A DNA stretch of 64,000 bases from an uncultured delta proteobacterium (GTDB lineage Bacteria; Myxococcota_A; Polyangia; Fen-1088): contig CAWCMR010000014.1 of the NCBI GenBank assembly GCA_963796685.1, positions 1-64,000 of the forward strand, written 5' to 3'. Of the stretch, positions 1 through 64,000 are shown piece after piece; position 1 is the stretch's first letter; each line of letters starts with the position of its first letter. The translations under genes and the position numbers were made by a program. The notes under the pieces were generated by a model that searched no databases, was not told the DNA's origin, and saw nothing but the letters and a program-made list of their open reading frames with translations.

Positions 1-16
1 CGGAAGGGTGCAGCCA

Positions 17-1063
17 TCATTCCCCCCCTTGTTCGACGACGCGCTTGGATTCTACCACCATGGTGCGCAGCGATCCGGCCCGTTCGCCGACGAAGAGAAG
101 GGCGAGGAAACCGAAGGCCACGTACCACACGAACTGAATTCCATGCAGGGCAACGGCGTAGGCACCGCCGATTGAGGTGAGAATGGACTCGGGCAGGTAG
201 GCCGCGAGCGCGAGCACGATGCCGGCGTGAAACTGGCCCACCAGCCCCGGCGCGTTGGGCAGCGAGATGAGCACACCCGTGAAGGCCATGGCGGCGAAGG
301 CCGCATGGATGGGGATGGGAAGATGCATGAGCCTCGCCAGGAACCACATGCCGAGCCCGTTGGCGCCCCAGTAGAGGGCGGTCTGCAGAAGGAACGGGAG
401 CATGTCTCGCGGATGTCCGAGGGCGCGAAAGCCTTGGATGAGGGCACGCAGCTTGTCGGCCGACTTGTTCGCCAGCTTGGGCGAAATCTTGTGCAGGAAC
501 GTCACGGTCAAGGCCAGCCTGATGGTGGCGTCCGGCCAGCGCAGGGCGAAGCCGAGGAACGCCGTCAGTCCGAGAAAGCCGAGGAGGGCCAACCAGGCGG
601 AAATCGCCAACATGGGTGGATAGGCGTGGCCGCCGGGCGCGAGCGAAAAGAGGTAGGTGGCAAAGAGCAGGATGGCGATGATCAGCCCGTCGACGATGCG
701 CTCCACGGCCACGGTGCCCAGCACCGCGCTCATGCGCGAGTGTCCTTCGCGAACGACGTAGTAGGGACGGGCGAATTCCCCCAGCCGAAAGGGCAGGGCC
801 AGGATGGCCATGAAGCTGACGGTCGAGATGATCATGAGTCGCCCGAACGGGAGCGAGACGCCGATGGGGCGAAGCAGATATTTCCAGCGCCAGGCCCGGA
901 AGATGTGGACGGGAAACAGGCAAAGAACGTAGAGAAACACGGTCGACATCGGCATCGCCAGCAACACGGACTTGGTTCCATGAAGGTCGATCTTGTGTAC
1001 GGCCAAGGCGATGCACAGCGCGCCCACGGTGAGCGAGACGACTATTTTGGCCAGGAGCTTCAC
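17..1063 (-). CDS. Lysylphosphatidylglycerol-synthase TM-domain (UPF0104, flippase-like) membrane protein
   Basis: C-terminal part of ORF 17..1825, start moved to GTG at 1063. Multiple TM segments and family motifs RAWRW..LL, LPFRLGEFARP, ERIVDG, PNAPGLVGQF. Confidence 0.8.
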   Translation of the reverse strand: MKLLAKIVVSLTVGALCIALAVHKIDLHGTKSVLLAMPMSTVFLYVLCLFPVHIFRAWRWKYLLRPIGVSLPFGRLMIISTVSFMAILALPFRLGEFARPYYVVREGHSRMSAVLGTVAVERIVDGLIIAILLFATYLFSLAPGGHAYPPMLAISAWLALLGFLGLTAFLGFALRWPDATIRLALTVTFLHKISPKLANKSADKLRALIQGFRALGHPRDMLPFLLQTALYWGANGLGMWFLARLMHLPIPIHAAFAAMAFTGVLISLPNAPGLVGQFHAGIVLALAAYLPESILTSIGGAYAVALHGIQFVWYVAFGFLALLFVGERAGSLRTMVVESKRVVEQGGE

Positions 1064-1083
1064 GGTGACGCTTGGGGACTCGA

Positions 1084-1803
1084 TCAGGGCAACTCGCCTC
1101 CCAAGATACGGCGAGGGTTCTCCTCTAGCAAGCGCGTGAGCCCCGCGCTGCCCAGGCGTTTGCGAATCCATTCGATGCCATCGGAGACTCTGTCCTGGGT
1201 ATCCGGGCTGTGCATGTCCGACGCCACCGCGTGGGCGAGGCCCTCTTCGACCAGCCGACGCGCGGTCTTGGTTTCGGCACGGTTGTGTGTGCCCGCCACG
1301 GCCTCGAGATCCACGACCATGGCCGCCTGCTTGCCCATGGCTTCGGCGAACTTGGGATCTCGCTGAACCGAGAGGTAGCGTTCGGGATGGGCCATGACCG
1401 GCAAGCACCCCCCCAAGCGGATCTCGAAGAGCGCCTCCTCGAGGTGCGGGGGCGCCAGCGCGGGATTCACCTCGAAAAGAAAAGCCCGTCGCCCATCGTA
1501 ACAGGGTACGGTGTGTTTGCGCAGGCGCTCGATGAGAATCTCGTCCCAAAAATTCTCGGCCCCCAGGCGGATGCGCACGGAAGGATGGTGTTTCTTGGCC
1601 TCGGACTGAACTTCGTCGAGTGCCAAGGCGATGGCCTCCGCCGTGGGGATGAAAAGCCCGTTTCTTTGGTGCGGCGTGGCGCATATCTCGGCGAACCCGA
1701 GATCCGCCAAGGCTTGCAGAATTTCCATGCTGGTCCGAAGATCGGGAGCGCCGTCGTCCAGCCCGGGCAGAAGGTGGCAGTGGAGGTCGATATACTGCGC
1801 CAC
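1084..1803 (-). CDS. PHP-family tyrosine-protein phosphatase (CpsB/CapC/YwqE-like)
   Basis: IDLHCHLLPGLDDGA, ATPH, AHPERY and ASDMH motifs; GTG start at 1803. Confidence 0.88.
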   Translation of the reverse strand: MAQYIDLHCHLLPGLDDGAPDLRTSMEILQALADLGFAEICATPHQRNGLFIPTAEAIALALDEVQSEAKKHHPSVRIRLGAENFWDEILIERLRKHTVPCYDGRRAFLFEVNPALAPPHLEEALFEIRLGGCLPVMAHPERYLSVQRDPKFAEAMGKQAAMVVDLEAVAGTHNRAETKTARRLVEEGLAHAVASDMHSPDTQDRVSDGIEWIRKRLGSAGLTRLLEENPRRILGGELP

Positions 1804-1914
1804 GTGAATTTCCCGAGCTGACCATAGCGGATCTTGTCCGGGTTGGCTGCTAATTCCCCGGCGGGAGGGGCAGATACAAAAATGAGAAAACTGACGATTG
1901 GGGCTTGCGCGAAA

Positions 1915-1930
1915 GGGAACACCGATTGCA
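1915..1930 (+). promoter_or_regulatory. Putative sigma-54 (-24/-12) promoter
   Basis: GGGAACACCGATTGCA: GG (1916-1917), exactly 10 nt, then GC (1928-1929) within TTGCA. GGAGG/AAGGA follows, then ATG at 1959. Confidence 0.55.
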
Positions 1931-1958
1931 AATTCAGCCCCTGGGAGGAAAGGATTCA

Positions 1959-2441
1959 ATGGGCGACAAAGTTGCTCTGCCGAGTCTCAGTTTACCGAAG
2001 CAAAGAACCCACTGGTCAGTAGGCGTCGTCATCGCGGCGGGCGTCCTTCTGCTCTTCTTGGGTGCAGCGCTTTACGCCGTTCTGCAACGCCAGCAGGCTC
2101 GTGAGGAGGCCTATGCGAAACGGCAGGCCGATCAGGCCGCCCTGATCAAGGCCGAGACCGAGAAGGCCAAGGCCGAAGCGGCGAAGGCGGCGGCGGAGGC
2201 CAAGAAGAAGGAAGCTGAAGCAGCGGCTTCGTCAGCCGCTGCGGCTCAAAGCAAAGCCGCCCAGGCAAACCGCGCCAGCGAAGAGTCTTCCAAGAAGTCG
2301 AGCAAGAAGAAGAGCGCGAGGAAGCCCAGCGGCAAGACCGCTGCGGCTGCGACCCCGGCAGCTGCCGCGCCGCCCGCGCCCGCCAAGCCGAGCAGCAAGG
2401 CCAGCAAGGACATCGACGACCTGCTGAGGGGCTTCAAGTAG
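1959..2441 (+). CDS. Single-pass membrane protein with Ala/Lys-rich (TolA-like) coiled coil
   Basis: TM segment VGVVIAAGVLLLFLGAALYAVL, AEAAKAAAEAKKK repeats, C-terminal DIDDLLRGFK; good RBS. Confidence 0.75.
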   Translation: MGDKVALPSLSLPKQRTHWSVGVVIAAGVLLLFLGAALYAVLQRQQAREEAYAKRQADQAALIKAETEKAKAEAAKAAAEAKKKEAEAAASSAAAAQSKAAQANRASEESSKKSSKKKSARKPSGKTAAAATPAAAAPPAPAKPSSKASKDIDDLLRGFK

Positions 2442-3942
2442 ACTGGTCCCGGCGGGCGAGTACTTCCTCGATGCGCGTGCGCAGATCGCCGTCGCGCAGG
2501 GTGACCGTGATCGCGTCTCCGGGAGAGAGCCCCTTTCGGCTGCGCAGCACGCTGCCATCGGGGCCTCGGGCAAGGCTGTAGCCCCGGTCGAGAACCTTGA
2601 GAGGCGAGAGCGCGTCGAGCTTGCCGGTCAGGGCTTCGAGGGCCCGCCGCCGTCCGGTCAGGAGCTGGCCTCCCGCGTGTCTCAGCCGGCGTTCGAGCGT
2701 GCCAATGGCCATGCGCTGATCCGCGATCCTGCGCTGGGGATGGGCGCGAAGCAGTCGGCCCTCGACCAACTGGAGATCCTTGTGCCTGCGCGAGCACGCG
2801 CTGCCGATCGCGCGCGCAGCCCGTTCAGCCAGCTCGTCGAGCGCTTGCCGGCGGTCGTCGATGAGTCGCCGTGGATCGCCAAGTCGTGTGCGCGCGCGTT
2901 CCAGCGCGAGCCGCCGCGCACCCACCTGGCCGAGCAGTCCACGGCCCAGACGCCCCGCCAGCACCTGGATCTCGGCGAGCAGCTCGGCGGCGACGGGAAC
3001 CGCGAGCTCGGCCGCCGCCGACGGGGTGGGGGCCCGCACGTCGGCCACGAAGTCGGCGATGGTGAAATCCGTCTCGTGACCGATGGCGGAGATGATGGGC
3101 AGCGGACAGGCGGCGATGGTGCGGGCCAAGGCTTCGTCGTTGAAGGCCCACAAATCCTCCATCGATCCACCGCCCCGGGCCAGGATGATGACGTCCACCC
3201 CAGGCACCTGGCAGAGCGCAACCAGCGCTGCCGTGATGGACGCCGCCGCGCCTTCGCCCTGAACCGGCGTCGGGGAGAGCAGAATCGGCACGGGAAAACG
3301 GCGGTGGGCGACGCGCACGATGTCGCGAATCACGGCCCCCTGGCGCGAGGTGACCACGCCGATTCGTCGTGGGAGAAAGGGCAGGGTGCGCTTGCGCGCG
3401 CCATCGAAGAGGCCTTCTTCGAGGAGCTTCTGCTTGAGGGCCTCGAAGGCAAGGGCCAGGGCGCCGGCGCCCGCCGGTTCGATGGACGCGACCTGCAGTT
3501 GGAAGCGCCCTCGGCCTTCGTAGATGGTGAGTCTTCCGCGGCAGCGCACGAGCTGTCCATCGCCGAGCCGAAACTTGAGACGACCGGCGTCGCGGGCGTA
3601 CATCACGCAATCGAGCTGCGCCTCGGGGTCCTTCAAGGTGAAGTAGAGGTGGCCGTTCGCGGAGCGCTTGCAGCCCGACACCTCGCCCTCGACGCGCACA
3701 TCGCCGAAACGCGACTCCAGGGTCTGCCGGGCGGCACGCACCAGCTCCGCGACCGCCAGGATGCGCGCCTCCCTGACGGTTTCCGCCGGGGGCGGGGCCG
3801 GCGCGGGCCTCGGGGCGAGGGCCGCGAAGCGCTGCTCGAAGGACAACTGCGGACCGGATTCGGGCTTCTCGCCCGTGTCGGTGGCGTCGGCGCCTGGCTT
3901 GCCCTGGGTTGCTTGCGGGGAATCGCCGCGCCGAGGTTTCAT
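2434..3942 (-). CDS. xseA: Exodeoxyribonuclease VII large subunit
   Basis: GHLYFTLKD, IGVVTS..GAVIRD, ARGGGSMEDLWAFN, AIGHETDFTIADFVADVRAPTPSAAAE, LSPLKVLDRGY; ATG at 3942 overlaps the upstream stop. Confidence 0.95.
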   Translation of the reverse strand: MKPRRGDSPQATQGKPGADATDTGEKPESGPQLSFEQRFAALAPRPAPAPPPAETVREARILAVAELVRAARQTLESRFGDVRVEGEVSGCKRSANGHLYFTLKDPEAQLDCVMYARDAGRLKFRLGDGQLVRCRGRLTIYEGRGRFQLQVASIEPAGAGALALAFEALKQKLLEEGLFDGARKRTLPFLPRRIGVVTSRQGAVIRDIVRVAHRRFPVPILLSPTPVQGEGAAASITAALVALCQVPGVDVIILARGGGSMEDLWAFNDEALARTIAACPLPIISAIGHETDFTIADFVADVRAPTPSAAAELAVPVAAELLAEIQVLAGRLGRGLLGQVGARRLALERARTRLGDPRRLIDDRRQALDELAERAARAIGSACSRRHKDLQLVEGRLLRAHPQRRIADQRMAIGTLERRLRHAGGQLLTGRRRALEALTGKLDALSPLKVLDRGYSLARGPDGSVLRSRKGLSPGDAITVTLRDGDLRTRIEEVLARRDQST

Positions 3943-4517
3943 CGCACGCCTCGCGTGGCCGCGCGCTCGTAGTCCGCGGCATCGGTGCGCATGCGTTCGA
4001 GATCGGCGGTGGCCGTGCGCTTGAGCTGCTCTGCGCGCGCGGCAAGCCCGGAGTACCCCCACCCCCAGTAGCGGTTGTTCGCCTGGTGGAAAAGCAGGGT
4101 GCCTGCCGGGGTGACGATCTCGGCGGTCTTTCCCGACGGCGCAAGCACGGGCAGACGGGAACCCGCCGCCGTCAACAGGGCCTGTGCGGCGGACCAATCT
4201 TCAGGTGCCAACATCCTGGCAAACAGCGCCTGCGCGTTCTCACTCGTGGCGCCTGGCTCGAAGCGCGCGAGCAAGCGGACGCGCTCGGCTCCTTCCGGAA
4301 CCGCGCTTTGCGTGATGTCGTAGCATTCGCGCCAGGCGCGCTGGATCGTCATCCACGACCAGTGGGTGTCTTGATCGAGGGCGTTCCACAACTTGGCGCT
4401 GTCGTGGGCGGTCACAGCGGCGGAAAGACGCGCATACGCTTCGGCAGGGGTGTGCGCACCACCGGCACCACAGCTCGCGCTGCCAAGGACGAAAACGGCG
4501 AAGAGGAGGGCTTTCAT
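3939..4517 (-). CDS. Hypothetical lipoprotein
   Basis: MKALLFAVFVLGSASC signal peptide/lipobox; ATGA-coupled to xseA. Confidence 0.7.
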   Translation of the reverse strand: MKALLFAVFVLGSASCGAGGAHTPAEAYARLSAAVTAHDSAKLWNALDQDTHWSWMTIQRAWRECYDITQSAVPEGAERVRLLARFEPGATSENAQALFARMLAPEDWSAAQALLTAAGSRLPVLAPSGKTAEIVTPAGTLLFHQANNRYWGWGYSGLAARAEQLKRTATADLERMRTDAADYERAATRGVR

Positions 4518-4636
4518 GGCGAGGAGTGGCCGGGCGAAGGCGGCGCAAGCGCCTACGCTAGTTCCGCCCGCGTGGGTGTGCAAGCGGTTGTTCATTCGCG
4601 TTGGAGAACTTGTGCTAGATTCCTTCGTTCTCGACG

Positions 4637-5782
4637 GTGACCGAAACAGGCGAAAAAGGATCGCAGCCCCCGCTGGATTTTCCCGAGCTAGAGTCGGGGG
4701 GCGGCGTCTCGTCCGCAGACGAGTTTGCCCATGTTCCATCATCCCGGCGGCGGCATCCCGCCATCGCGCTGGCGGCGGCGGCGTTGGCGGCTTTTCTCAT
4801 CTACCAGATTCACGACGACCTGCTCTTCGCCCTCTCGCACTCCGACGCGCGCGATATCGGCGATGCGCGCAAGGTGGCCTCGACGCCGGTGGACAAGCTG
4901 CCGATCAACCAGTACGTTCGCATGTCCGGCATGCCCGATCGGGAGAGCGGGGTCATCATCGACACCGCCGGCTCGTGGCAGTTCACGCAGTTCTTCCGCC
5001 TGCTCGGCACGCGCAGTCGGGTCTTCGTCAGCCGCGTGCCCGATCCGATTCCCGTCGAGCAGGCCGAGCGGGACGTCTTCGTCGGGCGGTTGGTGCGGTT
5101 CGGCGACTTGTCCTTCGCGGCCGCGATTCGCAAGCACTTCGCCAGTCGCGTGAGCGCCACGCACTTCTTTGCGCCGTCCGTGGTACGCGACAGGGTGGCC
5201 ACCACCAACGGCGGCCCTGTCGTCCTGGTCGATATGCTGGGCGAGCAGGTTTCCCTGGCACCCACCGACGAGCTTTCGATCGATGTGTCCCGACCTGCCG
5301 ACATGGTGGTCGAGCTGCCGCGCGCCAAGTATCCCGACGCGGCGGCGGCGCGCGCGGCCGTGGAACAGCAGGGCGGCCGTGTTCTCGACGAGACGGCCAA
5401 AGCCTTGGACCCCAAGAGCATCGCCCTGGTCGTGACCTTCCCGGAGGACAAGCGCGATCTGGCCATGCACGCCCTGTCGGAGCAGGACGAACGCGTGCGT
5501 TTTCGTCCCGTGCGCGCCACCCACACGGTCCGCATCTCCGACTTGTCCGCGGACAAGGACGACAAAGACGGCTTGAAGATTCGCAAGGCGGCGGAGAGCG
5601 TCGACATTCCTCTTTCGCGCATCCTGGCCATCAGCACTCAGGCCACGGTGCAAATCCCCGACGATGCCCTGCTGTTGCGCGAGGGCGAGCGTCCCCGCGA
5701 CCAGTACAAGTCCCTCATCATCGCCGCCTTCCTGCTAGGTTTTGCCGTAGTCAACCTCCTTGCCTTGCGCGCGCGCGGATAG
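4637..5782 (+). CDS. Hypothetical membrane protein (N- and C-terminal TM helices)
   Basis: 381-aa ORF with GC3-rich codons and two hydrophobic segments; ends 9 nt before cysS. Confidence 0.7.
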   Translation: MTETGEKGSQPPLDFPELESGGGVSSADEFAHVPSSRRRHPAIALAAAALAAFLIYQIHDDLLFALSHSDARDIGDARKVASTPVDKLPINQYVRMSGMPDRESGVIIDTAGSWQFTQFFRLLGTRSRVFVSRVPDPIPVEQAERDVFVGRLVRFGDLSFAAAIRKHFASRVSATHFFAPSVVRDRVATTNGGPVVLVDMLGEQVSLAPTDELSIDVSRPADMVVELPRAKYPDAAAARAAVEQQGGRVLDETAKALDPKSIALVVTFPEDKRDLAMHALSEQDERVRFRPVRATHTVRISDLSADKDDKDGLKIRKAAESVDIPLSRILAISTQATVQIPDDALLLREGERPRDQYKSLIIAAFLLGFAVVNLLALRARG

Positions 5783-5791
5783 CGCTTTTTC

Positions 5792-7261
5792 ATGCAAAGA
5801 ATCTACGATACCCGGGCAGGAAAGAAGGTGGACCTTGAGCTGCGCGAGCCGGGCAAGGTCGGCATGTATGCCTGCGGCGTTACCGTCTACGACCTATGCC
5901 ATGTCGGCCACGCGCGCACCCTGATCGCGTTCGACGTGATCGTTCGCCACCTGCGCCAGCGCGGCCTGGACGTTCGTCTGGTCCGCAACATCACCGACGT
6001 GGATGACAAGATCATTCGCAAGGGGCACGCCGAGGGACGCGACGCCGCCGAGGTGGCCAAGTTCTACGCGGACGCCATGGCCGCGGACATGGCCGCGCTT
6101 GGCATCGCCCCTCCCGACGTCGAGCCGCGCGCCACCCTGCACATCGCGGAGGTGATCGAGGTCATCCGGCGCCTGGAGGAGCGTGGCCTGGCCTACGCGG
6201 CCGAAGGCGATGTCTACTACTCGGTCGCGGGGTTTCCCGGCTATGGGAGTCTCTCCGGGCAAAGCATCGACGATTTGCAGGCCGGTGCGCGCATCGAGGT
6301 GGGCGAGCACAAGCGCAGTCCTCTCGATTTCGCGCTGTGGAAGGGGGCCAAGCCGGGTGAGCCGCAGTGGCCAAGCCCGTGGGGGCCGGGACGGCCTGGC
6401 TGGCACATCGAGTGCTCGGCCATGGCCCACCGCTATCTCGGTGACGCTTTCGACATTCACGGCGGGGGCTCGGACCTCATCTTTCCCCACCACGAAAACG
6501 AGATCGCGCAGTCCGAGGGCGCCTATGGATCGTTCGCGCGACATTGGATGCACTCGGGGATGGTCAATTTCGGCGGCGAGAAGATGTCGAAGTCGCTGGG
6601 CAACGTGGTGACCATTCGCCGGGTGGCCGAGACGCACGACCTCGAGGCATTGCGCCTCTTGCTCATCAGCGTGCACTACCGCAGCCCGGCCAACTTCACC
6701 ATTGGTCGCACCGCCAACGGTCAGCCCGCCTATCCCGATCTCGACGAAGCCGAAGCGCGGCTCGACTATTTCTATCGCACCCTGGAACGCCTGGATGCCT
6801 TCCTGGCCCCGCTGGCCAAGCTGCCCGACGGCCTGCCGCCGTCGGATTTGGCCAAGAACGCGGGTGCCGCCATGGACGACGATTTCAACACCGCGGCCGC
6901 CATCGGGCACCTCTACGATGCCTTCGTCCTGGCCAACAAGCTGCTCGACGATCCCAAGTCCATGCCCAAGCCGGCCCGGCAAGAGACCTTGGCCGCCATC
7001 GCGCGGGACGCTCGTGCGGTCGGCGCGACGCTCGGGATCATGCTCAGGCCACCGTCGGAGTTCTTGCTGGCTCGGCGGGATCGCTTGTGCGTGCGACGCA
7101 ACATCGATCGCGCCGCAGTCGAGGCGCGCATCGCCGATCGCGCCGCCGCGCGGGCTGCCAAGGACTTCAAGCGCGCGGACGAGATCCGGGCCGAGCTCAA
7201 GGATTCGGGCGTCGAGTTGATGGACACGCCCGCAGGCACCGCCTGGCGCGTGTCAGGCTAA
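5792..7261 (+). CDS. cysS: Cysteine--tRNA ligase
   Basis: CGVTVYDLCHVGH, DFALWK, GRPGWHIECSAM, DIHGGGSDLIFPHHENE, KMSKSLGN. Confidence 0.97.
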   Translation: MQRIYDTRAGKKVDLELREPGKVGMYACGVTVYDLCHVGHARTLIAFDVIVRHLRQRGLDVRLVRNITDVDDKIIRKGHAEGRDAAEVAKFYADAMAADMAALGIAPPDVEPRATLHIAEVIEVIRRLEERGLAYAAEGDVYYSVAGFPGYGSLSGQSIDDLQAGARIEVGEHKRSPLDFALWKGAKPGEPQWPSPWGPGRPGWHIECSAMAHRYLGDAFDIHGGGSDLIFPHHENEIAQSEGAYGSFARHWMHSGMVNFGGEKMSKSLGNVVTIRRVAETHDLEALRLLLISVHYRSPANFTIGRTANGQPAYPDLDEAEARLDYFYRTLERLDAFLAPLAKLPDGLPPSDLAKNAGAAMDDDFNTAAAIGHLYDAFVLANKLLDDPKSMPKPARQETLAAIARDARAVGATLGIMLRPPSEFLLARRDRLCVRRNIDRAAVEARIADRAAARAAKDFKRADEIRAELKDSGVELMDTPAGTAWRVSG

Positions 7262-7275
7262 AAGGTCGAAATCGC

Positions 7276-8139
7276 GTGATTGGTGTATTCGATTCCGGCT
7301 TCGGCGGCTTGACCGTACTGCGGTCGCTGGTTGCGCGCCTTCCCGAGTACGACTACTTCTACCTTGGCGACAGTGCGCGCGCGCCCTATGGCAGCCGCAG
7401 CCTGGAGGTCGTACACAGCTTCACCCGCGAGGCGGTCGAGCTCCTGTTCGACGCCGGCTGTCCGTTGGTCGTGCTCGCCTGCAACACGGCTTCGGCGCAG
7501 GCGCTTCGCACCTTGCAGCAGCGGCACTTGCCGGCGCATCGTCCGGATCGCCGCATTCTCGGCGTGGTCAGGCCTTCGGCGGAAGCGCTGGCTGGGCTGC
7601 CACCCGGCGCAATTCCAGGCGTCACGCAACCCTCGCTGGCCGCGGGCACCGTCGCCGTGCTAGGGACCGTCGGGACCGTGGCTTCGGGGTCGTACGCTCT
7701 CGAGCTCGCCAAGCTGGCGCCGGGACTTCGTCTCGTCGAACAAGCCTGTCCACTGTGGGTGCCGCTCGTCGAGGCCGGAGAAACCTCGGGACCGGGGGTG
7801 GACTACTTTCTGCACAAGTATCTCGATCCGCTCTTTGCGCGAACCGAGCCACCCTCGCGTCTGCTCCTGGGGTGCACGCACTATCCGCTTCTGCAGACCG
7901 GAATTCGAGCCATCGTGCCGCCCACCGTCGAGCTCATCGATCAGGGCGCTCTGGTGGCGGAGCGTTTGGCGGACTGGCTGGCCCGTCATCCGGACATGGA
8001 GCGGCGACTCTCCAAGGGCGGCGGACGACGCTATGCCACCACCGACGATCCGGCATGGTTCGCCGCCCGAGGTGAGCCCATCATGCGGACGTCGCTGGCG
8101 GTGGAGCGCGTGCGGCTCTCGCCCTGGCGGGATGTTTGA
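7276..8139 (+). CDS. murI: Glutamate racemase
   Basis: IGVFDSGFGGLTV, PYGSRS, ACNTAS, LGCTHY; GTG start at 7276. Confidence 0.95.
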   Translation: MIGVFDSGFGGLTVLRSLVARLPEYDYFYLGDSARAPYGSRSLEVVHSFTREAVELLFDAGCPLVVLACNTASAQALRTLQQRHLPAHRPDRRILGVVRPSAEALAGLPPGAIPGVTQPSLAAGTVAVLGTVGTVASGSYALELAKLAPGLRLVEQACPLWVPLVEAGETSGPGVDYFLHKYLDPLFARTEPPSRLLLGCTHYPLLQTGIRAIVPPTVELIDQGALVAERLADWLARHPDMERRLSKGGGRRYATTDDPAWFAARGEPIMRTSLAVERVRLSPWRDV

Positions 8140-8181
8140 AGAACCCAACCCGGGGTTGAATCTCGTTTCAGCCTGCTGGGG

Positions 8182-8902
8182 CTACAGATAGAGCCGCAGG
8201 GCCAAGACCTGGCGCAGGTTCGAAACGACGCTGTGAAGATTGTTCACTTTCGAGACCCCGTCGGCGCGCGGACGAATGGTGATGGGAACGTTCTTGATGC
8301 GCGCGCCGGCCCGGGCCTGGCGCAAGATGAGCTCCCATGAGCACGGTCCAGCCGCGGCCCTGCGAGACCAGCCGGGTCCGGTCGAGCAAGCTGCGCCGAA
8401 ACATGATGATCCCCTGAAAATGCGGGAAGTGCCCGAAAAGCCCGCGCAGGAGCAGGCGCTCGGCCAGGGAAAGCAGTCGGCCCGCGACCGGCCCGCCACG
8501 TTCGGGCAGGGTGCCGAGAATGAGATCCGCATCGTCGATGGCGGCGAGATAGCGCCCGATGATGGTGGCGGGAAACTGGCCGTCCGCCGGGAAGAAGGTG
8601 ACGAGATCGCCGCGCGCCTGGGCGAATCCGGTCCGATACACGCCGCCGAGGCCGAGATTGGCCTCGTGATGATGGACCCGCACGCCCGGAAACGCGACGG
8701 CCATCCTGTCCGCGACCGCGCCCGTGCCGTCCGAGCTGCCGTCGTCGATGATGAGCAGCTCGTGGCTGGCACCCAGCAGCGCAAGCGCGCCGTGGATTTC
8801 GGCCGTGACCGCGGCAAGGGTGGCGGCTTCGTTGAACGCCATGAGCACCACGGAAATGCGCGGTGTGGGCGGTGTGGTTGGGCCGGTGGGCGCGGGGCTC
8901 AT
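8182..8902 (-). CDS. Glycosyltransferase family 2 (DPM1-like), +1 frameshift near 8335 (probable sequencing error)
   Basis: AFNEAATL, IIDDGSSDGT, FPADGQF in frame 8168..8902. The C-terminus ELILRQARAGARIKNVPI..R..GVSKV is in frame 8182..8817. One extra G in ATGGGAGCTC. Confidence 0.82.
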
Positions 8903-8982
8903 GCCACCAGAATAGGCCGTCGTCCCGGATGGGGCTTGATATTCTTGCGCATGCTTCCGATGCTAGGGACAGGAGAAACGCC

Positions 8983-9417
8983 ATGTTGAATTTGCGTCAC
9001 GCGCTTGCGATCTTGCTTCTGGCGGGCCTTGCCGGATGCAAGTCGCAACCCGAGTCGCCCTATTGTCCGCAGGGAATGCTCGAGGTGGCCACGCGCTCGG
9101 AGCCGGGCAAGACGGTTTGGTGTGAATCGAAGGACAAGGTTCGCGCGCAGTGGATCGAGTTGCACCCTGGCACCACGCAGCCGCGCCAAAGCTGCGGCTA
9201 CCGGAATCTCAGCGCCGAGGGCTCGTTCACGGCGTGGCACCGCGACGGGAAGCCTTGGGTGCAGGGGCAGTTCGTGTCGGGCCAGAAGACGGGCAAGTGG
9301 AAGCAGTGGGACGCCACCGGAAACGAAGTCGCCGAGGGGGACTACAGCGGAGGGAGGCTGGCCGCGGGCGCGCCTGTGGCGGGCATGTCCCTTTGCGAGA
9401 AGATGGGGCACCGGTAG
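8983..9417 (+). CDS. Lipoprotein with MORN-variant (YwqK-like) repeats
   Basis: LAGC lipobox; EGSFTAWHRDGKPWVQGQFVSGQKTGKWKQWDATG repeats. Confidence 0.75.
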   Translation: MLNLRHALAILLLAGLAGCKSQPESPYCPQGMLEVATRSEPGKTVWCESKDKVRAQWIELHPGTTQPRQSCGYRNLSAEGSFTAWHRDGKPWVQGQFVSGQKTGKWKQWDATGNEVAEGDYSGGRLAAGAPVAGMSLCEKMGHR

Positions 9418-9437
9418 CCGCGCCAAGTCGGCGCCCG

Positions 9438-11657
9438 CTACTCGCTGGCCTGATCGGAGCCGGGCGGTTTGAGCAGCTCCAGGCGCTGCGCGAGCTTCTG
9501 CAGCGCCTCGGGCCGGGCCTGACGCCGACGGCGCAAGGATTCGAGGTGCTCCCAGACGATCTCCTGCACGCGCCGCCAGTCGTCGGTAGCTTGCACGGTA
9601 CCTGCGCGATCGGCCAAGCTCAGGGCGAGGACCCAGTCGATGCCGCCGCCCGCCTTGCCCGATCGGCCATTTCGGCCGTCGCGGAAGTTGCGTTCGAGAT
9701 AGGTGGCCAGCACGCGCGTAAGCAGTCCCACGAAGGCAAACTGCTCGCTGGCTGTACACTCGCCGAGCTTGTCGGCGACGGCCAGGAAAGCCAGGCAGCC
9801 CGCTCCTTTGCCGGCGCCGTCGGCCAGGCGAACCAGGGCGCCGAAGCGCAAGGCGCGGGCGGCCTCGTCGTCGAGATCGTCGAGCCCCAGACGTCTTTCA
9901 CCGATGCGACACGCGAAGGCCGACTTGCCGTCGTGGGTGGCCGAAAAGGCCAGCGTCTTCGTTTCGCCGGTGCGCCGGTCGGTCACCTCGGCCTTGCCCT
10001 TGAGCTCGCGGCGTGTGCCGTGCGTGGCGGAACAGTCGGTCTCGACGGTGAAGCCAGGCAATTCCGCTCTGTCAGGGGCCATGGAGGCCAGACTGGAGAA
10101 GGCGGCGCGTGCCACCGCGCTTTCAGGCGAAACGCGATTCTTGCACGCACGCGCGAACGCATCGGCGCCCGAGCCCAGCTTGGGCTCATTGCTGCGTCCT
10201 TGGGCAAGCATGCCGACGAAGGCCTTTTCGGGGGGCTTGCCGCCGAGCGCCTTCCAGAGATCCATGGCATGGGCAGCCCGGCGCATGGCGATGGCCGCCT
10301 CGGGGCCGGCGATGTCGTCGAAAAACCAGGCGCAGCTCGCGTACATCAGCAAGAGCGAACGTTGCATCTCCATGTGCAGAAGCGCGTGCGTCGACAACTT
10401 GCCGCGATCCCGGCGCAGACTCGGTCTGCCGAGCGAGCGCAAGTGCTGCTTGCGTGCGTCGGGTCCCTCGTCCGCGATCTCGGCGTAGCGGTCGCGCGCC
10501 TGCCACGGATCGGCGAACAGGTCGCCACCATCGTCCTCGAAGAAGCGGGCGGCGCGGTCGCGCAGAAGATCGAGCGCTTGGCGCAAGGGCGCCCGCCAGG
10601 CCTGGCTGCTGCCCTTCAAGTCGTGCATGCGGCAGCCGCAGTCGCGCGTCCAGCGCCCGAGCCCGTGTCCGCAACTCCACGCCGTGCCCTCACCGTCGGG
10701 TCCGGGCCGCAGGCGCAGATCCCACGTGGGCGGCCATTCGGCCAGGTAGGCATCGAGGTTCGTCACCTCCATCTCCTGTTCCGGCGCGGCTATGTTCAGC
10801 GCGTAGGCAAGGGTCAGGTCGGCGAACTTCTTGTGGTGGCCGTATAGCTCGCCATCCGAGGCAGCGAGCACCAGTCGCTTGCCCGTGGCCTTGGAACGGT
10901 CGGCCGAGCGGCGCATGGCTTCGAGAAAGCCGCTGGCGTCTCGGGTGGCGTTGCCGAAGGCCAGGTCGCGCGAGAGCGGACCGTCGAAGATGGCCACGAC
11001 GAGGGCGCGGCCCGAGCCGTCGGGATGGAGAAATCGGTACGCGTGGCCCGTATCCAGGGTTTCGCTGGTCACGGTTTGCCAGGCTTCACCGGCCGGGCGC
11101 ACGGCTTCGATCTGCTCGGGTGCCAGAATCGTGAATTTCACGCCAGCCTCGATCAATGCCGCCAAGGTCGCGTCGTTGGCGGCCGTCTCGGGCAGCCACA
11201 TGCCCGAGGCTTCGCGGCCGAATCTCTGTCGGAAATCGATCTGGCCCCACAGAATCTGCGTCCGCAAGTCGTGCTGCGAGAGGAGCGGCGTGATGGGATG
11301 GGCCCACACCTGGGCCATCGCCCCGCCCGCCGCCAGGCGCGCCTGCTGGTCGGCATCGCCTTGGCGCATTCGCCGCATCACCTGGCCATCGTGCCGGGCC
11401 AACCAGCGCGCGAGCGTGGGACCAAGGTCGAAGGACATCCCGGCATAGTTGTTGACGATGGACGCCACATGCTGCTTGGGACCGTAGATACGCGCATAGG
11501 CGTTGGCTCGATAGCACTCGGCATGAATGCGCGCGTTCCAGTTGGGGAACGGCGCGGCGCTCGGCTCGCGCGGCACTTGGTCGGTCCAAGGGTTCTCCCG
11601 GGGTGGTTGATAAAAGTGCCCGTGGACAACCAAGGCGATGGACGGCCGTTTCTTCAT
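9438..11657 (-). CDS. Glycoside hydrolase family 57 / DUF3536 protein
   Basis: HGHFYQPPRENPW, GMWLPETA, DGELYGHH, WSCGHGLGRW..DCGC, MYASCAWFFDD. Confidence 0.88.
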   Translation of the reverse strand: MKKRPSIALVVHGHFYQPPRENPWTDQVPREPSAAPFPNWNARIHAECYRANAYARIYGPKQHVASIVNNYAGMSFDLGPTLARWLARHDGQVMRRMRQGDADQQARLAAGGAMAQVWAHPITPLLSQHDLRTQILWGQIDFRQRFGREASGMWLPETAANDATLAALIEAGVKFTILAPEQIEAVRPAGEAWQTVTSETLDTGHAYRFLHPDGSGRALVVAIFDGPLSRDLAFGNATRDASGFLEAMRRSADRSKATGKRLVLAASDGELYGHHKKFADLTLAYALNIAAPEQEMEVTNLDAYLAEWPPTWDLRLRPGPDGEGTAWSCGHGLGRWTRDCGCRMHDLKGSSQAWRAPLRQALDLLRDRAARFFEDDGGDLFADPWQARDRYAEIADEGPDARKQHLRSLGRPSLRRDRGKLSTHALLHMEMQRSLLLMYASCAWFFDDIAGPEAAIAMRRAAHAMDLWKALGGKPPEKAFVGMLAQGRSNEPKLGSGADAFARACKNRVSPESAVARAAFSSLASMAPDRAELPGFTVETDCSATHGTRRELKGKAEVTDRRTGETKTLAFSATHDGKSAFACRIGERRLGLDDLDDEAARALRFGALVRLADGAGKGAGCLAFLAVADKLGECTASEQFAFVGLLTRVLATYLERNFRDGRNGRSGKAGGGIDWVLALSLADRAGTVQATDDWRRVQEIVWEHLESLRRRRQARPEALQKLAQRLELLKPPGSDQASE

Positions 11658-11719
11658 TGGCAGCTGAATGTATCGCGCCCGGCCGCCTTTTGCACGGATG
11701 GGGGGACAGCGGCTCTCTT

Positions 11720-12973
11720 CTAGAAGTTGCGGGCCCGGGTCAACCAGGTGTCGCGCGCCTTGCCGACCACGGTGATGCCGCCTTGGCTGACGTGGTGGCG
11801 AACGGCATCGCGCGCCAGATCGTGGCCGATGTGATCGCCGGGAGCGACGCGCACGTTCTTGTCGATGATGGCGCGCTGGATGCGGGCGCCCTTGCCCACG
11901 TGCACGTTGTCGAAGAGAATCGAGTCGCGGACCTCGGCACCCTCGTCGACCCAGACGTTGCGGCCAAGCACGCAGTCCTTGACGAAACCGCCGGCGATCA
12001 CGCAGCCGCTCGACATGATGGATTGCACGAGCATGCCGCGGCGGCGATCGTCGTCGAACACCAGCTTCGACGGGGGATCGGGGTAGTTCACGCTGACGAT
12101 GGGCCACTCCCAGTTGTACAGGTTGAAATGCGGCTGCACGTTTTTGAGATCCATGTTGGCCTCGTAGTAGGCCTCGATGGTCCCGACGTCGCGCCAGTAG
12201 GCGAGCTCGCCTTTCTCCGTGACACCTGGGATGCGATTGCGTGAAAAGTCGTAGCAGAACACGCGGCCGGTCTTGAGCAGCGACGGCAGGATGTTCTTGC
12301 CGAAATCGTGATGGGTATCCTGCTGCGAGTCCGCCTCCAGCGCATCGTGGAGGGGCAGGGGGGCGAAGGTGTAGTTTCCCATGGACGCCAGGGCGTGGGC
12401 CGGATCGCCCGGAATGGTCAGGACGTTGCTGGTCGGCTTTTCCTGAAAGCCGATGACCCGGCCCTCGACGTCGGTTTCGACGATGCCGAATTGCGACGCC
12501 TCGCTGACCGGAACCGGCAGGCATGCGATGGTGGCCAGGGCGTCCTTCTCCAGATGAAAATCCACCATCTGGCGTACGCTCATCTTGTAGACGTGGTCGG
12601 CGCCGAAGACCACCACCACGTCGGGACGGAAGTCCTCGACCAGATGAAAATTCTGGTGAATCGAATCCGCGGTGCCGCGGTACCAGCTCTCGCCCATGCG
12701 CATCTGGGCCGGTACGATGGTCACGAAGTCAGCGTGGGTGCTGCGGGTTCCCCACACGTGCTGGATGTGCTCGACCAGAGACTGGGCCTTGTACTGCGAC
12801 AGCACGTACATGGCGCGGATGCCCGAGTTGTGCATGTTGGAAAGCACGAAGTCGATGATGCGATAGCGGCCGCCAAAAGGGACGGCGGGCTTGGCCCGAT
12901 CCCGCGTCAGCGGGAACAGCCGCTCCCCTTTGCCGCCAGCCATGATGAAGGCGAGTATGCGTGGTTCATCCAT
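11720..12973 (-). CDS. glgC: Glucose-1-phosphate adenylyltransferase
   Basis: AGGKGERLFPLTRDRAKPAVPFGG.YRIIDF, WYRGTADS, ADHVYKM, FQEKP, YWRDVGT, C-terminal left-handed beta-helix. Confidence 0.96.
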   Translation of the reverse strand: MDEPRILAFIMAGGKGERLFPLTRDRAKPAVPFGGRYRIIDFVLSNMHNSGIRAMYVLSQYKAQSLVEHIQHVWGTRSTHADFVTIVPAQMRMGESWYRGTADSIHQNFHLVEDFRPDVVVVFGADHVYKMSVRQMVDFHLEKDALATIACLPVPVSEASQFGIVETDVEGRVIGFQEKPTSNVLTIPGDPAHALASMGNYTFAPLPLHDALEADSQQDTHHDFGKNILPSLLKTGRVFCYDFSRNRIPGVTEKGELAYWRDVGTIEAYYEANMDLKNVQPHFNLYNWEWPIVSVNYPDPPSKLVFDDDRRRGMLVQSIMSSGCVIAGGFVKDCVLGRNVWVDEGAEVRDSILFDNVHVGKGARIQRAIIDKNVRVAPGDHIGHDLARDAVRHHVSQGGITVVGKARDTWLTRARNF

Positions 12974-13113
12974 GTTTCTTGGTCCGGCAGCATTATATCC
13001 CCGAATTGGTTCCTCGCCCCTTTTGAAGAGGGTTCTTTCGAGCTCCCGTGGCGAGTGCAGTCGGGCAAAGCCCGCCTGCATTCACGCGATGTTTGTGCAA
13101 CACTCATTTCCGC

Positions 13114-15258
13114 ATGACGCCTGCGGAAAAGATCGCGCACAAGCTTCACGAGCTCTCGATGAACATGTGGTGGGCGTGGAACCCCTCGGTCATCAAGCTG
13201 TTTCGTGACATCGACCGCGAGGCCTTCGGCGCCTCGAAGCACAACCCGCTCATGGTGGTGAAGCGGCTTTCTCTCGAGCGCCTGCAGGCGCTGGCCGGCG
13301 ACGCCGCCATGCGGGCCCGCGTCGATCGGACCTATCGCGAATTCCGCACCTATGTTTCCCCGACCGCCGAGACCTGGGCCGAGACCCATGCCGCCCCGCT
13401 TCGGGTACGACCCGTGGCCTACTTCTCGGCCGAGTTCGGCATCCACGAATCGTTGCCCATTTACAGCGGTGGCCTGGGCGTGCTCGCAGGCGACCATCTC
13501 AAGACAGCGTCGGATCTGGGGCTGGCGCTGGTCGCGGTCGGGCTCTTCTATCGCGAGTCCTATTTTCGCCAGCACATCGACCCCGAGGGACAGCAGCACG
13601 CCGAGTATGTGAGCGCGCCGGTAGAGTACCTGGCCACCACCCTCAGGATGGGAGCCGACGGCAAGCCGCTCATCATCGATGTGCCGCTCGGCCACGAGCG
13701 GCTCCTCGCCCAGGTGTGGCAGGTGAACGTGGGGCGCAACCAGCTTCTCCTGCTCGACACCGATGTGGACGGCAACAGCGACGACAATCGCCGCTTGGCC
13801 GCGCGCCTCTATTTCGGCGACCAGCGCGTGCGCATCCGACAGGAGCTGTTGCTCGGCGTGGGCGGCATTCGCGCCCTGCGCGCCTGCGGAATCGACTGGA
13901 GCGGGTTGCACCTGAACGAGGGGCACAGTGCCTTCGCCACGCTGGAGTACGCCCGCCTGCGCATGATCGAAACCGGCGGCTCGTTCGCGGACGTGGCCCA
14001 GGACGTGGCCCAGTCCACGGTGTTCACCACGCACACCCCGGTCGCCGCCGGCCACGATCGTTTTCCGGCCGCGTTGGTCAACGAGTACCTCGAACCCTTG
14101 CGGGTTTCGTTGCGGCTTTCGCGCGACGAGTTCCTGGGCCTTGGACGCGTGCGACCCGGAGATCCCAACGAATCCCTGTGCATGACCGTACTGGCCTTCA
14201 AGATGTCGCGCTATGCGAACGCCGTCTCTTGCTTGCACGGGCGCGTTACGCGCAAGGCCTGGCAAGTCCTGTGGCCGCACCACCGCGAGGACGAGGTTCC
14301 CATTGGCCACATCACCAACGGCGTGCACGCCCGCACCTGGCTGGCGCCTGCCATGCAGGAGCTCTACAGCCGGCGCATTGGTCCGGACTGGGCGGACAAC
14401 CTGACCGAGCCCGCCATGTGGGCGCGCATCGAGCACATCCTCGACGCGGAGCTGTGGGAAACCCACCGCGCCTTGCGCGCCAACCTGGTGAGCTTCGTGC
14501 GACAGCAAGTGTCGGCGCAGCGCCAGCGCAGCGGGCACAGCGAGGAGCTGGTTCGTGCCGCGACTACCGCGCTCGATCCGGACGCCCTGACCATCGGGTT
14601 TGCCCGACGCTTTGCCACCTACAAGCGGGCCAACCTGCTCTTTACCGATATCGAGCGTCTGAAGCGCATCCTGCGCAACGACGCCCGCCCGGTCCAGATC
14701 GTGTTCTCCGGCAAGGCCCACCCGGCCGATCGACCGGGCCAGGACGTGCTGAAGGCGGTGGTGCAGGCCAGCCTGTCCTCCGACCTGCGATCGCACATCG
14801 TCTTCGTCGAGGACTACGACATCAATATCGCGCGCCACCTGGTTCAAGGCGTGGACGTGTGGCTCAATACCCCCCGGCGGCCGCATGAGGCCAGCGGCAC
14901 CAGCGGCGAAAAGGTGCTGCTCAACGGCGGTCTCAACCTGTCGGTTCTCGACGGCTGGTGGGCCGAGGCCTACGACGGCCTAAACGGCTTCGCCATTGGC
15001 AACGGCGTCTGTCATGTGGACGTGGCCGAGCAGGACCGGCGTGACGCCGAGTCGCTTTACCACGTGCTCGAAAACAGCGTCGTTCCCCTCTACTACAATC
15101 AGGACGAGCATGGCGTTCCGCACGGCTGGGTGGCGTACGTCAAGCGCGCCATTCGCACGCTTGGTTGGCGCTTCAACACCGACCGCATGCTGAGAGACTA
15201 CGTGGTCGAGTGCTACTTACCGTCGGCCGGCGTGCGCAGCTGTGCCATGCCAAAGTAG
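13114..15258 (+). CDS. glgP: Alpha-glucan (glycogen) phosphorylase
   Basis: AYFSAEFGIHESLPIYSGGLGVLAGD, HLNEGH, FTTHTPV, GFARRFATYKR, EASGTSGEK (PLP lysine). Confidence 0.95.
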   Translation: MTPAEKIAHKLHELSMNMWWAWNPSVIKLFRDIDREAFGASKHNPLMVVKRLSLERLQALAGDAAMRARVDRTYREFRTYVSPTAETWAETHAAPLRVRPVAYFSAEFGIHESLPIYSGGLGVLAGDHLKTASDLGLALVAVGLFYRESYFRQHIDPEGQQHAEYVSAPVEYLATTLRMGADGKPLIIDVPLGHERLLAQVWQVNVGRNQLLLLDTDVDGNSDDNRRLAARLYFGDQRVRIRQELLLGVGGIRALRACGIDWSGLHLNEGHSAFATLEYARLRMIETGGSFADVAQDVAQSTVFTTHTPVAAGHDRFPAALVNEYLEPLRVSLRLSRDEFLGLGRVRPGDPNESLCMTVLAFKMSRYANAVSCLHGRVTRKAWQVLWPHHREDEVPIGHITNGVHARTWLAPAMQELYSRRIGPDWADNLTEPAMWARIEHILDAELWETHRALRANLVSFVRQQVSAQRQRSGHSEELVRAATTALDPDALTIGFARRFATYKRANLLFTDIERLKRILRNDARPVQIVFSGKAHPADRPGQDVLKAVVQASLSSDLRSHIVFVEDYDINIARHLVQGVDVWLNTPRRPHEASGTSGEKVLLNGGLNLSVLDGWWAEAYDGLNGFAIGNGVCHVDVAEQDRRDAESLYHVLENSVVPLYYNQDEHGVPHGWVAYVKRAIRTLGWRFNTDRMLRDYVVECYLPSAGVRSCAMPK

Positions 15259-15347
15259 CGACGGCACCGCGCGCGCGGCCTGTGCGTTCACGCACGGGCC
15301 TTCCACCTCGGAGCTCGCTCGCGTTACGGTACTTCTTGCGCGGTGCT

Positions 15348-16463
15348 ATGATGGCCCCAATGCCACCGCTTCCTGGACGCATGCTCGGCTTGGGGATGCT
15401 CGCTTGCGCATCCCTGTTCGTCCCAAGCGGCAGCGCCATGGCCATGGTCGGGGTCCTAGCCCAGCCGCGACTGGTCTTGGCTCAGGTCCCCGCAGCCGGC
15501 TCCGTCACGTATACACCGATACGTCGACCAGGGCCTGCAAGCCCGGCCGGGAGCGCTCTGCCCAGTTCGCCGTCGCCTAAGACGCCGGGCTCGCCGCCCT
15601 CCGTGCCGCCGCCTTCCGCCGCGCCAGCCCATGCAGCGCCAGCGCCTGCCGCGCGCTCGACACTCGCACCCCATTACGCGGCTCCGGCGCTGGCCGCGCC
15701 GCCGCCGGCCGGGCCAACCTACTCGACACCGGTCTCGCCGTGGTCAGCCTCACCAGTCTACTCGCCGCCGGCGCCAGTCATGCTGGCCCCTGCGCCAGCC
15801 GCGGCGAACCCATTTGCGCCCGCCGTGGCGGTGCCGGGGCTCGGCGCGGCCAGCTATGTCGCTCCCTCGCCGGCCACGACCCGGGCGCTGCCTGTGCCCT
15901 ATGTGCCTGCAGCCTCGTCCGCCGCGGTCGCCGCCACGTCCGTCCGCCCGCCCAACGCGGGACATCGTTTCCTCGGCGTGGCTTCCGATGTCGGCATGCC
16001 CGACGGGCTCAATTTCGGGTTGGTCCTGGCACCGGCCGATTGGATGCGATTGGTTGCCGCCATCGGTACCAATTCCGCCAGCCTCGACTATCGCGGCGGC
16101 GTGTCGCTCGTGCCTATGGGATGGGGGCCATCGTTTACCTTGGAGGTCGGTCACTGCGACACGGCCCCGACCACCGGCCTGATTCGAACCTTCTTCACGG
16201 TGCCGTCCTGGGTGCGGCCCTATGTCCAGCAACTCGGGTACACCTATGTCAACGCGCACGTGGGTTTCGACTATCGCCTGGGTGGGCTCATCCTGTTCGT
16301 CCACGGTGGTTTTACTTATCTTAGTGGTACCCTTCGTTCGCCCAACCCGATTGTCGTCGACAGCAGTACCAACACCTCCATCACGATCGCCCAGGACGGC
16401 AACGTCACGGCCTACACGCTGTCGGGCAAGGCCGGGTTCCTCTACATGTTTGGAGGGCTCTAG
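15348..16463 (+). CDS. Exported protein: Pro/Ala-rich linker plus predicted C-terminal outer-membrane beta-barrel
   Basis: Signal-like N-terminus, about 150 aa Pro/Ala/Ser tract, then amphipathic beta strands ending GKAGFLYMF. Start uncertain. Confidence 0.65.
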   Translation: MMAPMPPLPGRMLGLGMLACASLFVPSGSAMAMVGVLAQPRLVLAQVPAAGSVTYTPIRRPGPASPAGSALPSSPSPKTPGSPPSVPPPSAAPAHAAPAPAARSTLAPHYAAPALAAPPPAGPTYSTPVSPWSASPVYSPPAPVMLAPAPAAANPFAPAVAVPGLGAASYVAPSPATTRALPVPYVPAASSAAVAATSVRPPNAGHRFLGVASDVGMPDGLNFGLVLAPADWMRLVAAIGTNSASLDYRGGVSLVPMGWGPSFTLEVGHCDTAPTTGLIRTFFTVPSWVRPYVQQLGYTYVNAHVGFDYRLGGLILFVHGGFTYLSGTLRSPNPIVVDSSTNTSITIAQDGNVTAYTLSGKAGFLYMFGGL

Positions 16464-16465
16464 CC

Positions 16466-17029
16466 ATGCCTCGCACGCTCGCCCGCCTCGTTCCACTGTG
16501 CATGCTGCTGGCGGGTGGGTGCTCGCCGGCTGTCGACGCGAAGTTCGACGATGTCGAAGTCACCCGACCCGATATCCCGGTCCCAGGCGCAGGGACGTCT
16601 GGGTTGTCTTCGGTGATGTTTTCCTTCAATTTCGACAGTACCAAGCTGGGGGCGAGCTCGAATCTCCAGGCCCAAAGCGGGATCGCGTCGGCGAAGCTGC
16701 ACAGCTTGGATCTCACGGCAAAGGGAGGGGTCACGGATCTCTCGTTCATCGAGACGCTGCACGCCTTCGCCTTCGTGCCCTTGGCCAAGACGAGCTACCA
16801 GTCGACGCGGCAAGTAGAGATCGCGGACTACGAGCGACGCGCCGAAGGGCCCGTGGGCCCGACCTTCTCGGTTCCCTTGCCCGAGCCGGTCGACATCTTG
16901 CCCCTCTTGCAACCGAGCTCCGCGGATCAGCGCAAGATTGTCGTGGTGGTAAGTCTCGGCGGCCGGCTGCCCAGCCAAAACTGGACGACCGACGTCTCCA
17001 TGTCGATTTCGGTCGAGCTGCGACAATAG
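16466..17029 (+). CDS. Hypothetical lipoprotein
   Basis: LLAGGC lipobox; starts 2 nt after the previous stop; beta-rich. Confidence 0.72.
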   Translation: MPRTLARLVPLCMLLAGGCSPAVDAKFDDVEVTRPDIPVPGAGTSGLSSVMFSFNFDSTKLGASSNLQAQSGIASAKLHSLDLTAKGGVTDLSFIETLHAFAFVPLAKTSYQSTRQVEIADYERRAEGPVGPTFSVPLPEPVDILPLLQPSSADQRKIVVVVSLGGRLPSQNWTTDVSMSISVELRQ

Positions 17030-17047
17030 CGCGCGTGCGACTCGGGG

Positions 17048-17416
17048 CTAGGCCGCGATGCGCGAGGGGCGGCGCAATCCGCCCGCGGGCTGTTCGGCTT
17101 CCTGCTCGGTTTCGCCGCCGCCGAGACGCGCCCATAGTTTCTTGAGCGCACCGAGCTCGATCTGGCGCACGCGCTCACGCGTCAGCGACAGGCGGGTGGC
17201 GATCTCCTCGAGGGTCATTCCCCCTTGCTCTGCGGCTTCGAGGGCGCATGCCTCACGCACCACGGGCAGGTGAAGCTCGGCCGGTTTCGCGCCGCGGTTG
17301 TCGCGGCGTTCGGCGGTCAGGTTGAATCGGCACACGGCGTGCGGGCACGGGCCCGGAAGCTTTCGGCAAGCACCACGCGTGATCTTGTAAAGGTTGATGC
17401 GTAGCTCGTCTGCCAT
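17048..17416 (-). CDS. Small Cys4 (putative Zn) + sigma70 region-4 HTH protein, paralog 1
   Basis: C-x6-C-x4-C...CAL followed by TLEEIATRLSLTRERVRQIELGALKKL; AAGGA RBS upstream of ATG 17416. Confidence 0.8.
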   Translation of the reverse strand: MADELRINLYKITRGACRKLPGPCPHAVCRFNLTAERRDNRGAKPAELHLPVVREACALEAAEQGGMTLEEIATRLSLTRERVRQIELGALKKLWARLGGGETEQEAEQPAGGLRRPSRIAA

Positions 17417-17661
17417 GGTACACGTCCTTGTCGTCGGGGAATCGAGAGTCGGAAAGTCGGTTTGCAAAAACGCGGTCACAGTTCGTTCGGCAGAAGCCCC
17501 GGCCGCCTTGAGTCGGTTTCTGTTTGGATTCGAGACTTTGCCGCAAATGTGTGAGGCAAGATACAGTCGCGGCAGTCGAGTCAGCCGTACGTCGGTTGGT
17601 TGTCCGCGGCGTCCGGGTCGCTGCTTGCGGGCTTTGCTTTCAAGTGTGGAAGCGCGTGACG

Positions 17662-18633
17662 CTAGTTGGGTGACTTCTCTGGTAGCTCCAGCGCGATTTT
17701 AGTCTCACGCGCGAAGATGAGCAAGGCGACAATGCCGACCAGCACCGCGAACCACAGGGTGCAAAGACGCGTAATGAAGGTTGCCGCCGCCGCCACGCTG
17801 CGATTGCAGCCGGTGGCGAGCTGCCCCAGCATGGCCAGCATGCCGGCCTCGGTGACGCCCAGGCCGCCGGGCAAGAACGACAGGGCGCCCGCCACGGTCA
17901 TGGAGGCGTAGATGAAGGTGGCGGCCTGGATGTCGACGGAGGCGCCCGCGAATCCGTGCACCACGGCCCAGAAGGCCGTGCACTCGAAGGACCAGCTGAC
18001 CACGGAAAGCAGCACGCCGACCACGAGAGGCTTGGGTCGCAGCAGCTCGGCGGTGGTCTGGTGGGCCTCTTCGAGCTTGTGGCTGACGCGGCGGACGAGG
18101 GGGACATGGGTCGAAAGGCGAAGGAAGAATCTGGCGATGGGGTCGACCGAAACCACGACCAGGCCGAATCCGATGAGGCCGGCGCCGATGACCAGGAAGC
18201 GAGGATCGGCTTCGAAGGTGAAGATGCCCACGCACGCGAGCAAAAGCAGACCTACGAGGTCCGTAAATCGCTCGGCGACGATGATGGGCGCGGTGCGCGA
18301 GGCCGGAATGGCGTGCGACTCGCGCAGCAGGAAGGCCTTGACCACTTCGCCCAGCTTTCCCGGCGTCACGGTCAGCGAGAAGCCACCCAGGAACACCAGC
18401 AGGCTGTGTCCGGCGGGGACGTCGAGGCCTAGCACCTCGAGGTAGTAGTGCCAGCGTGCGAAGCGGACCAGGTAGTTGAGCGAGGCCAGCCCGAGGGCGG
18501 CCAGGGCAATCAGCCAATGAAAGTCGGCCAGGGCGTGGCCCACGTTGCGCGCGCCCGCCCAAATGGAGAAGCCGACGTAGATGGCGACCCCAGCCGCCAC
18601 GCCCAGGATGACCCTCCCGAGAAGCTTCTTCAC
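17662..18633 (-). CDS. Lysylphosphatidylglycerol-synthase TM-domain (UPF0104) membrane protein
   Basis: [41 protein letters not shown]. Confidence 0.85.
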
Positions 18634-18642
18634 GGAAGCGGC

Positions 18643-20493
<1,851 letters not shown>

Positions 20494-20572
20494 GATATTG
20501 CTCGAAACTGCGGTGCTACTCATACGGGCCGGGAGACATAGCACGAAGTCGCGCTAGGCGCCTTAGTTCATA

Positions 20573-21448
20573 TTGCGCTACGCTGCCGGGGTGGCAGACG
20601 ACGCTGGCACTTCCAGGGTATCAGACGCCGCGGATCCGGAGACGCGGGGAATTTTGCTTTGCCTCTCGGCCTCGGGGGGCGACGAATCGGTGTTGGGTGG
20701 CCTGGACGAGAAGCGCCGCGCGGTTTGCGCCGGGATATGGCGGAAGCTGCAACAGGCTGGCGAATCCCGGCGTGAAGGGATTCTTGCCGAATGGCGGGCG
20801 GAGGCGGCGAGCCCCGTACCCCAGGGTTTGGAGCGTCTTCATCCGAGCTGGATCGCCAGGGCGCTCGAGGGCGAGCCGGCTCATCTCGTTCGCCTGGCCG
20901 TGACCGACTTGCCGGAAGGCGTGCGTGCGTACGCCGTGGGCATGGTCGGCGGAGGCGCGGGGACAGGTAAGGACGACGAGCTTCGAGCCTGCCCGAGCGC
21001 GACCAAGCGCGAGATCGCGCGCATGGCTTTCGGGTCGCTTACGCCCTTGTGCGAAAGCGCCTGCGGGCCTTTGGCCGAAACCCTGTGTGCTCTCCCCTTC
21101 GATGCGCTTTTGATCGAGGCCACCCGTCGGGGGGCTCGCGTCGTGGGGCAGTCCTTGGCCGGCGCGTCCCCGACCCTGCGTGCCCACGCCATGGCCGCCA
21201 TCGGGGAGCCGTGGGCGCAGGTCATCGGTGCCGCGTCTGTGGAGGGAACGTCCGATGCCGACCGCAAGACGGCCTTGCTGCACGCCAACGCGCGCATCCC
21301 GGATTCGGTGCGCACGCAGGGCGATCGGCTGCTTCACATCGGCTTGCTCGCGCTGAAGACTGAGCTGGTCGCCGAGCACGCGGGCTCGATCTATCGGGTC
21401 GCCGGCCGGTTGCCGGCAGCTCTTGGCCGGCCTTTGTTGGCATGGTAG
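20573..21448 (+). CDS. Hypothetical protein, SctK/YscK-like candidate
   Basis: Helical, Leu/Ala-rich protein with LHPSW motif, located just upstream of sctL-sctN. Function inferred from motif and position; start uncertain (TTG 20573 or GTG 20591). Confidence 0.45.
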   Translation: MRYAAGVADDAGTSRVSDAADPETRGILLCLSASGGDESVLGGLDEKRRAVCAGIWRKLQQAGESRREGILAEWRAEAASPVPQGLERLHPSWIARALEGEPAHLVRLAVTDLPEGVRAYAVGMVGGGAGTGKDDELRACPSATKREIARMAFGSLTPLCESACGPLAETLCALPFDALLIEATRRGARVVGQSLAGASPTLRAHAMAAIGEPWAQVIGAASVEGTSDADRKTALLHANARIPDSVRTQGDRLLHIGLLALKTELVAEHAGSIYRVAGRLPAALGRPLLAW

Positions 21449-21487
21449 CGCTACGCCATTTTTTCCTGCTCGTGGTACCGTCCGGCC

Positions 21488-21718
21488 ATGGCCAAATCAC
21501 CTTGCCCCGTTTCGAAGACGCAGTTTCTGGACAAAGCCGAACCGGTGAAGATCACCATCGGTACCGCCGAGCTCATCGCCGACAAGCGCGAGTTCTCGAC
21601 CGGCTCTTTCGGCTGGTATTACAACGGCAAGACCACCATTGCGGTCGACGGTAAGCTGCTCTCGGTGCAGATCGGGATGAACCTGACCGTGGTCGGCAGC
21701 AAGGAAGCCGAACGCTAG
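21488..21718 (+). CDS. Small beta-rich hypothetical protein (76 aa)
   Basis: Strong coding codon bias; motif REFSTGSFGWYYNGK...QIGMNLTVVGSK. Confidence 0.75.
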   Translation: MAKSPCPVSKTQFLDKAEPVKITIGTAELIADKREFSTGSFGWYYNGKTTIAVDGKLLSVQIGMNLTVVGSKEAER

Positions 21719-21728
21719 AGACCCATCC

Positions 21729-22256
21729 ATGGGGCGAATCGTGAAGGCAGCGGATCTCTTGCCTTCCTCGAAGTCTGCCCAGGAGAGCGCAGCCTGGGCG
21801 ACGCCCGCCGCGGGCGACCGGGAAGCCGCGTGCGCCGAGGTGACCGAGCTGCTGGTGTCGGCGCGCGCCGCCGCCGAAGCCGAGCGTGCTGCGGCCAAGG
21901 ATGCGGCGCTCGTGCTCGCGCGCAAGATGGCCGAGAAGATCGTCGGGCGCGCCGTAGAGCTCGATCCCGCCGTGCTGGGCGAGATCGCGGGGCAAGCCCT
22001 GGCGGCAAGCCGGGTGCGTGGCGGTGCGGTGCTGTTGCGCGTTCACCCCGATGACGTCGCCGCCATCGAGCAGGCCCGCCCGCAGTGGGTGCAGCGAATC
22101 GCCGCCTCCGCCGACGTGCGCGTGGTGGCCGACGATTCGGTGGGGCGTCACGGTTGCGTGGTCGAAACTCCGGTTGGGCGTCTCGATGCCCGGTTGCAAA
22201 CCCAGCTCGACGCTCTCGAGCGCGCCTTGCGCGGCGCCGGGCTCGGCCGCACCTGA
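21729..22256 (+). CDS. FliH/SctL family stator protein
   Basis: LARKMAEKIVGR, LRVHPDD, VADDSVGRHGCVVETPVGRLDARLQTQL; directly upstream of the ATPase. Confidence 0.88.
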   Translation: MGRIVKAADLLPSSKSAQESAAWATPAAGDREAACAEVTELLVSARAAAEAERAAAKDAALVLARKMAEKIVGRAVELDPAVLGEIAGQALAASRVRGGAVLLRVHPDDVAAIEQARPQWVQRIAASADVRVVADDSVGRHGCVVETPVGRLDARLQTQLDALERALRGAGLGRT

Positions 22257-22268
22257 AAGGAGCTCTGC

Positions 22269-23618
22269 ATGGCAGAAGGTGAGCCGGTTCTGGTCGAAAT
22301 CTCCGAGGCCCTGAATGCCCTCGATCGGGTGAACCCCTTGCGCATCGCCGGCCGCGTGGCGGAGGTGACCGGCCTGGTCGTGCGCGCCACCATCCCGGGG
22401 GTTCGCGTGGGCGAAATGGTGACCATCGACGTGGATGCATTGCCGGGCGTGCTGGCGCAGGGCGCGACTCGCCTGCAGGCAGAGGTGGTGGGCTTTCGCG
22501 GCGACGAAGTCGTGCTCATGCCGCTGGGGCCGCTCGCGGGCATCGGACCCGACTCGGTGGTGAGCCCGAGCGGCCGCTCGCTCACCATCCGGGTTGGCGA
22601 GGGACTGCTCGGCCGCGTGGTCGGCGGGCTCGGCGAACCCATGGACGGTGCCGGCCCCATCGCCGGCCCGACCGAGGAGTGGCCCGTCGACCGGCCCGCC
22701 CCGGATCCCTTGCTCCGCCAGCGCATTCGCCGACCGCTCGCCCTCGGCGTGCGCGCCATCGACGCACTCCTGACCGTGGGCGAAGGCCAACGCGTGGGGC
22801 TGTTCGCCGGTTCGGGCGCGGGCAAGTCCCTGCTCCTTGGCCAGATTGCGCGCAACACGGATGCCGACGTGAACGTGATTTGCCTGGTGGGCGAGCGCGG
22901 TCGCGAGGTGGGGGAGTTCTTGGAAGATGCGCTCGGCAGCGAGGGGCGCGCGCGCTCGGTCGTTGTCTGCGCCACCAGCGACGCGCCTAGTTTGGTCCGT
23001 CTGAAGTCGGCCTTCGTGGCCACGGCCATCGCCGAGTGGTTTCGCGATCGCGGCAAACGCGTGCTGCTCATGATGGATTCCCTCACGCGGTTCGCGCGCG
23101 CGCAACGCGAGGTCGGTCTGGCCGCGGGGGAGCCGCCCGCCCGTCACGGCTTTCCGCCCAGCGTGTTCGCCCTGCTGCCACGTCTGCTCGAACGCACCGG
23201 CAACGCCCCGCACGGGTCGATCACGGCTCTCTACACGGTCCTGGTCGCGGGCGGCGACCTGGACGAGCCCATCGCCGACGAAGCGCGTGGAATCCTCGAC
23301 GGACACATCGTGCTTTCGCGCGCGCTCGGCGAGCGCAATCACTGGCCGGCCATCGACGTGCTGGCCTCCCTGTCGCGGGTGATGGAATTCGTGGCCGACG
23401 CCGAGCACCGCCAGGCCGCCGCTCGGGTGCGCGAGCTTCTGGCCGCATACGAGCAGAAGCGGGAGCTCATCTCGCTTGGGGCCTACAAGCTCGGCAGCGA
23501 TCCGCGCACCGACAGGGCCATGGCCAAGAACGAAGCGATCAGCACGTTCTTGCGCCAAGGACTGCGCGAGTCGGCGCCGCCCGACCAGACTCGCCAGCGC
23601 TTGCTGGCGCTGGTATAG
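22269..23618 (+). CDS. sctN: FliI/YscN (SctN) type III secretion ATPase
   Basis: GQRVGLFAGSGAGKS (Walker A), VGERGREV, MDSLTRFARAQRE, LLERTG, ILDGHIVLSR, PAIDVLASLSRVM. Confidence 0.92.
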   Translation: MAEGEPVLVEISEALNALDRVNPLRIAGRVAEVTGLVVRATIPGVRVGEMVTIDVDALPGVLAQGATRLQAEVVGFRGDEVVLMPLGPLAGIGPDSVVSPSGRSLTIRVGEGLLGRVVGGLGEPMDGAGPIAGPTEEWPVDRPAPDPLLRQRIRRPLALGVRAIDALLTVGEGQRVGLFAGSGAGKSLLLGQIARNTDADVNVICLVGERGREVGEFLEDALGSEGRARSVVVCATSDAPSLVRLKSAFVATAIAEWFRDRGKRVLLMMDSLTRFARAQREVGLAAGEPPARHGFPPSVFALLPRLLERTGNAPHGSITALYTVLVAGGDLDEPIADEARGILDGHIVLSRALGERNHWPAIDVLASLSRVMEFVADAEHRQAAARVRELLAAYEQKRELISLGAYKLGSDPRTDRAMAKNEAISTFLRQGLRESAPPDQTRQRLLALV

Positions 23619-23657
23619 ATGGCATGAATACGCCGATAGACACTTCAGGAGTTCATC

Positions 23658-24002
23658 ATGAGCGACTGTCTCTTCTGTAAGATCTGCGAAGGCAAGATCC
23701 CCGCAACCATCACCTACCGCGACCACGACGTGGTCGTGTTCAAGGACATCGGCCCGAAGGCGCCGCTGCACGAGCTGGTCATCCCCGTCCGCCACATGAC
23801 CAGCCTTGCCGAGGCCAAGCCCGAGGACGCGGCCTTGCTCGGCAAACTGATGATCGTGGCCAGCCAGCAAGCTCGCGCCGCGGGCTTCGCCGAGGGTGGT
23901 TTTCGCGTGGTGATGAACGCCGGCCCCGACGCGGGGCAGAGCGTGGCCCACGTCCACCTGCACGTGCTGGCTGGCCGCGCGCTGGGCTGGCCGCCGGGGT
24001 GA
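23658..24002 (+). CDS. hinT: Histidine triad nucleotide-binding protein
   Basis: DCLFCKI, GQSVAHVHLHVLAGR..WPPG. Confidence 0.93.
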   Translation: MSDCLFCKICEGKIPATITYRDHDVVVFKDIGPKAPLHELVIPVRHMTSLAEAKPEDAALLGKLMIVASQQARAAGFAEGGFRVVMNAGPDAGQSVAHVHLHVLAGRALGWPPG

Positions 24003-25178
24003 TTACAGGTTCAACGGCAGCGTGAATTGGTTCGGGTCGTCGGTCAGGAAGTCGTTGAGATAGGGCGAGAAGGTCTGGACCTGGATGGCCTTCTTGCCGT
24101 AGTCGAGCTGGACCACGCGCAGGTAACCGTAGCCGAAGTTCTCCCCGTTGAGCCACTGGTAGTCGGACAAGATCTGGTGAACGGTGGTGCCGTCCGGGCG
24201 GGTGCTGGTCAGGCGCGCCCACCCGGTCATGTGGCCACAGAAGACGAGGCGCACGTTCGAGTTGGGCAGAACCAACTTTTGCCACATTGCCTCGCCGTCG
24301 TTGATGCCCTCCGAGGCCGTGAATTGGTATTGCTGCGGGTTCCACCATTGGTAGGCAGGGCTGCTCTGATCATTGCCGCCCACGTTGATGTCGTAGCGGG
24401 TCCCATCGCTGTAGAGGTAAAGGTGGGTGACGATGATCGCGGGATACTGGGCGTAGGTCTTTAGCACCGTGTTGGCCCAATCCAGGACCGAATCGCGCGG
24501 CGCAAACTCGAGACCCAAGACCAACCACTTCTGCGGCCCGATGTCGACGAGCATGTAGCTATTGTCGATCTTATCCGGGGTCATCGTGCCGGTAATCCAA
24601 GGCATGCTGGAAGGAGCAAAGTAGGTTTCCATGAACATGCTCTTGCGGTCGACGGTGCTGTAATCATGGTTGCCAGGAACCACGATATAGGGCAGCGCCA
24701 CCTTGTCGAGCTCTCGCATGGCCGGGTTTGCCGCAGTCCACTGAATGGTCAGGTCGCTGTCGACGATGTCGCCAACATGCAGGACCGCGGCGATGTTCAT
24801 CGCGAGCTTCTGCGCGACGATCCAGTCCGTCTGCTCCATGAAAACGGCCGGGTAGTCTTTGGCGTAGTACTGGGTGTCGGGCAGCACGACGATGGTGGCG
24901 GTAGACGGTGGTTGCTTGCCGACATCGCTCCCGCCATCCACGGGCGAAATGGCCGCGCCCGCCTCGCCGATCGAGGATGCGCCATCCGGTGCTTCGCCGG
25001 CATCAGCCAGATAGACCGGGCCAGCGTCGGGCTGAGTCGGCTTCGGCCCATCGACCGCATCGTGCCCTGCAAGGCCGGCGTCCGCAGGGGTGCTGCTGGT
25101 TTCCCCGCAGCCTGTGGCGAGCAGGGAAACCAAGAACATCACTCCAGCTGGACGGTAGAGCGATCCGACGCGAAGCAT
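24003..25178 (-). CDS. Calcineurin-like metallophosphoesterase lipoprotein
   Basis: LATGC lipobox; PDTQYY, HVGDIVD, PGNHD, VTH, CGH metal ligands. Start uncertain. Confidence 0.85.
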   Translation of the reverse strand: MLRVGSLYRPAGVMFLVSLLATGCGETSSTPADAGLAGHDAVDGPKPTQPDAGPVYLADAGEAPDGASSIGEAGAAISPVDGGSDVGKQPPSTATIVVLPDTQYYAKDYPAVFMEQTDWIVAQKLAMNIAAVLHVGDIVDSDLTIQWTAANPAMRELDKVALPYIVVPGNHDYSTVDRKSMFMETYFAPSSMPWITGTMTPDKIDNSYMLVDIGPQKWLVLGLEFAPRDSVLDWANTVLKTYAQYPAIIVTHLYLYSDGTRYDINVGGNDQSSPAYQWWNPQQYQFTASEGINDGEAMWQKLVLPNSNVRLVFCGHMTGWARLTSTRPDGTTVHQILSDYQWLNGENFGYGYLRVVQLDYGKKAIQVQTFSPYLNDFLTDDPNQFTLPLNL

Positions 25179-25251
25179 TTCCCTAATATGGATGACCAAT
25201 CGATTCATGCGAAAGGAAATGCACTCGCGCAGTGCGCTGTGGGTGGATGAG

Positions 25252-25872
25252 TTAGTCCTCATCTATGCGATCCGTCACGGCCGGGTCGGGCGGCAGGAAC
25301 GTCCGATCGGGCGCGCGTCGTTCCTCGACGAAATCCACGACGAATGCCTGTTGTCCGTCCGGCGTATGGATTTCCAGCGGTAGACGCAGGCGTGAGGACC
25401 AGCAGAATGTAAACGCCGTACCATCACTGCGCACGACTCGATAAGGCTGGCAACTCGTCCCGGATACCTTCTTTGGCCTGCCGGCGCGGCTCAAGTCGAG
25501 CTTGCCGGCGGGTCTCACCAGCACGTAGGCTAGCTCGTTCCACGCCTCGAGGTGCCCCGTACGAAGAAGTGCGTCTTCGTTTCCGCGCAACACTTGTCCC
25601 GATCGTTTGTCGACCAGGACGGTCGAGAGGCTGCTCCCGCTCCGCGTGGCATAGAGATCCAATACCCCGTCGGACGAGCGCCGCAGTCGTTCGGGCTCGC
25701 GCCAGGCTTCCACCCTGTGCACCTTCTTGGAGCGATCGGCAACGCGGGCACGGTAGTGGATGCTTTTCGGCAGCCGCCCGTCTTCGCCGCCGAACAATGC
25801 GGTCCGCCAATCGGTCGCGTGCGCCGCTCCCGAAGCCACCAGAAGCGCACATGCCGCCGCAACCCGAATCAT
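25252..25872 (-). CDS. Secreted hypothetical protein
   Basis: Signal peptide ending AAHA; ATGA overlap with the upstream phosphodiesterase gene. Confidence 0.65.
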   Translation of the reverse strand: MIRVAAACALLVASGAAHATDWRTALFGGEDGRLPKSIHYRARVADRSKKVHRVEAWREPERLRRSSDGVLDLYATRSGSSLSTVLVDKRSGQVLRGNEDALLRTGHLEAWNELAYVLVRPAGKLDLSRAGRPKKVSGTSCQPYRVVRSDGTAFTFCWSSRLRLPLEIHTPDGQQAFVVDFVEERRAPDRTFLPPDPAVTDRIDED

Positions 25873-27950
25873 TGCCTGGTTGCCTTGGCGGAGTCGAAGT
25901 AGCGGTAGGTCTGCCCGCCGACCGTGACATCCTTGACCTTCACTTGGAAGGTGTAAGTCGTCTTGCCTGGGTCGGCCGTGTTGGTGGGAAGAACCATCGA
26001 CAATCCGTCCGCCGCTGCGGCAGGGCCGAGGGTCGAGGGGGTGACCGTGTAATCGGTGACCACCTTGCCTCCCACGAGGGCCTCGTCCAGGGATCGACCC
26101 GCGGCCGAGGGAAGAGAAAGTCCGAGGAGCGCTGCCGCGGTCGGAGCGACATCCACGTTCCCCGACGGCAGGGTGTCTTGCATCGCCGACTTGAATCGCG
26201 GCCCCGAGGCGACGAGCGTGTTGTGTACGTCGATCGGGCCGAAGGTGCCGTGCATGCCGCGGTAGTTCTGCGCGCTTTCGAACTCGATGCCCTTCATGCC
26301 TTGTACGACCGCGGTCTCGTCGCAGTCGTAGCTGGCGACGATGTCCGGGTTTCTGCCCGCACTGTTCTCCAGTCTGACCTGGTCGAGCGACATGGTGCCG
26401 GGCAGGTCGCCGTAGTTGCTGGCGACGAAGATGGCGCCGATTTCCTCCCGGCTCTGGAGGAACCTCACCGCGCTCGCCACCGTCGCCGCGTCATGATCGG
26501 GAACATAGAGATACTCGCTGCCGCCGTTGGCCGCGATGACGATGGCTTTGGCAGGAAGGGGACCCGCAGGGACCCTGTAAAACGGCGTGTTGTACCTTCC
26601 GGCCACCGCCCCGCAAATGCTGCCGTCGGTATCGATCTGGGTCGGGTACAGGCGCGTGCCGTCCGCCGCGATGCCCGACATCACCGGGTCGAAAGTACAA
26701 CCAACGCCGTCATAGGCCACGAACCCGGCCTGCGTCATGAGGTGGGCGAGACGCACGTCGCCCGAGACCGAGTATCCGTTCGGATCCAGGTCGCCCGTGG
26801 TGTTTCCGACACCGGAAGGATCGGCCTTCACCGCGCGCAGTGGAAAGAGGCTGAGGGGTCCGGAAACGCTGCTGTGCCCGTGATCGGAGACCACGATCAC
26901 GTCCGTGCTGGCCGCCAGATCGAGCACGTCGAGCTTGTCCAGCAACATGCCCAGCAACTGATCCTGCGACTTGAGCGAGTCGCGGTAGTTGGCGGAGCCG
27001 GGGCCGTAGGCATGCTCGGTCGAGTCGGGATTGCGGAACCAAATCAGGCTCAGGTCGGGATTCTTCTGCGCCAAGACGAAGTCCAGGTAGACGCCCATCA
27101 TGTAGCTGTTGGCTTTGCCGTAAGGGGTGCCGCCTTGATCGGTCGGATCCGCGGTCGAAGTGTCGCTGAAGTTCCTGCGTCCACCCGCCCCGGTCGGATC
27201 GCCATTGTTCGACGCCAGCGTGATCGAGCCGACGGCGTATGCATTGGGCGTGAGTCTGGGCAGGGCATAGCCCGCGGCCTGAAGCTCCTTGGCGAATGCC
27301 AGCGGATACGCGAATTTCTCGTCGATGATGGTGCCGCCTTCGCCGATGTCCTGTAGGAATGCGGCACCACTCTTGCCCACCGTGGCCGTGGACAGCCCGG
27401 CCCTTTGCGCCGCCTGGAAGAGCGTGCCGACGAGGAGGAGCTTGCCGCCGTAGTAGGCCTGCAGGTCGCTCAGGATGGCATAGTCCTCGGTGAACACGGG
27501 TTGATTGAAATCCACGATGGCGCCAGCGCTGTCGCTGCCCGTCGGGCCTTCTTGCCAGAACGTATTGCCGTAGAACCCGGTCGCGGCGGGAAAGTTTCCG
27601 GTGGCGAAGCTGGCCGAGTTCATCATGGTGAAGGTCGGATAGGTTGCGTGGTTGTCGGCGAACCAAACCCCTTGTGCAGCCATGGCGGCCAGGCGAGGCG
27701 TGTTGGTCGTATCCACCGAATCGGGGCGCAGTCCGTCCCACACGAAGATGATGACCCGTCGGGATTGCGAGATGCTCGCGTCCAGCGGACCCGGGCCGCC
27801 CGCCTCGACGACACCCGTGCCGTCCGGAGAGGGAGCTTGCGCATCCTGAGAAGGGTGGGGCATTCCACCCGTGTCGCTACCGCAACCGCTGCTCAGGGCC
27901 AAGCTGACAACTGCAAGAGCGGACAGGGATCTCGAATCGATTCGACGCAT
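25869..27950 (-). CDS. Alkaline phosphatase superfamily / nucleotide pyrophosphatase-phosphodiesterase lipoprotein
   Basis: LSSGC lipobox; FVWDGLRPD, PTFTMMN (Thr nucleophile), PDSTEH, SDHGH, GMHG, NVDVAPT. Confidence 0.88.
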   Translation of the reverse strand: MRRIDSRSLSALAVVSLALSSGCGSDTGGMPHPSQDAQAPSPDGTGVVEAGGPGPLDASISQSRRVIIFVWDGLRPDSVDTTNTPRLAAMAAQGVWFADNHATYPTFTMMNSASFATGNFPAATGFYGNTFWQEGPTGSDSAGAIVDFNQPVFTEDYAILSDLQAYYGGKLLLVGTLFQAAQRAGLSTATVGKSGAAFLQDIGEGGTIIDEKFAYPLAFAKELQAAGYALPRLTPNAYAVGSITLASNNGDPTGAGGRRNFSDTSTADPTDQGGTPYGKANSYMMGVYLDFVLAQKNPDLSLIWFRNPDSTEHAYGPGSANYRDSLKSQDQLLGMLLDKLDVLDLAASTDVIVVSDHGHSSVSGPLSLFPLRAVKADPSGVGNTTGDLDPNGYSVSGDVRLAHLMTQAGFVAYDGVGCTFDPVMSGIAADGTRLYPTQIDTDGSICGAVAGRYNTPFYRVPAGPLPAKAIVIAANGGSEYLYVPDHDAATVASAVRFLQSREEIGAIFVASNYGDLPGTMSLDQVRLENSAGRNPDIVASYDCDETAVVQGMKGIEFESAQNYRGMHGTFGPIDVHNTLVASGPRFKSAMQDTLPSGNVDVAPTAAALLGLSLPSAAGRSLDEALVGGKVVTDYTVTPSTLGPAAAADGLSMVLPTNTADPGKTTYTFQVKVKDVTVGGQTYRYFDSAKATRQ

Positions 27951-28059
27951 GGTTTCTTCCTTCTTCCAAGGAAGTGATCCGAGCAGGATGAGCCCCTTCG
28001 CTCTGCAACGATTGGGAAACAAGTCGTGGCAGGGTCGCCGCCGAAGCGCCTCGACCCGG

Positions 28060-29469
28060 TCAGGCGTTCCACTCGGTGTGGAACTTTCCGTCTTTGTCGA
28101 TGCGGCTGTACGTGTGCGAACCGAAGTAATCGCGTTGCGCTTGCAAGAGGTTGGCCGGCAGCGTAGCCGAGCGATAGCCGTCGTAGTAGGCGAGGGCGCT
28201 CATGAAGGCGGGTACGGGCACGCCGTGGATGGCGGACACCGAGACGACCTGGCGCCAGGCCTGATGGGCCGTGGCCATGACCCCGGCGAAGTACGAATCC
28301 ATCAGCAAGTTGGCCAACGCGGGATTGCGATCGTAGGCCTCCTTGATCTTGCCCAGGAACTGCGCGCGGATGATGCAGCCGGCGCGCCACAGCGACGAGA
28401 TGGTGCCGAAGCGAAGATCCCAGTGGTACGCCTGGTCCGCGGCCCGCAAGAGGGCGAAGCCCTGCGCGTAGGAGCAGATCTTGGAGCAGAACAGGGCCTT
28501 GCTGATCCTGTCGATGAACGCGCTCCTGTCCCCCGGGAAAGGCACAGTCGGGCCTTGCAGCACCGTCGACGCGGCGACTCGCTCGGCCTTGAGCGCGCTC
28601 AAGGTGCGGGCAAAGACCGCGTCCGCGATGGTGGGCGCTGGTACGCCGAGGTCGAGCGCGGTTTGGCCGGTCCACTTCCCGGTTCCCTTCTGCTCGGCCG
28701 TATCCAGGATGACCTGGACCATGGGCTTGCCCGTGTCGGGATCCTTGCGCGTCAGAATGTCGGCAGTGATGGCCACCAGGTAGGAGCTCAGCTCGCCCTG
28801 GTTCCATTTCGAGAAAACCGCGCTGATTTCCTCGGGGGCCATGCCCAGCAGTTTCTCCATCAGCCAGTAGGCATCGCAGATCATCTGCATGTCGGCGTAC
28901 TCGATGCCGTTGTGAACCATCTTGACGAAATGGCCCGCTCCGCCGCTGCCGATCCAATCGCAGCAGGGCGTGCCGTCGTCGGCCTTGGCGGCGATGGCTT
29001 GCAAGATGGGCTTGGCCAGCGGCCAGGCCTCGGGGTTTCCACCCGGCATGATGGATGGTCCGTGCAAGGCGCCTTCCTCGCCGCCACTGATGCCCGCGCC
29101 GATGAGCAGGATGCCGGTTCCCTCCAGCTCCTGGAGACGACGAACCGTGTCGGTGAAGTGGCTATTGCCACCGTCGATCAGCAGATCCCCTGGCGCGAGA
29201 TGGGGGCGCAGGTTGGCGATGACCGCGTCCACGGCCTTGCCGGCCGGAACCATGATGAGCACCTTCCTCGGCGACTCGAGCGATGCCAAGAATTCGGCCT
29301 GCGTGTGTGTCGCGACCGCTTTCTTGCCCTGGGCCCGTTTCGCGAAGCCGTCGACCTTCTTGGCGTCAAGGTCGAACCCGGCCACGGAGAAACCCCGACT
29401 CTCGATGTTGAGCGCCAGATTTTCCCCCATGACGCCGAGCCCGACGATTCCAACGTGCTGCTTTGCCAT
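28060..29469 (-). CDS. gnd: 6-phosphogluconate dehydrogenase, NADP-dependent, decarboxylating
   Basis: GLGVMG.NLALN, IDGGNS, GISGGEEGA, GHFVKMVHNGIEY, QKGTGKWT, QAQRDYFGSH. Confidence 0.97.
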   Translation of the reverse strand: MAKQHVGIVGLGVMGENLALNIESRGFSVAGFDLDAKKVDGFAKRAQGKKAVATHTQAEFLASLESPRKVLIMVPAGKAVDAVIANLRPHLAPGDLLIDGGNSHFTDTVRRLQELEGTGILLIGAGISGGEEGALHGPSIMPGGNPEAWPLAKPILQAIAAKADDGTPCCDWIGSGGAGHFVKMVHNGIEYADMQMICDAYWLMEKLLGMAPEEISAVFSKWNQGELSSYLVAITADILTRKDPDTGKPMVQVILDTAEQKGTGKWTGQTALDLGVPAPTIADAVFARTLSALKAERVAASTVLQGPTVPFPGDRSAFIDRISKALFCSKICSYAQGFALLRAADQAYHWDLRFGTISSLWRAGCIIRAQFLGKIKEAYDRNPALANLLMDSYFAGVMATAHQAWRQVVSVSAIHGVPVPAFMSALAYYDGYRSATLPANLLQAQRDYFGSHTYSRIDKDGKFHTEWNA

Positions 29470-29480
29470 GGATTCACCTC

Positions 29481-30449
29481 CTACAGTCGGATGTCGACCA
29501 ACACCTTCTTGCGTAGATCCCCGAGGTAGATCTTGGTCTGGCGCTCCATCTCGCGCTGGCGCAATCGAATGCGGATATCCTCTTGGACCTCGGCGAAGGG
29601 CTTGGCATCCTTGGCGCGCTTGTCGACCAACTTGATGATGTGAAAGCCGCGGTCGGCGCGCACCGGGCCGCGGATGTCCCCCACGTTCATGGAGAAAAGC
29701 AGTTCTTCCAGGGGCTTGGGCAGGATGTCGCGGCCGATGAATCCCAGATCGCCGCCCTCGGCGCGCGTGCCCGTGTCCTCGGAGTATTCGCGCGCCAGCT
29801 TGGCGAAGTCCTCACCGTGCTGCGCGCGCGCGAGCAGAGACTTGGCCAGCTTCTCGCGCTCGAGCACGGTGGCATTGTCGGCGTCGTCGGGGATGGTGAT
29901 GAAGATGTGGCTGGCGCGCACCTGCACGTTGGCCGACTTCATGTGGCGATCGTAGTAGCTCTGCACCTCGCTGTCGCCCACGTTGATCTTGGAGCCCACG
30001 GCGATGTTGAGCACGCGGTACTTGAGGATCTCGCGCTTGGTGTTTTGGCGGTAGACGGGCATGGTCAGGCCTTGCTTGCGCAATTCGTCCCTGAGCTGCG
30101 AGTCGTTGAGACCGTAGTCGTGCTTGATCTGCTCGATGGCGCGGTCGATCTCGTCGTTGCTGACGGTCAGCTTCAATTCGGTCGCCTGCTGCGCCAGGAG
30201 ATCGTCGTCGATGAGCCGCTCCAACACCTCGCGGCGGATGGCGTTGGTTCGAGCCTCGCGCTCGGCGGGGTTCGTGATCGCGTCGACATCGGACATCAGC
30301 GGCGCCGCCCGATCCTCGACCTCGCTTTGTAGAATGAGGTCGTCGCCGACCAGCGCGGCGATCTTCTCGACCACGCGGGCATGGGCCGCCATGGGCCAAG
30401 TCAGTAGAGCTAGGCCAATCGCCACTCCGGAAACGCGCATTGCCTTCAT
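29481..30449 (-). CDS. surA: SurA-family chaperone / parvulin PPIase
   Basis: Signal peptide, VVEKIAALVGDDLILQSE (SurA N domain), ASHI..FAKLAREYSED..GGDLG..GFHIIKL. Confidence 0.82.
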   Translation of the reverse strand: MKAMRVSGVAIGLALLTWPMAAHARVVEKIAALVGDDLILQSEVEDRAAPLMSDVDAITNPAEREARTNAIRREVLERLIDDDLLAQQATELKLTVSNDEIDRAIEQIKHDYGLNDSQLRDELRKQGLTMPVYRQNTKREILKYRVLNIAVGSKINVGDSEVQSYYDRHMKSANVQVRASHIFITIPDDADNATVLEREKLAKSLLARAQHGEDFAKLAREYSEDTGTRAEGGDLGFIGRDILPKPLEELLFSMNVGDIRGPVRADRGFHIIKLVDKRAKDAKPFAEVQEDIRIRLRQREMERQTKIYLGDLRKKVLVDIRL

Positions 30450-31432
30450 CGCCGAATACCTAGCACGGCGCCCGCGTCGATGCCGGGTCGTTGCGCCTCG
30501 GGCGGCCAGGCGACGCTGGGGCCGTGGCCGGCTGCCTCGCCTTTGCCTTCCGTCAGGTCCAGCTTGCCGAGCTGGTCCTCGAAGATCTCGACCTTGACCG
30601 TCTGGCGTGCCTCCTCGACGAGCTCCTTCTTGCGCTTGGTGCGTAGTTCTTCGAGCAGGCGCCTCTGGATCTCGGGCTTGGCCTCTTCGAGCGAGCGCGA
30701 AACGGCAGGGCGCTTGTCGGTCAGCTTGAGCACGGCGAATCCCATGTCCGTGTGCACGAGATCGGACACGTCGCCGACGTTCTTCAACGCGAAGGCGGCG
30801 GCCACCACGGATTGCGGGTGCTGGGTCGTGGCCCTGTCGAACTGGGTCAAATCCCCGCCGCGCGGCTTCGAATCCGCATCCTCGCTGTACTGGTCCACCA
30901 GGTCGCGGAAGGCCTTCATGTCCGATTTGGGAGCGGCCTTGACGGCCGCCAGCACCTTCAAAGCCTTGCCTCGATCCTTGACCAGAATCTGACTGATCCG
31001 TACCGTCTCCGGGCGCACATAGTCCGTCGCGTGCTCCCTGTAGAATTTCTCGACATCCGCCTCGGGCACATCCGAAGGTTTCACCTTCTCGAGGACTTCC
31101 TGCTGGAGGAACAGCCGCACCATCTTGTCCTTGGCCACCCGCAGCACCTCGGGATCGCGCTCGTAGCCGCGTTTGCGCGCCTCGATGGCCAGCACGTCGT
31201 AGCGAACCAGGCTGTCGAGGAGCTCCTTCTTCTTTTCGATGGTGGAGTAACGCGCGAGCACGAAGGGCTGACTGGCATAGCGAGCCAGCAGCTCCTTCAA
31301 GTCCGCCGCGGTGATCACGAGGTCGTCGACCTGGGCCAGCACGACCTCGGCCGATCCCTTTCGGTCGGCGGCGGGTTTGCCATGGCAGGCAGAGATCACG
31401 ACCACCGTGGCGATGATCAAGGAACGATGCAT
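30446..31432 (-). CDS. PpiC-type peptidyl-prolyl isomerase (PrsA-like lipoprotein)
   Basis: ISAC lipobox; SQILV, YSED..SKPRGGDL, TDMGFAVLKL. Confidence 0.88.
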   Translation of the reverse strand: MHRSLIIATVVVISACHGKPAADRKGSAEVVLAQVDDLVITAADLKELLARYASQPFVLARYSTIEKKKELLDSLVRYDVLAIEARKRGYERDPEVLRVAKDKMVRLFLQQEVLEKVKPSDVPEADVEKFYREHATDYVRPETVRISQILVKDRGKALKVLAAVKAAPKSDMKAFRDLVDQYSEDADSKPRGGDLTQFDRATTQHPQSVVAAAFALKNVGDVSDLVHTDMGFAVLKLTDKRPAVSRSLEEAKPEIQRRLLEELRTKRKKELVEEARQTVKVEIFEDQLGKLDLTEGKGEAAGHGPSVAWPPEAQRPGIDAGAVLGIRR

Positions 31433-31485
31433 GGGGCTTGCATCGCACACCCTGGGGCACCCTGCAACTGAAGGCAATCTCGATT

Positions 31486-31665
31486 CTATCCCGCGCCCAA
31501 TGATTTCAGAATCTTGAGCGCCAGGGGTTCCTTGACCTCCTGATGTCTCGGCACGGCTTCGATCATGCCCGTACGAGGATTTGTCCACAGGGAGTGGGAG
31601 CCGCCTTCGCGCTTGAGAATGCACCCGGCCAGGCGGAGCCGCTTTTCGAGCTCGCGCCGCTTCAT
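31486..31665 (-). CDS. hicA: HicA family mRNA interferase toxin
   Basis: MKRRELEKRL..GC.LKREGGSH...VPRH.EV..LA.KI; ATGA-coupled to hicB. Confidence 0.9.
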   Translation of the reverse strand: MKRRELEKRLRLAGCILKREGGSHSLWTNPRTGMIEAVPRHQEVKEPLALKILKSLGAG

Positions 31666-31880
31666 CCGACGGCGACGACCGATTGGATGGCGTCGGCTGG
31701 CAAGCCGCGTCGAATATCCTCCAGCCGATCCTGAAAGATGAGCTGGATGGCCTCGCCCAGGCTCGCCTTGGCCGCCTCGACGGTTTCTCCCTGGCCGTTG
31801 GCGCCTGGAACCTCGGGGCAGATCGCCCAAAAGCCGCCCTCGGGCGCCGTCTCGATGATAGCGGTGAACTCGCCTTTCAT
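31662..31880 (-). CDS. hicB: HicB family antitoxin (short, no DNA-binding domain)
   Basis: FTAIIE...GGFWAICPEVPGANGQGETVEAAKASLGEAI. Confidence 0.9.
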   Translation of the reverse strand: MKGEFTAIIETAPEGGFWAICPEVPGANGQGETVEAAKASLGEAIQLIFQDRLEDIRRGLPADAIQSVVAVG

Positions 31881-32038
31881 GACCTAAATCTGCGCTACAC
31901 CGTATCGGCAGTCAAATGAACGGATAGGTCCGTCGATGCCCTGGAAGCCACCACCAGTCGGGAGCTCGCCCACACCTGCGCCATCATGTGCCATCGTTGG
32001 TTGTCGCTGGACGACGATCGCGCGTATCATCCTTTTCC

Positions 32039-33499
32039 ATGAACGGTGGGGGTCAAAGGCCGCCAGGATGGGACGCGGATGCGTCCGAGGGCGACCAATC
32101 GAAGACCACCGTCGATGGCGCGCTCTTGGAAGGAGCCTATCGCGTCTTTCGGGTGGTCGGCGAGGGCGGGATGGGCACCGTGTACGAAGGGCTGCAGCTT
32201 CGTTTGAACAAGCGCGTGGCCATCAAGGTCATGTCGCGCGAGCTTGCCGCCAATCCAGAGGCCTTGGCTCGTTTCCGCCGCGAGGCAGAGGTCACGAGCA
32301 GCATTGGCCACCCCCACATCGTGCACGTCACTGACTTCGGCAGCACCCCGACTGGCGAGCCGTACATGGTCATGGAATTCCTCGACGGCGAGGACCTGGA
32401 GGGGCGCCTTCGCCGGGTCGGACGCCTGCCGACCACGAGCGCGCTCCACGTGGTCAAGCAGGTCGCTTCTGCGCTGACCGCCACCCACGAGCAAGGCATT
32501 GTCCACCGCGACCTCAAGCCTGCGAATATCTATCTGCTGAACGTGGCCGGCGAGGTAGACTTCGTGAAGGTCGTGGACTTTGGCATTTCCAAGGTTCGCG
32601 CCGCAGTCACCAGGCTGACCCAAGCCTCGGTGGTGATGGGTTCGCCGCAGTATATGTCGCCCGAACAAGCCCTGGGACGGGTTGATGAAATCGACCTGCG
32701 CACCGACGAGTGGGCTCTGGCCAGCATCACTTGGGAAATGCTTTCTGGCCGCTGTCCGTTCGCTGGCGAGGACGTGGCTAGTCTGCTGTACCAGGTCGTG
32801 CACGAAAGCCCGCCCGCACTGGCCGCCGCGGTTCCTGGCCTTCACCCCGAAGTCGAAGATGTCCTACGCGTGGCCTTGGCGAAAGACCGCGAGGATCGCT
32901 TCGCAAGCATCGGCGCTTTCACGCGAGCGCTGGAGAGCGCGATCTACGGCTCTATGCCCAACTACGAGCCAACGCCGCCGCCGCAGCCGTTGCCCTTCTC
33001 CAAGGACACGGTCAACTACGGCGCTACCGCAACCCAGACCGATGGTTTGTCGGCCTCGACCCGGTCCAATGCCCCAACACTTGGAAAACGAAAACTTTCA
33101 CTGACGACGTTTTCCCATGCAGTTGGCGAGTTGGCGCAGCGGCTGAGAATTCCGGTTCCACCGACAAACCGGACGATCGCCATTGCGGGCGGCTCGCTGT
33201 TCGTGATTCTGGTTGGCGCGTTCCTGCTCCTTCGCTCGGGTGGTCCCGCCAAAGAAAGCGCCGCCCGACCCGTCCGCATGCCCGCTCCCCACGTCTTGAT
33301 CACACCCACGCCTTCACCACCTGTTGCGCCTGTCCCGGCCGGTTCGCCCCAGGCTCCGGAGACCCGCGCGAAAATCAGACACTCCAAGCGCTCCGTCGAT
33401 CCCTCCGCGATCCCCGCTGGACCATTCGAGAAACCCAAGCCGGTTCCTGCCTCCCGGCGACGCCCGAAGGCGGAGCGCAGAATCATCACGGATATATAG
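32039..33499 (+). CDS. Hanks-type Ser/Thr protein kinase with TM segment
   Basis: GEGGMGTVY, VAIK, HRDLKPANI, DFG, GSPQYMSPEQ; TM near residue 385; Pro-rich tail. Confidence 0.93.
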   Translation: MNGGGQRPPGWDADASEGDQSKTTVDGALLEGAYRVFRVVGEGGMGTVYEGLQLRLNKRVAIKVMSRELAANPEALARFRREAEVTSSIGHPHIVHVTDFGSTPTGEPYMVMEFLDGEDLEGRLRRVGRLPTTSALHVVKQVASALTATHEQGIVHRDLKPANIYLLNVAGEVDFVKVVDFGISKVRAAVTRLTQASVVMGSPQYMSPEQALGRVDEIDLRTDEWALASITWEMLSGRCPFAGEDVASLLYQVVHESPPALAAAVPGLHPEVEDVLRVALAKDREDRFASIGAFTRALESAIYGSMPNYEPTPPPQPLPFSKDTVNYGATATQTDGLSASTRSNAPTLGKRKLSLTTFSHAVGELAQRLRIPVPPTNRTIAIAGGSLFVILVGAFLLLRSGGPAKESAARPVRMPAPHVLITPTPSPPVAPVPAGSPQAPETRAKIRHSKRSVDPSAIPAGPFEKPKPVPASRRRPKAERRIITDI

Positions 33500-33501
33500 C
33501 C

Positions 33502-34497
33502 ATGAACGCAGCCGCTATTCTCATCGCCGCCACGCTGGCCCAGACCTCACCCATGATCGCAGGTCCAGAGGCCAAATCCAAGGCCAAGGCCATGCTCAAT
33601 GAAGGCTCGGCTCTGTATCAGTCGGGGGACTACGCGAGCGCGCTGGAGAAGTTCAAGGAGGCGTACGCCACCTACGCCAGTCCGAAGATCTGGTTCAATA
33701 TCGGCCAGGCCAACCGGGATCTCGGCCGGTTCGACAGCGCCATGACGGCCTTCGAGAAGTTCCTCGTCAGTGCCCGGGACGCCTCGTCTGAGGCCATCGC
33801 CGACGCGCGAAAGGCCGTGGAGGAGCTCAGGCCGAAGCTCGGCCGGGTGCGGATCGAATGCCAGATACCAGGTGCCGAGGTGAATATCGACGGTAAAGTG
33901 GTCGGCAAGGCGCCTTTACTAGACCCGATCTGGGCGATGCCTGGGCGTCACCAGATCACGGCTCTGGCGGCAGGGGCGTCGCCCGAGGTGGAAACCGTCC
34001 ACGTAGCCGCGGGCACCGAAATCCTTGTCGACCTCAAATCGATTTCGTTGCTGAGGGCTGTTCCAGACGAAAGGCCCACTCTGGCTCCCCTCGAACCCGC
34101 ACCGTTCAAAGAGAATCCCTACGAAACCTTCACCGTGACTCAGCCCAAGGTCCACGCGCAGCCGGACGGCTGGTGGCTCGGCCGCAAGTGGACCTGGGTC
34201 GCGGCCGGATCGACGGTCGTCTTTGGCACTACTGCCGCAATTGCCGGCCTCATGATGCAATCGAAGTTCGACAGCCTGCGCAGCTCGTGCGGCCGTGCCA
34301 GCCCAAATCACCTCGGCTGCAGCCAAGGCGAAGTCGATTCCGTCAACTCGCGCAAGAACACCGCGAATGTTTCCTGGGGGCTGACCGCAGCCGCCGCCGT
34401 GACCACGGGAGTGCTCTTTTACCTTGAGGGGCGGCCGGTGACCGTGACTCCGATGGCCGGCGAGGTGAACGGGATGATCGCGCAGGTGAGGTACTGA
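33502..34497 (+). CDS. TPR + PEGA domain exported protein
   Basis: TPR (ALEKFKEAY..FNIGQA..AMTAFEKFL), PEGA (GAEVNIDGKVVGKAP...PGRHQI), two C-terminal hydrophobic helices, terminal beta strands ending in Tyr. Confidence 0.85.
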   Translation: MNAAAILIAATLAQTSPMIAGPEAKSKAKAMLNEGSALYQSGDYASALEKFKEAYATYASPKIWFNIGQANRDLGRFDSAMTAFEKFLVSARDASSEAIADARKAVEELRPKLGRVRIECQIPGAEVNIDGKVVGKAPLLDPIWAMPGRHQITALAAGASPEVETVHVAAGTEILVDLKSISLLRAVPDERPTLAPLEPAPFKENPYETFTVTQPKVHAQPDGWWLGRKWTWVAAGSTVVFGTTAAIAGLMMQSKFDSLRSSCGRASPNHLGCSQGEVDSVNSRKNTANVSWGLTAAAAVTTGVLFYLEGRPVTVTPMAGEVNGMIAQVRY

Positions 34498-34499
34498 CC

Positions 34500-35546
34500 A
34501 TGGAAATGCAATCTCGATTCATCTCGCGCGGTCAGAAAGCCGAAGCATTCCTTCTGGCTGCCGCAGCTATTCTCACAAGCTGCTCGTACGACCCCAATGA
34601 GCTGAAAGGCTATTCTGGGATCGATTCCGGTGCAGACATTGATGGTGCTTCCGGACATTGGGATAGCAGCAGCGATTTTGGGCCAGCGGTGATTGACGGC
34701 CGGTTCGATGCAGCAGGTGATTTGCCCGCGGACGCTGCCGTGGACTCCCAGCGGGATTCACCATTGCCTCCACCGCTGGATGGTACCATGGATGTTCCGA
34801 AGGACATGGTTTCGGACAGCGCCCTCGACGTGAGGCCTGATGCGGCGCCTGACGCTCCCGCGGATGGTGGCAACTTGCTATCGGGCCTGCTGGCCTACTA
34901 CAAGTGCGAAAGTGCTACCGGTACGACCCTGCCAGACTCCTCCGGCAGAGGCAACAACGGGACGTTGGCTGGATCGGGCTACGCCTTCACGGCGGGCAAG
35001 GTAGGGAAGGCACTGGTTCTCGCCAAGGCTAGCCAGGCCTACGTTTCCCTGCCACCGGCGGTGTTTGCGAACGCTGCGGACATCACCATTGCCACGTGGG
35101 TCAACGTCACGACGTCGCAGAATTCGGCAAGGGTGTTTGATGTCGGCATCAATGCCAACCTTCTGGCCGACATCTCAACGGGGACGAAGTACATGAACCT
35201 CGCATGGACCAGCACGAGTAGCGCCGCCTTCGCCATCACGAACAACGGATACAGCAATCAACAGTCGCTGACCGCGTCCACCCCCCCGACTGGTGTATGG
35301 AAGCACCTGGCGGTCGTATTGGCCGCTGGCGCGAGCACTCTGTACGTTGACGGTGTGGCCGCCAGCTCAAGCGCTGCGGTCACGCTGCGTCCCAAGGACC
35401 TGGGGGCCATCGATTACGCATTCGTTGGCAAGTCACAGTTTGGAGCGGATCCTTACTTCGATGGAATGATCGACGAGTTTCGCGTCTACAACCGTGCAAT
35501 GTCTGCCTCGGACATACAGGCCATCTACCAGTTCACTGGGCCATGA
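34500..35546 (+). CDS. LamG/concanavalin-A-like domain lipoprotein
   Basis: LTSC lipobox, Asp-rich linker, DSSGRGNNGTL, TIATWVN, WKHLAVV..LYVDG, FDGMIDEFRVYNRA. Confidence 0.88.
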   Translation: MEMQSRFISRGQKAEAFLLAAAAILTSCSYDPNELKGYSGIDSGADIDGASGHWDSSSDFGPAVIDGRFDAAGDLPADAAVDSQRDSPLPPPLDGTMDVPKDMVSDSALDVRPDAAPDAPADGGNLLSGLLAYYKCESATGTTLPDSSGRGNNGTLAGSGYAFTAGKVGKALVLAKASQAYVSLPPAVFANAADITIATWVNVTTSQNSARVFDVGINANLLADISTGTKYMNLAWTSTSSAAFAITNNGYSNQQSLTASTPPTGVWKHLAVVLAAGASTLYVDGVAASSSAAVTLRPKDLGAIDYAFVGKSQFGADPYFDGMIDEFRVYNRAMSASDIQAIYQFTGP

Positions 35547-35571
35547 CCGCCCGTGGAGGTCGAATGTAACC

Positions 35572-35900
35572 ATGAATGTGGAAATGCTTCGGAGGGGCCA
35601 GCATTCCCTTGTGCGACTTCGACCGATGGCCCGGCTTGACGACGACGCGATGTCTACACTGCCGGATGACGACTGGAGGATAGACACCGTCGATCGGACC
35701 AACGGCCTCGAAATCACACGTGCCAATCGCTGACACTCGGGCTTGATGCGGTAAGTCGCTATGATACTGACCCGGCCAGCGATCGATTCAGGGAAGCCAA
35801 ACACGGGTTTCTTCATCTGCACGCGCAGGTATTCATCAGGAAGGATGGTTTCGCATACATAGAACGGCAGAAGCCTCCGAACATCGGTCATAATTCCTAG
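35572..35900 (+). pseudogene. Frameshifted hypothetical gene (about 109 aa)
   Basis: GGAGG RBS, then MNVEMLRRGQHSLVRLRPMAR..DDDWRI. After a 1-nt shift near 35728 it continues LTLGLDAVSRYDTDP..KHGFLHLHAQVFI to TAG at 35900. Confidence 0.55.
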
Positions 35901-35924
35901 GCTGATCCCTGCGGCCGCGCGGAG

Positions 35925-35953
35925 TTGACTTAGTCCACGATCTAGTCCACCTT
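35925..35953 (+). promoter_or_regulatory. Putative TA promoter/operator
   Basis: TTGACT-17 nt-CACCTT overlapping two TAGTCCAC direct repeats (35931-35938, 35943-35950), immediately before the antitoxin start. Confidence 0.5.
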
Positions 35954-35960
35954 GAAAGGT

Positions 35961-36206
35961 GTGAAGTCAGTCAATGTTCATGAGGCAAAGACGCATTTCT
36001 CCCGGCTGCTGGCCAAGGTCGAGCGGGGAGGGGAGGTTGTCATCGCGCGTGCGGGCAAGCCGGTGGCCAGGCTGGTGGCGATCGAGCTTCCGGCAACCTT
36101 GCCTACCCTGGGCGCAGACGTCGGCGCCTTCGTGGTCCCTGCCGACTTCGACGCGCCCTTGCCCGCCGACCTGCTGGACGCCTTCGAGGGTGGCGCCCGG
36201 CGATGA
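35961..36206 (+). CDS. Phd/YefM family antitoxin
   Basis: VNVHEAKTHFSRLL..VE.G.EVVIARAGKPVARLV. Confidence 0.92.
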   Translation: MKSVNVHEAKTHFSRLLAKVERGGEVVIARAGKPVARLVAIELPATLPTLGADVGAFVVPADFDAPLPADLLDAFEGGARR

Positions 36207-36592
36207 AGCTGCTCATCGATACGCAATGCTGGCTGTGGATGAACGCTAGCCCCGAGAAGTTATCGCGCCGGACTCACGGCCTGCTGATGGAGCCGGGCAC
36301 GGAGCGATGGCTGTCCGTTGCAAGCATCTGGGAGATCGGCATCAAGTACCACCTTGGGAAGCTACCTTTGCCGGTCGCGCCCGCCGACTATGTCCCCTCC
36401 CGCATGGTTCTGACCAAGACCTCGGCGCTGGCGATCATCGGCTCCCACGCCCTGCGCGCCAGCAGCCTGCCGGCATTGCATCGCGACCCCTTCGACAGGA
36501 TGATCGTCGCGCAGGCGCTGGTGGAAGGTGTCCCTGTGCTCAGCTCCGACGCCCAGCTTGACGCCTACGGCATCCGACGCCTGGCCCCGTGA
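36203..36592 (+). CDS. vapC: VapC (PIN domain) toxin
   Basis: LLIDT, SVASIWEI.IK, HRDPFDRMIVAQA, SSD; ATGA overlap with the antitoxin. Confidence 0.92.
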   Translation: MKLLIDTQCWLWMNASPEKLSRRTHGLLMEPGTERWLSVASIWEIGIKYHLGKLPLPVAPADYVPSRMVLTKTSALAIIGSHALRASSLPALHRDPFDRMIVAQALVEGVPVLSSDAQLDAYGIRRLAP

Positions 36593-36623
36593 CCACCAGC
36601 GTGTCGCTGTCGACCGTGCCTGA

Positions 36624-40187
<3,564 letters not shown>

Positions 40188-40246
40188 GGACGGCTGCGCA
40201 GCTTACCAACCTCGGCGGATTCACGTCGCGTTAGAGTGAGTCTTCG

Positions 40247-40275
40247 TTGACCACCCAACGCATGCGGGCTAAGGT
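40247..40275 (+). promoter_or_regulatory. Putative sigma-70 promoter
   Basis: TTGACC-17 nt-TAAGGT upstream of GAGGAGG RBS and ATG 40302. Confidence 0.55.
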
Positions 40276-40301
40276 GGCCACCTGACCGAGGAGGAGCCCA
40301 C

Positions 40302-40697
40302 ATGAAATACGTCTATCGGCTGATGGCGACGGTGTTCGTCTTAGGATTGTTGGCATCCTGCGATGAGAGCGGGAAGCTTCGCGTGGATCGTGTCGAGCCT
40401 CCCGAGGGCATCAGCGCGGGTGGCGATCACGTGAATATCATCGGCGCCGGTTTTCAGCCTGGCAAGACGCAGGCCCGGGTGATGTTCGGCAAGCACGTCT
40501 GCGAGCAGGTGGTCATCTCGTCCACCAACAAGATCAGCGTCGTGACCCCGAACGGCGACAAGGGCCCTGTCGACATCACCATCGACTTCGACAACGGCTC
40601 TCGCTACAAGATTCCGAACGGCTTCCGCTACGTAGAGCCCAAGCAGACGGGCGATATGCGCAAGGCCTTCTTCGGCAAGCCCCAAGAAAAGAAGTAA
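40302..40697 (+). CDS. IPT/TIG domain lipoprotein
   Basis: LASC lipobox; VDRVEPPEG..AGGDHVNIIGAGF..V.FG..ISVVTP..GPVDI..GFRY. Confidence 0.85.
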   Translation: MKYVYRLMATVFVLGLLASCDESGKLRVDRVEPPEGISAGGDHVNIIGAGFQPGKTQARVMFGKHVCEQVVISSTNKISVVTPNGDKGPVDITIDFDNGSRYKIPNGFRYVEPKQTGDMRKAFFGKPQEKK

Positions 40698-40728
40698 CCG
40701 CGAAAGCGGGGTGTACACACGCCGAATG

Positions 40729-40765
40729 CAAACGCCGGTCGGGGATAACCCGAGCCGGCGTTTTT
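40729..40765 (+). terminator. Intrinsic terminator
   Basis: AAACGCCGG-TCGGG / CCCGA-G-CCGGCGTTTTT stem with U tract. A small CCGC-GAAA-GCGG hairpin lies just upstream at 40698-40709. Confidence 0.7.
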
Positions 40766-40906
40766 GCGTCGAAGGGAGGGACGCGGGCGAGGGTGCGGCT
40801 CGGTTATCATTGCCGTCGGCCACGGCCACGGTAAGCCGTCTACGTCCACGACCACCCGTCATCGTTCCGATTGGGTGCGTGTATCCGTCGTGGTAAGGGC
40901 GCGTGC

Positions 40907-42367
40907 CTATTTATACGCGACGCGGAAGAGCTGCTGGCCCATCAGCATCAGGCTGCCAGAGGGAACGATCCGGCTCTCGCGCACGCGTAGGAAGGTCCCA
41001 TTCGACGAGCCGAGATCCTTCAAGTGAACGCGGCCGTCACGCACCGAAAGCTGGCAGTGCGCACCCGAGACATAGCCGTCCTCGGGGAACAAGATGTCTC
41101 CGCGCTCGCGACCCAGCTGGGCCGTCTCGTCGAAGAGCGGGAAGGCTGGCCCGTCGAGATCGCGACCCACCACCACGGATAGCCGTCCCCAGTATCCGGG
41201 GTTGGGCGTGCCGATGATCTCGGTTCCATCCTCGAGCGGGGTCAGGGGATTGATGGCATCGAAACGCAACAGCTCTTGACCGATACGGAAGCAGTCGCCG
41301 GATTCCAGCGACTCTTCTTCGGTAATGCGGACGAAGACGCCGTTGAGGCTGCGGTGATCGCGTACTTCCAGCCCGCCTTCGCTGAGGAAGAACTCGGCGT
41401 GCTTGGGCGACAAGTAGGGGTCGGCATCGAAAAGCGCGCCATGCCCGCGACCGATGATGTTTTCTCCTTCTTGCAGGGCGAACACTCCGCCTTCGGTGCC
41501 GTCGGGGCGGATCAAGGTCAGGTGACCGCGTGGTCCCACCCGTGCGGGCGCGGGCGCGACGGCGTCGGCACGCTGGATGGCGGCTTCGGCGATGGCGCCA
41601 GGCGCGCCTTTCATGCGATGGCCGCAACCACCGCAGAAGGCGAACGCGGATGCCACCTGCTTGCCACAGTTCGGGCAGGCGATGGTCTCGACCGCGGGCG
41701 GGGAAAACGGAGACGCATGATGGGGCGATGGCGCAGTCGGAACCACGGAATGGGGCATCTGCGGGGAGGGTGCCACGGCGGCGGGTTGAACCACCGGCCG
41801 GGGCATTTGCGCGGGCGGGGCCGCGGTGGCAGGCACGGCCGTGACCGGTCTGGGACCGGGGGCGGGAACGGCTGCGGCCGGTGAACCGCCGAATGGGCTC
41901 TGCCGCACTGGAACCTGCATCGGAACCGACCCGATACCTATCTGGACCGATGGCCCGGAGGTCGGCGACCCGGCGGCTGGCATGCGCGGGCTGGTGGAAG
42001 GCGCCCCTGCAGGCGAAGCCGCGGGCTGAGACGCAACCACAGGAGGTGGTGTGGCCATCGGGTCATGCGTCGGGCCAGACCCGGGCGAGGGTGGCAGAAC
42101 CGAGGTCGGCATGATGGTTGGCCCCACGGCGGAGAAGGACTCGGGCGGTGGCGGCACCGCTGTCTTCGCCACGTTGGAGGGCACCGCCACCTTCGCCACG
42201 CTGGGCGCCACCGGGGCGGGCTCGGGCGGGGGCGTGGGCGGGTACATGTCCGGGGGTGGAACGGGCTTGGGCGCTGGTGCGGCCCCGGCTTGGAGCTTGG
42301 CCCCACACCCAAGACAGAACTTGTAGAGATCCTGGTTTTCTTTACCGCAACGAGAACAGGTGATCAC
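40907..42367 (-). CDS. Zinc-ribbon / Pro-rich / double FHA domain protein
   Basis: CSRC..CLGC and CPNC..CGGC ribbons; two FHA domains with GR, SxxH and NG motifs; GTG start with GGAGG. Confidence 0.88.
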   Translation of the reverse strand: MITCSRCGKENQDLYKFCLGCGAKLQAGAAPAPKPVPPPDMYPPTPPPEPAPVAPSVAKVAVPSNVAKTAVPPPPESFSAVGPTIMPTSVLPPSPGSGPTHDPMATPPPVVASQPAASPAGAPSTSPRMPAAGSPTSGPSVQIGIGSVPMQVPVRQSPFGGSPAAAVPAPGPRPVTAVPATAAPPAQMPRPVVQPAAVAPSPQMPHSVVPTAPSPHHASPFSPPAVETIACPNCGKQVASAFAFCGGCGHRMKGAPGAIAEAAIQRADAVAPAPARVGPRGHLTLIRPDGTEGGVFALQEGENIIGRGHGALFDADPYLSPKHAEFFLSEGGLEVRDHRSLNGVFVRITEEESLESGDCFRIGQELLRFDAINPLTPLEDGTEIIGTPNPGYWGRLSVVVGRDLDGPAFPLFDETAQLGRERGDILFPEDGYVSGAHCQLSVRDGRVHLKDLGSSNGTFLRVRESRIVPSGSLMLMGQQLFRVAYK

Positions 42368-42422
42368 GACAGACCCTCCGCGCGAATCGTTGGTGTTGTC
42401 TTTGACATCGAGCGCTTCCTTC

Positions 42423-43364
42423 CTAGGTGATTTCGACGCGGAAGAGCTGCTGCCCGACGAAAACGTAGTCGCCATGCGCGAGCGGAGTCTCGCCGACGAT
42501 GCGCACGAAGGTGCCATTCTTGGAACCCTGGTCGACGATGGTGAAGGCGCCGTCCGGGCCGATGCTGACCTCGGCGTGCCTGCCCGAGATGAAGGGGTCG
42601 TCGGGAAAGTTCACGTCGTTGCCCTCGCGGCCGAGGGTGATGCTGTCGCCGCGGGCACGCACGATGAGACCGATGTCGCCACCGCGCAGGCGCTGGATGA
42701 GGCGCATCTTCGAGGCGCGCTTGGGGCTGGCGTAGAAGTAGGTACCCTCGGCGTCGGGCTGCGGACCGAAGTCCGGCGCCAGGGCCTCGATTTGGAGAAG
42801 CTGCTCGCCCACCAGGAATGCGGCACCCGATTCGAGCCGGGCCGGGCTGTGGATGCGGATGAAGACCCCGTTGGTCGATCCTTCGTCATTCACGAACAGC
42901 TTACCTTCGCGGTACACGAAGTTGGCGTGACGAGGGGAGAGCAGGGGATCGTCGGGGAAAAGGATGGCGCCTTCCGTGCGGCCCACCACGTGATCGTTTC
43001 CGCTCAGCTGGTAGGCCAGGCCGTCGCCGGTATCGGCCTTGACCAGGACCAGCTTCGCCATGCCCGACATCTGGACGCCCGAGAAGAACATGGTTTTCCC
43101 CGCGCCTCCCCCAGCGGGCGCGGGTGCGGGACCGTCCATGCGTGTGCCACACTGGCCACAGAAGCGGTCGGTTTCAGGGACGTGGTTTCCACAGCTTGGA
43201 CAGGTCTTGGTGGGCATGGACTCCTCCGGACGAGAGGCGGGCTGACTCGCGGCTGGCAAAGGGGATGGCGCTGGCTCGCCGAGGGGCACCTCGCAGAGAG
43301 GGCACCGGCTCGCGTCGAGGCCGGTCAGTGCATCGCAGCGGGGACAAACCAAGCCGACGGGCAT
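42423..43364 (-). CDS. Double zinc-ribbon / double FHA domain protein
   Basis: CPRC..CPLC and CPSC..CGQC; VGR..SPRH..STNG and LGR..SGRH..SKNG. Confidence 0.88.
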   Translation of the reverse strand: MPVGLVCPRCDALTGLDASRCPLCEVPLGEPAPSPLPAASQPASRPEESMPTKTCPSCGNHVPETDRFCGQCGTRMDGPAPAPAGGGAGKTMFFSGVQMSGMAKLVLVKADTGDGLAYQLSGNDHVVGRTEGAILFPDDPLLSPRHANFVYREGKLFVNDEGSTNGVFIRIHSPARLESGAAFLVGEQLLQIEALAPDFGPQPDAEGTYFYASPKRASKMRLIQRLRGGDIGLIVRARGDSITLGREGNDVNFPDDPFISGRHAEVSIGPDGAFTIVDQGSKNGTFVRIVGETPLAHGDYVFVGQQLFRVEIT

Positions 43365-43481
43365 ACTAATGACGCAATCTTGCCCTTGTCGCAACGTCTG
43401 TCAAGCACGCAGCTGAACATACATGACATCCTGGCGCAGTTTTTTTCGGCCGCGCCGCTCTCCCGCCTCGTCGGAACACGT

Positions 43482-43745
43482 CTAGGGTGTGCCCTTGTAG
43501 CGCTGGCGGAGAAAGTCACGGACTTCCCCTCGCACCCGTTCGGGCATTTCCACGGAGAGGGCATCGCGTGAGATGGCCGGCGTCTTCTTGTACGTGTGAA
43601 AGAACTTGACGCACTCCGGACAGTAAGCCAGATGGCCGTCGAAGCTCTCTCTCTCCTCGGCCGGAAGACTGCCGCTCAAGTAGTCCATGCAATAGTCGAC
43701 CAGCTGCTGGCAACTAATCCCGATGACTCTCTCGTAGGGCTTCAC
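43482..43745 (-). CDS. Zinc-binding anti-sigma (zf-HC2/ZAS) domain protein
   Basis: C..LVDY..DYL.G.L..EER..F..HLAYCPEC (HxxxCxxC). Confidence 0.85.
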   Translation of the reverse strand: MKPYERVIGISCQQLVDYCMDYLSGSLPAEERESFDGHLAYCPECVKFFHTYKKTPAISRDALSVEMPERVRGEVRDFLRQRYKGTP

Positions 43746-44019
43746 GACTCGGCGTCCTTCGTTGCTCGAAACACTATACCTGAAGATGCACTTCGCATAG
43801 AACATGGTTCACGTTTCTCGGCGGAAAATGCAGGACCGGTGGCGTTCGTCCTGCCCGCCGGGTGGGTGCGGGGTCGCCAAAAGTGCGCAAATGTGCGAAA
43901 GAGTCCGTCGGAAATTGCACGCGACTCTGTCTGGACCGCGACCGCTGTTCCACGGAAACCACGATTCGCAACGGAAATGGCGGTCAGGGCAGGCGCGCGG
44001 GAGAAGCTAGGAACAGGTC

Positions 44020-45042
44020 ATGGGCGAATTCAATCTTGGTAGCCGTCGTCGCAAGGCTGTCCTTCGACAGGTGACGAGGGTTTTTCTTCCCCATGAAAGC
44101 ACGGTCGAGCTGACAGGGCTGGGGGCCGTGCTCCTGCGGCCGTCGCTGCTCGAGGACGGCACCGTGGAGCTCTCACGCATCCGCCCATCGTGCGAAGAGG
44201 CGCTGATCGCGTGTGTCGACACCTCGGCGTTGCTCCTGGTCGAGCATCCCTTTGCGCTCGACGCCGTGAACGCGCTCCTCGGCTGCGGGCAGGCCCCGGC
44301 GCCCCGGTCGCTTTCGCGCATCGAGCGTGGGCTCTTGCACGGCCTGCTCGCGACCTTGTGCACGCACCTCGGTCTTTCATCCAGCGTTCGGGTGGGTGCG
44401 CAAGATTGCCCGTTGCTGGTGTCGGACTCCGTCATCATCGAGATCGCGCTACGCATGGGCCAGTGTGCCGGGCGTGCCTGGGTGTTTGCAACGGACGAGT
44501 TTTTGGCCAACGTTCTGATCACGCAAGCGATGACCCCGGTGGGGTCGTCATCGGTGCTTCGCTTGGAGCTCGGCCGAACCCGCGTGCCGGTTGCGGGGCT
44601 GGCCGACGCGCGCGAGGGCGATGCGGTCGTGTTCGACGGCGTGGCCGCGCTGCCGGTGGAGGGTGCGTGGCCGATTCACCTCCGTCGTGGCGACAATGCG
44701 ACTCCGGCTTCCCTGCTTGCCGACGGCATCGTCGCCGTGGAGGATGCAGATGACCGAGACGATCGTACCGTGACCCGAGTCGAACGGCGAGCCACGCACC
44801 CTCACTCGCCGTTCAATCCAACCCTTGCGGACGCGGGCACGGAGATCGCTGCCGAGATTGCCTCCCTTGACGGTGGCACGCTGGGCGCGTTGCTCGGGGG
44901 CGCGCCACTCGACCGGGGCGGACGGAAGGGGCCGTGTCGGTCTGTCCTTTTGCGGCGGGCCGACGTGCCATGGGCCGAAGGCGAGCTCCTGACCGTCGAC
45001 GGCGAGCTCGCCGTGCGCATCACGCGGAAGCTGGCTGGCTGA
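44020..45042 (+). CDS. Divergent FliM/FliN/SctQ (SpoA-domain) protein
   Basis: LSRIERGLL (FliM-M-like), LRLELGRTRV..L...GDAV and AEGELLTVDGELAVRIT (SpoA signatures). Confidence 0.7.
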   Translation: MGEFNLGSRRRKAVLRQVTRVFLPHESTVELTGLGAVLLRPSLLEDGTVELSRIRPSCEEALIACVDTSALLLVEHPFALDAVNALLGCGQAPAPRSLSRIERGLLHGLLATLCTHLGLSSSVRVGAQDCPLLVSDSVIIEIALRMGQCAGRAWVFATDEFLANVLITQAMTPVGSSSVLRLELGRTRVPVAGLADAREGDAVVFDGVAALPVEGAWPIHLRRGDNATPASLLADGIVAVEDADDRDDRTVTRVERRATHPHSPFNPTLADAGTEIAAEIASLDGGTLGALLGGAPLDRGGRKGPCRSVLLRRADVPWAEGELLTVDGELAVRITRKLAG

Positions 45043-46363
45043 GGCAGAGACCTTCGATGAGCGCCGCCGTCGCAGCCCAGTGCGGGGCCGCGCGCATGAG
45101 CCGATGTTGCAGGGGTCCCCAGACGTCCGGATTGCCACGCAGACCGGACGCGCGCAGGACCACCGACACTTGTTCATACGGGTCGTTGGCTTGGTAGAGT
45201 AGGCTGTTACCGGTCTGCGAGCCGACGTCGTAGTCGACCATATAGTCGGCGTAGGCCGCGCAATCGGGGACCAGCGGCAGGGTCGCGTAGCGCATGGCCG
45301 TGCCCGCGGTGCGCGCAAGGTGGTTGTCCTTGTCGGCCAACAGCAGCACGTCCGCCCCGGCCAGGATCTGGCGCTCGGCCGCGGGGCCGGTCTCGGGGTA
45401 GATGGCGATCTTGCCCGGTGTCTCGATGGCGATGCGCTTGATCTCGTCCACGAGCGCGCGCTCGCCGATTCCGGGTACCACGAAGGCGACATCGGAACGG
45501 ACCAGGTCGGAAATGGCGTCGATGAGCGCGCGACCGCCCTCGGCGATCGCCAATGGGGCCGTGGCGACCAACAGGGTGCGTCGGCCGAGGGCGAGCGATG
45601 TCCGTCGTGCGAGGGCTTTGCGACAGTCGGCCTTTCCAGCCGGCGCGTCGGCGGAGAACCTGGCGGCCAGGGCCGGATCGGTCGACGGGTCGCAGGGCGC
45701 CTCGTCGCAACCGAAGCGTACCGCCACCACCGGCTGATCCGAGGCCCGGAAGGAAAATTCGCGCGCGCTCTCGAAGCGGCGCGCCGAGGACGGGCTGGGG
45801 AAGAGCACCACGTCGGCGTCGATGGCACCGAGCCCCGCGAGGGATCCCTTGGCCATGGCCAAATCGGGAGCGTTGGGATCCAGGGCAGCGCGTTCGAGCG
45901 GCGACAAGGGGGGGCCCCAGGTGCCAGTCGGCAGAACGAAGACGCGCGAGGTGGCTTGGATCGCGGGTAGAACCGCGGCGGCGGCTTCTCCCCAGGCGAT
46001 GATGGCGTCGGGCTTGCAGATCTCATCGCGCAGAAGTGCCGAGGCGGCGTTGGCAAGGAAGGCCGCACCATGTCCACGGTCGATCGGCTCGGCGCCGAGC
46101 ACGTGCAGCGCACACTGGCTGATGGCAGACCGCCCCTCGAAGAGCGAGCACTCACGATCTCCGTCGGCCAGCCGGGCGAGCACGGTTCGCAGTCGGCGTG
46201 CCATGCCGGGTAGGCCGGCGGCCCGCTGCTCGCTGGCGAGGGTCAGCATGGTCACCTTGTGTTTCGCCGCTGAAAGCGCACGGCCGAGGGCCGCTGCGCA
46301 GGTGGCGGTTTCGCTCTCCGCAACCGGTGCGACCTCGTCACCGACTATGAGGATGTCGGCCAT
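45020..46363 (-). CDS. Glycogen synthase (GT5)-like protein, catalytic motifs degenerate
   Basis: GlgA-like ILIVGDEVAP..ALGRAL..HKVT, DPSTDPAL..GKADCRKAL, ILAGADVLL, AMRYATLP. KTGGL and FEPCGL are absent. Confidence 0.75.
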   Translation of the reverse strand: MADILIVGDEVAPVAESETATCAAALGRALSAAKHKVTMLTLASEQRAAGLPGMARRLRTVLARLADGDRECSLFEGRSAISQCALHVLGAEPIDRGHGAAFLANAASALLRDEICKPDAIIAWGEAAAAVLPAIQATSRVFVLPTGTWGPPLSPLERAALDPNAPDLAMAKGSLAGLGAIDADVVLFPSPSSARRFESAREFSFRASDQPVVAVRFGCDEAPCDPSTDPALAARFSADAPAGKADCRKALARRTSLALGRRTLLVATAPLAIAEGGRALIDAISDLVRSDVAFVVPGIGERALVDEIKRIAIETPGKIAIYPETGPAAERQILAGADVLLLADKDNHLARTAGTAMRYATLPLVPDCAAYADYMVDYDVGSQTGNSLLYQANDPYEQVSVVLRASGLRGNPDVWGPLQHRLMRAAPHWAATAALIEGLCLSQPASA

Positions 46364-46456
46364 GTTACGTCCTGGTTAGTATCGTGCACGTGCAGCCATG
46401 ACGAGCCGCAGGGCTCCGGCGCAGCGTTGAAAAAGTGAACGGCAGACGGAAAGGTC

Positions 46457-46660
46457 CTATTCCGTGGCTCCGCGCTCGTCGTCTTCACCCGGGAATTCGT
46501 TCACGGACGGGTACTTCATGATCTCTTTGCGGGAGATCTTCCACGCCTTCTGCACGATCCACGAAAGTGAACGGTCTTGACGCGTAGCCTCTTCCTGGAT
46601 TTCCTTCAGCATTTCCTCTGGAAAGTAGAGACTTTGTTTCCTCTTGTCAGAACCGGCCAT
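46457..46660 (-). CDS. cdbA: CdbA/CdbB (MXAN_4361/4362, TIGR04563-type) c-di-GMP-binding ribbon-helix-helix protein
   Basis: MAGSDKRKQSLYFPEEMLKEIQEEATRQDRSLSWIVQKAWKI closely matches the M. xanthus CdbA sequence as recalled; GAGGGG RBS. Confidence 0.88.
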   Translation of the reverse strand: MAGSDKRKQSLYFPEEMLKEIQEEATRQDRSLSWIVQKAWKISRKEIMKYPSVNEFPGEDDERGATE

Positions 46661-46829
46661 GAAACACCCCTCTTGTGGATGGACTCCCCATGTATTGACT
46701 TTTCGGCATTTAGGCAGTTATCGGCTAACCTGTCAAGGCGTGGCACTTTCGAGCCTGGATTGCACTTGTTGTTGCAAACGGACGCTAGACTAGGCAAATA
46801 CACAAAGCTATTCTGAAACAAGGGGATAC

Positions 46830-47207
46830 ATGGAAGGGACCGGTCTGAAGAAGAAAGACCTGAAACGGTTCCGCGACATCCTTCTGACACGGAAGAAGGA
46901 CATTCTGCGGAACGCGCAACGCACCTTGAGCGAGGACATGACGCTCGAATCCGATGATTTGCCAGACGAAATGGATCTGGCATCCTCGGAATACCTGCAG
47001 TCATTCACGTTCAGGTTGCGCGGTCGCGAAAAGACGTTTCTGCAGAAGATCGACCACGCGCTCGAGAAGATCGAGGAAGGCACCTTCGGACTGTGCGAGC
47101 AGTGCGGAGAGCTCATTTCTCTCAAGCGGCTGGAGGCTCGACTCGAAACCACGCTCTGCATCCGCTGCAAGGAGGACCAGGAGCGCATCGAGAAGGCCTA
47201 CGGGTAA
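46830..47207 (+). CDS. dksA: RNA polymerase-binding factor DksA/TraR C4 zinc finger
   Basis: Coiled-coil tip DEMDLA (DxxDxA); CEQC..KRLEAR..CIRC. Confidence 0.9.
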   Translation: MEGTGLKKKDLKRFRDILLTRKKDILRNAQRTLSEDMTLESDDLPDEMDLASSEYLQSFTFRLRGREKTFLQKIDHALEKIEEGTFGLCEQCGELISLKRLEARLETTLCIRCKEDQERIEKAYG

Positions 47208-47261
47208 AGGGTGCCGGACGTCCGACTGGCCGTCCGCGATCCTCCCGCGTGTCCTTTCCAT

Positions 47262-48111
47262 GTGAGAGCGGGAATCGGACTGCGCCTTGCCGGCGCCGTT
47301 CTGGCCGTCACCGCGCTGTCGGGTTGCCTTGGGGTCTTTGCCGACCAGGGCGCGAGCACCTCGCTCGGCTCACACAGCAAGGGTGCGCTTTTGCACGGCG
47401 TGGCCATGCCTTTCGAAGGGGACGGATACGAGGATGCACCCGGACTGGCGCTCGCGCAACCATCGCTTCACCACCGCGGCGGTCGCGCGTTGGCTGACCG
47501 AGGTATTTATGGAGGTGAACCGGACCCTCCCCGGCAGCACCGCCTACCTCGGGGATCTGTCGAGCAGAAACGGTGGCGGCACGGCGATGCACCGATCGCA
47601 TGCCAGCGGGCGGGACATCGACATCTTCTACTTCGCCAGCGACGGCGATGGGAGGTCGCTTCACGGGCTGCCCGCGATGTTGCACTTCGCGAGCGATGGG
47701 CGAGCCTCACGCTGGTCGGTGTGCAAACCAGGCCGTGTCGTCAAGGTGCCGGTGCCGGACGCCCGCTTCGACGTTCGGCGAAACTGGGCCTTGGTGCGTG
47801 CCATGCTGGACAATCCGGTGGTCGAAGTGCAGTGGATCTTCATTCACCGCAACCTGGCGGGTCTCCTGCTCGATGAGGCCGAGCGCGAGGGGACGCCTGC
47901 CGCGACGGTGAACAAGGCACGCGCCATCCTTCACCAGCCCACGGATTCGCAGCCTCACGACGACCACATGCACGTGCGCGTGTTCTGCGATCCGACGGAC
48001 CGCGGGCTCGGTTGCGTCGACAAGGGGCCGAAGCGCTGGCTCAAGAAGCACTGGAAGTACATGCTGCCGTCTGACCGAGAGCCTGCCTTCCAGGCAATTT
48101 CCGGATTCTAA
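47262..48111 (+). CDS. Penicillin-insensitive murein endopeptidase (MepA-like) lipoprotein, +1 frameshift near 47432
   Basis: LSGC lipobox and SLGSHSKGALLHG in frame 47211; GDLS..GG..HRSHASGRDIDI and HDDHMHVR in frame 47287; extra G in TACGAGGATG. Confidence 0.82.
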
Positions 48112-48360
48112 ACACAGAGGACACAGAGAACACAGAGATGGAAGAGAAATGAAGGGTTCGGAGCGAGATCCGGAAAACCCTTCATTCACCGGGCCTCTGC
48201 GTCGGCTGTGTTCTCTGACCTGAAACCGCCTCGCCCCGCTCAGCGGAGCGTAGCGCGCGAGGGCGCGGCGGAGCCGCGGGGGCAGGGGTAGGGCGAGCAG
48301 GTCCCGAAGCGCTCACGGGGCGGAGAGGTCGCCGAGCGCAGCGAGCGAGGAGGGTGAGGC
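48112..48360. repeat. Composite intergenic palindromic (REP-like) elements
   Basis: ACACAGAG x3; inverted pairs CAGAGAACACAG (48124)/CTGTGTTCTCTG (48206) and AATGAAGGGTT (48148)/AACCCTTCATT (48176). These are followed by a CCTCGCCCCGC...GGAGAGGTCG...GGGTGAGG element. Confidence 0.65.
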
Positions 48361-48492
48361 TTGTGCATGCTCTGCACGGCAGCCTCGGGCAGCGCCAGGG
48401 TCCGCACCGTGGCGCGCACACATGGGCCTGCGCACATGGGCGAGATCCGGGCTGCTTGTCCTACCTGAACAAAGTAGTAGTTGTTTCATCTA

Positions 48493-48528
48493 TTGAATAT
48501 ACGCTACCGAGTAGAATACAGTGAATAC
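48493..48528 (+). promoter_or_regulatory. Putative promoter with GAATAY direct repeats
   Basis: AT-rich patch; TTGAAT-18 nt-TACAGT; GAATAY at 48495, 48514 and 48523. Confidence 0.4.
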
Positions 48529-48534
48529 ACGAAA

Positions 48535-49134
48535 ATGGAGAAGCGCCAGACCCAGTCCGCCAGCGAGACCCCGGTTTCGAGAAACCGGGCGGTCGGGCTT
48601 CTCGTCGAGGAAGAGCTGAGCGAGATCGAGCGCCAGTGGCCCGACGGCCTGACCTCACGTCAGATCGTGGATCTCTTCACTGCGAGAGGGTTTCGCTTCT
48701 CCGAGGCCACCTTGCGCAAGTACGTGCAGCTCGGTCTCCTGCCGCGCTCGGTGCGCGTCGGGCGCAAGGGCAAGCACCGCGGCTCGTGCGGGATGTATCC
48801 CGCCGAGGTCGTCCGCCGCGTGAATCAGGTGCGCTCGATGATGGCCGAGGACCTGACCATCGAGGACATCCAGCGCTCCTTCGCCCGCTTCAAGGATGAG
48901 ATCGACCAAGTCGAAAAGGGAGTGCGCGAGCTGATCGCGGGGTTCGAGCGCGAGGCCAAGGGCCCGACGCTCACCCCGGATCGGCGGGCAACCATCGAGT
49001 CCGAGATCGTCGCGGCCAAGCAAGCCGCTGGCGAGCTGATTCGGCGAATCACGGGAGTCGAAGCGAGTCTTTCTGCCCGCGCCGGTGCGTCGGTTGCGGG
49101 CACTGCCGTCGGGAGCGGCAGCGATCTGTTCTGA
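48535..49134 (+). CDS. MerR-like winged-HTH protein with C-terminal coiled coil
   Basis: SEATLRKYVQLGLLPRS.RVG..G.Y, then ..V.SMM..LTIEDIQ. Confidence 0.8.
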   Translation: MEKRQTQSASETPVSRNRAVGLLVEEELSEIERQWPDGLTSRQIVDLFTARGFRFSEATLRKYVQLGLLPRSVRVGRKGKHRGSCGMYPAEVVRRVNQVRSMMAEDLTIEDIQRSFARFKDEIDQVEKGVRELIAGFEREAKGPTLTPDRRATIESEIVAAKQAAGELIRRITGVEASLSARAGASVAGTAVGSGSDLF

Positions 49135-49170
49135 CGCGGGCCCCGACCACCGCGTCCAAGGAAGAAAACC

Positions 49171-49707
49171 ATGGCCGAAGATAGATTGGTTAGTCAAGTC
49201 GAGGAGGATGAGGCCGTAGGACCAGCGGAAGAATTGCCGCAGCCCGAGGTGGCCAAGATCCGATTGAAGGTTCGTCCGTCGCGCGACGGACGATTCCGGT
49301 CCAAGACCATCGCACCCAAGCGCTTGACCCGCGACGAGAAGCGCCTGGCGATGTCCCTGGTCTATCCGGAGGACATCGAGCGACCCAAGTCGCGTGCGGA
49401 TTGCCAGAGCATGCAGCGTCCCTGTCCGTTCGTGAGCTGCGAGCACCACCTGTACTTGGACGTGAATCCGCAGAGTGGAGCCATCAAGCTGAACTTCCCC
49501 CACCTCGAGGTGTGGCAGATGGCCGAGACCTGCGCGCTGGACGTCGCCGACCGTGGCGGGATCACCCTCGAGGAGGTGGGCGCCATTCTGAACCTGACCC
49601 GCGAGCGAATTCGCCAGGTCGAGGTTCGCGGGCTGACCAAAATTCGCGTCACGAACGGCGAGGATCTGGGGGCGAGTCCGCCCTTCAAATCACCGACGAG
49701 ATCCTAG
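49171..49707 (+). CDS. Cys4 (putative Zn) + sigma70 region-4 HTH protein, paralog 2
   Basis: [14 protein letters not shown]...TCAL, then [27 protein letters not shown]. Confidence 0.85.
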
Positions 49708-49789
49708 CCCTGCCTTGTACGACTTCAGGCGTGATTCCGCTGGTACGGTGGCCAGCGGCGGGTCAGGATTGTCACCCTGAGGTTGTTTC

Positions 49790-51248
49790 GTGAAAGACGA
49801 ATTGCCCGCTGACCCCGCCTCCCTATTTCCCGCCACGCCGCTGGATACCATCGACGCCCGCATTGCGGAGCGGCTGCTGAGCGTCGCGCTGGCCTCGGGC
49901 GGAGAACACGCGGATCTCTACTTCGAGTACCGATCCTCGAGCGACTTTGCTTTCGAGGAAGGTCGCGTTCGCACGGTCGGCCGGGCCATCGTGCTCGGCT
50001 TGGGCGTGCGGGTCGTGCGCGGAGTTGCTTCCGGCTATGCCTACACCGAGGAGCTCTCCGAGCCGCGCATGATGGATGCCGCCCGCACGGCGGGACGAGA
50101 TCGCGTCCCGGGGCGGCTCGCCCGTCCCGGTCGCGTTGGCGGCGAAGGTTTTGCCCAGCTTCTATCCCGTGCGCGAGCTCTCGCTGTCTCGGACCGGGGA
50201 AGAGAAGGTCGCCCTGCTTCGCCGGCTGGACGCCGCTGCGCGGGCCTACGATCCACGCATCGTTCGCGTCGAGGCCGGTTTCGCGGAAGGCTGGTCCGAT
50301 GTGCTCGTGGTCAGCTCCGACGGAACCATGGCGCGCGACCGGCAGCCCATGGTGCGTCTCGGCGTCAACGCCATGGCGGAGGACAAGGGCAAGCGCCAGT
50401 CCGGGCGCTCGGGCACGGCCAAACGCCGCGGGCTCGATCTGTTCTCCGAACCGGGCTCGACGCCCGAGGATCACGGTCGCGAGGCAGCTCGCTTGGCGGT
50501 CGCCATGTTGCACGCCCAAGAGGCGCCGGCCGGGCCCATGGAGGTCGTGCTGGCCGCCGGCGAATCGGGCATCTTGTTGCACGAAGCGGTCGGGCATGGG
50601 CTGGAGGCGGATTTCAACCGCAAGAAGACCAGCAATTACTCGGGCCAGATGGGCAAGCAGGTGGCGTCGCACCTGTGTACCGTGGTCGACGACGCCACCA
50701 TCGCGGGCGCGCGCGGCTCGATCAACGTGGACGACGAGGGCACGAGCGGCGGGCGCAACGTGCTCATCGAAAACGGCATCCTGGTGGGCTACATGCAGGA
50801 TCGCATCTCGGCTCGCCACTTCGGCACCAAGCCGACCGGCAATGGTCGCCGCGAAAGTTTCCGCCAGCCTCCCATGCCGCGCATGACCAACACGCTCCTG
50901 CTCGCCGGCAACGACGATCCCCAGGACATCATCGGTTCGGTCGCTCGTGGCGTGTACGCCAAGCGCTTCTCCGGCGGGCAGGTGAACATCTCGAATGGCG
51001 ACTTCGTCTTCTCTCTGACCGAAAGCTACCTCATCGAGGACGGCAAGCTGACCGCCCCTCTGCGCGGCGTGAACCTCATCGGCAACGGTCCCGAGGTCCT
51101 GCGCAACGTGACCATGGTTGGGCACGATTTTCTGCTCTCCGACGGGACTTGGACCTGCGGCAAGGACGGCCAGTCAGTGCCCGTCGGCATCGGCACGCCG
51201 ACCGTCAAGATCGCGCGCATCACCGTGGGAGGCACCAAGGCGGCATGA
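49790..51248 (+). CDS. tldD: Metalloprotease TldD, +1 frameshift near 50093
   Basis: N-terminus ADLYFE..GLGVRV..GYAY in frame 49790; HEAVGHGLEADFNRK, DDEG, PRMTNT, CGKDGQSVPVG in frame 50076; extra G in GCGGGACGAG. Confidence 0.9.
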
Positions 51249-52627
51249 GCGCGGAACAGGGAAAACGCAAGATCGCCAACGAGAAAGTCTGCCAGGAGCT
51301 GGCCGAGCAGATGCTCAGTCTCGCGTTGTCCGCGGGCGCGGACGGTGCCGAGGTGCTGGTGCGTGACGGGGCCGAGCTGGAGGTCAAGCTGCGCATGGGC
51401 GAGCCGGAGCTCGTCAAGGAAGCAGGTAGCCGCGGACTTGGCTTGCGCGTGCTCAAGGAGGCCCGGGCCGCGGTCACCTACACATCCGATTTCGACGCGC
51501 AGGCCATGAAGAGCTTCGCCGAGGAGTCCGTGGCGCTGTGCCGCCTTTCCGAGCCCGAACCGCTGGCCGCGCTACCGGATCGCGAAGAGATGGCTCGGGC
51601 GATTCCCGATCTCGATTTGTGGGACGAGTCGGTGCTGTCCATCGACGTGGCCGAGGCCATGCGTTGGGCCAAGACGGGCGAGCAGGCCGCGCTCGACTTC
51701 GATCCGCGCGTGGTGAATTCCGAGGGCTCGATTTTCGGCCGGGGCGTGGGCGCGGTCGCCTTTGCGACGTCGGCGGGATTTTCCGCCGCCTACCGGGGCA
51801 GCAATGTCTCGTTCGTCGTCGAGCCGGTGTGCGACGACCGCGAGGGCAAGAAGCGCAACGGCTACCACTACACGTCGAATCGTTTCGTGTCCGGGTTGCA
51901 GGCTGCCGAGGAAGTGGGCATCGAGGCCGCGCGCAGGACCGTGGCCAAGCTGGGGTCGCGCAAAGTGGCGACGTGCCAGGTGCCGGCCGTGTTCTCGCCC
52001 GAGGCCGGCCGTTCGCTGCTCGGGCAGTTCGCGGGTTTGATTTCCGGCGGCGCGGTCTGGCGCAAGAACAGCTACCTCGCCGAGCGCGAGGGCACGGCGG
52101 TCGCGTCGCCGCTGGTCAGCATCGTCGACGATCCTCTGTTGCCGCGGGCGCCGGGGTCGCGACCCTTCGACAGCGAGGGACTGGCGGTGCGGCCCAACGT
52201 GGTCGTCTCCGACGGCGTGCTACGCACCTTCCTGTGCGACGTCTATTCGGCGCGCAAGCTGGGGCGCAAGTCCACCGCCTCCGCCGGGCGCGGGCTGGGT
52301 GGCGGGCCGCACGTGGCGACCTCGAATTTCATCCTTCGGCCGGGCAAGACCAGCGCCAAGGATGCCGCCAATGTGGCGCAGGGACTGTACGTCACCGCTC
52401 TCATGGGATTTGGATTCAACCCGGTGACCGGGGATTTTTCTCAGGGCGCCGCCGGTTTCTGGATCGAAAACGGCGAGCAAGCCTTTCCCGTCAGCGAGGT
52501 CACCATCTCGGCCAACTTCGACGATTTGTGGAAGGGTATCGACGCGGTCGCGGACGACCTCGACACGCGCTCGTCGGTGCAGTGCCCGACCTTCCGGGTG
52601 GCCAAAGTGACCGTGGCAGGGACGTAG
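51245..52627 (+). CDS. pmbA: TldE/PmbA family protein
   Basis: ATGA-coupled to tldD; GSRPFDSEG, GFNPVTGDFSQGAAGFWIENG..PVSEVTI; no HEXXH. Confidence 0.9.
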   Translation: MSAEQGKRKIANEKVCQELAEQMLSLALSAGADGAEVLVRDGAELEVKLRMGEPELVKEAGSRGLGLRVLKEARAAVTYTSDFDAQAMKSFAEESVALCRLSEPEPLAALPDREEMARAIPDLDLWDESVLSIDVAEAMRWAKTGEQAALDFDPRVVNSEGSIFGRGVGAVAFATSAGFSAAYRGSNVSFVVEPVCDDREGKKRNGYHYTSNRFVSGLQAAEEVGIEAARRTVAKLGSRKVATCQVPAVFSPEAGRSLLGQFAGLISGGAVWRKNSYLAEREGTAVASPLVSIVDDPLLPRAPGSRPFDSEGLAVRPNVVVSDGVLRTFLCDVYSARKLGRKSTASAGRGLGGGPHVATSNFILRPGKTSAKDAANVAQGLYVTALMGFGFNPVTGDFSQGAAGFWIENGEQAFPVSEVTISANFDDLWKGIDAVADDLDTRSSVQCPTFRVAKVTVAGT

Positions 52628-52693
52628 CAGGGGAGAGCATAAAGTCTCGCCTCGGCGAATCCCAGCCGGCCGGATGTGGCTCCAATCCACATC

Positions 52694-53854
52694 ATGAGCA
52701 GCTTCAGCTTGCCAGCCGTGTTGCTGGCCGGGTTTCTGACCTTTCTCTCGCCTTGCGTGCTGCCCCTGGTTCCCATCTACCTGGCCACGCTGGCGGGAAC
52801 CTCCGCGACCGCGTTGCGCGAGGGCTCGCGCGGCAAGGGGCTGTTCGCGGCCACGCTGGCCTTTGCCCTCGGGCTTTCCGTCGTCTTCGTCATGCTGGGT
52901 CTGGCAGCGTCGGCAGTCGGCCGCACCCTGTCGGGCCATCGCGCCCTCGTTCTTCAGTTGTCCGGCCTCGCCATCTTCCTCGCCGGGCTCAAGCTCATGG
53001 GCTTCCTGCATATCCCCGGCCTCGATCGCGAGGCGCGTCCCTGGCTCAGCTCGGTTCGGCGTGGCGGCGGCCTTTTGTGGCCGTTCCTCTTTGGTGGCGC
53101 CTTTGCGCTCGGCTGGAGCCCCTGCGTGGGCCCGGTGCTCGGCGCGGTGCTGGCCTTCGCCGGCTCGACCGGCAGCCCGGCCAAGGGAGCGCTCTACCTG
53201 GCCACCTATGCAGCGGGACTCACCCTGCCCTTGATCGCCATATCGCTGATGGCGCCGTTCGCTTTGCGCCTGCTCGACCGGGCCAAGCGACACCTGCGCG
53301 GATTCGAGCTCGCCAGCGGAACCCTGCTGGCGGCGATGGGCCTGCTCTTCATCACGGGCCACGAGGCGGTGCTCATGGGCCACGCGGGCGCGGCGGTAGC
53401 TGCCCCGGCCGCGTCGCCCGTCGCCGCGGCGACGCCAACCGGCCCCGCCACCTGCAGCGCCGGCGTGGTGCAGGGCTCGCCGGAAACGGCCATCGTCTCG
53501 ACTTCAACGGCCGAAGCCCTCGACGGACCGACCATGCTGGAGTTCGTGGCCGCGGGATGCCCGATCTGCCAGCGCATGCACCCGGTCGTCGCCGCGGCCG
53601 AGCACGATTGCGCTCGGCACGGCATCCGCTTCCGCCAGATCGACGTGTCTGCGCCTGGCGGGCGCGCGGCCGCCGCCGAACGGGGCGTGCTGGGTGTGCC
53701 CACCTTCCTGTTCCTCGACAGCGCCCACAACGAGGTCGCGCGCCTGGTGGGCCAGCAACCCCAGGAGGTGCTCATCCAATCCCTCGAGGTCCTGGCCGGC
53801 CAGAAGTGCGATGGCTTCCGCCCGATCGGTGGCGTGCCCGCCTCGGGATCTTAG
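52694..53854 (+). CDS. ccdA: CcdA (DsbD TM domain) fused to thioredoxin
   Basis: SPCVLPLVP, WSPCVGPVL; C-terminal CPIC and GVPT (cis-Pro). Confidence 0.88.
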   Translation: MSSFSLPAVLLAGFLTFLSPCVLPLVPIYLATLAGTSATALREGSRGKGLFAATLAFALGLSVVFVMLGLAASAVGRTLSGHRALVLQLSGLAIFLAGLKLMGFLHIPGLDREARPWLSSVRRGGGLLWPFLFGGAFALGWSPCVGPVLGAVLAFAGSTGSPAKGALYLATYAAGLTLPLIAISLMAPFALRLLDRAKRHLRGFELASGTLLAAMGLLFITGHEAVLMGHAGAAVAAPAASPVAAATPTGPATCSAGVVQGSPETAIVSTSTAEALDGPTMLEFVAAGCPICQRMHPVVAAAEHDCARHGIRFRQIDVSAPGGRAAAAERGVLGVPTFLFLDSAHNEVARLVGQQPQEVLIQSLEVLAGQKCDGFRPIGGVPASGS

Positions 53855-53920
53855 GTTCCTTTTCCGACCAGCCTGGCCTGGTCGCACCGTGAGCGTGGCC
53901 GCGGCCTGCGCGTCCAGAAT

Positions 53921-53966
<46 letters not shown>

Positions 53967-54196
53967 GTCTACGACCACCCTTCATTGCTCTGCCGGACCG
54001 GCGCCTTTGGCTTGGAAAGTGGGCCCCAGGATTTGCTACGGGATTGCGGGGCACGCTGGTCGGCTCACGTTCGCTCGGGAGCAGGTTCGAAGAGGTCGCG
54101 GCTTCGTTGCGTCAACTTCTGCCGCATCCCTTCCTCCCTTCTTCCCTTCCTCCCTTCCTCATATTTTTCCGTTCCGCATTGCATCCCGGGTTGGCA

Positions 54197-54490
54197 ATGC
54201 GCGTGACGTGCCTGCTCTACTCCGGTTTGGCCGAAAGCTGCTGCTCGCTGTCCTGCGGCGAGGCCTTGGATCTCGCCGCCCCGACGACGGGCGAGGTCTT
54301 CGTGGACCTCGGCTCCGGCCGGGGCCAGGACGTGCTCCGCGCCGCTGGCCGGGTGGGGTCGTCGGCACGGCCATCGGCATCGATCGCACCCGGCCATGAT
54401 CGACAAAGCACGCGCCGCCGTGCCGCCGTTTTTGGCCAAAGTGAATTTCCTGTGTCGCGACTTGGCCGCCCTCGGCATCGAAGATGCCTG
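54197..54490 (+). pseudogene. Truncated, frameshifted SAM-dependent methyltransferase (ArsM/UbiE-like)
   Basis: LSCGEAL..GEVFVDLGSGRGQDV (motif I); AIGIDRT and MIDKAR..NF..DLAALGIEDA lie in shifted frames; the rest of the fold is missing. Confidence 0.75.
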
Positions 54491-55350
54491 CTCGCGCCCC
54501 TGCCGACTGGCGCAGCCGAAGAAGTCGTAGTTGCGACCGATCTGGGTCTTGAAGGCGGACTCTGGCAGTCCGAGCCACCCCCGCTGCTCCGCCAGGGCCG
54601 CCAGCTCGGGCAGCGCGGCCAGGTTCTCGCGGTCGACCACCACGCGGAGGTTGACCGGGATGCCCGCGGCCACCAGCGTGTCGATGCCCCGAGCGATGCG
54701 GTCGAAGGTTCCGGCCCCGCTGGCCAGCGGACGTCGCTGGTCGTGCATCGCCGGTGGGCCGTCGAGCGTGACCTGCACCTCTCGGATGGCCGGGCGCGAG
54801 AGCACTGGCAAGTATTCCAGGATGGCGTAGCCGTTGGTGACGACCGCGACCCGCAGCGCACGCTCCTCGGCGGCGCCAACGATGCGTTCGATGCGGTCGT
54901 GGCTGGCGGCCGCGTCGACCAGAGGCTCGCCGCCGAACAGGGTCAGGTACGGACGCGGGGTTTCATCCCCGTGAAAACGATCGATGTAGGCGAAGAGGGC
55001 CGGGATCGTCTCGGGCGAGATCAGCCCACCCGCCGTCGATACGAACGGCTCCTGATAGCAGTACACACAGCGCAGGTTGCAGCCGAAGGTCGGCACCACC
55101 ACGAGCTGCGTCTCGGTCTTGTCGAGCTCCTCGAGATAGGTCGCGTACGCCTCCGCCACCAGCGCCCTTTCGTCCTCGGCCGATTCCACCGCGAAGCCTC
55201 CCGCGCGCAGCTCCGCCAACGGAAGCAGGTGAGGCAACGGCTCGTCGGGGGCAAGCTGACGCACGACGCGCGCCTCTTTGCCCGCCAGCACCGCGACCTG
55301 ACCGGAGAGCGGCTGGACGAGCAAGGTCGGGTGTTGCGCGACAGACGCAT
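54487..55350 (-). pseudogene. Truncated radical SAM protein (SPASM/anSME-type core, C-terminus missing)
   Basis: CNLRCVYC, FGGEPL, VTNG, QVTLDG..HDQRR..GTFDRI. AAGGAG RBS with ATG at 55350 is out of frame with the body; no SPASM cysteines follow. Confidence 0.78.
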
Positions 55351-55515
55351 GTGGATCTCCTTGTGAGCCACCAAACGCGAAAAGGATTCTCTCCGAGCTC
55401 GGCCAGGGTGCAGTCTAGCCCCGATGCTGTTCGGACAGAGGGAAAGACAGCGCGCCCACCGGTTCTGCCAGTGTTATGCTGTCGCCTTCTCATGATCTAC
55501 CGCTACGACAATGCC

Positions 55516-55724
55516 ATGCAAACCCGCTGGGATCACGGCGAGCTCAGGGTTCAGGCTGAATCTGTCCAACAATCCGCGCCCGATGGGGTTCTGCGACGGA
55601 AGCCCCGAAGATGTCGCCGAGCTGCCTCCTCATCGCCGAGGCCGAGGGCGCCGATGACGTGAAGATCCAAAAGAAGCACCTCAAGAGCGGACGCGAGGTC
55701 TGGACCCTGGGTGGATCGGCCTGA
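55516..55724 (+). CDS. Small hypothetical protein (about 68 aa) interrupted by two +1 frameshifts
   Basis: Removing one G (TGGGATC) and one C (CTGCCTC) gives MQTRWITASSGFRLNLSNNPRPMGFCDGSPEDVAELLLIAEAEGADDVKIQKKHLKSGREVWTLGGSA*. Confidence 0.55.
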
Positions 55725-55743
55725 TCGGGGGGACACGCACTTC

Positions 55744-55836
55744 TGCGGAGATGGCATTCCCGATGGCGAATTTGGCGAGGCCTGCGACCTCGGGGACCTC
55801 AATGGCACGCCGGATCAGCGTTGCAACCAGGACTGT
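55744..55836 (+). pseudogene. Isolated Myxococcus cysteine-rich repeat (DUF4215-like) fragment
   Basis: CGDGIPDGEFGEACDLGDLNGTPDQRCNQDC in ORF 55711..55923, with no signal peptide or clear start. Confidence 0.6.
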
Positions 55837-55877
55837 CAGATCGTCGGGGAGGCGCCTCTCCTTTGCGTCCTCGGTGT

Positions 55878-56799
55878 CTACTCTTTTCCAGCGAGGCGTA
55901 GCCGCCGTCGAAGCGCCGCATAGACAATGGCCGCCACCGCGATCAGCGCGAGCGACGTCGCCTGGGCGGTCGAGAGGAAGAGCGGCTCGCCGGGCGAAAG
56001 GCCGAGCAGACGGGCGAGGGCCGGAACGCGAGCCTCGAAGAGAAAGCCGCGCACATCGTCGTCGCGGAAGATCTCGACCGCGAAACGGAGGATGCCATAG
56101 GCGAAGGCGTAGCCGAGGGCGATCGCACCAGGGAACTTGCGACGCTTCCACATCCAGAGCAGGCCGATGAAGATGAGAAGCTCGCCAGCGGATTCGTAGA
56201 GCTGGGTGGTGCACGCCGGGCGTGCAGGGGGCGCCGACCATGATCGCCCGACGCGTGAGATACTCCGAGTAGGCCACGCTGTCGGGCGGAAAGTGGATAC
56301 CACCGACCCACGGTTTGCCGTAGCAGCACCCGACCATGAAGCAGCCCAGCCGACCGAAGACGTGGGCGATGCTGACCGATGGGGCGAGCACGTCGGCGAC
56401 ATCGCCGAGCCCAAGGCCATTGCGACGGGCGTAGAGCAGCATCACCACGGCCGAAAGAACGGCGCCACCAAGAAAGACAAGTCCGCCTTGCCAAAATCGC
56501 AGCGGTGCCGTGCAGTCCTGGAGCTTCTGGCCGAACGAGCGCGGCAGGCCGACGCCGGCGCACAGGCGCGCGTATTCGCCCGCATGCATGAGGACATACA
56601 GCAGACGCGCGCCCACCAGACCGACCAGGACGGAATAGAAGGTCAAATCCAGGGTGGTCGCGGTTTCGATGCCCACGCTGCGCCCGCGGCGAAGCGAAAC
56701 CGCCACCCCGACCACGATCCCGATGGCGATGAGGAATCCGTAGGAATGAACGGGGAAGGCGTGCGCGCCCGAACCGATGGTGAAGAGCGTGGGCCTCAT
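55878..56799 (-). CDS. lgt: Prolipoprotein diacylglyceryl transferase, paralog 2 (frameshift near 56210)
   Basis: MRPTLF..SYG, GARLLYV, GGLVFLGG, GRLGCFMVGCCYG. The [HP]TQLYE..LRFAVEIFR part continues in frame 55878..56420; about 2 C are missing. Confidence 0.85.
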
Positions 56800-57764
56800 G
56801 GGGCAGCGACCGGCGCGGAGCCGACGTCCGCGCGATGGCGAACCAGCACGTAGATGCCGAGCGCGACGAGCGGCAACGAGATGATCTGCGAGGTCGACAG
56901 CCATCCGAACAGCACACCGCGATCGTCGTCGCGCCAGATCTCGACGAAGGAGCGAACCAGACCATAGAGGATGAGCAGCCACGCGAAGATCTGTCCGTCG
57001 AAGCGTTTGCCCCGGCGGATGACGAAGTACAGGATTGCGAAGACGGCGAGGTTGAGCAGCGAGAGATAGATTTCCGTCGGATGTACGGGCAGGGCGGGGG
57101 CATGGTCGCCGATGAGGTGGGCGTCGTGTTGCGCCTCCCAGGCCGGGCTGCCCATGGGGAAGCGAACCGCCCACGGCACGTGCGTGATTTTGCCGTAGCA
57201 GCAGCCGTTGAGGAAGCAACCCATGCGCGATACGGCCAGGCCGAAGGCGATCCACGGCGCGCACAGATCCGCGACTTTCCACATGCCCATGTGGTGCTTG
57301 CGCGCGAAGTAAAGGCCAAACGCCGTGGCGAAGATGAAGCCGCCGTAGTACGCGAGCCCGCCGCGCCAGACCTCGAGCATGGCGAAGCAATCGCGCGGCG
57401 GATGGCAGGTGTGGTCGGCGAGATTGCACACATAGTCCCAGCCGCATTCGCTGCTGGCGTTGCAGAAGCTGACCTTGGCCTCGGTGGCGCGGACCTTGAA
57501 GTTGTCGACGCACAGGTTGACATAGTCGTGGAAGTGTCCGTCGGCGATGACGTGCAACACGCGCGCGCCCACGATGGCCCAGATCACGATGTAGATATTG
57601 AGGTCGAGCACGCGCTCGCGGTCGAGACCCAGGCGCGGCGCCTCGCGGTAGGTCATCCACGCGCCGATGATGAAGCTCAGCGACAGCATGACGAAATACG
57701 ACGGCAGATCGAGATGCCCGAGGAGCGGGATGTCGATGCCGAAATCGATTAGAACAGGGCGCAT
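56796..57764 (-). CDS. lgt: Prolipoprotein diacylglyceryl transferase, paralog 1 (Cys-rich loop)
   Basis: GARVLHV, GGLAYYGG, RMGCFLNGCCYG, VHPTEIY, RSFVEIWR, STSQIIS. Confidence 0.9.
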   Translation of the reverse strand: MRPVLIDFGIDIPLLGHLDLPSYFVMLSLSFIIGAWMTYREAPRLGLDRERVLDLNIYIVIWAIVGARVLHVIADGHFHDYVNLCVDNFKVRATEAKVSFCNASSECGWDYVCNLADHTCHPPRDCFAMLEVWRGGLAYYGGFIFATAFGLYFARKHHMGMWKVADLCAPWIAFGLAVSRMGCFLNGCCYGKITHVPWAVRFPMGSPAWEAQHDAHLIGDHAPALPVHPTEIYLSLLNLAVFAILYFVIRRGKRFDGQIFAWLLILYGLVRSFVEIWRDDDRGVLFGWLSTSQIISLPLVALGIYVLVRHRADVGSAPVAAP

Positions 57765-57836
57765 GGTCTAGAGCACCGAACGGGTTGAAAGTGCCGAGAA
57801 GTCAGCGAGTTTCTAGGCACGTGCGCCCTCCAATCC

Positions 57837-57949
57837 CCTCGCCCCGCGCAGCGGGGAGAGGGCTAGGGGCCAGCGCGCTCTCTTGCATGGCCGAACCCCT
57901 CACCCGACGCGCTCCGCGCGTCGACCTCTCCCCGCTTCGCGGGGCGAGG
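57837..57949. repeat. REP-like double-hairpin palindromic element
   Basis: CCTCGCCCCGC-GCA-GCGGGGAGAGG ... CCTCTCCCCGC-TTC-GCGGGGCGAGG between lspA and lgt. Confidence 0.75.
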
Positions 57950-57976
57950 TGAATCTTTCGAGCAAGCATCCAGCGC

Positions 57977-58519
57977 CTAGCTTTCTTTGCTGCTCGCCGG
58001 TCCGGGCGCGTGGGCCGAATGCCCACGTTTGTCGAGGAGCATGTCGAGCGCCATGAGCGCGACGCCCACCACCAGGGCCGCGTCCGCGATGTTGAAGGCC
58101 GGCCACTCGTGCGTGCCCACCTTCCACACGATGAAGTCGGTCACGCGACCATAGGCGATGCGGTCGATCAGGTTTCCGATAGCGCCCCCGGCGACCAGCC
58201 CCAGGGCCAGGTGCAGGCGGAACTGACGAGGATTGCTGCGCACGAGATAGTAGCCGACGAGCAGCAAGGCCGCCAGGGCAACCACGGTGAGCCAGATGCG
58301 CCCGCCCGGCAGTTTCTGGAACATGCCGAAGGCCACACCGGTGTTCTCGGAATAGCGCAGATCGAAGTAGTTGGGGATGATGACCTTGCTCTTCCATGGT
58401 CCGAGCGGTTGCAGATCGGTCCGCGCCAGGACCTTGGTCCACTGGTCGAGGACCAACGAAACCACGGCGGAGATGCCGAAAAGCAGGTTACGGGTCTTGG
58501 TCGATATTTGCTCGGTCAT
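57977..58519 (-). CDS. lspA: Lipoprotein signal peptidase II
   Basis: DQWTK, NTGVAFG, GGAIGNLIDR, VTDF, FNIAD. Confidence 0.95.
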   Translation of the reverse strand: MTEQISTKTRNLLFGISAVVSLVLDQWTKVLARTDLQPLGPWKSKVIIPNYFDLRYSENTGVAFGMFQKLPGGRIWLTVVALAALLLVGYYLVRSNPRQFRLHLALGLVAGGAIGNLIDRIAYGRVTDFIVWKVGTHEWPAFNIADAALVVGVALMALDMLLDKRGHSAHAPGPASSKES

Positions 58520-61377
58520 GAGAGTTTCAATGAGCTGACCACGGATGCGCAGCGGATGCAAAGGTTGGGTTCCTGGGCATGGCCCGAGGCAGCCCCGGTG
58601 CGGCGCCAGCAACGCGGGCATTCGGGCAAGGGGGCTTCGGACACCGCGACCTCGGTGGCCGGCGCGTCGCCGGCCGCGAGGGTGATGCTCGACACCTCGC
58701 ACAGCTCGGTGAGGTGCGCCAGGTTCTTTCTCCACGCATCCCGGTCGGCCGCGGCCGGTGTCACCGTGACGCTCGCATGCAGCGCCTTGTGTCCGGCGGC
58801 GCGGAAGGCCTCCAGCTTGGCCAGCACGGCCTCGCGCAGCGGACGAAGCTCCGTCTCCCAGCGCGGTCGCGGCGGCATGGTCGCTACCGGCCACACTTGG
58901 CCGTGCACGTCGAAGGTCGCACCGGTCAGTCGAGCCAGCTCGTCGGCCACGTCCTGGGCCGAGAAGCACAGGATGGGCGCCATCCAGGTGGCCACGGTTC
59001 TGACCATTTCGTAGAGCGCCGTCTGCACGCTTCGCCGGTCGGGCGAATTCGCCGCCTCGCAGTAGAGCGCGTCCTTGATCGGTCCCAGGTATTCGGCCGA
59101 CACGGTGATCAGATAGTCGACCATCAAGCGCACGGCATCGTGGAAGCTGTAGCGTTCGAAGGCGTCGCGAACTTGGGCATTGCGTTCGCGCAGGACTGCC
59201 AGCGCCAGGCGATCCAGCTCGCGCAGGTTCTCGTCGGGCAGAAGATCGCGAGCCGGCACGAAGTCGTACAGGTTGGAGAGCGAGAAGCGGCAGGTGTTGC
59301 GGATCTTGCGGTACGACTCACCAAGCTGGTCGAGGATGGTCTTGGAGAACACCACGTCCGACTGGTAGTCGGCCGCGGCAACCCACAGGCGCAGCAGCTC
59401 GGCGCCGTTCTTTTCCATCCACACGCTGGGCTCGACGTAGTCGGTCTTGACGCCCGCCGCGCGCGTCTTCTCGATCTCGGATTTCGAATAGACCTTGCCG
59501 CGCTCGTCGAGCACCCAGCCGTGGGTGAGCACCGCCTTGTAGGGTGCGGATTCGCGCGCCGCGACCGCGGCCAGCAGGGACGAATGGAACCAGCCGCGGT
59601 GTTGATCCGCGCCTTCGAGATAGAGATCGACCTTGCTGCCCTTGGGCACGAGCTTTCCGTCCGCCACCGCGGCCCACGACACGCCGGACTCGAACCAGAC
59701 ATCGACGATGTCGTGGGTCTTGTCGAGGTCGGTGCCGTGGCAGCGCGGGCAGGCCGTGCCCGCGGGGACAAGCTCGCCCACCGGTCGGGCAAACCAGGCG
59801 GCCGATCCTTCGCTGGCGAAGAGCTTTGCCACGTGTTCCATGGCGCCGGCTTCCAGGAAGGGCTCGTCGCACTGCTTGCACAGATAGGCCGGGATGGGCA
59901 CGCCCCACACGCGCTGGCGCGACAGGCACCAGTCCGGCCGCACCTCGATCATGCCGCGGATGCGGTCGCGGCCCCAGGCCGGGATCCACTGCGTGCGATC
60001 GATTTCGTCGAGCGCCTGCTGCCGTAGGCTCGTCTTGTCGCCCAGGTCGCCGAGACGCGCGAACCATTGGCTGGTGGCGCGAAAGAGCACGGGATGCTTG
60101 CAGCGCCAGCAGTGCGGGTACTGGTGCCTGATCTGCTCGCCCGGCTTGTTGAGCAGGAAGCCGGTTTCTGCCAAGTGGGCGACGATCTTCGGGTTGGCCT
60201 CGAAGACCTGCATGCCGGCCCAGTTGGGAACTTCGGCGGTGTAGCGGCCCATGCCGTCGACGGGTGCGTACACTTCCAGTCCTTCGCTGCGGCCGACCGC
60301 GTAGTCGTCGGCGCCGTGGCCGGGCGCGGTGTGCACGAGGCCCGTGCCCGCGTCGAGCGTCGCGTGCGAGGCAAAGGTCAGGCGGAAGTCCTTGTCCGAC
60401 TTGGGCGTGGCGATGAAGGGATGTTGGTAGCGCAGGCCGCGCAGCGAGCGCAGCTTGTCGCCGGCAAGCTCGATCCAGGTTTCCCTCGCACCCGTCTTCA
60501 GCTCGCACGCCGCGATGAACCCATCGGCCAGCTCGCGCGCCACGATCAGGTACTCGCGTGCCTGGCCTGGCCGCTCGGTCGGAATCGCCACGTACGCCAG
60601 CGTCGGGTTGGCCACGATGGCCAGATTCGCGGCGAGCGTCCAGGGCGTCGTGGTCCAGATGACCAATGCGGCAGGCGCGTCGCCCAGGATTGCTTGCAGC
60701 GCCGGCTGGCCGGGAACGACCGGGAAGCGCACGAAGATCGACGGCGAGGCATGATCGGCGTATTCCACCTCGGCCTCGGCCAGCGCGGTCTGGTGCGTGG
60801 TGCACCAGTGCACCGGGCGCTTGGCCCGGTAGAGCAGCCCCTTCTTGGCGAAGGCCGCCATCACGCGCACGATGGTGGCTTCGTACTCCTTGTTCAGCGT
60901 GAGGTACGGCTCGTCCCAGGTGCCGAAGCAGCCCAGCCGCCGGAAATCGGCGCGCATGACGTCCACGAACTTGCGCGCGTGCGCCTCGCACTTCTGGCGA
61001 AAATCGCGCGTGTCCTGTTTGGCCTTGGCCCCGAACTGCTTTTCCACCTGCTGTTCGATGGGCAACCCGTGGCAGTCCCAGCCCGGCACGAAGCGGGCCG
61101 CCTTGCCCATGAGCAGGCGCGAGCGGACGATGATGTCCTTGAGCACCTTGTTCAGCAGGGTGCCGTAGTGAATGCCGCCGGTCGGGTAGGGCGGTCCGTC
61201 GTGCAGCACGTAGGGCTCGGCCTTGGCGGCCTCGCGCGCGGCCAGCACCGTCTCGTACTGTTTCCCGTCGGCCCAGCGCGCGAGCCACAGCGGCTCGCGG
61301 CGGGCCAGGTCGGCGCGCATGGGGAATTCGGTCTTGGGCAGGTTGAGAGTGTTTTTCCAGTCCACGAGGGCGCGCAT
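58516..61377 (-). CDS. ileS: Isoleucine--tRNA ligase (type 1, C-terminal Zn finger)
   Basis: TLNLPKTEFPMRA, LHDGPPY, PGWDCHGLPIE, WTTTPWT, GTGLVHTAPGHG, DWCLSRQR, EGADQHRGWF, CPRC..CIRC. Start is ATG 61377 or GTG 61365. Confidence 0.96.
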   Translation of the reverse strand: MRALVDWKNTLNLPKTEFPMRADLARREPLWLARWADGKQYETVLAAREAAKAEPYVLHDGPPYPTGGIHYGTLLNKVLKDIIVRSRLLMGKAARFVPGWDCHGLPIEQQVEKQFGAKAKQDTRDFRQKCEAHARKFVDVMRADFRRLGCFGTWDEPYLTLNKEYEATIVRVMAAFAKKGLLYRAKRPVHWCTTHQTALAEAEVEYADHASPSIFVRFPVVPGQPALQAILGDAPAALVIWTTTPWTLAANLAIVANPTLAYVAIPTERPGQAREYLIVARELADGFIAACELKTGARETWIELAGDKLRSLRGLRYQHPFIATPKSDKDFRLTFASHATLDAGTGLVHTAPGHGADDYAVGRSEGLEVYAPVDGMGRYTAEVPNWAGMQVFEANPKIVAHLAETGFLLNKPGEQIRHQYPHCWRCKHPVLFRATSQWFARLGDLGDKTSLRQQALDEIDRTQWIPAWGRDRIRGMIEVRPDWCLSRQRVWGVPIPAYLCKQCDEPFLEAGAMEHVAKLFASEGSAAWFARPVGELVPAGTACPRCHGTDLDKTHDIVDVWFESGVSWAAVADGKLVPKGSKVDLYLEGADQHRGWFHSSLLAAVAARESAPYKAVLTHGWVLDERGKVYSKSEIEKTRAAGVKTDYVEPSVWMEKNGAELLRLWVAAADYQSDVVFSKTILDQLGESYRKIRNTCRFSLSNLYDFVPARDLLPDENLRELDRLALAVLRERNAQVRDAFERYSFHDAVRLMVDYLITVSAEYLGPIKDALYCEAANSPDRRSVQTALYEMVRTVATWMAPILCFSAQDVADELARLTGATFDVHGQVWPVATMPPRPRWETELRPLREAVLAKLEAFRAAGHKALHASVTVTPAAADRDAWRKNLAHLTELCEVSSITLAAGDAPATEVAVSEAPLPECPRCWRRTGAASGHAQEPNLCIRCASVVSSLKLS

Positions 61378-61431
61378 ACTAGCAGATGGCGCGGGCATGG
61401 TCCGCTCGTTGAAGGATTGGCGAGCTTTGCG

Positions 61432-63069
61432 TCATCGGTCAGAGGAAGCTTGACCCGGAAAAAGCTTCTCCAGCTCGAGAAACACCCCGTTGGTCCAGCC
61501 GAAGCCGATTTCGTTGCTGCGGTAGCCGAAGCGCAGGCCCGGTCTCACGTCCGCGCTGCGCGGGACCACATCGTATTTCTCGACGATGGTTTTGCGCGTC
61601 TCGAAGATATCGAGCACGAGCGAAAGGAACTCGCGCTGGATCCGATAGGCGTCCTCGTCGTAGCCGTAGCGACGCAAGCCCTCGACGGCAAGCAGTTGCA
61701 ACGGCGCCCAGCCGTAGGGCGCGTCCCATTGGCACCCACTCACGAAGGTGCTGGTCATGAGCCCGCCCGGCCGTTCGAAACGGCCCAGGTTGTCGTGGAC
61801 GCGCTTGGCCTGGTGAGGGGAGGCAAGCCCGGCCCATAGGGGATAGAAGGTCGTCGCGAAGGGATAGAATCGACGCCGGCCGGTTTGGAAGTCGAAGTCG
61901 AGATAGAGGCCGGTCTGCTCGTCCCAGAGCAAGGCGTCGATGGCTCTTCGCCGAGATTTCGCCCGATCGAGAAAGGTCGCGGCCTTCTGCGCGTGTCCGA
62001 GGAGCGTCGCCATGTCCGCGAGCTCGACCTCCATCCGGTAGAGCAGGGCGTTCAGGCACACCGGCAGGTAGTGAATGATGTCGACACCGAACTGGCCGAA
62101 GCGATTGGACGGGTCGAAGCCCGACTCGCGCATGGAACGATCGCCTTTGTAGAAAAGCGGGGTCAGGCGGTCGTGGGCGCGATCGTAGAATTCTTCGAGC
62201 GGGTAATCGGTGACGGCGTGGGTGCGGTAGTAGTCGCGCACGCGGTCGTAGTGGGTCCTGCCGCGCTCGTCGCGCTCTCCGGCAACCACCTCCGGCGCTG
62301 GCCCCTCGCCGAGAGCGAAGTAGCGCGACAGCCCGGACGCCTCTTCCAGGTGCGGCTCCTCGATCCAAGTCTGGTAGTAGGCTTCGACGGCCGGCAGGAC
62401 GCGGGCGAGCCAGACGAGATCCTTGGTCGCCCCATAGACCGCGAGCACCATCTCGCTTAGAAACGGCGGCTGCGAACGGGTGAGATAGTAGGTGCGATTG
62501 GCGTTGAGCACGCGACCATAGTGCTCGACCTCGTAGACGAAGTTGTCGGTCATGTCGCGCGCGAGCTCGACCTCGGCGTCGGCCAGCAGCCCGAGCACGA
62601 TGAAGTAGCTGTCCCAGCCGTACATCTCGTTGAAGCGTCCGCCCGGCACCACGTAGGGGTGGGGCAGGTAGAGCAATCCCGGCGGGGCGTTCGCGGAGAG
62701 TGGCCGAAGCACAATCTGGTGCCGCGTGGCGGGCGGCATTTCGGCGTCCAGGGTCCTGGCGATGCGAACCGGATCGTCGTTGGCCGGGTAGTAGACCGGC
62801 CAAGGTTCGCCCTCGACGTGGGGCACCTTCGGGTCGCGGGCCGCCAGCGCGAGATCGCGGTGGCTGCGTTCCAGCGTGTGCCACGCGTTCTTGATGTACG
62901 CGTGGATGGCTTCGAGGCCCGCCTCGGGCAGCGCGCGCACGGCAGGGGGCGTGCTGGTCGGCGGACCGGATGGCGCGTGCGCGAGCGTGCATCCGGCGAC
63001 GAGCAAACACAGCAAGGACGAGCGGCGGGGGAACCAGCCTCGCGCGAACGCCGATGTTCGCGTGGTCAT
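61432..63069 (-). CDS. treA: Alpha,alpha-trehalase (GH37), predicted lipoprotein
   Basis: VVPGGRFNEMYGWDSYF, NRTYYLTRSQPP, ESGFD, QWDAPYGWAP, EKYDV, GFGWTNG; LVAGC lipobox. Confidence 0.92.
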   Translation of the reverse strand: MTTRTSAFARGWFPRRSSLLCLLVAGCTLAHAPSGPPTSTPPAVRALPEAGLEAIHAYIKNAWHTLERSHRDLALAARDPKVPHVEGEPWPVYYPANDDPVRIARTLDAEMPPATRHQIVLRPLSANAPPGLLYLPHPYVVPGGRFNEMYGWDSYFIVLGLLADAEVELARDMTDNFVYEVEHYGRVLNANRTYYLTRSQPPFLSEMVLAVYGATKDLVWLARVLPAVEAYYQTWIEEPHLEEASGLSRYFALGEGPAPEVVAGERDERGRTHYDRVRDYYRTHAVTDYPLEEFYDRAHDRLTPLFYKGDRSMRESGFDPSNRFGQFGVDIIHYLPVCLNALLYRMEVELADMATLLGHAQKAATFLDRAKSRRRAIDALLWDEQTGLYLDFDFQTGRRRFYPFATTFYPLWAGLASPHQAKRVHDNLGRFERPGGLMTSTFVSGCQWDAPYGWAPLQLLAVEGLRRYGYDEDAYRIQREFLSLVLDIFETRKTIVEKYDVVPRSADVRPGLRFGYRSNEIGFGWTNGVFLELEKLFPGQASSDR

Positions 63070-63076
63070 GGCCGTC

Positions 63077-63463
63077 TCACCCGGCTTCGGGGGCTCCACG
63101 CTCGACCGTGATTCTCTCCCCCTCGCGCACGCCTTTGAGCAGACGCACGTCTTCGCGCGCCCGGCCCCACACGTTCACCCGTGCGGCCAAACGGATTTCC
63201 CCCGGGCGGGACAAGGGCGTACGCCCATAGCCGATGGCGACGCCGTCACCCTCCACCCAGAACGCGATCTCGCCCGGCTGCACGACCTCGCGCGCATCGG
63301 GCTCGCGTCGAGCCTGTACCGGCGTGGTGAAATAGACCTCCTCGCCCCAGATCTTGGCCGACGACGAGAACGGTAGGCTGGCAAGAATCGCCGCCGCCGT
63401 GGGCGTGTCCAGGGTGTCGACGGTGAGGTTGACCTTGCCAAGGGTGATGATGACGGTAGGCAT
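63077..63463 (-). CDS. Cyclophilin-like fold protein (DUF369-type)
   Basis: TPTA.AI..LPF.S.A..WGEEVYF..GEIAFW..IGYGRTP. Confidence 0.8.
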   Translation of the reverse strand: MPTVIITLGKVNLTVDTLDTPTAAAILASLPFSSSAKIWGEEVYFTTPVQARREPDAREVVQPGEIAFWVEGDGVAIGYGRTPLSRPGEIRLAARVNVWGRAREDVRLLKGVREGERITVERGAPEAG

Positions 63464-63498
63464 GGCTGGAGAATAGCCCAGAACTTCGAAGAAATGGC

Positions 63499-64000
63499 TC
63501 AACCCACCAGCCTTGGCGGCGGCGTTTCGGTGTGCGGGTCCGCGAAGGGGATGGGCGGCTCTTTGCCGGTGCGCAGGACGGAGTGCTTCACGCCGTAGGT
63601 GAAGTAGATGACGAGGCCGACGGCCATCCATGCGAAGAGGCGGATGATGGTGTGGGTGGTGGCCGTGTACATGAGCAGGCCCGAGGTCAGGGCGCCGCAG
63701 ATGGGAACGACGTAGGTGCCGCCGGGGACCTTGAACGAGCGGGGTATATCGGGGCGTCTGATACGCAGGATCATCACACCCAGGCTGACCAGCACGAAGG
63801 CGAACAGGGTGCCGATGCTGGTCAGCTCGCCGAGAATATCGATGGGTAGTACGCCGCCGGCCAAGGCGCACATGCAGCCGGTGATGATGGTGGTGACGTG
63901 CGGCGTGCCGAAGCGCGGGTGCACCTTGGCCGCGACCGGGGGCAGAAGGCCGTCGCGCGCCATGGAGAAGAAGATACGCGGCTGACCGAGCAGCAGCACC
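63499..64000 (-). CDS. APC-family amino acid permease, C-terminal part (runs off the window)
   Basis: GQPRIFFSMARDGLLP..VHPRFGTP, SIGTLFAF, PRSFKVP. Confidence 0.9.
   Translation of the reverse strand, partial: VLLLGQPRIFFSMARDGLLPPVAAKVHPRFGTPHVTTIITGCMCALAGGVLPIDILGELTSIGTLFAFVLVSLGVMILRIRRPDIPRSFKVPGGTYVVPICGALTSGLLMYTATTHTIIRLFAWMAVGLVIYFTYGVKHSVLRTGKEPPIPFADPHTETPPPRLVG

Follow-up and report, generated by a model that had tools for sequence, protein, structure and literature searches.

Two small proteins with a four-cysteine module and a sigma region 4.2-type helix-turn-helix in an uncultured Polyangia bacterium: a probable AsgB orthologue and its shortened, diverged paralog

The window analyzed here is a 64,000-nucleotide stretch of a contig from an uncultured Polyangia bacterium (CAWCMR010000014.1, positions 1 to 64,000), which carries two genes for small proteins composed of a four-cysteine module and a helix-turn-helix of the sigma region 4.2 type. 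The shorter protein, denoted P0001, is encoded on the minus strand at 17048..17416 (122 aa plus a stop codon by ORF translation), and the longer one, P0002, on the plus strand at 49171..49707 (178 aa plus a stop codon). The cysteine module of P0001 comprises residues 13–60 (17237..17380, minus strand), of which C17, C24, C29, and C57 are invariant in alignments A1, A2, and A3. It is followed by the helix-turn-helix at residues 66–97 (17126..17221, minus strand), where the Pfam family PF04545 matches residues 65–94 with an E-value of 1.5e-9, and by an acidic linker and C-terminal tail ending in RRPSRIAA (17051..17125, minus strand), which was modeled with a pLDDT below 50 and is conserved in its final -AA. 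The corresponding parts of P0002 are the module at residues 74–124 (49390..49542, plus strand), with C78, C85, C90, and C121 invariant in A3, and the helix-turn-helix at residues 130–167 (49558..49671, plus strand; PF04545 at residues 130–159, E 6.2e-9). The first-pass annotation of this DNA had regarded the two proteins as paralogs sharing one cysteine pattern, and BLASTP aligned them with 37 of 93 residues identical (40%, E 8e-19). The pattern is also as claimed, being C17-x6-C24-x4-C29-x27-C57 in P0001 and C78-x6-C85-x4-C90-x30-C121 in P0002, each followed by ‘AL’. Directly upstream of P0002 lies a MerR-like gene of the same direction (48535..49134, plus strand; Pfam MerR_1, E 9e-5), the two starts being separated by 636 bp. 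Its reading frame opens at TTG 48481, and the likely start is ATG 48535, which is preceded by an AT-rich leader. The upstream neighbor of P0001 is an LPG-synthase-like gene, separated from it by a 245-nt intergenic region (17417..17661, minus strand) with conserved blocks and a Shine-Dalgarno box; no MerR-like partner is located there.

Sigma70_r4 (PF04545) was the sole Pfam match in both proteins and spans approximately 30 residues. It covers profile positions 19–48 in P0001 and 20–49 in P0002 of the 50 positions, corresponding to the helix-turn-helix of region 4.2, so that a complete region 4 (4.1 plus 4.2) is absent from both. As had been stated from the letters of the DNA, neither protein gave a Pfam match to Sigma70_r2 or any region 2. 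No Pfam family covered the four-cysteine module of P0001, and no classical one-component domain (MerR or other) matched either protein above the cut-off besides PF04545, the MerR_1 match belonging to the neighboring gene. NCBIfam returned only sigma factor models for the same ~30 residues, far below their cut-offs, and PHROGs gave the same outcome. In the whole genome, PF04545 matched 43 stretches, most of which start at profile positions 1–7 and a few, weakly, at 12–22; the strongest span positions 1–50. Three AsgB-type copies were found among them, all restricted to positions 19/20 to 48/49. The third copy, on contig 22, shares 75% identity with P0001. On contig 13, beside an excisionase-like gene, lies a decayed fourth copy (L004), which retains an intact cysteine module together with a degenerate and truncated helix-turn-helix. 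A simple frameshift was ruled out for this copy, as no helix-turn-helix is present in another frame; it has diverged and been cut short.

The start of P0001 was assigned to the ATG at the 122-aa reading. An AAGGA box located 7–8 nt before this codon and the segment ‘CATGGCAGA’ are conserved in 13 orthologous loci, and conservation further upstream is patchy, which makes a 143-aa reading from a GTG codon unlikely. Alignment of the 13 upstream regions gave the conserved blocks CTnAAG, TTCTGCCGAA, CGCGTTTTTGCA, and AAGGA-N7-ATG. No sigma-70 consensus matched the region upstream of P0001, and neither gene is preceded by a conspicuous sigma-70-type or −35-like motif; scans for promoters and terminators gave nothing usable. 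A sigma-54 promoter in the CGCGTTTTTGCA block was rejected because its −24 GG is not conserved. Rfam gave no match to the P0001 upstream region, and the predicted fold of the leader RNA was no better than those of shuffled sequences (z 0.26). Sequencing runs represented only small shares of the 64-kb stretch. In one soil metatranscriptome, short contigs 95–99% alike to the window were found on 17218–17432, in the P0001 gene. They are at most a weak hint that a close relative of P0001 is expressed, since DNA carry-over is possible and such contigs show neither level nor ends.

Of 195 candidates from a search with P0001, 172 were homologues at E ≤ 1e-3; the best 120 of these are 68–96% identical, nearly all 110–126 aa long, and derived from soil-type metagenomes. 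The few source names given for these listed homologues are ‘sigma factor-like helix-turn-helix DNA-binding protein [Polyangia bacterium]’. For P0002, at least 8000 candidates were scored. An alignment of both subfamilies (A1, 16 sequences) was the source of a family profile, which matched 5555 of 1.84 billion representative proteins at E ≤ 1e-10, 98 of them reaching E ≤ 1e-30; in the top 150 matches, coverage of the profile ran from the first cysteine through the end of the helix-turn-helix. The four cysteines together with E81, R84, Q85, and E87 (P0001 numbering) are invariant in 148 family members aligned with P0001 as the query, most of them only 30–45% identical to it, and T79, R80, and R82 are conserved in at least 90%. 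The same conservation was obtained in a 142-sequence alignment having P0002 as its first row (A3), and a near-invariant P-C-P surrounds the second cysteine in the family alignments. This conservation of cysteine and helix residues is far beyond chance, and the two elements are the defining features of the AsgB-type family. Among 47 longer family members scanned with Pfam, none showed sigma region 2; a second domain is absent from most, and a few bear an extra N-terminal helix-turn-helix or a CCHC knuckle. A scan of named genomes returned mostly primary sigma factors and no Myxococcus record. The idea of a family spanning many phyla was dropped, as re-scoring identified eight loci from other phyla as RpoD/SigA sequences matching in the helix-turn-helix only.

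The recognition helix T-R-E-R-[VI]-R-Q-[IV]-E is common to P0001 and P0002. At its family-invariant positions it is identical to solved SigA/RpoD chains and to the group-1-type, or primary, sigma factors of the same genome, and the resemblance to RpoD region 4.2 pointed out at first pass was hence verified. In the alignment with solved SigA chains, P0001 has ‘MTLEEIATRLSLTRERVRQIELGALKKL’ at the matching stretch, and the best solved match of the P0002 helix-turn-helix was region 4 of Thermotoga maritima RpoD (1tty, E 2e-5). The motif TLEE[IV]..[LV]TRER[IV]RQ[IV]E..L.K[LI] of RpoD/SigA region 4 is thus almost identical in both proteins. Unlike RpoD/SigA, however, P0001 and P0002 lack regions 1–3, and part of their shortened region 4.1 has given way to the cysteine module; as stand-alone proteins they cannot form a holoenzyme or melt promoters. 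When aligned to the sigma factors of this genome, the fourth cysteine sits in the region 4.1 helix, itself four residues shorter here than its sigma-factor counterpart, and the other three cysteines belong to the module preceding the sigma-like domain. The module is probably metal-binding, judging from its invariant cysteines.

The AlphaFold2 model of P0002 (mean pLDDT 83.2, pTM 0.65; 89–91 in the cysteine module) consists of short strands, a knuckle-like loop, and three C-terminal helices. The model of P0001 reached a pLDDT of 86–93 in the helix-turn-helix, about 60 in the cysteine module, and below 50 in the tail. With the whole P0002 model as the query, Foldseek gave no match among solved structures at E ≤ 1e-3; its rows aligned sigma region 4 alone over 36–45 columns at E > 0.6, and a wide VIA-align search added a single chain, with a Z of 2.2. 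The P0002 model as a whole has no counterpart among solved structures. A complex prediction of the P0002 core with the RpoB flap segment of the same genome, run without controls, scored 0.00, from which no conclusion is drawn. WhiB-like (Wbl) proteins of Actinobacteria are known for their cluster chemistry. When bound to sigma-A region 4 (6onu, 8d5v, 8cyf), they too place a four-cysteine metal centre beside sigma region 4. In contrast to Wbl, P0001 and P0002 would have both parts in one chain, and their cysteine spacing differs. No sequence or fold similarity to Wbl was found, as Foldseek reached 6onu, 8d5v, and 8cyf only through their sigma chains.

The profile search for this architecture across Myxococcota and phages, which had been proposed with the first-pass annotation, was carried out. 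Among 201 sampled Myxococcota genomes, 126 gave profile matches at E ≤ 1e-10, mostly in one copy per genome. Whole families of the phylum were positive (15/15, 13/13, 19/19, 18/18, and 11/11) and others negative (0/11 and 0/5), and a P0002-type gene was also found in an Anaeromyxobacteraceae MAG. With 13 candidates scored per genome, none of 251 genomes from the phylum of a Lysobacterales MAG and none of 251 from the phylum of a Frankiales MAG matched at E ≤ 1e-12. The P0002 type is therefore a core gene of Myxococcota. The MerR-like gene was located directly upstream in 9 of 23 AsgB loci tested, including that of an Anaeromyxobacteraceae MAG. A partner profile built from eight of these nine upstream genes (L029, cut at the end of its locus, was left out) recovered all nine but found no partner beside AsgB in the other 14 loci, indicating that the partner is not essential to the AsgB family.

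These features correspond to those of a regulator known from Myxococcus xanthus. AsgB (MXAN_2913) is described as a 163-aa DNA-binding protein of which the C-terminal ~30 residues resemble sigma-70 region 4 (pfam04545), and on which A-signal production and development depend (PMC3986340). Its loss is described to lock cells in an iron-scavenging ‘tan’ phase, with some genes raised 40- to more than 1000-fold in the mutant and others lowered (PMC3986340). A table row lists it as a DNA-binding protein with delta-proteobacterial relatives (PMC2129111), and a 2026 preprint still calls it ‘likely a transcription factor’. The gene MXAN_2912 is described as co-directional with asgB, upstream of it, and possibly in the same operon, the start codons being 279 + 288 = 567 bp apart. 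P0002 resembles AsgB in being a small stand-alone protein of myxobacteria (178 aa here) with a C-terminal region 4 match of ~30 residues, and in its co-directional upstream gene at a similar position (636 bp between starts). MXAN_2912 would be the counterpart of the MerR-like gene, a MerR-like nature being presumed for it. The orthology is drawn from the published description, the phylum-wide single-copy distribution, and the gene order, according to which P0002 is very probably the AsgB of this organism. The name AsgB was absent from the records searched (protein clusters, homologues of a distant orthologue, and a protein atlas), and a full-text literature search with the helix peptide gave no match. 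The passages describing AsgB in PMC3986340, PMC4320627, and the 2026 preprint make no mention of the four invariant cysteines, the MerR-like partner, or phage relatives, and the word cysteine occurs 0 times in the paper on the iron-linked asgB phenotype.

P0001 shares only the core architecture with AsgB. It differs in its length of 122 aa, loss of most of the N-terminal part, lack of a partner upstream, -AA tail, and occurrence in two genera only. Comparison in A1 located the losses to the acidic and proline-rich N-terminus, the first helix, and a 26-residue stretch ahead of the first cysteine, with a strand-like N-terminal piece (RINLYKI versus RFRSKTI), the cysteine module, and the helix-turn-helix being kept. 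Eleven of the 12 other genomes of its own genus carry the P0001 type (the exception is 74% complete), as does one genome of a second genus (G227). The other 23 genomes of the family gave a weak AsgB-type match only, or none, and all 24 genomes of the class gave an AsgB-type match only. Its gene lies behind those for TypA/BipA and an LPG_synthase_TM protein in all 13 loci and is convergent with a lipoprotein gene in 12 of them. The TypA and LPG-synthase-like gene pair itself is conserved across the family and is followed by the paralog in 6 of 30 family loci (four of the own genus and two of genus g158); among the remaining 24 loci, some end early downstream. In 4 of the 13 genomes of the genus, the short paralog occurs a second time. 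The median dN/dS of 13 orthologues was 0.14 (range 0.05–0.41 in 78 pairs), showing that P0001 is under purifying selection. Among the 120 listed homologues of the P0001 type, 107 end in -AA (56 in IAA and 38 in VAA), and this ending is not among the commonest of 119 listed AsgB-type homologues. C-terminal ends like -LAA are degradation signals for ClpXP, and the -AA tail may by analogy be a proteolysis signal. P0001 is accordingly a diverged, shortened AsgB paralog at one fixed locus in two related genera. In a core tree of 90 columns, the short clade (14 rows) is split from 98 other rows by a long branch with an SH-aLRT of 98. Its only companion is the phage-contig protein L139, which is 44% identical and sits on a branch of 3.3 changes per site. 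Because the tree sets the short clade away from the resident AsgB clade and beside a single phage sequence, simple duplication in place is not established, and P0001 may have arisen by local duplication with fast divergence or by phage capture.

On balance, we favor the view that P0001 and P0002 are AsgB-family small cytoplasmic DNA binders, stapled by a metal and reading −35-like hexamers. Arg, Glu, and Gln residues at these positions of sigma region 4 make base contacts with TTGACA on −35 DNA. The T-R-E-R-x-R-Q-x-E helix would read TTGACA-like −35 hexamers as part of a free protein, without RNA polymerase, and an AsgB-type protein so bound would occlude or remodel promoters and act as a global repressor or activator. 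The metal site would clamp the N-terminal module onto the shortened region 4.1 helix. A recognition helix would vary among ordinary regulators with different targets, and its invariance therefore argues for the same −35-like DNA word for all members. The invariance could also stem from a conserved protein partner instead of a conserved DNA word. No DNA-binding site was identified. P0002 would be produced from a two-gene unit behind the MerR-like gene, and P0001 from its own promoter region with possibly regulated stability. If it occupies the same sites as AsgB without the N-terminal part and the partner, P0001 could modulate or antagonize AsgB, its level being possibly set by proteolysis through the -AA tail. 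The reading of −35 elements by regulators having only sigma region 4 had been put forward at first pass as well. It stands as the natural hypothesis for a protein that keeps a helix of the sigma region 4.2 type, but not as a new one: Plamann et al. reportedly proposed in 1994 that AsgB reads −35-like sequences.

Other explanations were weighed against this −35-reading model. That the two ORFs derive from full sigma factors as fragments or pseudogenes would fit their ~30-residue resemblance to region 4.2 and nothing else, but its chance is close to nil. Length, start, and stop are conserved in the 120 homologues listed and in 13 syntenic loci, the dN/dS of P0001 is as low as 0.14, the flanking genes are not pieces of sigma factors, and across the phylum the family occurs mostly in single copy. 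These observations refute the fragment explanation and agree with the initial description of both as stand-alone proteins. A sigma mimic, whose region 4-like domain would bind the beta-flap, anti-sigma proteins, or activators and thereby titrate the primary sigma factor or displace it, had been considered at first pass and is clearly improbable. Its domain derives unmistakably from primary-sigma region 4, and the near-invariance noted above fits a conserved partner such as RNA polymerase. In addition, the phage ORF L155 (432 aa) joins Sigma70_r2, a full Sigma70_r4, and an AsgB-like module in one frame, a hint of contact with RNA polymerase. However, region 4.1 makes much of the flap-tip contact in holoenzyme structures, and here only PF04545 positions 19/20 to 48/49 are matched, the region 4.1 helix being four residues shorter and bearing the fourth cysteine. 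The 47 longer family members have no region 2 either, and the AsgB literature, as far as its passages on the protein go, speaks of a DNA-binding transcription factor. There is, further, a minor chance that the cysteines hold an Fe-S cluster or a redox- or iron-sensitive metal instead of structural zinc, with DNA binding gated by the iron or oxidative state. The four invariant cysteines with a near-invariant P-C-P at the second would be consistent with such a site, and so would the M. xanthus asgB mutant, which is described to over-express iron-acquisition genes and to resemble the iron-linked ‘tan’ variant. Zinc and Fe-S are not distinguished by any computation performed here, though, and short strands and loops such as those of the model are typical of small zinc modules; the iron phenotype may moreover be indirect. 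To our knowledge, no nameable cluster motif fits the spacing C-x6-C-x4-C-x27/30-C, which we count against the Fe-S or redox reading.

The origin of P0001 brings in the phage relatives. A scan of IMG/VR gave 391 stretches with an encoded relative among 595 pattern matches, many being sigma-like and matching in the helix only, and the best 39 viral loci contained 30 ORFs with the full pattern of four cysteines and helix-turn-helix. No PHROG family describes these phage ORFs, and tblastn of P0002 against annotated phage and plasmid collections gave no match at E ≤ 1e-3. The relatives lie among replication and recombination genes, their neighbors including a Sak4-like annealing protein, exonucleases, a DNA polymerase exonuclease subunit, SbcC-like and RuvC-like proteins, and a primase, and further a methyltransferase, HNH endonucleases, and portal and tail genes. 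At one locus the relative directly precedes the large terminase gene, which starts inside its end. On these grounds P0001 could be a domesticated phage gene, a regulator or packaging-site binder, rather than an asgB duplicate, with a function perhaps unrelated to the AsgB regulon, though we regard this as improbable. The well-supported long branch that leaves L139 as the sole companion of the short clade favors it, as do the DUF2612, DUF2800/PD-(D/E)XK, and SLT genes near L139, the restriction of P0001 to one locus in two genera, and the excisionase-like neighbor of the decayed copy. The branch of L139 is so long, however, that its placement is unsafe, and P0001 itself is flanked by TypA, LPG-synthase-like, and lipoprotein genes with no phage gene among them and is under strong purifying selection as a host gene. 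In a bolder extension of the preferred model, the cysteine site makes AsgB-type proteins iron-, Fe-S-, or redox-gated readers of −35-like promoter DNA, and P0001, with a degron-like tail, is a competitor timed by proteolysis that contends with AsgB and the primary sigma factor for these hexamers, maybe captured from a phage in which it had served for host-promoter takeover; we hold it to be very improbable. If true, iron or redox gating would account for why the phase-variation phenotype of asgB mutants in M. xanthus is linked to iron.

The original observation on the two proteins is hence confirmed, and its interpretation was right in kind, though not new for the long paralog. An undescribed system was not borne out, as the P0002 type fits the published description of AsgB and belongs to an already known family. 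What is new is the short subfamily, a variant of narrow distribution within a regulator family that is known but whose mechanism is unexplored. AsgB, known since 1994, has for more than 30 years served as a landmark in the genetics of development and phase variation in Myxococcus, and the present analysis offers testable handles on it: the four invariant cysteines, a helix identical to that of the primary sigma factors, the MerR-like partner in part of the phylum, and the phage relatives. P0001 is a natural minimal version, reduced to cysteine module and helix-turn-helix with neither N-terminal part nor partner, and could be useful for structural and DNA-binding work as well as for a natural experiment on the role of the N-terminal part.

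The region upstream of P0001, the short AsgB-like paralog of the window, was compared at 13 orthologous loci, and three blocks (CTnAAG, TTCTGCCGAA and CGCGTTTTTGCA) were kept across them within window positions 17417-17560 on the reverse strand. These blocks fit neither the sigma-70 consensus nor the sigma-54 consensus, nor any Rfam family. The same genome carries the short paralog once more on contig 22 (152496-152864; L002:1498-1869, reverse strand); this second copy encodes 123 aa, shares 75% identity with P0001 and is set in a different neighborhood. Contig 22 may be of foreign origin, since the assembly has an estimated contamination of 6.5%; such second copies were also observed in three other genomes of the same genus. 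The fourth family copy of this genome is located on contig 13 at ~200.3 kb (L004:1462-1908, reverse strand), and exhibits an intact Cys module followed by a degenerate HTH that ends early. It adjoins an HTH_17 excisionase-like gene, and so probably represents a mobile-element copy in decay.

Around the AsgB gene itself (P0002), a strikingly AT-rich leader (window 48460-48534) immediately precedes the MerR-like gene, although the genome is otherwise GC-rich, and TldD- and PmbA-type metallopeptidase genes follow on the same strand as P0002 (window 49790-52627). In G145, a genome of the same class, two AsgB-type genes are arranged in tandem on contig 312 (L009:732-1899 and 1958-2507, reverse strand), and a MerR-like gene match was detected on their strand at 601-1252 in strand-relative positions.

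The AsgB-like module was also found on phage contigs (IMG/VR). On L141, the start of a large terminase gene (5287-6927) overlaps the end of an AsgB-like gene (4884-5294); the slot just before the large terminase gene is the usual position of the small terminase subunit. ORFs of 564-635 aa on three further contigs, L127, L128 (3432-5339) and L145 (3645-5339), combine several CCHC zinc knuckles and long proline-rich linkers with an AsgB-like C-terminus. A 432-aa ORF on the forward strand of L155 (4032-5330) encodes Sigma70_r2 and the whole of Sigma70_r4 in a single frame, followed at the C-terminus by an AsgB-like Cys4+HTH module. The module is here attached to an entire small sigma factor.
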